Below are positions 1-34,508 of a stretch of 34,508 bases of DNA, piece after piece (the stretch's first letter is position 1; every line of letters begins with the position of its first letter). The position numbers were made by a program, and so were the translations under genes. Below the pieces are notes generated by a model. That model did not search any database. It was not told where the DNA came from and worked only from the letters and a program-made list of their open reading frames with translations. Location: assembly GCA_001003385.1 (NCBI GenBank), contig LCPA01000004.1, forward strand, positions 1 to 34,508, given 5' to 3'. The stretch is from Microgenomates group bacterium GW2011_GWF2_47_9. Its GTDB lineage: Bacteria > Patescibacteriota > Microgenomatia > UBA1400 > UBA12108.

Positions 1-1
1 A

Positions 2-337
2 CAAATCCAAACCATCGTCAGAAACGCCAAGAGTGTTTCAAGCTGTGACTCAACCAACGATTCGCTGAGCTTCATTGGACCCGACGGCTACACTACCACC
101 ATCTCCCTCGACACCGATGTTGCTCGGATTGCCTCTGTTTCTGCCGCTTATGCAGGCTACCTAACGCCAGCTGACCTAGAAATACCTTCATTCAACATTA
201 CCTGTAGCCCCAACGACTCAGCCCCAGAGTTGGTCTATCTTGATTTTAGTATCAAGAAAGCCAATAACGACGGCGCTCGTTCCTCTGAAGATCCCGTTCT
301 TTCCTTCAAATCCGCCATCCAGTTTCGAAATAACTAG
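2..337 (+). CDS. 3' part of a probable minor pilin/pseudopilin (5' end outside window)
   Basis: Open frame read manually from base 2 (QIQTIVRNAKSVSSCDSTNDSLSF...FNITCSP...SFKSAIQFRNN*), TAG at 335-337. Not in the ORF track because it has no start. The 'VRNA' helix end, Cys pair and terminal 'FRN' strand resemble CPR pilin-like proteins. Converges on pilD. Confidence 0.6.
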   Translation, partial: QIQTIVRNAKSVSSCDSTNDSLSFIGPDGYTTTISLDTDVARIASVSAAYAGYLTPADLEIPSFNITCSPNDSAPELVYLDFSIKKANNDGARSSEDPVLSFKSAIQFRNN

Positions 338-1122
338 CCCCAATAATGGAGAATTTTTTCTCCCCAAAGTAGTGTCAGCAATAGCCCAAGTACCATAAAA
401 GGCGCGAAGGGCAGGGTCTGACCAAATTTTTTCTTTCCCGTCATCAAGGCCAAAACGCCGACAACCGCGCCGAGGACAAACCCTCCCCAGATCCCCAAAA
501 GCGTTTTTGGCCACCCCAAGATCAACCCGATAAGAAGTGCCAACACCTCATCCCCTTCACCCATCCCTTTACCCAAAGTCATTTTTCTTAAAGAATAGAA
601 AAATAGGTACGCTCCCACAGCGGTCGCGACAGATTCTCCAAGGTCAGCCCAATGATAAGCTCCCCCCGTTATCAAGATCAACCGGTAAATCAATGTAGTT
701 GCTACCCCAAAATAGACATATCGTGTTGGAATCAAACCATAAAACGCATCGCTAGCCGCAATCATAATGAGAACCACCCCCACCAAGAGCCAATACAAAG
801 GCTGTAGGGTCGCCAAGGGGTGGGATGCCAACCGGAAAAAGAAAGCCCCAACCGCGATCCACCACACAAATAGCGCCCCCACCAACAACTCTACAATCGG
901 GTATTGGATACTAAGGGGCTTGTGACAGCACCTCGATCTTCCTCGATATAGCAAATACGAGAAAATAGGGACCATATCGTACCAACTTAGCTGTTTATGG
1001 CAATGATCACATCTGGACCTACCGGAGACCCAGCTTTTGGACTCTACTGTCCGCATCACAACCACATTCAAAAAACTCCCAACCGAGGCTCCCAAACAGA
1101 ACATGAGTATGTAAACTAACAT
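334..1122 (-). CDS. pilD: Prepilin peptidase/N-methyltransferase (A24 family)
   Basis: GSFLNVV..R, RSRCDHC and RSRCC Zn motifs, GMGEGD catalytic Asp motif, terminal PFAPF, multiple TM segments. ATG at 1122 preferred over GTG 1128 because TAGAAT lies 6 nt upstream. Confidence 0.95.
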   Translation of the reverse strand: MLVYILMFCLGASVGSFLNVVVMRTVESKSWVSGRSRCDHCHKQLSWYDMVPIFSYLLYRGRSRCCHKPLSIQYPIVELLVGALFVWWIAVGAFFFRLASHPLATLQPLYWLLVGVVLIMIAASDAFYGLIPTRYVYFGVATTLIYRLILITGGAYHWADLGESVATAVGAYLFFYSLRKMTLGKGMGEGDEVLALLIGLILGWPKTLLGIWGGFVLGAVVGVLALMTGKKKFGQTLPFAPFMVLGLLLTLLWGEKILHYWG

Positions 1123-1160
1123 ACTCACATTCTAATTCAATTACTCAGTTTAGGCTAATT

Positions 1161-1817
1161 TTAGGGTAGACAAATCATCTCGCCGGTGCCACCCGTAAAT
1201 ACGGTCGGGTACGTAGCCTGCGATGCCGCTTGTGGGCAAGGGCATGCGTCTTCTGTTGTACAAAATGCCGTCACTCCTGTCGCCGCAAAGTCCGCTCCCC
1301 AGGTCCCGGTTGCACATCTGTCAAACGCTTCCTTCTGGAAAGAACTCGACTCGGGCACAAAGCATGCCGTCACCGCGGGACCGGCCGACTCATCGTTATA
1401 ATAAAGGAAGATCTCTCTTGCCGAACTACCAGTTACTCTGTCAATAAAACTCGACTTCACTTCACTTGTTGTCGTTAGTTCTGCCAATCTGGTCGCCAAA
1501 GAGACCGTCTGATAATCACCTGTCCCGGCTGGCAAATTACCTGACTGGATCGACAAAAAGGGTACATCTGCTGTTGCCGCTACTACTTCATCATCCTCAC
1601 CAGACTGCCATGGGAAATACCCAAGTGACGCATTATAGCGCTCGAGTCCCGATACAAGCTGAGAAGAATCAGATCTTGTCCTCGTGTCTCTTCCTTTTCT
1701 AATTTGCTCCAACGGATTCAAAGTCGCAAGTAGTGCAACCGCCAAAATTCCGATTACCGCAATGACCACCAACAGCTCGATCATCGTAAAACCTTTTCGT
1801 AGATTAAATTTGAGCAT
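1161..1817 (-). CDS. Type IV pilin, probably the major pilin
   Basis: Class III signal KG|FTMIELLVVIAVIGILA with E5, followed by NPLEQIRKGRD. Six Cys in the C-terminal half. Strong SD (GGGAGGT) upstream. Confidence 0.92.
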   Translation of the reverse strand: MLKFNLRKGFTMIELLVVIAVIGILAVALLATLNPLEQIRKGRDTRTRSDSSQLVSGLERYNASLGYFPWQSGEDDEVVAATADVPFLSIQSGNLPAGTGDYQTVSLATRLAELTTTSEVKSSFIDRVTGSSAREIFLYYNDESAGPAVTACFVPESSSFQKEAFDRCATGTWGADFAATGVTAFCTTEDACPCPQAASQATYPTVFTGGTGEMICLP

Positions 1818-1820
1818 AAC

Positions 1821-1871
1821 ACCTCCCTTTTGCTATACATCCATATCATCATTCTGTCGACACTTTGTCAA
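1821..1871 (-). promoter_or_regulatory. Pilin upstream region: SD GGGAGGT (1821-1827) and TTGACA -35 (1866-1871)
   Basis: Read directly. The -10 at canonical spacing is poor (TGATAT/GATGAT), so the promoter call is tentative. Confidence 0.45.
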
Positions 1872-1886
1872 TACGCAAGACCCAGT

Positions 1887-3086
1887 TTAGAAAGTACTAG
1901 TCAAGTTATAAATCGGCACTACAATCGCGACAATCATAAATCCGACCCCAAGCCCTAGCACAATCATAATAACCGGCTCCATCGCAGTCGAGAGGTTTTT
2001 GATCGCATGCTCACTCTCAATCTCAAAATATCCGGCGACCCTGTTTAACACGTCATCCAGTTTCCCGGTCTGCTCCCCGACCGATACCATCTGGGAAACC
2101 AATAATGGGAAAGCCTCGTGTTTTGCGAGCGAGGCGGCTAATGAATTCCCTTTTTCAACGTCCTTCCCGACAACGCTTAGCGCCCGGCTCAACACTTCGT
2201 TATCAACAACATGCTTTACGATCGACAATCCTTCAACCAGCGCAACCCCCGCGCCAGCCAAAAGTGCCAAGGTCCTCGTAAACTCGGCCATGAGCGTCAT
2301 CAGTTTGATCTTGCCAAAAATTGGCAGTCTAAACATCAATTTGTCATAGATTAAAGCCCCAGCCGGAGTTTTCTTCCACATCTTAATGAGGTAGGCAATT
2401 ACAAAGACTGCCGGGACTCCCAAATACCATGTATTAGCGAGAAAATCCGAAAAACTCATGAGTAGCTTGGTAATGACAGGGAGATCCGCATTAAAGTCCT
2501 CATACATTGCCGTCAGTTTCGGCAAAACAAAAATCATCATCACAAGTCCAACTACTAACATTCCCACGAGTACAATGACTGGATAGATTAGTGCTCCCTT
2601 CGTTTTCGCCCGAAATTCTCGTTGTTTCTCCAGGTTATCCGCCAAACGCACCAAAATGGTGTCAAGTACGCCCGCCGCCTCACCCGCCCGCACCAGAGAT
2701 ACATATACTTTCGAGAATACCTCTTCGTGCACAGCCAGTGCATCAGCAAAAGTCGACCCTCCCTCAATCGCCTTCAAAACCTCGCTCAACTTTTTTTGCA
2801 AGGCCGGTTGGCTCTGAATCTGCAGAATTGACATTGCATCCGTCAATGGCAAGCCCGCCGAAATCATGGTCGAGAGCTGGCGGGTAAAATTAACAACATC
2901 ATCAAACTTAATTTTCTCGCCAAAACTTAGTATCCCGCGCCCTGTCTGGTTTAACTCATGCAGTTCGATGATAAAAAGTTTTTGATTGCGAAGAACCTCG
3001 ACTGCCGCTTGCTGATTTTGTGCCTCAACAACCCCCTTGCGGTCCACCCCGTCGTGCGTCTTGGCTTTAAAACGAAAACGCATCAT
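1887..3086 (-). CDS. pilC: Type IV pilus platform protein PilC (T2SS F family)
   Basis: FTRQLSTMISAGLPL, GEAAGVLD, ALIYP, GEQTGKLD and EP-x-MI repeats of two T2SSF domains. Confidence 0.95.
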   Translation of the reverse strand: MMRFRFKAKTHDGVDRKGVVEAQNQQAAVEVLRNQKLFIIELHELNQTGRGILSFGEKIKFDDVVNFTRQLSTMISAGLPLTDAMSILQIQSQPALQKKLSEVLKAIEGGSTFADALAVHEEVFSKVYVSLVRAGEAAGVLDTILVRLADNLEKQREFRAKTKGALIYPVIVLVGMLVVGLVMMIFVLPKLTAMYEDFNADLPVITKLLMSFSDFLANTWYLGVPAVFVIAYLIKMWKKTPAGALIYDKLMFRLPIFGKIKLMTLMAEFTRTLALLAGAGVALVEGLSIVKHVVDNEVLSRALSVVGKDVEKGNSLAASLAKHEAFPLLVSQMVSVGEQTGKLDDVLNRVAGYFEIESEHAIKNLSTAMEPVIMIVLGLGVGFMIVAIVVPIYNLTSTF

Positions 3087-3088
3087 TA

Positions 3089-4150
3089 CTATCTCTCCCT
3101 CGCCAATAACCTATTTAATTCCTCGAGGTTCATCGCGTACTCACGCGCTGTTTCCATTGTCACCCGTTTCATCCGGAAAGCCTCCGCTAGAGCCATTTCC
3201 AAAGTCCTCATCCCGACATCCCCCGAAGTCTGCATCACATTGGTCAACATATGTGTTTTCCCATCTCTTACCGTCGAGCGAACTGCCGGCGTCGCAAGTA
3301 GGATCTCGACTATCGCAGTTCTTGCATTGTCAACCGATGGGACCAACCTCTGGGCCAACACAGCCTCAAGCACACTTGAAAGTTGAGATCTGACTTGCGC
3401 TTGCTGATCTTCTGGGAAAACGTCCACGATCCGGTCGATTGTCTGGGGAGCATTATTGGTATGCAAGGTGGCAAAGACCAAATGTCCCGTCTCGGCAATG
3501 GTAAGGGCCGCCTCGATGGTCTCATAGTCCCGCATCTCTCCAATCAAGACCACGTTCGGATCTTCCCGCAGGACGCTCTTTAAAGCCACATCCCAGGAAT
3601 GCGTATCGGAGTGCAACTCTCGCTGGGAAATAAGGCTCTTTATTGGTGTATGGACAAACTCAACTGGGTCCTCGATCGTGACAATGTGTTCCGAGCGTTC
3701 TCGATTTATTTTGTCTATCATCGCGGCCAAGGTCGTTGACTTTCCGTGGCCGGTCGGCCCCGTTACAAGTACCAAGCCCTGTTTCAAACTGGTCAGGTCG
3801 CCAATTATCTTCGGCAGTCCCAAGTCCTCGATACTTTTGATGTTGGGAGGAACAAAACGCAATGCCGCCGCCACATTCCCTTTTTCATGATAGGCATTTA
3901 CCCTAAACCGCTCGCCAGACGTAAGAGAATAAGAAAAGTCTAGTTCTCGATCAACATTCAAAAGTTCTCTCTGCTGTTCCTCCAAGAGGGGATTCAGCAT
4001 GGTTTTGAGTGCCTCCGGCGTCAAAATTGCGCTCTCCGGGACCGGGACCAGCTTCCCATGGAACCGAAGATATGGCTGAGAACCCACCATCAGGTGGACA
4101 TCCGAAGCCTGATACTGCACACACATTTTGAGTATTTTTTCTAAATCCAT
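3089..4150 (-). CDS. pilT: Type IV pilus retraction ATPase PilT
   Basis: ASDVHL, Walker A GPTGHGKST, TIEDPVE, LREDPNVVLIGEMRD, TGHLVFATLHT and an AIRNLIRE-like AVRSTVRDGK. Confidence 0.95.
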   Translation of the reverse strand: MDLEKILKMCVQYQASDVHLMVGSQPYLRFHGKLVPVPESAILTPEALKTMLNPLLEEQQRELLNVDRELDFSYSLTSGERFRVNAYHEKGNVAAALRFVPPNIKSIEDLGLPKIIGDLTSLKQGLVLVTGPTGHGKSTTLAAMIDKINRERSEHIVTIEDPVEFVHTPIKSLISQRELHSDTHSWDVALKSVLREDPNVVLIGEMRDYETIEAALTIAETGHLVFATLHTNNAPQTIDRIVDVFPEDQQAQVRSQLSSVLEAVLAQRLVPSVDNARTAIVEILLATPAVRSTVRDGKTHMLTNVMQTSGDVGMRTLEMALAEAFRMKRVTMETAREYAMNLEELNRLLARER

Positions 4151-4189
4151 TTTTTTGTCCCCCTTTTACTTTACACTTTTTTTACTTTT

Positions 4190-5905
4190 TCAAGTATGCG
4201 CGACCCGCATCACTTCCTCGATCGAAGTAATGCCTTCCAAAGCCTTAAGATATCCATCCTGTGTCATTAAAACCATCCCGTCTAGAACAGCCGCTTTCTC
4301 GATCTCACTTGCCGGCGACCGCTCCAAGATGAGCTTCGCCACCCGCTCGCTGACCCGTAGTACCTCAAAAATCCCAATCCTTCCCTTATAACCAGAGTCG
4401 CCACACTTCTCACACTTCTTCCCTCGATAAAGCGTAATCGGCTTTCCCCCACTTGTTGAAACAAATGAATCAAACAATGGCCCTAACACACTCTTCAACT
4501 CCTCAACTAGTGGGGCAGGGGGGGTATAGGATTCCTTGCAGTCCTCACAAATCTTGCGCACCACCCTTTGCGCGACTACACACGTGATCGAGCTAGCAAG
4601 AAGAAACGGCTCGGCCTGCATATCCAAAAGCCTTGGCAATGCCCCAGAGGAAGAATTCGTATGCAAAGTCGAGAAGACCAAGTGTCCCGTCAAACTAGCC
4701 TGGATTGCCAAATCTGCAGTCTCGTTGTCGCGAATTTCACCGACCATGATAATGTTGGGGTCCTGTCGCAAAAACGACCGGAGTCCACTTGCAAACGTCA
4801 AACCAGCCTTAGTATTGATCTGCACTTGGTTGACCCCATCCATCTGGTACTCGACAGGATCCTCCAAGGTTACGATGTTTACTTTGGGTGTGTTTAAGAT
4901 ATGCACAAGCGAATAAAGGGTAGTTGTTTTGCCAGAACCAGTCGGACCGGTAATCAATATAATCCCGTGTGGGACCCTGACTGATTCCTCCAAGTTCTTT
5001 AGAGCCGCCGCCCGTAACCCCAAATCCGATAGGGTAGGGACATTCCGGCTTTTTCTCAAAAGCCGCATCACAATCTTCTCTCCATCAACGGTCGGCAAAC
5101 TCGACACACGCAAGTCAACCTCCTGCTCATCTGCCAAAAAAGTAAACCTGCCATCTTGAGGTAATCTCCGCTCATCTATTTTGAGACCCGACAAAATCTT
5201 CACCCGCGACACGACCGCCTCATGAACTCGCTTGGGTAAGACAAGTTTTTCCTGCAAGATTCCGTCAATTCTGTACCTGACCCTGGTGTGATCCTCCAAA
5301 GGCTCGATATGGACATCGCTCGCCCTCGCATTCATGGCAAACTCAAGCACCGTCGCCACAATTTTGGCAATCGGCGCCTCCTTAATCACTTCCCCGATCT
5401 TAGTCACGTCAACAATTCGTTTACGCAGACCATCATCCTGGTTTTCCTTCAGTACCTGGCTTACCTCAGCCGACAAGCTTTGGGCATAGCGATGCGGAAT
5501 CTCCTCGACAAGCTCGCTTTCCATGGTCATGAATGGCTTAACCTTGCTCCCACTCTTTGCCTCCAAGAACGCGATGGTTTGCAAATCCAAAGGATTTGCC
5601 ATCGCAACCGACAACAAGTGTGTTTTCACATCATAAGCAAAGGGCAAAACTTTGTAGCGGATCGCGACCGACTCTGGGATCTTCGATAATGCCTCTGGAC
5701 TCGATGCCAAACCAGCCAAGGTCATGTAGGGGACATTAAACACCTTCGCTCTTGCCTTCACGATCTCCGCTTCATCGATCAGTCCAGATGAGAGCAATAA
5801 ATCGTCAACCGGAGTTCCGCTCTTTAAGCTTTCCTGTTTCAGGCGTTGGTAATTTTCCTCACTAAGCAAACCGTCCTTATGAAGAACGAGGGCAAGATCT
5901 TGCAT
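4190..5905 (-). CDS. pilB: Type IV pilus assembly ATPase PilB (GspE/PulE family)
   Basis: ASDVHIEP, RLPQDGR, GPTGSGKTT, LRQDPNIIMVGEIRD, Zn motif CEDC..CEKC, GYKGRIG, degenerate MshEN-like N-terminus. ATG 5905 preferred over TTG 5941. Confidence 0.95.
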   Translation of the reverse strand: MQDLALVLHKDGLLSEENYQRLKQESLKSGTPVDDLLLSSGLIDEAEIVKARAKVFNVPYMTLAGLASSPEALSKIPESVAIRYKVLPFAYDVKTHLLSVAMANPLDLQTIAFLEAKSGSKVKPFMTMESELVEEIPHRYAQSLSAEVSQVLKENQDDGLRKRIVDVTKIGEVIKEAPIAKIVATVLEFAMNARASDVHIEPLEDHTRVRYRIDGILQEKLVLPKRVHEAVVSRVKILSGLKIDERRLPQDGRFTFLADEQEVDLRVSSLPTVDGEKIVMRLLRKSRNVPTLSDLGLRAAALKNLEESVRVPHGIILITGPTGSGKTTTLYSLVHILNTPKVNIVTLEDPVEYQMDGVNQVQINTKAGLTFASGLRSFLRQDPNIIMVGEIRDNETADLAIQASLTGHLVFSTLHTNSSSGALPRLLDMQAEPFLLASSITCVVAQRVVRKICEDCKESYTPPAPLVEELKSVLGPLFDSFVSTSGGKPITLYRGKKCEKCGDSGYKGRIGIFEVLRVSERVAKLILERSPASEIEKAAVLDGMVLMTQDGYLKALEGITSIEEVMRVAHT

Positions 5906-5975
5906 ACCTCTAAGTATTGCAAGTTTAGCGATTTTTTGCAATGAACGAACTCAAGAAATCTGCTAAACTCGCCCT

Positions 5976-6623
5976 ATGGACAAGTTTATTTATCACGGTG
6001 GCACGGATAAGAGCAGGAAAGAACAAATTGAAAAAGACTTTCCCCTCGACCAAATGACACTTTACAAGCTAAGTCCCATAAGAGCCTCAATCGGGGTCAA
6101 AGAAGTAAGAGAGTTAATTAGCTCGATCGCAAGCACATCAATCCGACCCAAGCTTGTCTATATCGAATCTGCCGACCTCTTAACAAACGCCGCGGAGAAC
6201 GCGCTCCTAAAGACTTTGGAAGAGCCTCCCTCTGATACCAAACTAGTTCTATCCTGTGACAACCTCCTCTCGCTCTTACCAACAATCCGCTCTCGCTGTC
6301 AAAGTGTGCGGGTACAAACTCAAAAAGGTTTAGAGCTCGAAGAAAATCTCTCGATTTTCAAAGAATGTATGCAGGCAAGCCCAGGAGTCAGGATCAATCT
6401 TGCCGATTCATTTTCTCCAGATCGCGAAACCAACCTCCTCTATCTCAATCGAGTCCTCACTAGTTTAAGACCCAAACTTTCTTCAACGACAGGCTCCTCA
6501 CTCCAAATCATCCTCCAAATCGCCTCTGCCTGCACCCAAGCTTACGAAGAGTTAAAAGCCAACTGCAACGTAAGACTTGTCCTCTACAACCTTTTTCTTG
6601 CCTTACCCAAAACGAGAGGTTAG
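5976..6623 (+). CDS. holB: DNA polymerase III delta'-like clamp-loader subunit (short form)
   Basis: IGVKEVREL, ADLLTNAAENALLKTLEEPP and LLPTIRSRC are delta'/tau motifs. No intact Walker A or Zn finger. Confidence 0.8.
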   Translation: MDKFIYHGGTDKSRKEQIEKDFPLDQMTLYKLSPIRASIGVKEVRELISSIASTSIRPKLVYIESADLLTNAAENALLKTLEEPPSDTKLVLSCDNLLSLLPTIRSRCQSVRVQTQKGLELEENLSIFKECMQASPGVRINLADSFSPDRETNLLYLNRVLTSLRPKLSSTTGSSLQIILQIASACTQAYEELKANCNVRLVLYNLFLALPKTRG

Positions 6624-6691
6624 TCGCTCTGGACTCCCCAGTATACCTCTGGTAAAATGGTTTGTGGTATAGTCAATCTTTGCGATTATAG

Positions 6692-8647
<1,956 letters not shown>

Positions 8648-8656
8648 GGAGGTCAT

Positions 8657-9142
8657 ATGGACACCATTAAAGTCTTTATCGAAATTCCCGCTGGGGGGAA
8701 AGTAAAGTACGAAAGGGACGAAGAAACTGGCATGTTGATGTGTGATCGCATCTTGCACACCCCCATGTTCTATCCATTCAATTACGGCTTTGTTCTCGAT
8801 AGTCGTGGAGAAGATGGCGATCCTACCGACATTGTCCTCTTAGCCTCTCAAGAACTCCAAGTTGGTTGTGGAATCAAAGCTAAACTAATCGGTATGCTTG
8901 AAATGGAAGATGAAGAAGGCATAGACACCAAACTTATCGCCGTCCCCATCGAAAAAGTCGATCCAATTTTTGGCGCTTGGCAAGATTCTTCAGACATTCC
9001 CGCCCACACCAAACTAATGATCAAACACTTTTTCGATCACTACAAAGATCTAGAACCCGGCAAATTTGTCAAAACTGGCAAATTCCTTGATCGAGAAAGC
9101 GCCGAAAAAGTCCTGTTAGCTGACATGAAAAGAGGAGGATAG
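8657..9142 (+). CDS. ppa: Inorganic pyrophosphatase (family I)
   Basis: EIP..VKYE, DR.L..PM.YPFNYG, DGDPTD active-site motif, [24 protein letters not shown] at 8645-8653. Confidence 0.95.
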
Positions 9143-10479
9143 TGAGCGACGAAGACACAAACATTCTAAAACCTCTAACCCTTGGTGATGACCAGGTTGA
9201 GCCGGTGAAAGTTGAGGAAGGCGACGAAGACGATTTTTTGAACATCGTCCTAAATCCTGTTGCCACTCAATTCGGGCGTATCGCGCCAGTCAAGATTACG
9301 AACGAGATGAAAAAGGCTTACCTCGACTATGCCATGTCAGTCATTGTCTCCCGCGCCCTTCCCGACGTTCGAGACGGGTTAAAGCCTGTCCACCGCCGCA
9401 TTCTCTACGCAATGAAGGAGCTCGGACTCTCTCACTCCAGTAAATACAAAAAATCGGCTCGTATAGTAGGAGAGGTTTTAGGTAAGTATCACCCTCACGG
9501 TGATACTGCCGTGTACGACGCCATGGTACGTCTTGCTCAGGACTTTTCCATGCGCTACCCTCTGGTTGACGGCCAAGGAAACTTTGGTTCAGTCGACGGA
9601 GATTCTCCCGCCGCCATGCGTTATACCGAAGCGAGGCTCTCCAAAATTACTCAAGAACTCCTCCTTGATCTAGACAAAGAAACGGTTAGCTGGATCGACA
9701 ACTTCGATGGCACCGTCCAAGAACCAACCGTTATGCCTGCCAAACTCCCAAACTTGCTCCTTATGGGCTCCGACGGAATCGCTGTCGGTATGGCCACCAA
9801 AATCCCCCCGCACAACTTAATCGAAGTAGTCGGGGCCATCAAAACCCTCATCGCCCGCGGCCAATCACTTCGAGCCGAGGAGATAAAGGACGCCGATCTT
9901 GAGAATACCAAACCAGAAGTATTGTCAGGAGAGTTTGAGACATCAGCCACAGTCGAAGAGCTCCTCGACTCCATCCAAGGCCCAGACTTTCCGACCGGCG
10001 GTATTATCTACGACTGGTCTGCGATAGCGGAAGTCTACTCGACAGGCAAAGGCAAAGTCGTCACTCGAGCCGAAGCTAATATCGAAGAGTCTAAGACCGG
10101 CAAATTTCAGATTGTGGTCACCGAGATCCCATACCAAGTCAACAAAGCCAAACTTGTCAGTAAAATCGCCGACCTAGTCCGAGACAAGAAAATCGAAGGC
10201 ATCTCCGACCTTCGTGACGAATCTGACCGTGAAGGAATGCGGATAGTTATCGAACTAAAGAAAGCCGCAAAGCCCAAGAGTGTCCTCAACAATCTTTTCA
10301 AACACACCGAACTTCAAACCAGCTTCCCCGCCAACATGGTCGCCCTCGATGACCGAGGCACCCCCCACCTCATGAATCTCAAGTCTATTCTCACCTACAG
10401 TTCGAACTCAAGGCTACCAGGGCTAGACTCCACATTCTCGAAGGTTACCTCAAAGCCCTCGACCACCTCGACGAAGTAA
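9142..10479 (+). CDS. gyrA: DNA gyrase subunit A, N-terminal part (frame broken at ~10397)
   Basis: [37 protein letters not shown], catalytic [15 protein letters not shown]. Homology ends at LNLK-like MNLKSILT (10395); the last ~28 codons are out-of-frame tail. Confidence 0.93.
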
Positions 10480-11795
10480 TTGAAACCATTAAGTCTAGCA
10501 AAGATTCCGACGACGCCAAGAAAAACCTTATCGAAAAATTTGGCTTCAGCGAAATCCAGGCGGTTGCAATCCTAGATCTTCAGCTACGAAAACTCTCGGC
10601 TCTAGAAAGGCAAAAAATTCAAGAAGAATACGACGAACTTTTGGCGACGATCACGAGACTTATCACTCTCCTTCGTGATCCTATTGCCATTCTAAACGTC
10701 ATCGTGAGCGAACTAGAAGAGCTAGTCAAAGTCTACGGCGACGCAAGGAAAACCAAGGTTGTTAAATCAAAGTTGGGTGAATTCTCGGAAGAGGACCTGG
10801 TGGCCAAAGAGGACAATCTGGTTGCGATTACCAAAGAGGGATACGTCAAGCGGATGCCACTTGGTACTTATCGCTCTCAACGAAGAGGGGGTAAAGGAGT
10901 GATGGGGATGACTACCAAGGACGAAGACGAAATTCTTCACTTAACTGTCGGTAATACTCACGATTTCGCACTTTTCTTTACCAACACCGGTAAAGTATTT
11001 ATGAACCGCGTCTTCGAATTGCCAGAAGGTAGTAGACAAGCCAAGGGGCAGGCAATCATCAACCTCATTAACATCGAGCAAGACGAAAAAGTCATGGCTC
11101 TCATGACAATTCCAGGAGGTACACTCGAAAGCAAGAACCACTTTATTACAATGGTAACTAAAAAAGGCTTGGTCAAAAAAACCCCGATTAGTGAATATGC
11201 CAGTATCCGATCGGGCGGCAAGATAGGCATTAACCTCAAAGACAATGACGAGTTGGTCCGAGCTCAAGTCACGAACGGAGAAAACTACCTTCTCCTCGTC
11301 ACTCGGGACGGGAAATCAATCAAATTCAAAGAATCCGATGTCAATCCAACAGGGAGAGACACCATGGGAGTCAAGGGTATCGCCCTTAAGAAAGATGATT
11401 TTGTCATCGCGGCCGAAACCTTTGAAATCATGCCAGCTCGCCCCGACGATAAGCGGCGTAAATTCTACCGCGAAATCCTCCTTGTCACCGAAAACGGGAT
11501 TGGCAAGCGAACCGACGTCTCTGAATACCCCGAACAAAAGAGGGGAGGGCAGGGGGTCAAAGTTGCCGAGCTAACCGATAAGACTGGGAAAGTTGCCGCC
11601 GCCCAGATGGTGAGTGAAGTTGATCTTCAGTTAGTCATGACTACCAAAAGCGCCCAGGTCATCAAACTCCCCATGAAGAATATCAAAGTCTTGGGACGAT
11701 CTACCCAAGGCGTAATCCTTATGCGACCAACCAAAGGCGACAAAGTAACCTCAATTACCACACTACAAGAAGAGGAAGAAGAGGGAGTTGTTTGA
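10398..11795 (+). CDS. gyrA: DNA gyrase subunit A, C-terminal part (continuation in a different frame)
   Basis: From 10398 the frame reads [32 protein letters not shown]...[17 protein letters not shown], continuous with ORF 10641-11795. It carries the GyrA-box QRRGGKG, beta-pinwheel repeats and an acidic tail. Confidence 0.92.
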
Positions 11796-12913
11796 AGTAC
11801 AAAGTCTTAAATGAAATTGAAATATCCGGTTCCAACCTCACCCATAATTTCAATTATTTTTTAAGTCGTAACTCGGACCTTGCCATCGCCCCTGTCCTAA
11901 AGGCAAATGCATACGGCCACGGGCTCACAAATATTGCTCATTTTGTACAGACCCATCTCACCGTTCCCTTTATCTGCGTCGACTCTCTCTACGAAGCCTA
12001 TGAATTAATGAAATCAGGGATCAAATCCGAGATATTTATCATGGGCTACACAGATCCCACTAACTACGCAGTCTGGAAAAAACTCCCATTCATTTTCTCT
12101 GTTTGGGACAACGAAACCATCGAAGCTCTCAATCGTGACCAGCCAGGAGCAAGAATTCACATCAAACTCGATACCGGGATGTCGCGTCTCGGCCTTATGG
12201 AAGATGAGATCACAAAGTTCTTGGGCGTGCTTAAAAAATGTACGTCTCTTCGCGTTCAAGGCATCTATTCTCACCTTGCCTCCGCCGACGACCCAAATCA
12301 GGCAAGTGTCACAAACTCTCAAATCGCCTCATTCAAAAAAATGGTTCGGCTATTTGAGAGGGAGGGATATGACTTCAAATGGAAACACATTGCCTCCTCG
12401 GCCGGAGCCTCATACATAAACGATAACTACTTTAATCTAATCCGCCTGGGCCTAGGTTTCTATGGCTATACTCCTTTTAGTCCAAAGAGCAAAATTGGCC
12501 AAGCTCAAAAAAATAGTCTCAAGCCAGCCCTAACCTTAAGAAGTACGATAGCGGCCATAAAAAAACTAACAGCAGGCGACAGGGTCGGCTATGGTGGCAC
12601 ATATACAGCCAAGAACAATGAAGAAATTGTCATTCTCCCTTTGGGCTACAACGAAGGCTTGTCAAGAGACTTGTCAAACTCTGGGAGTGTCCTTATCAAA
12701 GATATTGCCTGCCCGATTGTCGGGAGAATTTGTATGAACATGACCACAGTCAAACTACCAAGGGCAATGGCGAGTCTAGGTGACAAAGTTATCGTTGTCA
12801 GCAATGACCCTGATGCGGCCTGTTCTATCTATCAAATTGCCGACAAACTAAACACTATTCCCTATACTGTGCTTACAGCTCTAAGTTCGACAATAAGAAG
12901 GAGGGTAATATGA
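11792..12913 (+). CDS. alr: Alanine racemase
   Basis: PLP lysine motif VLKANAYGHG, HIKLDTGMSRLG, SHLA, VGYG, GRICM. Confidence 0.95.
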   Translation: MKYKVLNEIEISGSNLTHNFNYFLSRNSDLAIAPVLKANAYGHGLTNIAHFVQTHLTVPFICVDSLYEAYELMKSGIKSEIFIMGYTDPTNYAVWKKLPFIFSVWDNETIEALNRDQPGARIHIKLDTGMSRLGLMEDEITKFLGVLKKCTSLRVQGIYSHLASADDPNQASVTNSQIASFKKMVRLFEREGYDFKWKHIASSAGASYINDNYFNLIRLGLGFYGYTPFSPKSKIGQAQKNSLKPALTLRSTIAAIKKLTAGDRVGYGGTYTAKNNEEIVILPLGYNEGLSRDLSNSGSVLIKDIACPIVGRICMNMTTVKLPRAMASLGDKVIVVSNDPDAACSIYQIADKLNTIPYTVLTALSSTIRRRVI

Positions 12914-14082
12914 AAACTTTGTGTGTAATCTTTGGTGGAATCAGTCCCGAAAATGAAGTGTCCATAATCACAGCCCTCCAAGCCATGCGGACGGCGGAAC
13001 AGACCTTTCACGTCATCGCGGTTTACGTAGATCAAAACGGGATCTGGTACACGGGCAATGAGTTAAAAAACATTTCATTCTACAAAAACATCGAGGAGGG
13101 TAAAGCTGGCCTAGCCGAGGTCACCCTCCAGAATCGTGATTCAAAGCATTATCTCGTTTCAAGGCCTGGTCTTTTCAGCCAAAAAATCCGCTTCGATTAT
13201 CTCCTACCGTGCTTTCACGGAGGTTTAGGCGAAGGAGGGTATATCCAATCAATCTGTGAATTCTACAATATTCCTCTCCTTTCTTCAGGCACAACCGGTG
13301 CGGCAATAGGCATGGACAAAGTGCTTATGAAACACAGTTTTCAAGTGGCCGGCCTTAAGCAAGCCAACTACAGCTGGATCACTCGACAAGCATGGCAAAA
13401 TAAAAAAGAGAGTGTGCTTGCCGATATCAAACGCCATCACAAACTCCCTCTCTTTGTCAAACCCTCGAGAGGTGGCTCGTCCATCGGGACTGTCAAGGTC
13501 AGTACTCACGCCAAACTTCACCAAGCCCTAGACCTTGCCGCCTCGCTCGACAGTCGCATTGTGATCGAAGACGGGATCGAGAACGCTCGAGAAATAAATG
13601 TCTCAATTCTTGGTAACGCTGGAGACAATCTCATGGCTTCGGTCTGTGAAGAAGTAGTCCACGAACCAGGGAAAGACTTTCTTGACTTCACGGAAAAATA
13701 CTTAGCTAGTGGCAAGTCACAAGGAATGGCCTCCACCAAGCGGATTATCCCCGCCAAAATCGACCAAAAATTAGCACTCAAAATTGCGGAACTCGGCAAA
13801 CAAATTTTCAACCTCCTAGACTGTTCTGGTCTCGTGCGAATTGACTTCCTTGTCAAAGGTGAGGATATCTACGTAATCGAAATCAACACCATTCCCGGTA
13901 GCCTCAGCTTCTATCTCTGGGAAAAGTCAGGCTTATCCTACCAAGAGTTAATCATCAAACTAGCAAGCTTAGCTCAGGAAAAATCAAACGAGAATAGAAG
14001 AACTATCAAGGAGTTTCCCTCAAAGATCCTTTCTAACTTTGAGTCGGCGCCAGGCGCAAAAAACAAGCTCAGGAATAGTTAG
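12910..14082 (+). CDS. ddl: D-alanine--D-alanine ligase
   Basis: FGGISPENEVS, HGGLGEGG, MDK, FVKP..GGSSIG, omega loop FLDFTEKY, RIDF, EINTIPGS. Confidence 0.95.
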   Translation: MKTLCVIFGGISPENEVSIITALQAMRTAEQTFHVIAVYVDQNGIWYTGNELKNISFYKNIEEGKAGLAEVTLQNRDSKHYLVSRPGLFSQKIRFDYLLPCFHGGLGEGGYIQSICEFYNIPLLSSGTTGAAIGMDKVLMKHSFQVAGLKQANYSWITRQAWQNKKESVLADIKRHHKLPLFVKPSRGGSSIGTVKVSTHAKLHQALDLAASLDSRIVIEDGIENAREINVSILGNAGDNLMASVCEEVVHEPGKDFLDFTEKYLASGKSQGMASTKRIIPAKIDQKLALKIAELGKQIFNLLDCSGLVRIDFLVKGEDIYVIEINTIPGSLSFYLWEKSGLSYQELIIKLASLAQEKSNENRRTIKEFPSKILSNFESAPGAKNKLRNS

Positions 14083-15397
14083 CAGTAACATCATTCTCGA
14101 TTAAAACGAGCGGCCTCTTCTTAAACTTTCTATGGCTCACTTCCCCGATAAAATCCAGCGTCTCATCGACTTTAACAATCTTGATTCTAGAACCAACTCC
14201 CTCTGATATATAAGTGGTGCGATCGCTCTCCCCAACCAATATGAGTAAATCTACCTTACCAACCAAATATTCACCTAACCTAAGATGAGCCGTTCTTGTC
14301 TTTTCACCAAGCTCAACAATCCCCGGTGTGACTAAAACTCTAGTTCTTGTCCGCTGTTTACCCAAGAAGGCAACCGACTCCTCAAAACTCTTCTCATTGC
14401 TACTATAGCTATTGTCAATTACTTGAAGATCCCCATACGCATGGCTGTACTCCATGCGGTGGGGTAGGGGAGTAATCCCCCCTAGGTTGTCAATCATCTG
14501 GCTCTCCTCAATCCCGATCGCAAGTGAAAGAGCCACAGCTCCCGCAATGTTCATAACATTCGACGACCCCAAGACAGGCAGGCTAACAAGGTACTCTTTA
14601 TCATTAATCCTGAACTTTCCTCGCGCGACGCCTACCTTATAATCAAATTCTTTGGTTGCGATATAACTTTGGTTACTCCCGTAGGTAAATTTTGTCTTGT
14701 ACTTGTCTGCCCTCGCCCTCACATTTTCATCTCCCACATTTAGGATCAAACTTCCCCCCGTTTGCTGAATGTACTCCGCCGTTTCAAACTTTGCCTCAAT
14801 CGTATTCTCTAGACTCCCAAATCTAGCCATATGTTGCGTTGTGATTCCCGTCAAGATGCCAAGATCAGGCTGAACCATCCTACAGAGCTTAGCAATATCT
14901 CCGCGCCCATAAGCTCCAATTTCACACAAGAAAACATCTGTCCGTGAATCAAGTTCTAAATCTACAACCCTTGAAATGCCAAGCACGGTATTGTAACTAT
15001 TTGGTGTTGAAACAACATTTTTACCCGCAAGGATTTGGCTTGCGTAATGCTTAACCGAGGTTTTGCCATAAGAGCCGGCAATGACAACTACCCTAAGACC
15101 ATATGACTTCAGTTTTCTTAATTTACTTCTGGTTTTCAAATACCAATACCTATCATAAAACGCTTTCGGCAAATTCAACAAGGCGCTCGTGAAGAGTACG
15201 GCATACCTGGCCCGTAACCCCAAGACCCTTAGACCCGTCGATAATATCAATGTAATCTTTGTTCTTTTTGTAGGCCTTGCCCTGCTTACGATTTGTTTAA
15301 CTGCCGCCGCGGTTCTTCGAACCTTCATATAGCGCGACAAATCGTACTGCTCAATCTGCAAAATCGCGATTTCCTGTCTTAATTCTTCTAAAATCAT
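14069..15397 (-). CDS. murF: Mur ligase, MurF-like (UDP-MurNAc-tripeptide--D-Ala-D-Ala ligase)
   Basis: P-loop AGSYGKTSVK, SYNT..G, EIGA, QH..RF, HRME, DNSYSSN, TPGIVELG. Next to ddl. Confidence 0.85.
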   Translation of the reverse strand: MILEELRQEIAILQIEQYDLSRYMKVRRTAAAVKQIVSRARPTKRTKITLILSTGLRVLGLRARYAVLFTSALLNLPKAFYDRYWYLKTRSKLRKLKSYGLRVVVIAGSYGKTSVKHYASQILAGKNVVSTPNSYNTVLGISRVVDLELDSRTDVFLCEIGAYGRGDIAKLCRMVQPDLGILTGITTQHMARFGSLENTIEAKFETAEYIQQTGGSLILNVGDENVRARADKYKTKFTYGSNQSYIATKEFDYKVGVARGKFRINDKEYLVSLPVLGSSNVMNIAGAVALSLAIGIEESQMIDNLGGITPLPHRMEYSHAYGDLQVIDNSYSSNEKSFEESVAFLGKQRTRTRVLVTPGIVELGEKTRTAHLRLGEYLVGKVDLLILVGESDRTTYISEGVGSRIKIVKVDETLDFIGEVSHRKFKKRPLVLIENDVTANYS

Positions 15398-16128
15398 TTT
15401 ATGAATTCCTTTATCTTTCGGACTACAAAATCAGGCTCACTAATATGCGGATCATGCTCGGAATTCCAAGCAATTCTTACGATAATGTCTCTGACAAATT
15501 TTCGATACACTTTAGTCAAATAAACAGGTAAAACATTGTCGTTATATCCCCATATAAGCAGGGTAGGGCACTTAATTAGTTTTATCGATCTTGCCAGATT
15601 GTGAGAGACAACTGCTCGATACAAATCCCGGTTTCCGGCAGAATTTCTATAATCCTCATCCATCAGTCGATGAGCGAATCTAGTTCTGATATACCTAGGC
15701 ACGAAGAAGAAAACTTTTGATAAGAAATATAGCCCAACTCGCTTGAACGAAAACACTTTCAATCCAGCTGGATCAATCAGGATTAGTTGTACTATCTTTA
15801 TCCTGGTGGGTCGTGAGGCAAGGACAGTCCCGATTCTCCCACCTAGCGAATGCCCGACCAGAATCACTTGTTTCAACCCCAGGTACTCAATCAATCTTTG
15901 AATAAGCAGGCTATACTCATAGATTGACCTAATCCCTCTTGGTTTTGTACTTCCACCAAATCCAGGACAATCAACTGCATAGACTTTTCGCTGGTCTGAA
16001 ATTTTTTTGGCCAAGTATGACCACTCCTCTTTACTCCGCCCCCATCCATGAAAAATCACTACCGGAGTTTTCTTTCCACTTCCATATTCATCTACTGCAT
16101 AAATACTTCCGTCAACTACTACTTGCAT
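15394..16128 (-). CDS. Alpha/beta-fold hydrolase
   Basis: HGWG oxyanion motif, DCPGFGGS, nucleophile GHSLG, WG.ND acid and a C-terminal His (EHDPH). ATG 16128 preferred over TTG 16161. Confidence 0.9.
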   Translation of the reverse strand: MQVVVDGSIYAVDEYGSGKKTPVVIFHGWGRSKEEWSYLAKKISDQRKVYAVDCPGFGGSTKPRGIRSIYEYSLLIQRLIEYLGLKQVILVGHSLGGRIGTVLASRPTRIKIVQLILIDPAGLKVFSFKRVGLYFLSKVFFFVPRYIRTRFAHRLMDEDYRNSAGNRDLYRAVVSHNLARSIKLIKCPTLLIWGYNDNVLPVYLTKVYRKFVRDIIVRIAWNSEHDPHISEPDFVVRKIKEFIK

Positions 16129-17509
16129 ATGGACGCTTTCCGCTAATTTCAACCCTGACAATGTTTGGCTTAATATTTCTCATTATTATCTTTAGATCAC
16201 ACTGTCTAGCGACATCCCTAACAATGGCCAGTCCCAAACCGTATCCTTTTTCGCCATACCCATACTCCTGGTATCTCCGCTCAAAAACTCGCTCCTTGTC
16301 CTGGAGAGTATGGGGCGCTGGGTTTTCGATCACGATCTTAAATCTTTGCTCCAATTCCTCATATCTAACCCTGATATAACCCGGGATTAGTGTGTACTTT
16401 GCCGCATTCTCAAGTAGATTTCGAAGAATTAATTCCAAATACCCCTCATAAATCACAAGCTCCGCGTCGTCTTGAATCTCAACCGTCACCGGGACCTTGC
16501 TGTCCAATCTTTTAACAAGTTCATTTACTTTCGCTTTCAGCTTGATCACTCGCACGCTTTCTTTGCTTTGGCTATTTATTGCAAGAGCAAGTAGAGCATC
16601 TACGTTCCTCCCGAGTCCCAAAATTTCCTGCACCAAGCCTTCTATTTTAGAGCTTACACTCTTGGAAGTTTTTAGTGCAATAACCTCTAGGCCACTCGCT
16701 ACTCGCGTCAATGGTGTTTTAAACTCATGAGAAATATTCTCACTAATCTCTCTCTGCCTAGCCAACACACTCCTTACTCTCTCCATCATCGAATTAAACG
16801 CGCTTGTCAAAACACGAGTATCGTTATCAAGGTAATCAGGGATTTCAATTCTTTTGGGCAAATTCTCGACATCCACCTGCTCCAGATACATGACCAAATG
16901 CTTTAACGGAGAGAGGGCCAATTCACTCGAACGGTAGGCCACAAAAACCGACACAATCCAGACTATTGGCAAAAGGACCATCATCGACATAACTATCGCT
17001 CTTAAGAGGATTGGCATCACATCATTAATCCGAGCAATCTGCATATAGCCGACTATCTGACTATCCGTATAAAGCGCGATACTATATGTATCAAACCTCC
17101 CATAGCGAGATAGCTCTACATCCCGGTAAATCCCTCTTTTATTCGCTAAACTCTCTCTATCGCCAACCAATATCTTCTCGATTTCCTCAGTCGATAAATC
17201 CCGGTACATCCCATACTTCACGAGCGGGCGAAAATCCTTGTCTTCGATGTACATCGCAATCTCATTGCCGCGCAGATAGGAAACCAAGGAGTCATCGCTC
17301 GATCGATCCTGTAGTTCTATGCTCCCATCCCGAACATTCAGGTATTCCGTCACAATTAGATTGGCGCTAGAAACTAATTTATTTTTAATTTGATGTTCAG
17401 TCTCAAAGAAAACTATTGCCCCAATTCCCACTCCCGCCAAGGTTGTAATGACCGTCGACAGCAGAACAACAATCCAGGTTAGCCTAGTTGATAACTTTAT
17501 TTTCCGCAT
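16112..17509 (-). CDS. Sensor histidine kinase (2 TM, HAMP, HisKA, HATPase)
   Basis: Two TM segments, HAMP-like LSPL..L....AFNSMMER, H-box SHEFKTPL, N-box NLLENAAKY, G2 GYGLGLAIV. G1 box is atypical. Confidence 0.92.
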   Translation of the reverse strand: MRKIKLSTRLTWIVVLLSTVITTLAGVGIGAIVFFETEHQIKNKLVSSANLIVTEYLNVRDGSIELQDRSSDDSLVSYLRGNEIAMYIEDKDFRPLVKYGMYRDLSTEEIEKILVGDRESLANKRGIYRDVELSRYGRFDTYSIALYTDSQIVGYMQIARINDVMPILLRAIVMSMMVLLPIVWIVSVFVAYRSSELALSPLKHLVMYLEQVDVENLPKRIEIPDYLDNDTRVLTSAFNSMMERVRSVLARQREISENISHEFKTPLTRVASGLEVIALKTSKSVSSKIEGLVQEILGLGRNVDALLALAINSQSKESVRVIKLKAKVNELVKRLDSKVPVTVEIQDDAELVIYEGYLELILRNLLENAAKYTLIPGYIRVRYEELEQRFKIVIENPAPHTLQDKERVFERRYQEYGYGEKGYGLGLAIVRDVARQCDLKIIMRNIKPNIVRVEISGKRPYASSS

Positions 17510-18171
17510 ACGACATATCCTTTCCCTCGCACAGTCCGGATCAATTTCTTATGGTAACCCTCATCGATTTTTTTCCTTAAATACCTAATGTGCACATCAA
17601 CGGTGTTTGAAAACAAATCCAGGCTTTCATCCCATACGTGTTCAATAAGCTCCATCCTATTTACTACTTTACATTGATTGATGCACAAATACTCTAGAAT
17701 CGAATACTCGCGTGGAGAAAGGGCAATCCTTATCTCGCCACGCTTTGCCAGCCTCAAATTTGTATCCAAAGTAAGATCTCCAATAGATAGGACCGGCGAC
17801 TCCGGGATTCTCTCTCCACGGCGAATTAGTGCTCTTATCCTAGCAATTAGCTCTTCAATATTAAACGGTTTTGACAAGTAGTCATCGGCTCCACTATTAA
17901 GTCCTTCGACAATATCCTGATGTTGGTTTCTCGATGTCAAAACCAGAATCGGGCTGTATATTCCCTTGGCCCGAATTTTAGGGATGAGTTCCACTCCTTC
18001 ACCATCGGGTAATCTCCTGTCAAGCACGATACAATCATATTGGTTAGTTTCGATCTTTGCGTCAGCCTCACCTAAATTACTGGCAATCTCCACCACAAAC
18101 GAACTCTTAGAAATGAGAGCCTTCAAATTTTTTGCGATCACCACATCATCCTCAACCAACAGGATTCTCAT
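17497..18171 (-). CDS. OmpR/PhoB-family response regulator
   Basis: LLVEDD, phospho-Asp VLDRRLPD, GADDYLSKPF, wHTH NTVDVHIRYLRKK..IRTVRGKGY. Confidence 0.95.
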   Translation of the reverse strand: MRILLVEDDVVIAKNLKALISKSSFVVEIASNLGEADAKIETNQYDCIVLDRRLPDGEGVELIPKIRAKGIYSPILVLTSRNQHQDIVEGLNSGADDYLSKPFNIEELIARIRALIRRGERIPESPVLSIGDLTLDTNLRLAKRGEIRIALSPREYSILEYLCINQCKVVNRMELIEHVWDESLDLFSNTVDVHIRYLRKKIDEGYHKKLIRTVRGKGYVVCGK

Positions 18172-18185
18172 ACGGCAATCATAGA

Positions 18186-18704
18186 TTAAATCCTGTATTT
18201 CTGCATCTGCCCCAAAATCTTCTGGTTATGTTTAGACCAAAATACTGCGCTCATATCGGTATTACATTGGAATATATCCCCGCCCGAGTGAGATTTACGT
18301 AAGCTCGTTATCTCATACTTCACCCCATCAATCATAATCACGCACCCTGTAGTGGTGGGTGGGGGCGTAGGGGTAGGAGGTGGGGTAGGGGTTTGAGTAG
18401 GAGGTGGGGTAGGGGTTTGAGTAGGAGTTGGAGTGGGGGGCGGTGTTGGTGTCAACGAGGGAGTCTGGGTCGGACTTGGAGTTGTGGGGGCAGGTTTATC
18501 CGCGCTAGGGGAGGGGAGGACTGATTGAGAAGGGGTCTCAGACGTATCGCTTGGCTCAATCTCCTGACTTAATGAACCTAGCTGACTCTCATTCATATCA
18601 CTACTTACAAGCAACTGTTGGCGAGGGGTCCCGAGCATTACTATTGTCCCTACCAAGACCGCGTTTACAATCGTCATTGTCACCATAGCTTTTAATAGTT
18701 TCAT
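18186..18704 (-). CDS. Membrane-anchored, Pro/Thr-stalked cytochrome b5-like protein
   Basis: N-terminal TM, PT-rich linker, and a C-terminal ~52-aa domain CVIMIDGVKYEIT...HSGG...CNTDMS..F...H. This matches the b5 pattern (C.I.I.G.VYD.T..HPGG..G.D.T..F...H) with two His ligands. Confidence 0.75.
   Translation of the reverse strand: MKLLKAMVTMTIVNAVLVGTIVMLGTPRQQLLVSSDMNESQLGSLSQEIEPSDTSETPSQSVLPSPSADKPAPTTPSPTQTPSLTPTPPPTPTPTQTPTPPPTQTPTPPPTPTPPPTTTGCVIMIDGVKYEITSLRKSHSGGDIFQCNTDMSAVFWSKHNQKILGQMQKYRI
18373..18427. repeat. 24-bp tandem repeat (GTAGGAGGTGGGGTAGGGGTTTGA, ~2.3 copies) encoding QTPTPPPT
   Basis: Exact copies at 18373-18396 and 18397-18420, plus a partial third. Confidence 0.85.
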
Positions 18705-19963
18705 TATTTGAATCCAAAATCTTCAAAAATAATTTGTTTTCTTTTTACTCCATGCCCTATCAATTGTCTCTCTAAACCCTTCATCATCATCTCTGGTCCA
18801 CATAGAAAGAAAAACTTGTTTTTCAGAGAATCAACATATTTGGCAATGACCGGAGCTGTCAATCTGCCCAGTTCACTTGTCCGATACGGAAACCATCTAA
18901 AATTAGGATGGAGGTAGCTATATGCTTCAAAAATTCCCGCTAGGATCTTGGGTGCCCGCTTACTCGTTGTATGAATCATTAGCACATTTTGCCCGCTAGT
19001 TAATTTTTTCATCATGCTCGCATACGGAGTAATCCCAATCCCACCCGCTATCCACACCATATCGTTCTTTCGAAAAGCCACCCTCCCAAATGTCCCATAT
19101 GGGCCTCTCACCGTTACTTTGGAACCTACAGAAAGTCTCATCATGGAAAGTGTAAAGTCTCCAATCACTTTAAGCCCAATCTTTATTCTCCCGTTCTCTT
19201 CATCCAACACCGAAAAAGGATGCTCATCTCTTTTTCGACCCGGCCTTTCTATTTCGAAAAAAGCATATTGGCCTGGTTCAAAATAGATTGGCTTTGTTTG
19301 AGCAGTTGGTACAAGCTCAGCCACTACCGCCTCATCCTCTTGTGTGATTCTTTCCAAGATGTAGTTATTTCTTGGCAAAAGTAGGTAGTATAGATACCGC
19401 TTATATATAAAGACTGAAACCGCCATCAAACTCCAAAATAATACCCATACCTTTAAAGGAAGAAACCTTGATACGTCAGATACAACCAAGATCCCATGGA
19501 GTGCTCCCAAGATTACCACCAAACCCATCCACTCATGTGTCTTTTTCCAGAACCAATAAGGCAAATCTACGTACAATGTCAATGAAAGCAAAATGAATAA
19601 TAAGTATAGCGCCAAGATCCCGAGAGTATAGGCCAAACTCACTCCGGGCACTAAATAGGTTGAAAGGGTGTTAGCAGGCAAAGAATCAATTATGAGAAAT
19701 AGGGGATGATTTACCAAAAAGATGAATGCACCTGCCCCCAAAATATGATGGATCTTATAAGCCTTATCGAGCCCTCCAAACAAACGCTCAAGTATCCTAT
19801 GACGTAAAGCCAAAATATATGTCCAAGAAAGCCCGATTAACCCTAGTAAACCGGTCAGCTGTGCCAGTCCCTGCCACAATCCAGTCCCAGGTACTGCTAA
19901 CTTTGCCTGAAAATAAAGCCACAAAGTTATCAGGATGGAAACGCCTATCATTGTCAATCCCAT
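18704..19963 (-). CDS. Ferric reductase/NOX-like transmembrane oxidoreductase (6-TM bis-heme + FAD + NAD(P)H domains)
   Basis: His pairs in TM3 (KIHH...NHP) and TM5 (KTHE...LHG), PGQY, FAD motif HPFS, GPYG, AGGIGITP, CGP, terminal EDF. Confidence 0.9.
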   Translation of the reverse strand: MGLTMIGVSILITLWLYFQAKLAVPGTGLWQGLAQLTGLLGLIGLSWTYILALRHRILERLFGGLDKAYKIHHILGAGAFIFLVNHPLFLIIDSLPANTLSTYLVPGVSLAYTLGILALYLLFILLSLTLYVDLPYWFWKKTHEWMGLVVILGALHGILVVSDVSRFLPLKVWVLFWSLMAVSVFIYKRYLYYLLLPRNNYILERITQEDEAVVAELVPTAQTKPIYFEPGQYAFFEIERPGRKRDEHPFSVLDEENGRIKIGLKVIGDFTLSMMRLSVGSKVTVRGPYGTFGRVAFRKNDMVWIAGGIGITPYASMMKKLTSGQNVLMIHTTSKRAPKILAGIFEAYSYLHPNFRWFPYRTSELGRLTAPVIAKYVDSLKNKFFFLCGPEMMMKGLERQLIGHGVKRKQIIFEDFGFK

Positions 19964-20314
19964 TTACCGATACCTCCCCACTACCTGATATTTCTTTTTA
20001 ATTATTTCTGCTCCAAACACATGGAGTGGTTGACTAGCATCCCGGCCTACCAAATAATGGTAGCTCTCTCCCGGACCATAATACATCTCACGACCCATAC
20101 TTACATCATACACAAGCCCGTCTAACGCCAGATAGATCGGTTTGTTGGGATCTGTTCCATCAAATCTCATTAGCGCCTCACTATCGTACTCAGGCAAGGG
20201 CTGGTCTATCGATTCATTTATCCTGGCTGGCCAATAATAGCGGGTAAGCAGGGCGGCCAACAGTATAGTGGCCGCCGTGATTACCAAGCCTGTGCGTGCG
20301 CGTTTGACCTTCAT
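19964..20314 (-). CDS. Cytochrome b5-like heme/steroid-binding protein of MAPR type
   Basis: N-terminal TM, then L..FDG.DP.KPIYLALDGLVYDVS.GR..YGPG.SYH.LVGRDAS, the PGRMC/MAPR signature with heme-ligand Tyr and no HPGG. Confidence 0.85.
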   Translation of the reverse strand: MKVKRARTGLVITAATILLAALLTRYYWPARINESIDQPLPEYDSEALMRFDGTDPNKPIYLALDGLVYDVSMGREMYYGPGESYHYLVGRDASQPLHVFGAEIIKKKYQVVGRYR

Positions 20315-20325
20315 TTGCCTAAACC

Positions 20326-20778
20326 TTAGTCTTCGTCCTCGTCATGCTCGTCTTCATCCTCATCCTCCCGATCCTCTTTTTCGTCCTCATCGTCTTCTTC
20401 GTCCTCATCTTCAAACTCGATCTCATCATCGTCATCGAAATCATCCCCCAAGTTAGGATTAATGCTAGCCGCGGGGAAACCACCATCCGGTAGGGTAGCG
20501 GAAATAGTGGGGGAGGGGAAGACAGTCGGATCGGGTGTAGAAATAGGCTCGTCGAGCACAATCTCGTCATCTACGATCTGACTAGAATTGGAAGGCGAAG
20601 GGACGCCCAAAGGAGAGGGTGCTGTCGACGGAGAAGGCGACGGCACAGTAATGGGTGGCACTTCATCTTCTACTGTCTCACTCCTTGCTAATACTTTGTA
20701 ACCGGCAACCCCACTCCCAGCCAATGTTCCACTCACCAAGAGTCCTGCAACTATTTTTTTGATAATTTCTAGGTCCAT
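20326..20778 (-). CDS. Membrane-anchored Pro/Ser-rich protein with extreme acidic C-terminus
   Basis: SD AAAGGAAG, N-terminal hydrophobic segment, PSPS linkers, ~39-aa D/E tail. First gene of a tightly packed operon. Confidence 0.7.
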   Translation of the reverse strand: MDLEIIKKIVAGLLVSGTLAGSGVAGYKVLARSETVEDEVPPITVPSPSPSTAPSPLGVPSPSNSSQIVDDEIVLDEPISTPDPTVFPSPTISATLPDGGFPAASINPNLGDDFDDDDEIEFEDEDEEDDEDEKEDREDEDEDEHDEDED

Positions 20779-20799
20779 ATCTTCCTTTCCGATATAAAT

Positions 20800-20845
20800 A
20801 TTATAGTTGTCACTTTACCGCATCGATTATTAAGGATAGGTTAAA
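20800..20845 (-). promoter_or_regulatory. Operon promoter with candidate OmpR-family direct-repeat box TTTAAC-N5-CTTAAT
   Basis: Minus strand reads TTTAAC CTATC CTTAAT (20845-20829), 11 nt, TAAAGT (20817-20812), and a perfect TATAAT (20805-20800). Confidence 0.55.
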
Positions 20846-20863
20846 GGTTTTGGGCAATGTCTT

Positions 20864-21763
20864 TCACCAGACTGGCAGTCTCTCCGGGTCCCATAGATTG
20901 TTCCCAACTTCTCTAACTGGAAAGCCGACTGTTTCAACCGTCTCTTGGTAGGTATCTGCAAGTAAGTTTCCAGCCTTAACAATATAGATCCCATATATCC
21001 CCACGATAGCTAGGGTAAAGATCACCTCCAAAACCATTAAAACTCGCTGTTTCTTCTTGAGAGCTTTTTCCTCTTCCTGAAATTTCCCACGATTTAGATA
21101 TAGCATGACTCCTATAATTAGGATCAATATCTCAGGAACCCCTACAATGCTAAGTACCATTTTATTACCCTCAAGCGTCCCCAGCCTCACGAAAAACATC
21201 ATTAATAATGCTCGATAGATACCTCCAAGTAAAAAAAGTCCTACGAGGGCATAGGTGGTTAACTTCAGGGTTCTGGCAGAAAAATTCCGCACTTTAAAAA
21301 ATAGGTACGAACTGACAATGAGGAGTATCCCGTACAAATAAGGACTTGCAAAAAATAATGGAAAATCGACTACTACCATCGTCTTCTTCATGAGATACGC
21401 TGTCCCCGCAACCTTAGTCAGCTCTTCGAAATACAGAGAAGCCAACATAAAAAACATCACGCCGAAGATATTCTTCCATTTTTTATACCTATCTGGTTCA
21501 AGCTCTGTTTCCAGACTATTTGGCTCGTTAATCTGAGCACCAGATTTATCTGGTGTGGTTTGTGCCTGCATGTCCGACAAAGCCCTCTGATCCAATCTAG
21601 AATCTGATTTAAGCTTGTCTTTCCCCACTTCGAGACTCTCAAACTCAGCCGCGACAACCTCAACCGACCACCCCCTGGCGATCAACATATCCTTAATAAG
21701 CTGTTCCGGATAACCGGCAGATTTTTGCGCTTTGATATACTGGGAGAGCTGTTCATTAGTCAT
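20864..21763 (-). CDS. Hypothetical multi-pass membrane protein
   Basis: N-terminal 'L.QYIK....GY....IK..L...GW' small domain, common in CPR proteins, followed by ~5 TM helices. TATAGT lies 6 nt before ATG. Confidence 0.7.
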   Translation of the reverse strand: MTNEQLSQYIKAQKSAGYPEQLIKDMLIARGWSVEVVAAEFESLEVGKDKLKSDSRLDQRALSDMQAQTTPDKSGAQINEPNSLETELEPDRYKKWKNIFGVMFFMLASLYFEELTKVAGTAYLMKKTMVVVDFPLFFASPYLYGILLIVSSYLFFKVRNFSARTLKLTTYALVGLFLLGGIYRALLMMFFVRLGTLEGNKMVLSIVGVPEILILIIGVMLYLNRGKFQEEEKALKKKQRVLMVLEVIFTLAIVGIYGIYIVKAGNLLADTYQETVETVGFPVREVGNNLWDPERLPVW

Positions 21764-21777
21764 ACTTCTACTATACT

Positions 21778-22911
21778 ATGAAAAGATTCCTCCTACTCCT
21801 ATTGGGATTCTTATTCCTCTTATTATTTGGGCATTCTCGCCTCGACAATAGTGACCTGCCTATTGCTGATTCTCTTGACTATCTTTCTACCCCCAAAAAC
21901 TTTAGGGTTGAAGTTCTAAGTAACAAAGTTGTCGGGGCTCGCAGTCTCACAAAAAGCAGAGATGGAGTCATCTACATTGGAACTCGCAAAGAAGGGGTTG
22001 TCTATGCGCTATATGATTCAAACGGCGATACCATACCAGACAAAACTCAAGTTGTCATAAGTGAACTCAATAGCCCAAACGGAGTTGCCTATCACAACAA
22101 AGACCTCTACATCGCCGAAATCGATCGGGTGATCGTTTTGCGAAACATCGACGAGAATTTCCAAAATAGCCCCAAATACGAAATAGTCATTAAACAACTT
22201 CCAAACTCAGAACACCACGGTTGGCGATATCTCAAAGTTGGTCCCGACTCAAAATTGTACCTTAGTATCGGCGCACCTTGTAACGTCTGTGAACTCAATT
22301 ATCCCCTTGGTTCGATAGCTAGAATGAATCTAGATGGCTCAGATTTTGAAGTAATCGCGACCGGGATCCGCAACAGCGTTGGCTTCTCCTGGTCACCCCT
22401 GGACAATTCCCTATGGTTCACCGACAATGGACGAGACTGGCTCGGAGACAACGCCCCGGCCGATGAACTAAACCATCTGTCAGGCACCACCAATAATTTC
22501 GGCTTTCCTTATTGTCATGCGGGAGAAATCCTGGATCCTATCTTTGGGAAGGGGAGACAATGTAATTCCTACGCCAACCCTGCGATCAAGCTCGCCCCCC
22601 ACGCCGCCGCACTTGGCATAACATTCTATACCGGTAGTATGTTCCCAAGCGAATACAAACAAAAAATTTTTATCGCTGAACATGGCTCCTGGAACCGAAA
22701 AGAGCCAATCGGGTATCGCATCACTACTGTAGAACTAAAGGATAATCAAGCAGTAAACTACGAAGTCTTCGCCGAAGGGTGGCTAGACAAATCAGGTAGT
22801 CCCCTTGGCAGGCCGGTAGACATCCTAGAAATGAATGACGGCTCACTCGTCGTCTCAGACGACCTCTCAGGCACGATCTATCGTATTATCTACTCCTCGC
22901 TCCCAGAATGA
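21778..22911 (+). CDS. Sorbosone dehydrogenase-like / PQQ-dependent sugar dehydrogenase (beta-propeller), exported
   Basis: N-terminal signal/anchor, HHGWR, GAPCNVC, GIRNSVG, DNGRDWLGD..P.DELN, FGFPYCH, HGSWNR, GRPVD, SDD. Confidence 0.88.
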   Translation: MKRFLLLLLGFLFLLLFGHSRLDNSDLPIADSLDYLSTPKNFRVEVLSNKVVGARSLTKSRDGVIYIGTRKEGVVYALYDSNGDTIPDKTQVVISELNSPNGVAYHNKDLYIAEIDRVIVLRNIDENFQNSPKYEIVIKQLPNSEHHGWRYLKVGPDSKLYLSIGAPCNVCELNYPLGSIARMNLDGSDFEVIATGIRNSVGFSWSPLDNSLWFTDNGRDWLGDNAPADELNHLSGTTNNFGFPYCHAGEILDPIFGKGRQCNSYANPAIKLAPHAAALGITFYTGSMFPSEYKQKIFIAEHGSWNRKEPIGYRITTVELKDNQAVNYEVFAEGWLDKSGSPLGRPVDILEMNDGSLVVSDDLSGTIYRIIYSSLPE

Positions 22912-23846
22912 AATTTCTCGTGCACCCGCCTCAACTGTGGATTTGTGACATGAGTATAAATCTGCGTTGTTGCGATATTCTTGTGTCCCAACATCTCCTG
23001 GACCTCTCTTAACCCCGCCCCATGCGAAATCAAATCAGTCGCAAAAGAGTGTCGCAGGACATGGGGCGTTACCGAAAAGGGCAGGTGGGCCAAACGTCCG
23101 TACTTGGCAATTATTCTCTGGACAGATCTGGTAGTCAGCCGGAGTCTTGCCCCCTCCCTAACTTCATCAATCGCAGGTTTACGACTGTGCTGTATAAAAA
23201 CCGGGGCATAGTGGTCATTTCGCTCTTTCAAATATCGCTCGATCCAATGGCAGGCGCGAGAAGATAAAAATACGACTCTAATCTTTTTGCCCTTCCCAAC
23301 TACCCCAAATTCTCTAGTTTCCAAGTTCAAGGTCACCTTATTAAGAGAAACCAGTTCCGACACCCTAAGGCCCGTTGAAAACAACACCTCCATAATCACT
23401 CGGTCACGCAAACCATAAATCGTCGAGACGTCAACTGCCTCCATCATCCTTGAAATAGAATCAAAATCCATAAACTTGATCGAGTGGTCTTTGCCTTTAG
23501 GCAACTCTAACCGCTCGGGGCTCACCACCTCGTAATCTTGCCGCACCAAATACCTAAGCATGGATCGAATCGCAATTACGTAATAGCCCTGGGTCACGGG
23601 GGCCAAAAACTCTCCCCGTTCGTTCTTCCGGTTAGCTAAATAGAGTCGGTACTGCTTAAGCATTTTGGGAGTGACCATCTCCATCCTCGCAACGTGGATC
23701 TGTTTCTTAAGCCAGTCGATGAAGGTAGTTAAGTACAGTCTGTAATTGCGAACTGTGTAAGGCGAGACTTGACGCTCAATAGTTAGGTACTCGAGGTACT
23801 CATCAACCAAGTCCTCTAATGCAGATGATCTGGACTTATCACTCAT
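22890..23846 (-). CDS. Xer-family (XerC/D-like) tyrosine recombinase
   Basis: N-terminal SAM-like YL..ER..S.YT.RNY. Intact catalytic set: GLRVSEL (R), GKGKK (K), HVLRHSFAT (H-x-x-R), LGH, TTQIYTH (Y). Confidence 0.93.
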   Translation of the reverse strand: MSDKSRSSALEDLVDEYLEYLTIERQVSPYTVRNYRLYLTTFIDWLKKQIHVARMEMVTPKMLKQYRLYLANRKNERGEFLAPVTQGYYVIAIRSMLRYLVRQDYEVVSPERLELPKGKDHSIKFMDFDSISRMMEAVDVSTIYGLRDRVIMEVLFSTGLRVSELVSLNKVTLNLETREFGVVGKGKKIRVVFLSSRACHWIERYLKERNDHYAPVFIQHSRKPAIDEVREGARLRLTTRSVQRIIAKYGRLAHLPFSVTPHVLRHSFATDLISHGAGLREVQEMLGHKNIATTQIYTHVTNPQLRRVHEKFHSGSEE

Positions 23847-23969
23847 ATATACCTGACTGCTAGAGAACTAGAATTAAATTTGGACCTGGTATATCCATCC
23901 TTTTTATACATACACATCTGGCACACATTCCTTAGTCATAAGTCCCTGTCCTATAGTGATATTAGCTAG

Positions 23970-24676
23970 TATCCTATAATAAAAGGGTAGGGAACATCAG
24001 CATGAGCATAAGAACATTGTGCGACATCATTCATTATCTGTCAACCAGGGACCTGCAAAGACAGGCTAGTTCCCCTCCAAACGCCCGATACTACCAGAGG
24101 TAGAGGCTGTAGAATCAGTTTTCTGCCACATAAACCTGCAGTCCCAACCTCTTTCAGGGCAAAAAACGAAAAAAACTTCGGTAAAACTTCGGAAAGGCAA
24201 TTTTTGGGATCCACGAACAGATGGGGGAATAATACGCACGTAAAATAGGGGTAACAGAATTAAACCGGAATTATTTTCAATTTATAAATGAAAAAAAATA
24301 ATCTTGGCCTCCCTACTCGTTCCAGGTTATATGTCATAAAAGATATATTGTGCGACATTGTCTAACCTCTTACCCTGTCGCCTTAGTCCCACTAAAAGGG
24401 CATAAGGGCCGACAAGCGAGATTAGGTTAACAACTTAACTCCATCCATCCCTCACTATTCTTTAAGCTAGTATTACTTATCGCGAATCTATCTCCTGAGA
24501 CAAGACCCCCTCGCGCGGCCAGCCCCCTCTAGCACTCAGAACTACACACCTGCTGAGTAAATATGTTTAACAGTACAAACTATATCATTCAGTTTTACAA
24601 AGATCGGTTCCCTTTTATGCACATTTCGTGAAAATATTATAGGATATATGTGAAAAACGTGATTTATTATAGGATA
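23970..24676. repeat. Perfect 14-bp inverted repeat TATCCTATAATAAA (23970-23983) / TTTATTATAGGATA (24663-24676), with extra TATTATAGGA copies at 24635 and 24682
   Basis: Read directly from the sequence. Confidence 0.85.
24016..24358. repeat. 12-bp direct repeat ATTGTGCGACAT (24016-24027, 24347-24358), resembling a dif arm
   Basis: Exact copies. The reverse complement ATGTCGCACAA resembles the E. coli XerC arm GGTGCGCATAA. Confidence 0.75.
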
Positions 24677-24694
24677 AATAATATTATAGGACTA
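24667..24694 (-). other. dif-like 11-6-11 site TAGTCCTATAA-TATTAT-TTATCCTATAA
   Basis: ATAA-N6-TTAT core. The left arm resembles the Firmicutes-type arm ACTTCCTATAA. Lies ~820 bp upstream of the Xer gene. Confidence 0.5.
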
Positions 24695-24729
24695 TACCCT
24701 CCCCTCCCCCAGATACACAACCCGTTTTT

Positions 24730-25599
24730 CTAGATCGACCACCGCACCAAAACTGTTGTAACTATGACCGCAAGAACGATAAGTGCAAACCCCATATATT
24801 CCTGTACTGTCCGCTGGAAAAGCCGCTTGTCTAGATCCTGCTGAAAGAGCCCAAGGATGACATACATCATCATCGCAAGCATAATGCTCGCAAGCGCTAC
24901 ATCAATAAGCCAAAATGACAAAGCCAAGCTTGCCTCCGCTACCACACTAGCACCCATTAGGCTATATATTAATTCACGTGTTCCCCCTTTCTCAGAGAGA
25001 GTATGTGCCCATACCCCCTGATAAAACAAGAGATAAGAGAGTCCAAACACCGTCAGAGTGATGGCATAGGCAGGTAACCGCAAAGAAAACACGACGTGGT
25101 ATATAAATGCCGCGGTAAGTACCGTAAACAAAAACCCAACCGCCCTGGCCGCCCGCAACAACTGAATAGTTCTTATTGATGCCACCGAGAAAATATTCGC
25201 AGTCAAAAGGAGTGCATACATCGAAATCGCAAAAATTATAATGACTCCGATCCGCACCACAAATGCCTGGGGTAGTAAAAAATAAAAAAGGGCCACCGAG
25301 ACGGGGTAAAGTGTCGGCAATATCATATTGCTAAACCAGGCAACCCCTCGCAAATCCCGGAAAAGCGCCCAAGCAGCCATCAAATACGAAAGTCCCAAAA
25401 AACCGATCATCGCCAGATATCTACTCTCAACAGAAATTCGCTGAATGACAAAAAGTCCCAAAGACAACGCCACCGCCACAATCACAAACTTGCGCCTCTT
25501 TGTCAAAATCGTTTTTATCGTTCGCTTGTCGCGGGCAAGCTCCCTTCTTGGAGTCACTTTTGCCTTCGGCACCCATATTCGGTTATCACCAATTCCCAT
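24730..25599 (-). CDS. Conserved polytopic membrane protein (possibly DUF5656-like)
   Basis: ~9 TM segments with N(I/V)FSVASIRTIQLLRAA motif. Overlaps the yebC 3' end. The start is uncertain, and the family name is from recall. Confidence 0.7.
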   Translation of the reverse strand: MGIGDNRIWVPKAKVTPRRELARDKRTIKTILTKRRKFVIVAVALSLGLFVIQRISVESRYLAMIGFLGLSYLMAAWALFRDLRGVAWFSNMILPTLYPVSVALFYFLLPQAFVVRIGVIIIFAISMYALLLTANIFSVASIRTIQLLRAARAVGFLFTVLTAAFIYHVVFSLRLPAYAITLTVFGLSYLLFYQGVWAHTLSEKGGTRELIYSLMGASVVAEASLALSFWLIDVALASIMLAMMMYVILGLFQQDLDKRLFQRTVQEYMGFALIVLAVIVTTVLVRWSI

Positions 25600-26305
25600 T
25601 AGAATACACCTCCTGCACGTCATTGTGCTCGCTCAAAATATCAAGTAATTTCGTAACCATCTCAGGATTTTTTACCTCAACTCTCATTTTCTCCTTATAG
25701 ATAAGATTTGCCTCAACACTTAAGACTCCTGGATCTCGTTCGGTCTTTTGAGCAATGAGGGTGAGATCCGCCGGCTCTGTATAAACAACAAAAAGTCCTT
25801 CCGGTGTTTTTTCAATATCAAGAGCTCCCATCTCAATAAGTTCAAGAGTCAACGCCTCTTCTACCTTGCCTTCGATCAAAATCTCCCCACGCTTATCAAA
25901 AAGATACATGACAGACCCTGGCTCCCCCAGATTCCCCCCACCTTTCTCCAGAATGTTCTTGATCTCGCTCACCGTCCGGTTGTGATTATCGGTGACCGCC
26001 GAAATTACAATCGCGACACCGTCTGGTCCATACCCTTCTAAGATAATCTCCTCGACTACCTCACCCTTACCTGTCCCCATCCCTTTTTCAATCGCCCGTT
26101 CGATATTGTCTTTCGGCATATTCACGCTTCTTGCCTTCTCGATCGCAAGACGTAAAGCAAAATTTTGCTCGGGGTCCCCCACCCTCCCACCTTTAATTAC
26201 CGCAACCACTATTGCGTTTGCCATCCTCGTAAACACACTTCCTTTTTTTGCGTCGGTAGCGGCTTTTTTGTGCTTAATCGTACTCCACTTCGAGTGTCCT
26301 GACAT
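25586..26305 (-). CDS. yebC: YebC/PmpR family protein
   Basis: MSGHSKWSTIKHKK, NMPKDNIERAI, EGYGP.GVA, TDN.NRT, DVQEVYSN. Confidence 0.95.
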   Translation of the reverse strand: MSGHSKWSTIKHKKAATDAKKGSVFTRMANAIVVAVIKGGRVGDPEQNFALRLAIEKARSVNMPKDNIERAIEKGMGTGKGEVVEEIILEGYGPDGVAIVISAVTDNHNRTVSEIKNILEKGGGNLGEPGSVMYLFDKRGEILIEGKVEEALTLELIEMGALDIEKTPEGLFVVYTEPADLTLIAQKTERDPGVLSVEANLIYKEKMRVEVKNPEMVTKLLDILSEHNDVQEVYSNGNW

Positions 26306-26313
26306 ACACGGTC

Positions 26314-26360
26314 ATTTTAACACGCATCGTCTTGACAAATCCACGCTCAGTCTGGATAAT
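26314..26360. promoter_or_regulatory. Divergent sigma70 promoters: + strand TTGACA-N17-GATAAT (26332-26360); - strand TGnTAAAAT (26322-26314)
   Basis: Consensus-like hexamers with 17-bp spacing. The -10 elements lie 10 and 8 nt from the respective ATGs. Confidence 0.65.
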
Positions 26361-26370
26361 CTCGAAAGGA

Positions 26371-27000
26371 ATGAAAGATTTACAATCGCAAGCAATAGCC
26401 GCCTCTCTCTGTGCAGACTGGGAAACCGCGATTGAACTCAATACTCAAATCCTCGCCGAAAATCCCCGCAACATGAACGCCCTTAATCGCCTTGCCCGAG
26501 CCTACACCGAACTTGGTCAAAAAGAATCAGCCAAGATGGTTTACGAGCAAGTCCTACAGATCGACAAATACAACTCGATCGCAATCAAAAATCTCAAACT
26601 CCTCCCCTCCAAAAATGGCACCTCTGACCTCTCTTTGTCCCCCGAAGACTTTATTGAAGAGTCAGGACTCACCAAATCCGTAGCCCTAATTAAGCCCGCC
26701 TCCAAAGAAATCCTCCTTACCCTCAACTGTAAACAAATCATCGTCTTTACTAAAAAAGGCAAACTCATCTCGGTCAACAAAGAAGATGGTACCTACATCG
26801 GCTGTCTACCCGATGACATGTCACTCAAAATTTCTCGCTGTATCCAATCTGGCTACAAATACTCAGCCTGCATCAAATCAACAAGCGACAGCCTTACGAC
26901 AATCTTTATTCGAGAAATAAAACGTCCAAATCGTCCATACGCCATCCCTTCCTTCAGCCGTCTCACCCCGCTACGCGACAAACGCCCGAAATCAAAATAG
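26371..27000 (+). CDS. TPR-containing protein with HIRAN-like C-terminal domain
   Basis: TPR pattern (W..A...N..IL..NP....ALNRLARAY.ELG....A...Y..VL..D.YN.IA), C-terminal YIG.LPDD....I...I..G.KY.A.IK. ATG 26371 follows a promoter. Confidence 0.75.
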   Translation: MKDLQSQAIAASLCADWETAIELNTQILAENPRNMNALNRLARAYTELGQKESAKMVYEQVLQIDKYNSIAIKNLKLLPSKNGTSDLSLSPEDFIEESGLTKSVALIKPASKEILLTLNCKQIIVFTKKGKLISVNKEDGTYIGCLPDDMSLKISRCIQSGYKYSACIKSTSDSLTTIFIREIKRPNRPYAIPSFSRLTPLRDKRPKSK

Positions 27001-27924
27001 GTTGGTGGCGTCTTTCCCCAAAAAAATAACCAGATCGGCACGATATTCTTCTGTCTCGGCTATCTCAATTTCCCACCAGTCAAAAAGCCCCGAAACCTGC
27101 CGTAAAACATCCCTATGTGTCTCAATATCGCTCTCTGCTATCCTGATTTTTGTCGTGTCTTCTAGTGGCTCACCATTCTCCACTCCTCGTACCGAAATCA
27201 CGTCAAATCCCATATTGGTAAAAAACTCAGCAATGTCGCTCCCCAATCCGTTTTCCCCGCTAGCGTTAAATATTGCAACCGTAACATTTTCCTCGCCCAC
27301 GGCCCAATCAAAGACTTGCGTTTTCAAAAACTCCCCCAACCTCTCCTCTCGATATATATACCCATTCCCTTCTTTCACAATCGCCCCAGATCTTACCAAC
27401 TCTTCCCGATCAACCTCCTTATAATCATATTTCTGGCTGGCAAACAACAAAGTCAAGGCGTCCAGTCTCGACATCGAGGTTCTATTTTTCGAAAATATTA
27501 GTGACTTCAGGAGTCCGGACAATAAAGCCTTCTTGGTCCCCTGCTCCTCAATCTCACTCACCAACAAATAGCCAGCTATCGGCACTTTCATAAAACCTTG
27601 CACCTTGGTTCGAATAAACCCCCCGGGGTTTCCATCGTACTCACCTAGCTTGTACAAACTAGAAACCGAGTACTCCCCAACCGATCTCGATCTAATCTTT
27701 AAGTCTGGCGGTAATGGAATGATCAAGATGCGTTTTTCCTCGGGGTCAAAAGATACATAGCTAACCATCCCCCTCTCGCTCCCGACTACCAAACTATAAC
27801 GGTACTTACTCTGAAACACTTGGCTCGCCCGGGTCTCTTGGTAAATCATGGCAATCCCAAGTATTACCAATATCCCGACTAAAACATTTTTCCACGACCC
27901 AAGAACCATAGGCATAAAATCCAT
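26992..27924 (-). CDS. LCP-like protein with LytR C-terminal domain
   Basis: N-terminal TM, degenerate LCP segment (IIPLPPD...SLYKLG...PIAGY), LytR_C motifs V.IFNASG.NGLG and ADLVIFLGKD. Confidence 0.75.
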   Translation of the reverse strand: MDFMPMVLGSWKNVLVGILVILGIAMIYQETRASQVFQSKYRYSLVVGSERGMVSYVSFDPEEKRILIIPLPPDLKIRSRSVGEYSVSSLYKLGEYDGNPGGFIRTKVQGFMKVPIAGYLLVSEIEEQGTKKALLSGLLKSLIFSKNRTSMSRLDALTLLFASQKYDYKEVDREELVRSGAIVKEGNGYIYREERLGEFLKTQVFDWAVGEENVTVAIFNASGENGLGSDIAEFFTNMGFDVISVRGVENGEPLEDTTKIRIAESDIETHRDVLRQVSGLFDWWEIEIAETEEYRADLVIFLGKDATNLF

Positions 27925-27957
27925 CCTAACACAGAATTAGTAATATAATTACTGGTC

Positions 27958-29007
27958 ATGTTCACATTATCTGACTTCGACTATGACTTGCCTGTTGACC
28001 GGATTGCGCAAAAGCCGGTAATTCCCCGCGACCAAGCAAAACTATTAGTCGTTAACCGCGCTACTAAAAAAATCACCCATCATCTGGTGTCGGATTTACT
28101 TGAGCTTGTCACTCCCCAATTTCATTTTGTAGCCAACAACACCAAAGTTTTCCCCGCCAGACTACACGGCCAAAGACAAACCGGTGGGAAGGTTGAACTT
28201 CTCCTCACAAGACCGCTTGGCAAATCAACCTATGCCTGTATCTCTAAGCCCGGTCTCAAACTCAACACTCGGATCGTTTTTAGTCACAATCTCACGGCGA
28301 GGGTTAGCGCGATAAGTAAGCATGGTCTTGAAAGAAACATTGTTTTTAGCCTCCCCGAACCAGATCTCAGAGAGGTCCTCCTAAAAATAGGCTCTACTCC
28401 CACCCCCCCTTATATCAAAAAGAGTGGAAGCTCTCATAACGACTACCAAACAATTTACGCCAAGTATGGGTTCTCTGCCGCCGCACCAACTGCCGGACTC
28501 CATTTTACGCCCCAGCTCTTAGAAAAAATTAAGGCTGAGCGCAAATGGGACGAAATTACCCTCAACGTCGGATTAGGGACATTCTTACCTGTTAAAACTA
28601 ATTCACTTGCCGATCACAAAATGCATCGCGAGACGTTCACCATTTCAAAGAAATCAGCCGAGTCACTAACCTACTCACTTACGCATAACAAACTCCTTGC
28701 AATCGGCACCACAACCGCCCGTACGCTAGAGACGGCCGTAAGTGGCCAGAAAATTGCCCCCCTGTCAGGTTCAACTAAAATTTTTATCTATCCCCCCTAT
28801 CGCTTTTCAGCTGTTTCTGCACTCCTGACCAATTTTCACCTCCCCAAAAGCACCCTTCTCATGATGGTTTCGGCCTTTACAAGTTTTCCCAATTCGGATA
28901 CACAATTTACCAACTTCAAGTCCTCGCTCTTGGGAAGCGCCTACCAAATAGCCATTGCCAATAATTATCGCTTCTTCTCATATGGTGACGCCATGCTCAT
29001 TCTATAG
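27958..29007 (+). CDS. queA: S-adenosylmethionine:tRNA ribosyltransferase-isomerase
   Basis: FDYDLP..RIAQ.P, NNTKVFPARL, PPYI, YQTIYA, AAPTAGLHFT, GLGTF.PV, TNFHLPKSTL, YRFFSYGDAM. Confidence 0.96.
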   Translation: MFTLSDFDYDLPVDRIAQKPVIPRDQAKLLVVNRATKKITHHLVSDLLELVTPQFHFVANNTKVFPARLHGQRQTGGKVELLLTRPLGKSTYACISKPGLKLNTRIVFSHNLTARVSAISKHGLERNIVFSLPEPDLREVLLKIGSTPTPPYIKKSGSSHNDYQTIYAKYGFSAAAPTAGLHFTPQLLEKIKAERKWDEITLNVGLGTFLPVKTNSLADHKMHRETFTISKKSAESLTYSLTHNKLLAIGTTTARTLETAVSGQKIAPLSGSTKIFIYPPYRFSAVSALLTNFHLPKSTLLMMVSAFTSFPNSDTQFTNFKSSLLGSAYQIAIANNYRFFSYGDAMLIL

Positions 29008-29764
29008 ACTCAAGGAATGTTAGCTCATGCGCAAAGTCAGCCTCACTCCTAAACTCCACCTGTTTCCCCGACCCCGGATGAGGAAATGACAAACTATACG
29101 CATGCAACATCACTCTCCCAACCCACTTGCGGTCCTCACGGGCCCGCTTACGCCCCGCATACAACACATCCCCTACCAAAGGATGTCCTAAGTGCTTGGC
29201 ATGTACGCGGATTTGGTGCATCCGGCCGGTAAGTGGCATAAAGCTCACCAGACTAAATCCTGTATATCCACGTGTATTTACCTTTAACTCCGGGGGGAAT
29301 TTTGTGCCATTATACCTCGCTAGTACTTCCCAGCTTGTCGAGCTCTCTCTCCCGTCTTCTCTTACTCCCATCATCTTGCGGTTGTGTCGTTGACGTCCGA
29401 TGGGCAGGCTAATTGTCCCTCTGTCGGCCTTCCAGATCCCGTGCGTGAGAGCTAAATACTCCTTGTGTACCAATCTTTCTCTAAAACTCGTCAGCAAGGC
29501 CTCAAACGACCTGGGGGTCTTTGCAAGCACCATGAGACCACTTGTCTCTTTGTCTAAACGATGTACCAAACCAGACCTCTCTTTAAAATACTCGACAGAC
29601 TCACGGCTTACCCCCTCCCCACTCACACGGTCAGAAGATATCCTCTCCTCCATAAATCCTTGAATAGTGGGCACCCTCACCGTCTCAGCTTTGTTAGAGA
29701 CCATCCCTACCGGCTTATTCACAACCAAGATCTCGTTGTCCTCAAAAATTACTTCAACTTCCAT
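28997..29764 (-). CDS. RluA/RluD-family pseudouridine synthase (no S4 domain)
   Basis: VNKP.G, catalytic HRLDKETSG, TGRMHQIRVH, GHPLVGD.LY, LHA. Confidence 0.93.
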   Translation of the reverse strand: MEVEVIFEDNEILVVNKPVGMVSNKAETVRVPTIQGFMEERISSDRVSGEGVSRESVEYFKERSGLVHRLDKETSGLMVLAKTPRSFEALLTSFRERLVHKEYLALTHGIWKADRGTISLPIGRQRHNRKMMGVREDGRESSTSWEVLARYNGTKFPPELKVNTRGYTGFSLVSFMPLTGRMHQIRVHAKHLGHPLVGDVLYAGRKRAREDRKWVGRVMLHAYSLSFPHPGSGKQVEFRSEADFAHELTFLESIE

Positions 29765-30117
29765 GAAGATATTCTATCAAAGATCGCCGCCAATACTCCC
29801 CCCACAATCATATAATCTGATAAGTTATTGACGATCCCACCAAAAAACGGCAAATAATCCACAACCCCACCCCAAATAACTCGCATCAACATATTCCCCG
29901 CTCCTCCGATAACCACCATAAATAGAGCGATCTTCTCTCTACCCTGGCTTAACAAATACAACCCCACACACCCCAATAAGGCAAAAAAAGCCATCGCTTT
30001 TGGCAAGCCAAGTGAAAATGCAACGCCTGGATTGATTTCAGCCTGACCCCTAGCCAAAAAAACCTGGGCCAAAACAAGATCAACCACAATCACACTAAGT
30101 AAAGCCCACCCTTTCAC
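29749..30117 (-). CDS. lspA: Lipoprotein signal peptidase II (short, divergent)
   Basis: N.GVAFS, GGAGN...R, GVVDY and NLSD (two catalytic Asp motifs). Lies between dksA-like and rluA-type genes. GTG 30117 is the likely start. Confidence 0.75.
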   Translation of the reverse strand: MKGWALLSVIVVDLVLAQVFLARGQAEINPGVAFSLGLPKAMAFFALLGCVGLYLLSQGREKIALFMVVIGGAGNMLMRVIWGGVVDYLPFFGGIVNNLSDYMIVGGVLAAIFDRISSWKLK

Positions 30118-30119
30118 TT

Positions 30120-30476
30120 CTAACCTTTCGATTTGGCACAATTTACACAATACTCTGCCGTCGGATCAATTCCCAGCCTATCTGTATCAATCATTTTTTT
30201 GCATTTTAAGCATTTACCATACTCCCCCTGTTCTACTCGATTCATCGTCTGTCTCACTCGCGTCAAGGCCGCCTCTGTCTCTTTCGAAAGCACCTCAGAT
30301 TGAGCGTGTCCAAATTGGCTCGCCGCCTCAGCATCATCGGAAGCATTATCATTAAACCTTGAAGTATCGGCGTAAGGATCCTCTTTCTTAAGCTCTCCTT
30401 TTCTGCGCAGTAGATCACCTTCAAGTCTTTTCAAGTATACAAGGATTGGCTTGAGCAAGTTCTTTGGATAGTCCAT
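30120..30476 (-). CDS. DksA/TraR C4-type zinc-finger protein
   Basis: Coiled coil with acidic tip (NDNASDDAEA), G.YG.CLKC...I..DRL...P.A.YCVNC. Confidence 0.88.
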   Translation of the reverse strand: MDYPKNLLKPILVYLKRLEGDLLRRKGELKKEDPYADTSRFNDNASDDAEAASQFGHAQSEVLSKETEAALTRVRQTMNRVEQGEYGKCLKCKKMIDTDRLGIDPTAEYCVNCAKSKG

Positions 30477-30478
30477 TC

Positions 30479-31303
30479 TTATTTCCCTCCTCTTATTTTA
30501 ATTCTTTGACGGTTTCTACTAATCAACAAGGGTTCGGGTTTCCCCAACTTCCTCCCCACTCTCTTATAAACCAAAACCCCCGCTAAAACAATCATAAAAA
30601 TTCCAAGCAAGAGTTGGACAGGCAAAATTCCAATCGCATAACCCGTCACCATAAAGCTACGGATAGTAAAGAATAGCCCCCACAAGCCCAAAAAGGCCAA
30701 ACTGGCCAACCCATCCTTGGCAACGCTAGACTCACCTTTATACCAACTATAAAATCGAAACTCCTTCCGAATCCTCGAAGTTATTCCCAATGAAAATAAT
30801 GCGAAAAACATTCCAAATAACTCAACCGGTACTCGTCGACCCGAAAGTCCTGGGTAAACCAACCCCATGGCCACCTCTTTTCCTCCTCCAGAACCGTTAA
30901 AAAACACCCCCATAAACCCGAAGAGTAAAACAACAGAAAGAGAAACTGAGATTGCGTCCATTACTTTCCAGGAGTCCCACGCCTTACTATTGGCAAACAA
31001 GTGGAAAAATAGAATGGATGATAGTATCCCCCAAAAATAGTCCATGCCTGGATAAGCCAAAACAGCCACTATCCGATAAAAAGTCCCCATCTCTTCCCAA
31101 TGCGGGATCACATACCCGATCCTTCCCACGACCAAAAATAACAGAATCGCCAAGAAATATCCGTCAAACAACTCAATTTCTTCCCAGTGTTCATCACGCC
31201 CCATCTTCCACCAATAATATAGCCCCAAAAGTCCTCCCAAAAACATGAATATGCCCATGGTATATATCCGTACCGGACCAAGCGAAAGTAAGACTGGAAA
31301 CAT
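30479..31303 (-). CDS. lgt: Lgt-like (prolipoprotein diacylglyceryl transferase fold) protein, catalytic motifs degenerate
   Basis: MFPVL..LGP..IY..G start, GRI.YV, D......L...FG..G.FFNG...G, P.ELF and 7-TM layout. Upstream of lspA. TACAAT lies 9 nt before ATG 31303. Confidence 0.7.
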   Translation of the reverse strand: MFPVLLSLGPVRIYTMGIFMFLGGLLGLYYWWKMGRDEHWEEIELFDGYFLAILLFLVVGRIGYVIPHWEEMGTFYRIVAVLAYPGMDYFWGILSSILFFHLFANSKAWDSWKVMDAISVSLSVVLLFGFMGVFFNGSGGGKEVAMGLVYPGLSGRRVPVELFGMFFALFSLGITSRIRKEFRFYSWYKGESSVAKDGLASLAFLGLWGLFFTIRSFMVTGYAIGILPVQLLLGIFMIVLAGVLVYKRVGRKLGKPEPLLISRNRQRIKIRGGK

Positions 31304-31331
31304 ATAAGCCACATTGTACAACAAATAACCC

Positions 31332-31360
31332 TTGCGTGTTTACTATTTTCTCTTTAAACT
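31332..31360 (+). promoter_or_regulatory. sigma70 promoter TTGCGT-N17-TAAACT
   Basis: 17-bp spacer; -10 ends 6 nt before ATG 31367. Confidence 0.55.
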
Positions 31361-31366
31361 TAGCCC

Positions 31367-31792
31367 ATGCTCTCAATATCTCACGCAACTGTTGGTGCAT
31401 TTATCGCAACCAGCGTAGAAAATCCCGCGCTCTCGATCCCCCTTATTCTCGCCTCCCATTACTTGCTTGACGCTGTTCCACATTGGGATGCTGGGACTGG
31501 CCTCGGGAACGGCAGCAAATCAGTAGGTAAAGCCCTACTACTCGAACTCCCAGATCTCTTGTTGGCCGGCACAATAGTTCTCCTCTTTTTCCTGCTCCCG
31601 CAAATCTGGGGAGCCTTCCTTGGCCTTCTCCCAGACTTCTTAGAGGCCCCGCGCAATTTCCTCAAATACGAGCCCGCCGTCCTTCGGCCCCTAAACAAGT
31701 TTCACCATGCTTTTCACCACTCAATTCCCCATCTTCTCCCCGGCCTTGCGCCCCAAATCATCCTGCTCCTCACAATCTGGTTCTATCGATAA
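31367..31792 (+). CDS. Small membrane protein with His/Asp metal-binding motifs (metal-dependent hydrolase-like)
   Basis: SHATVG, SHYLLD.VPHWD, LLPD, FHHAFHH and 4-5 hydrophobic segments. Confidence 0.65.
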   Translation: MLSISHATVGAFIATSVENPALSIPLILASHYLLDAVPHWDAGTGLGNGSKSVGKALLLELPDLLLAGTIVLLFFLLPQIWGAFLGLLPDFLEAPRNFLKYEPAVLRPLNKFHHAFHHSIPHLLPGLAPQIILLLTIWFYR

Positions 31793-31813
31793 ATATGGTA
31801 AAATAAGACTGGA

Positions 31814-31897
31814 GCCGAGGTGGCGAAATGGTATACGCGTAGGTCTCAAAAACCTATGGTCTCAACAACCATGCGGGTCCGATTCCCGCCCTCGGCA
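31814..31897 (+). tRNA. tRNA-Leu(CAA)
   Basis: Acceptor GCCGAGG/CCTCGGC+A, anticodon stem TAGGT/ACCTA with loop CTCAAAA, long variable arm TGGT/ACCA, T-stem GCGGG/CCCGC. CCA is not encoded. Extended -10 TGGTAAAAT at 31796-31804. Confidence 0.93.
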
Positions 31898-31928
31898 CTC
31901 AAAGCCTTGGCGACGTGTGTCCTCGGCA

Positions 31929-33236
31929 CTATCTCGCCTTGTCCATCCCGTAAAATCTTACGCGTTCACCCCTAAACTTGAGATCAATCGTTCGCAAAGC
32001 CCCATTCCGGTGCTTTGCCACGTTCAGTTTTACACTTGAAAAGTCCTCACTATCCTCTCGGTACAAAAACATGACTACGTCCGCATCTTGCTCAATTGAA
32101 CCGCTTTCTCGCAAATCAGACAGTTGCGGTTGTGCCCCCCCTCGATGCTCGACAGCCCGCGACAGCTGTGATAACGACAGTACGGGTACTTTGAGTTCGC
32201 GCGCCAAGTTCTTCAAACCTTGGCTAATTTCAGCCACCTCTTGTACCCTATTCTCAAGATTTCTCCCTCTCATTAGTTGGAGGTAATCAACCACAATCAG
32301 TCCAACATTGTGTTCAGATTTGAGCCTTCTTGCCTTGGTGCGCATCTCAAGTACCGAGATCCCCGGCGTGTCATCAATATATAGTGGGGCGTCAGCCAAA
32401 ACTCCCATCGCTTCCGACAATTTCTCAAAGTCTGCGCTCGTCAATTTCCCCGTCTTCAATCTCCATGCGTCGATATCTGCCTGCGCCACCAACAAACGGT
32501 CGACAAGCTCTTCTTTACTCATCTCCAAAGAGAAAAATCCAACCGGAACTTTGCCCACAACTGAGGCATACTGGGCAATGTTTAAAGAAAATGCTGTCTT
32601 GCCGGTACCTGGTCTTGCCGCCAAAATAATCAAGTTAGAATCCTGAAATCCAGCCAAGGTGTTGTCCAAATCCGTAAAACCCGTCGCAACTCCTCGTAGT
32701 GCCCCAGACTTTTTGTGTAGTTCGTCAAGACGGTCAAAGCTCTCCGCCAAAACATTCTTTAGTGGAATAAACCCCTGCTTCAAGTGTTTTTGAGAAAGAG
32801 AGAAAATCTTCTGCTCGGCCGTGTCTAGCATTTCCTTAACCGGCACCCCCTCGTCAAACCCCATCTCAATCACACCCGAGGAATCGCTAATCATTTTTCG
32901 TCTTGTGTAATAATCCTGGATTATCTCGCCGTAGTGTTTAACGTTGGCACTAGATGGCACACCTTCAACAAGCTTCGACAAATAGGCAACTCCCCCGATT
33001 TCTGTGAGGCTGTTTCGCTCTTTTAGGCGTTGGGGCAAAGTCACAAGATCGATTGGCTCTCTATCCTCGTAAAGGCTAATCATTGCCGAATAAATATCCG
33101 CGTGCTTGTCCGAGTAGAAAAACTCTGGGGACAAAAAATCAGAAATCTGCACAATCGCGTCCTTGTCGATCAATATCGAACCCAAAACGCTCCTTTCCGC
33201 CGATTCGCTATGTGGGGGAACTTTTACTGTCGCCAT
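31929..33236 (-). CDS. dnaB: Replicative DNA helicase
   Basis: PPHS..AE..VLG, AARPGTGKT, FSLEMS, VDYLQLM, LSQLSRAVE, LSDLRESGSIEQDADVV, KHRNG. No intein. Confidence 0.97.
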   Translation of the reverse strand: MATVKVPPHSESAERSVLGSILIDKDAIVQISDFLSPEFFYSDKHADIYSAMISLYEDREPIDLVTLPQRLKERNSLTEIGGVAYLSKLVEGVPSSANVKHYGEIIQDYYTRRKMISDSSGVIEMGFDEGVPVKEMLDTAEQKIFSLSQKHLKQGFIPLKNVLAESFDRLDELHKKSGALRGVATGFTDLDNTLAGFQDSNLIILAARPGTGKTAFSLNIAQYASVVGKVPVGFFSLEMSKEELVDRLLVAQADIDAWRLKTGKLTSADFEKLSEAMGVLADAPLYIDDTPGISVLEMRTKARRLKSEHNVGLIVVDYLQLMRGRNLENRVQEVAEISQGLKNLARELKVPVLSLSQLSRAVEHRGGAQPQLSDLRESGSIEQDADVVMFLYREDSEDFSSVKLNVAKHRNGALRTIDLKFRGERVRFYGMDKAR

Positions 33237-33248
33237 TGATATATCTTA

Positions 33249-33905
33249 TCACTCAAAAACAATGACCTCGGTAACGTCCTGTGGCAGGGATATCTTCGAA
33301 ACAACCAAGCTCTTAACCGTTCTTGAGGTATGCCCATATGCGCTAACAAATTCTTGCACCGTTTGAAGGCCGCCAAACTCTTTTTGGTCATGTCTCTCAG
33401 TCCGGTAATGCATTGGCAATACATAGAGCGGATCAATCGCCTCTATTACCTTAATTGCCTCTTGCACATTCAAGGTATAAACCCCTCCTACAGGTATCAT
33501 CAATATATCAATTCCATTAAGCTCATCGATCAGCTTCTCGCTTAACTGATGACCCAAGTCTCCGAGGTGTAAAATCCTAATATCCTCAGCTTGTAACACA
33601 AAAATATTATTTTCCCCTCTCTCCTCTCCCCCTTTCTCATCATGCCAAGTCCTGTAACCAAAAATCGAGATCCCTTCAATTTCGTACTCTCCCGGTTCGC
33701 TAATCAGAAATGGTTTAGACGCTTTCGATGTTCCAGCAACTACCCCTGCGTTATTGTGATCATCATGTGCGTGGCTCAAGGTCACAATGTCGGCACTAAC
33801 CGCAGGCATCCTCCACCCAACGAGTTCTCCATAAGGATCGGTCACAATGGTTCCCGATTTTGCCTTTATCTTAAAACTTGCATGACCCAAATAGCTTATT
33901 TCCAT
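33249..33905 (-). CDS. MBL-fold metal-dependent hydrolase
   Basis: LGHASF, TDPY, SHAHDDHN, HD, HLGDLGH, IPVGG, PMHY. Confidence 0.9.
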   Translation of the reverse strand: MEISYLGHASFKIKAKSGTIVTDPYGELVGWRMPAVSADIVTLSHAHDDHNNAGVVAGTSKASKPFLISEPGEYEIEGISIFGYRTWHDEKGGEERGENNIFVLQAEDIRILHLGDLGHQLSEKLIDELNGIDILMIPVGGVYTLNVQEAIKVIEAIDPLYVLPMHYRTERHDQKEFGGLQTVQEFVSAYGHTSRTVKSLVVSKISLPQDVTEVIVFE

Positions 33906-33937
33906 AACACTAACATAATATCACATTGATTTTCATC

Positions 33938-33966
33938 TTGACACAACTCGTGGGGACAATTAGACT
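33938..33966 (+). promoter_or_regulatory. sigma70 promoter TTGACA-N17-TAGACT
   Basis: Perfect -35 and 17-bp spacer; ATG 8 nt downstream of -10. Confidence 0.7.
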
Positions 33967-33974
33967 ACCCTCAA

Positions 33975-34421
33975 ATGAAGATTAAGAAAGAAGTCACTGT
34001 AGCTGTAATTATAGGTCTATTGATCGGCGCCGTTGTAGTGGGCGGTGTACTCCGAGCCAAATCTGCACTTCAAAAGATTGAATCGTCACTAAACTCAACG
34101 CTCAAAGGTGAGAGTTTTAAGGCCGATACAAATTCAGACCCAACCTCACTCTTTCTAACCTTAGAAACCGCCGACAACCAAATCACCGCCTCAAATAAAA
34201 TCACGATTGCAGGCAGAACCCTTCCGAAAGATATGGTTGCCGGTATTGTCATTAACGGAGAAAACGGTGATTCAATCATCGTCCCCGATGAACTAGGATC
34301 ATTTTCTCAAGATATTTCACTCGTAAAAGGCGCCAATACCATTCACGTCACAGTTTACCAAGATGATGGAACCAAGGTAGACTCCACGATTACGGTAGTC
34401 TATACAACCAGCGAGATTTGA
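33975..34421 (+). CDS. Membrane-anchored protein with C-terminal Ig-like beta-sandwich
   Basis: KKEV..A..IGL TM anchor, then I.I.G.T....V.ING......D..G.FS..I.L..GAN.I.V pattern. Confidence 0.75.
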   Translation: MKIKKEVTVAVIIGLLIGAVVVGGVLRAKSALQKIESSLNSTLKGESFKADTNSDPTSLFLTLETADNQITASNKITIAGRTLPKDMVAGIVINGENGDSIIVPDELGSFSQDISLVKGANTIHVTVYQDDGTKVDSTITVVYTTSEI

Positions 34422-34446
34422 TTACTTCCTCATTTTTTGTTATAAC
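34418..34446 (+). promoter_or_regulatory. sigma70 promoter TTGATT-N17-TATAAC with extended TGn
   Basis: Read directly; precedes ATG 34458. Confidence 0.55.
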
Positions 34447-34457
34447 ATCCACTTGCA

Positions 34458-34508
34458 ATGAAAAAAATACCGAAAATCCTAATTTTTGTTTCATTTATAG
34501 CCTCTTTT
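34458..34508 (+). CDS. 5' end of an exported/membrane protein (runs off window)
   Basis: MKKIPKILIFVSFIASF signal-peptide-like start after a promoter. Confidence 0.5.
   Translation, partial: MKKIPKILIFVSFIASF

Follow-up and report, generated by a model that had tools for sequence, protein, structure and literature searches.

A candidate dif-type chromosome-dimer-resolution site linked to a xer gene in a Microgenomates-type bacterium of the Candidate Phyla Radiation

The window, that is, the whole stretch of 34,508 nucleotides analysed here, is contig C4 of a 710-kb genome of Microgenomates group bacterium GW2011_GWF2_47_9, which is represented by 50 contigs and is 87.6% complete. The sequencing runs containing this stretch come from groundwater and soil metagenomes; none of the 17 is an RNA run. 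The window contains an 883-nt gap (23847-24729) bounded on the left by a gene of the Xer family of tyrosine recombinases and on the right by the gene pair DUF5656-yebC (24730-26305), all of which are on the minus strand. The sequence-only reading had described this gap as non-coding and its left-hand neighbour as an intact tyrosine recombinase gene, a description that holds, as no open reading frame of at least 60 aa was found in the gap by ORF search and the recombinase matches the Pfam Phage_integrase domain with 139 bits. With the NCBIfam models the protein reaches 230.7 bits for XerD and 229.2 bits for XerC, below the equivalog cut-offs of these two models and, likewise, of every other NCBIfam equivalog. 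The genes and the main conserved elements of the gap are as follows.

22890-23846, minus strand: xer, encoding a Xer-family tyrosine recombinase of 318 aa (Pfam PF00589, 139 bits, plus a SAM-like N-domain).
24087-24115, no strand assigned: a conserved patch of 29 nt, 90-94% identical in 8 relatives and about 245 nt to the left of the dif-type site.
24331-24358, plus strand: the dif-type site ATGTCATAAAA GATATA TTGTGCGACAT (11+6+11), assigned from conservation, linkage and polarity.
24598-24632, plus strand: a block conserved in the alignment of relatives, containing the DnaA-box-like 9-mer TTATGCACA (24615-24623).
24730-25623, minus strand: the DUF5656 gene (Pfam), a conserved right-hand neighbour.
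25586-26305, minus strand: yebC (Pfam), likewise a conserved right-hand neighbour.

The gap is matched in 38 of 61 genomes (its own included), among them 21 of the 23 of its own family, in the form of four collinear patches, the strongest of which is the 28-mer at 24331-24358 and not the inverted repeat described below. The DnaA-box-like 9-mer, which adjoins the right-hand array of repeated boxes in the window, reads TTATCCACA in most relatives, and a 9-mer of the type GTT[AT]TCCACA occurs 160-460 nt to the right of the 28-mer in 27 of 30 loci of the order. The gap is single-copy in its own genome, and a mobile repeat or MITE was accordingly rejected.

Four conserved patches within some 880 nt might also be the parts of a structured non-coding RNA encoded by the gap, and palindromes of the type CCAGA..TCTGG lie between the dif-type site and the right-hand module, with a stem sequence that differs in the window. 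This explanation is very improbable. No curated Rfam model matches the gap, where a search at E up to 10 returned two chance-level matches and no family, and 20 related loci searched at E up to 0.5 gave one chance-level lncRNA match only; the spacing of the patches varies by more than 1 kb, with protein genes inserted among them, and the most conserved patch is accounted for by the dif-type site. A shared RNA fold of the xer leader was considered and rejected, as RNAalifold, applied to the 21 aligned rows minus four truncated ones (L002, L005, L006 and L026), gave only -5.3 with trivial pairs. At the gathering score the sole Rfam match in the whole window is a tRNA-Leu at 31814-31897, ARAGORN found neither tRNA nor tmRNA in the gap, and a scan of the gap for intrinsic terminators found none. 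RNase P was also considered, and is located elsewhere in the genome, on contig C9.

The 28-mer has the anatomy of a dif site, which the accessible text of PMC5357621 gives as about 28 bp with two partly dyad arms of 11 bp and a centre of 6-8 bp. Its two 11-bp arms match at 8 of 11 positions as an inverted repeat around a 6-bp centre, and 17 of its 28 positions are identical, as compared by eye, to the E. coli dif sequence printed in the accessible part of PMC2731167. Of the 21 family loci, 19 match the inner 24 nt exactly and two differ at one position, and the sequence flanking the 28-mer diverges at once. Among 201 genomes of the order, the 28-mer is found at no more than 3 mismatches in 99, with one copy in 97 and two in the remaining two (G021 and G118), while the reversed 28-mer, used as a control, has no match in any of the 201. 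At the same threshold 102 genomes have no match, and whole families lack one (0 of 44, 0 of 9, 0 of 6 and 0 of 4). Both the window and its own genome hold a single match at no more than 3 mismatches, as a site present in one copy per chromosome should. Most of the differences among the variants are in the central 6 bp and the left arm. The arms are kept, the centre varies and the flanks are unrelated, in line with proteobacterial dif sites, for which the accessible text of Carnoy and Roten (PMC2731167) reports one better conserved arm, a centre that varies between taxa and unrelated flanks.

The site is also linked to xer. The recombinase gene lies beside it in 16 of the 21 family loci, the other 5 ending before it would be reached, and DUF5656-yebC is kept on the opposite side in all 21. 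When 30 loci of the order are oriented by the site, 26 have xer to one side of it and 28 have DUF5656 to the other, and the strands of both genes never vary. Among 80 wider Microgenomates loci, which were collected by way of the recombinase protein, the 28-mer (at most 5 mismatches, within 2.5 kb) is present upstream of xer in 53, in the usual orientation to xer in 51 of these and in the opposite one in 2 (L131 and L133).

A second element related to the site lies within the predicted promoter of xer, whose features are listed here.

24016-24044, minus strand: the predicted xer promoter, with a -35 element TTGACA (24044-24039), a 17-nt spacer and a -10 element CACAAT (24021-24016), scoring 10 of 12 in the promoter scan.
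23847-24009, minus strand: the putative xer leader of about 160 nt, which contains the two left-hand boxes and whose start is placed from the -10 element at 24021-24016.

TTGACA-N17-CACAAT is the best promoter-like site in the gap, and the idea of the sequence-only reading that a promoter facing xer lies within the segment bracketed by the inverted repeat is supported by this element on the minus strand at 24044-24016. From this predicted promoter, 300 nt from the dif-type site, xer would be read. The invariant dif arm recurs here as ATGTCGCACAAT (24027-24016), overlapping the spacer and the -10 element and forming an exact 12-nt direct repeat with the site. Of the 21 relatives' loci, 20 have the arrangement CA-TTGTGCGACA-N11-12-TGTCAA, and where the xer start is visible it is 170-272 nt away. 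In the wider set, the arm 10-mer (at most 1 mismatch, within 420 nt) is found upstream of xer in 58 of 73 loci, and in 32 of those 58 TTGAC stands just upstream of it. A block of the leader itself (23855-23916) is conserved in relatives. As the -10 region overlaps a copy of the invariant arm of the dif-type site, the Xer protein probably represses its own gene, and would do so by binding the arm in the promoter; a similar autoregulation has been speculated on for difSL-xerS (Le Bourgeois et al.). An origin of the arm copy as part of a second dif site left behind as an IMEX scar was considered and dismissed, since only one arm is repeated (24016-27), it lies within a promoter that is conserved, and no cargo separates the promoter arm from the dif-type site in the window.

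The feature from which the sequence-only reading started, a perfect 14-bp inverted repeat with similarity extending outward, is indeed present: the arms at 23970-23983 and 24663-24676 are 14 nt long, 100% complementary and separated by 679 nt, and an outer extension (23948-23963 against 24677-24692) of 16 nt is 81% complementary. The repeat is made up not of one pair but of five copies of a 10-mer box, AYTATAGGAY, of which the minus strand has two and the plus strand three.

23948-23957, minus strand: box L2 (ACTATAGGAC), from the box count in the window and the family alignment.
23971-23980, minus strand: box L1 (ATTATAGGAT), the core of the left arm 23970-23983.
24636-24645, plus strand: box R1, in the right box array 24636-24692.
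24666-24675, plus strand: box R2, the core of the right arm 24663-24676.
24683-24692, plus strand: box R3, in the right box array 24636-24692.

These five are all the copies in the 34.5-kb window, where 100 dinucleotide-preserving shuffles gave a mean of 0.28 and never reached 5; the 710-kb genome has 16 copies, 5 of them in the 883-nt gap. In long host contigs the box is nearly confined to the dif locus. The two left boxes occupy the same place in the xer leader in all 21 aligned family rows, reading AACTATAGGAT and ACTATAGGG or TTATAGGAC in the relatives, while each of the 21 relatives' loci has between one and three right boxes when 1 mismatch is allowed, and 20 of them have exact copies, up to four. 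All 62 exact boxes in the 21 relatives' loci are either on the minus strand to the left of the dif-type site (18) or on the plus strand to its right (44), so the inverted arrangement is conserved; 17 of the 21 have boxes on both sides. The inverted repeat thus arises because boxes flank the site on both sides and always read away from it, and the perfect 14-bp match of its arms is particular to this genome. Other families have a related TATAGG box 270-520 nt to the right of the site, in varying orientation.

The sequence-only reading had proposed that the adjacent recombinase inverts the segment between the arms, now measured at about 680 bp, as a switch of the Fim type that would connect or disconnect the xer promoter. 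The locus shares with FimB/FimE-fimS the short inverted repeats that bracket a promoter beside a tyrosine recombinase gene, the inverted arrangement of the arms is genuine and conserved, and, since the predicted xer promoter sits between them and faces xer, such a switch is geometrically allowed. The 28-mer, moreover, is turned relative to xer in the distant relatives L131 and L133, so inversions have happened in evolution. In L131, however, the arm in the promoter is unflipped while the 28-mer is flipped, and the event was therefore not an exchange between boxes. The alignment of relatives that the sequence-only reading had called for showed the inverted box arrangement to be kept but found no orientation polymorphism in the loci of the family or order: all 21 family loci are collinear with the window, the same arrangement is seen for all 26 xer and all 28 DUF5656 matches among the 30 order loci, and 51 of the 53 sites in wider relatives share their orientation to xer. 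Likewise, contigs of 4 sequencing runs (one of which may be the source of the window) that bridge the left arm (3 records) or the right arm (3 records) show the reference orientation in every case and contain no joint with a change of strand, although contigs can hide rare variants. The second orientation is accordingly missing from populations and close relatives as far as contigs represent them, and the proposed site-specific inversion has not been borne out. The repeat arms are, by eye, unlike the arms of the Xer site, which is a distinct sequence lying midway between them, and the recombinase scores only 54-55 bits on the invertase models NF007370 and NF007371 (cut-offs 221-222) as against about 230 bits on the Xer models. 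Other families do not keep the boxes of the two sides as inverted pairs. The locus also differs from fimS in having a Xer-type enzyme, a single orientation and a box in several copies (two plus three). A switch has scarcely any probability left: in the preferred explanation the boxes do not act as crossover sites and no switch-like inversion of the segment takes place. Of the autoregulatory switch suggested earlier, the autoregulation remains plausible in view of the dif arm in the promoter, and the switch is unsupported. The broader supposition that the gap is working DNA of the adjoining recombinase stands, with a 28-mer and a xer promoter that are both conserved and linked to xer.

Polar words provide a further line of evidence on the 28-mer. 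GGGNAGGG, which is the KOPS word, was counted in the window and in five family contigs, where 63 copies on the plus strand and 5 on the minus strand lie to the left of the site and 1 and 25, respectively, to its right, a polarity that holds despite a C-rich plus strand on both sides. In a blind scan of 7-mers with the locus itself left out, the top words, counted as pointing toward and away from the site, were AGGGGAG (76:4), AGGGGAT (65:5) and GAGGGGA (63:7). Within the contigs of its own genome, word polarity flips at the 28-mer and at about 24 kb of contig C2, where dnaA and four DnaA-box-like 9-mers are located. The words nearest to the site are the following.

23985-23992, plus strand: the KOPS-type polar word GGGTAGGG, pointing to the dif-type site; the nearest plus-strand match, 348 nt to the left of the site.
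24697-24709, minus strand: two overlapping GGGGAGGG words, pointing toward the dif-type site, 364 and 369 nt to its right.

Relatives have GGGCAGGGGAG where the window has GGGTAGGG, and a C-rich run corresponding to 24697-24709 likewise stands behind their boxes. The convergence of polar words is found in the window's own family only: in G074 GGGNAGGG is too rare to be informative, at no more than 2 per 20 kb, and in G025 its polarity does not flip cleanly. The corresponding machinery is encoded as well: FtsK with a gamma domain is present in all five genomes checked, and elsewhere the genome encodes a second Xer paralogue, which is about 285 aa long and 23% identical to the first. The complete relatives G025 and G074 have two tyrosine recombinases each, and the window's own genome has three matches. 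FtsK would be guided to the dif-type site by G-rich polar words converging on it from both sides.

The dif reading is at its weakest in respect of GC skew. In the window the skew is negative throughout, with its best change point at 25,001 (-0.157 before it, -0.285 after it), and about 1 in 1000 of 2000 permutations was as good. Five family contigs have at least 10 kb on each side (two more, with less than 2.2 kb on one side, were left out); in each of them the best change point is 0.5-4.2 kb away from the site, the direction of the step agrees with that in the window, and the sign stays unchanged. Among nine genomes of other families, a tenth having too little sequence on one side for the comparison, skew is less negative on the xer side in eight, and the sign truly changes in two. 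The single-contig genome G025 has positive skew all round, which rises by a step at dnaA and has its main downward step at about 455 kb; the site of this genome lies at 348.7 kb, some 106 kb from that main step, with only a small local step (0.211 | 0.175). G074 switches sign at about 450-490 kb, and its site, at 741.5 kb, is some 270 kb away with no clear local step. According to the accessible text of Kono et al., dif lies within 3% of the skew shift point, a standard that G025 and G074 therefore do not fit.

The 28-mer is shared with phage-like sequences. Fourteen IMG/VR contigs contain it in full without the synteny of the hosts. Six small ones were scanned, of which three have a match to a Zot-like assembly ATPase and one to a rolling-circle Rep; of the remaining two, one has a Rep and a weak head-morphogenesis match, and the other is a tailed phage. 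The first five of these, judged by their predicted proteins, resemble the filamentous phages that exploit Xer for integration at dif (Inovirus-like). Inoviruses have been assigned to CPR hosts by Roux et al. (2019), in the accessible text of which dif is not mentioned.

Carriage by phage-like contigs, a position away from the main skew shift in G074 and G025, and the insertion, between xer promoter and site, of genes that differ from relative to relative are features that a recombination or attachment site with some other purpose would also have, be it a hotspot used as attB by phages or other elements or a palindromic operator. Such a purpose is nevertheless improbable for a site that occurs once per genome, is conserved across the order and beyond in a synteny of the housekeeping type, and coincides in six family genomes with the convergence of polar words and a step in skew. 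FtsK with a gamma domain is encoded, an operator would be expected at several promoters, and integrating phages are known to use true dif sites, as stated in the accessible text of the review PMC5357621. It is rather considered quite likely that the gap is the chromosome-dimer-resolution locus of this Microgenomates-type CPR bacterium. Observed directly are the anatomy, conservation and copy number of the site, its linkage to xer, the polarity of the motifs, the skew step and the copying of the site by phage-like contigs; binding by Xer and dimer resolution at the 28-mer are predicted from them, and the Xer recombinases would exchange strands at 24331-24358, unlinking sister chromosomes.

Compared with the XerC/XerD-dif system with FtsK and KOPS of E. 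coli and most bacteria, the locus has a 28-bp site of the same 11+6+11 design in one copy per chromosome, the same unequal conservation of the arms with a taxon-variable centre and variable flanks, two Xer paralogues, FtsK gamma, words of the GGGNAGGG type converging on the site, and the same exploitation by filamentous-phage-like elements. It differs in that xer is kept within 0.5-1.6 kb of the site across the order, one arm copy lies in the xer promoter, the GC skew of its own family steps without a change of sign, the proteins fall below the XerC and XerD equivalog cut-offs, and arrays of a second, unrelated box flank the site. With XerS/difSL of streptococci and lactococci and XerH/difH of Helicobacter and Campylobacter it shares the organisation of recombinase gene and site as one genetic module, but those systems use a single recombinase, whereas here the complete relatives have two and the window's own genome has three matches; the site does not immediately adjoin the gene, and genes can intervene. 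As far as the accessible sources describe it, difSL is 31 bp long with an 11-bp centre, as against 28 bp and 6 bp here. The linked Xer reaches 117.4 bits on the XerS model NF003462 (cut-off 267), and the models scored did not include one for XerH. Gene and site are linked as in those two systems, without the single recombinase, and the locus is not a member of them. By analogy, it would function as XerCD-dif-FtsK-KOPS does, with gene and site linked in the manner usual for XerS/difSL and XerH/difH.

The boxes that flank the site call for a separate assignment. Each contains a -10-like hexamer in both directions, and TCCTATAAT is the commonest context of intergenic TATAAT in the genome (11 of 110, 4 of them at this locus). 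Several box copies elsewhere have proper -35 partners just upstream of genes; the boxes at this locus are without a good one. The phage contig L249, which carries the family's own variant of the dif-type site, contains six boxes within 5 kb; all six are on the coding strand, and two stand just upstream of a ribosome-binding site and start codon. In view of this hexamer likeness and the one phage contig, the boxes look like promoter- or operator-type elements, an assignment with about an even chance of being right. A role as a general promoter was rejected, as the exact 10-mer is barely enriched elsewhere (11 in 710 kb against about 6 expected when the shuffle mean of the window is scaled up). 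Accessory sites, or sites for a terminus protein, are about half as probable.

Opposed arrays of boxes around a core recombination site are known from the arm-type sites of lambda attP. The likeness is that a core is flanked by oppositely oriented boxes, two to one side of it and three to the other; the distances here, unlike those of attP, are 300-1500 bp and variable, and the 318-aa Xer has, by its Pfam domains, no extra N-terminal arm-binding domain. A more far-reaching proposal takes the boxes as polar protein-binding sites that, together with the converging G-rich words and the DnaA box, form a compact, symmetric terminus organiser around the dif-type site. It is an unlikely one. Such an organiser would act as a minimal replication-fork trap or as an accessory scaffold for Xer and FtsK, and would operate in a lineage whose GC skew has one sign round the whole chromosome.

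Full-text searches of the literature found no paper on chromosome dimer resolution or Xer/dif in Patescibacteria and none on KOPS or FtsK in the Candidate Phyla Radiation, and a search for dif site together with Candidate Phyla Radiation returned an unrelated methods paper only; the supplements of Kono et al. and Roux et al. may bear on novelty. The locus shows that a convincing inverted repeat beside a recombinase gene need not be a switch, and that GC skew alone is misleading in these genomes. Noteworthy in themselves are a Xer gene whose promoter contains an arm of the enzyme's own putative target, boxes almost confined to the putative terminus locus, and a skew that steps without changing sign. 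The shared site connects small contigs like those of filamentous phages to these hosts. The dimer-resolution reading of the 28-mer would give a large group of uncultured, ultra-small bacteria a replication terminus and a dimer-resolution site.

The dif-type site, a 28-mer which is the candidate Xer chromosome-dimer-resolution site, lies 342 nt from the xer promoter in the window, and this interval contains no genes. The corresponding interval in the relatives' loci L004-L026 spans 480-1580 nt and is occupied by unrelated genes, including those for a class-III aminotransferase, a family-2 glycosyltransferase, a response-regulator receiver and DUF5674, together with a weak match to alpha/beta hydrolases and others. 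The interval is a gene-turnover slot adjoining dif. The 28-mer is reversed relative to xer in two distant relatives (L131:1573-1600 and L133:2060-2087), and in L131 the promoter arm (the copy of one dif arm in the xer promoter) keeps its orientation though the 28-mer is flipped. Between dif and the right module (the right box array and a DnaA-box-like 9-mer), the relatives contain two to three palindromes of the type CCAGA-N4-8-TCTGG, in place of which the window has CTCAG..CTGAG at ~24490-24560. The letters differ while the stem is retained, a hint that these palindromes form a hairpin or bind a dimer.

DnaA-box-type 9-mers occur both near the dif-type site and next to dnaA, the former being distant from dnaA:

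Window 24615-24623: DnaA-box-type 9-mer, which reads TTATCCACA in most relatives.
G000:C2:23859-23970 (own genome): four clustered DnaA-box-like 9-mers, immediately past dnaA (22512-23834).

The 9-mer near the dif-type site is retained in 27 of the 30 loci from the order (L030-L059), located 160-460 nt from the site. The cluster past dnaA is likely oriC, and from this cluster onward the polar words (G-rich, KOPS-type) of the own genome are confined to one strand. The absolute GC skew of the own-genome contigs falls into two classes, ~0.1 and ~0.3. The 1.05-Mb single contig of the relative G025, sampled along its whole length, has positive GC skew all round, with a maximum of +0.31 and two bins of about zero. 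A uniform strand bias seems to exceed the replication-linked component of GC skew. The skew has the same sign on either side of the terminus-like step in the window (1-34508), the genome contigs and the G025 contig.

The own genome also encodes a third, short tyrosine recombinase:

G000:C6:19293-20066 (= L027:1465-2238), minus strand: tyrosine recombinase, 257 aa.

Its gene is the directly upstream neighbour of a gene whose product, as judged by eye, is TrmD-like, and the protein scores 201 bits against a cut-off of 220 with the archaeal XerA/integron-integrase model. It is found in both family genomes checked (n=2) and is absent from G025 and the relative G074. A tmRNA model search of the whole 87.6%-complete assembly detected no tmRNA gene, giving weak tRNA-like matches only (13.7-14.4 bits; cut-off 47). 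Many public records holding close relatives of the CPR-type Xer (L119, L120, L124 and others) are titled Pseudomonadales or Gammaproteobacteria, labels which are inconsistent with the gene content.

Viral contigs share the site and/or the AYTATAGGAY boxes that flank dif. A 62-kb viral contig (L249) bears the family-specific dif variant and contains the following boxes, whose core may resemble promoters of single-subunit phage RNA polymerases:

L249:226-4989, coding strand: six AYTATAGGAY boxes within 5 kb.

The full 28-mer is present in five small IMG/VR contigs (L245, L247, L248, L251 and L254; 3.9-9.2 kb), which have matches to a Zot-like assembly ATPase and/or a rolling-circle Rep and contain no integrase. 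These contigs are candidate Xer-exploiting filamentous phages, whose hosts would be Microgenomates.
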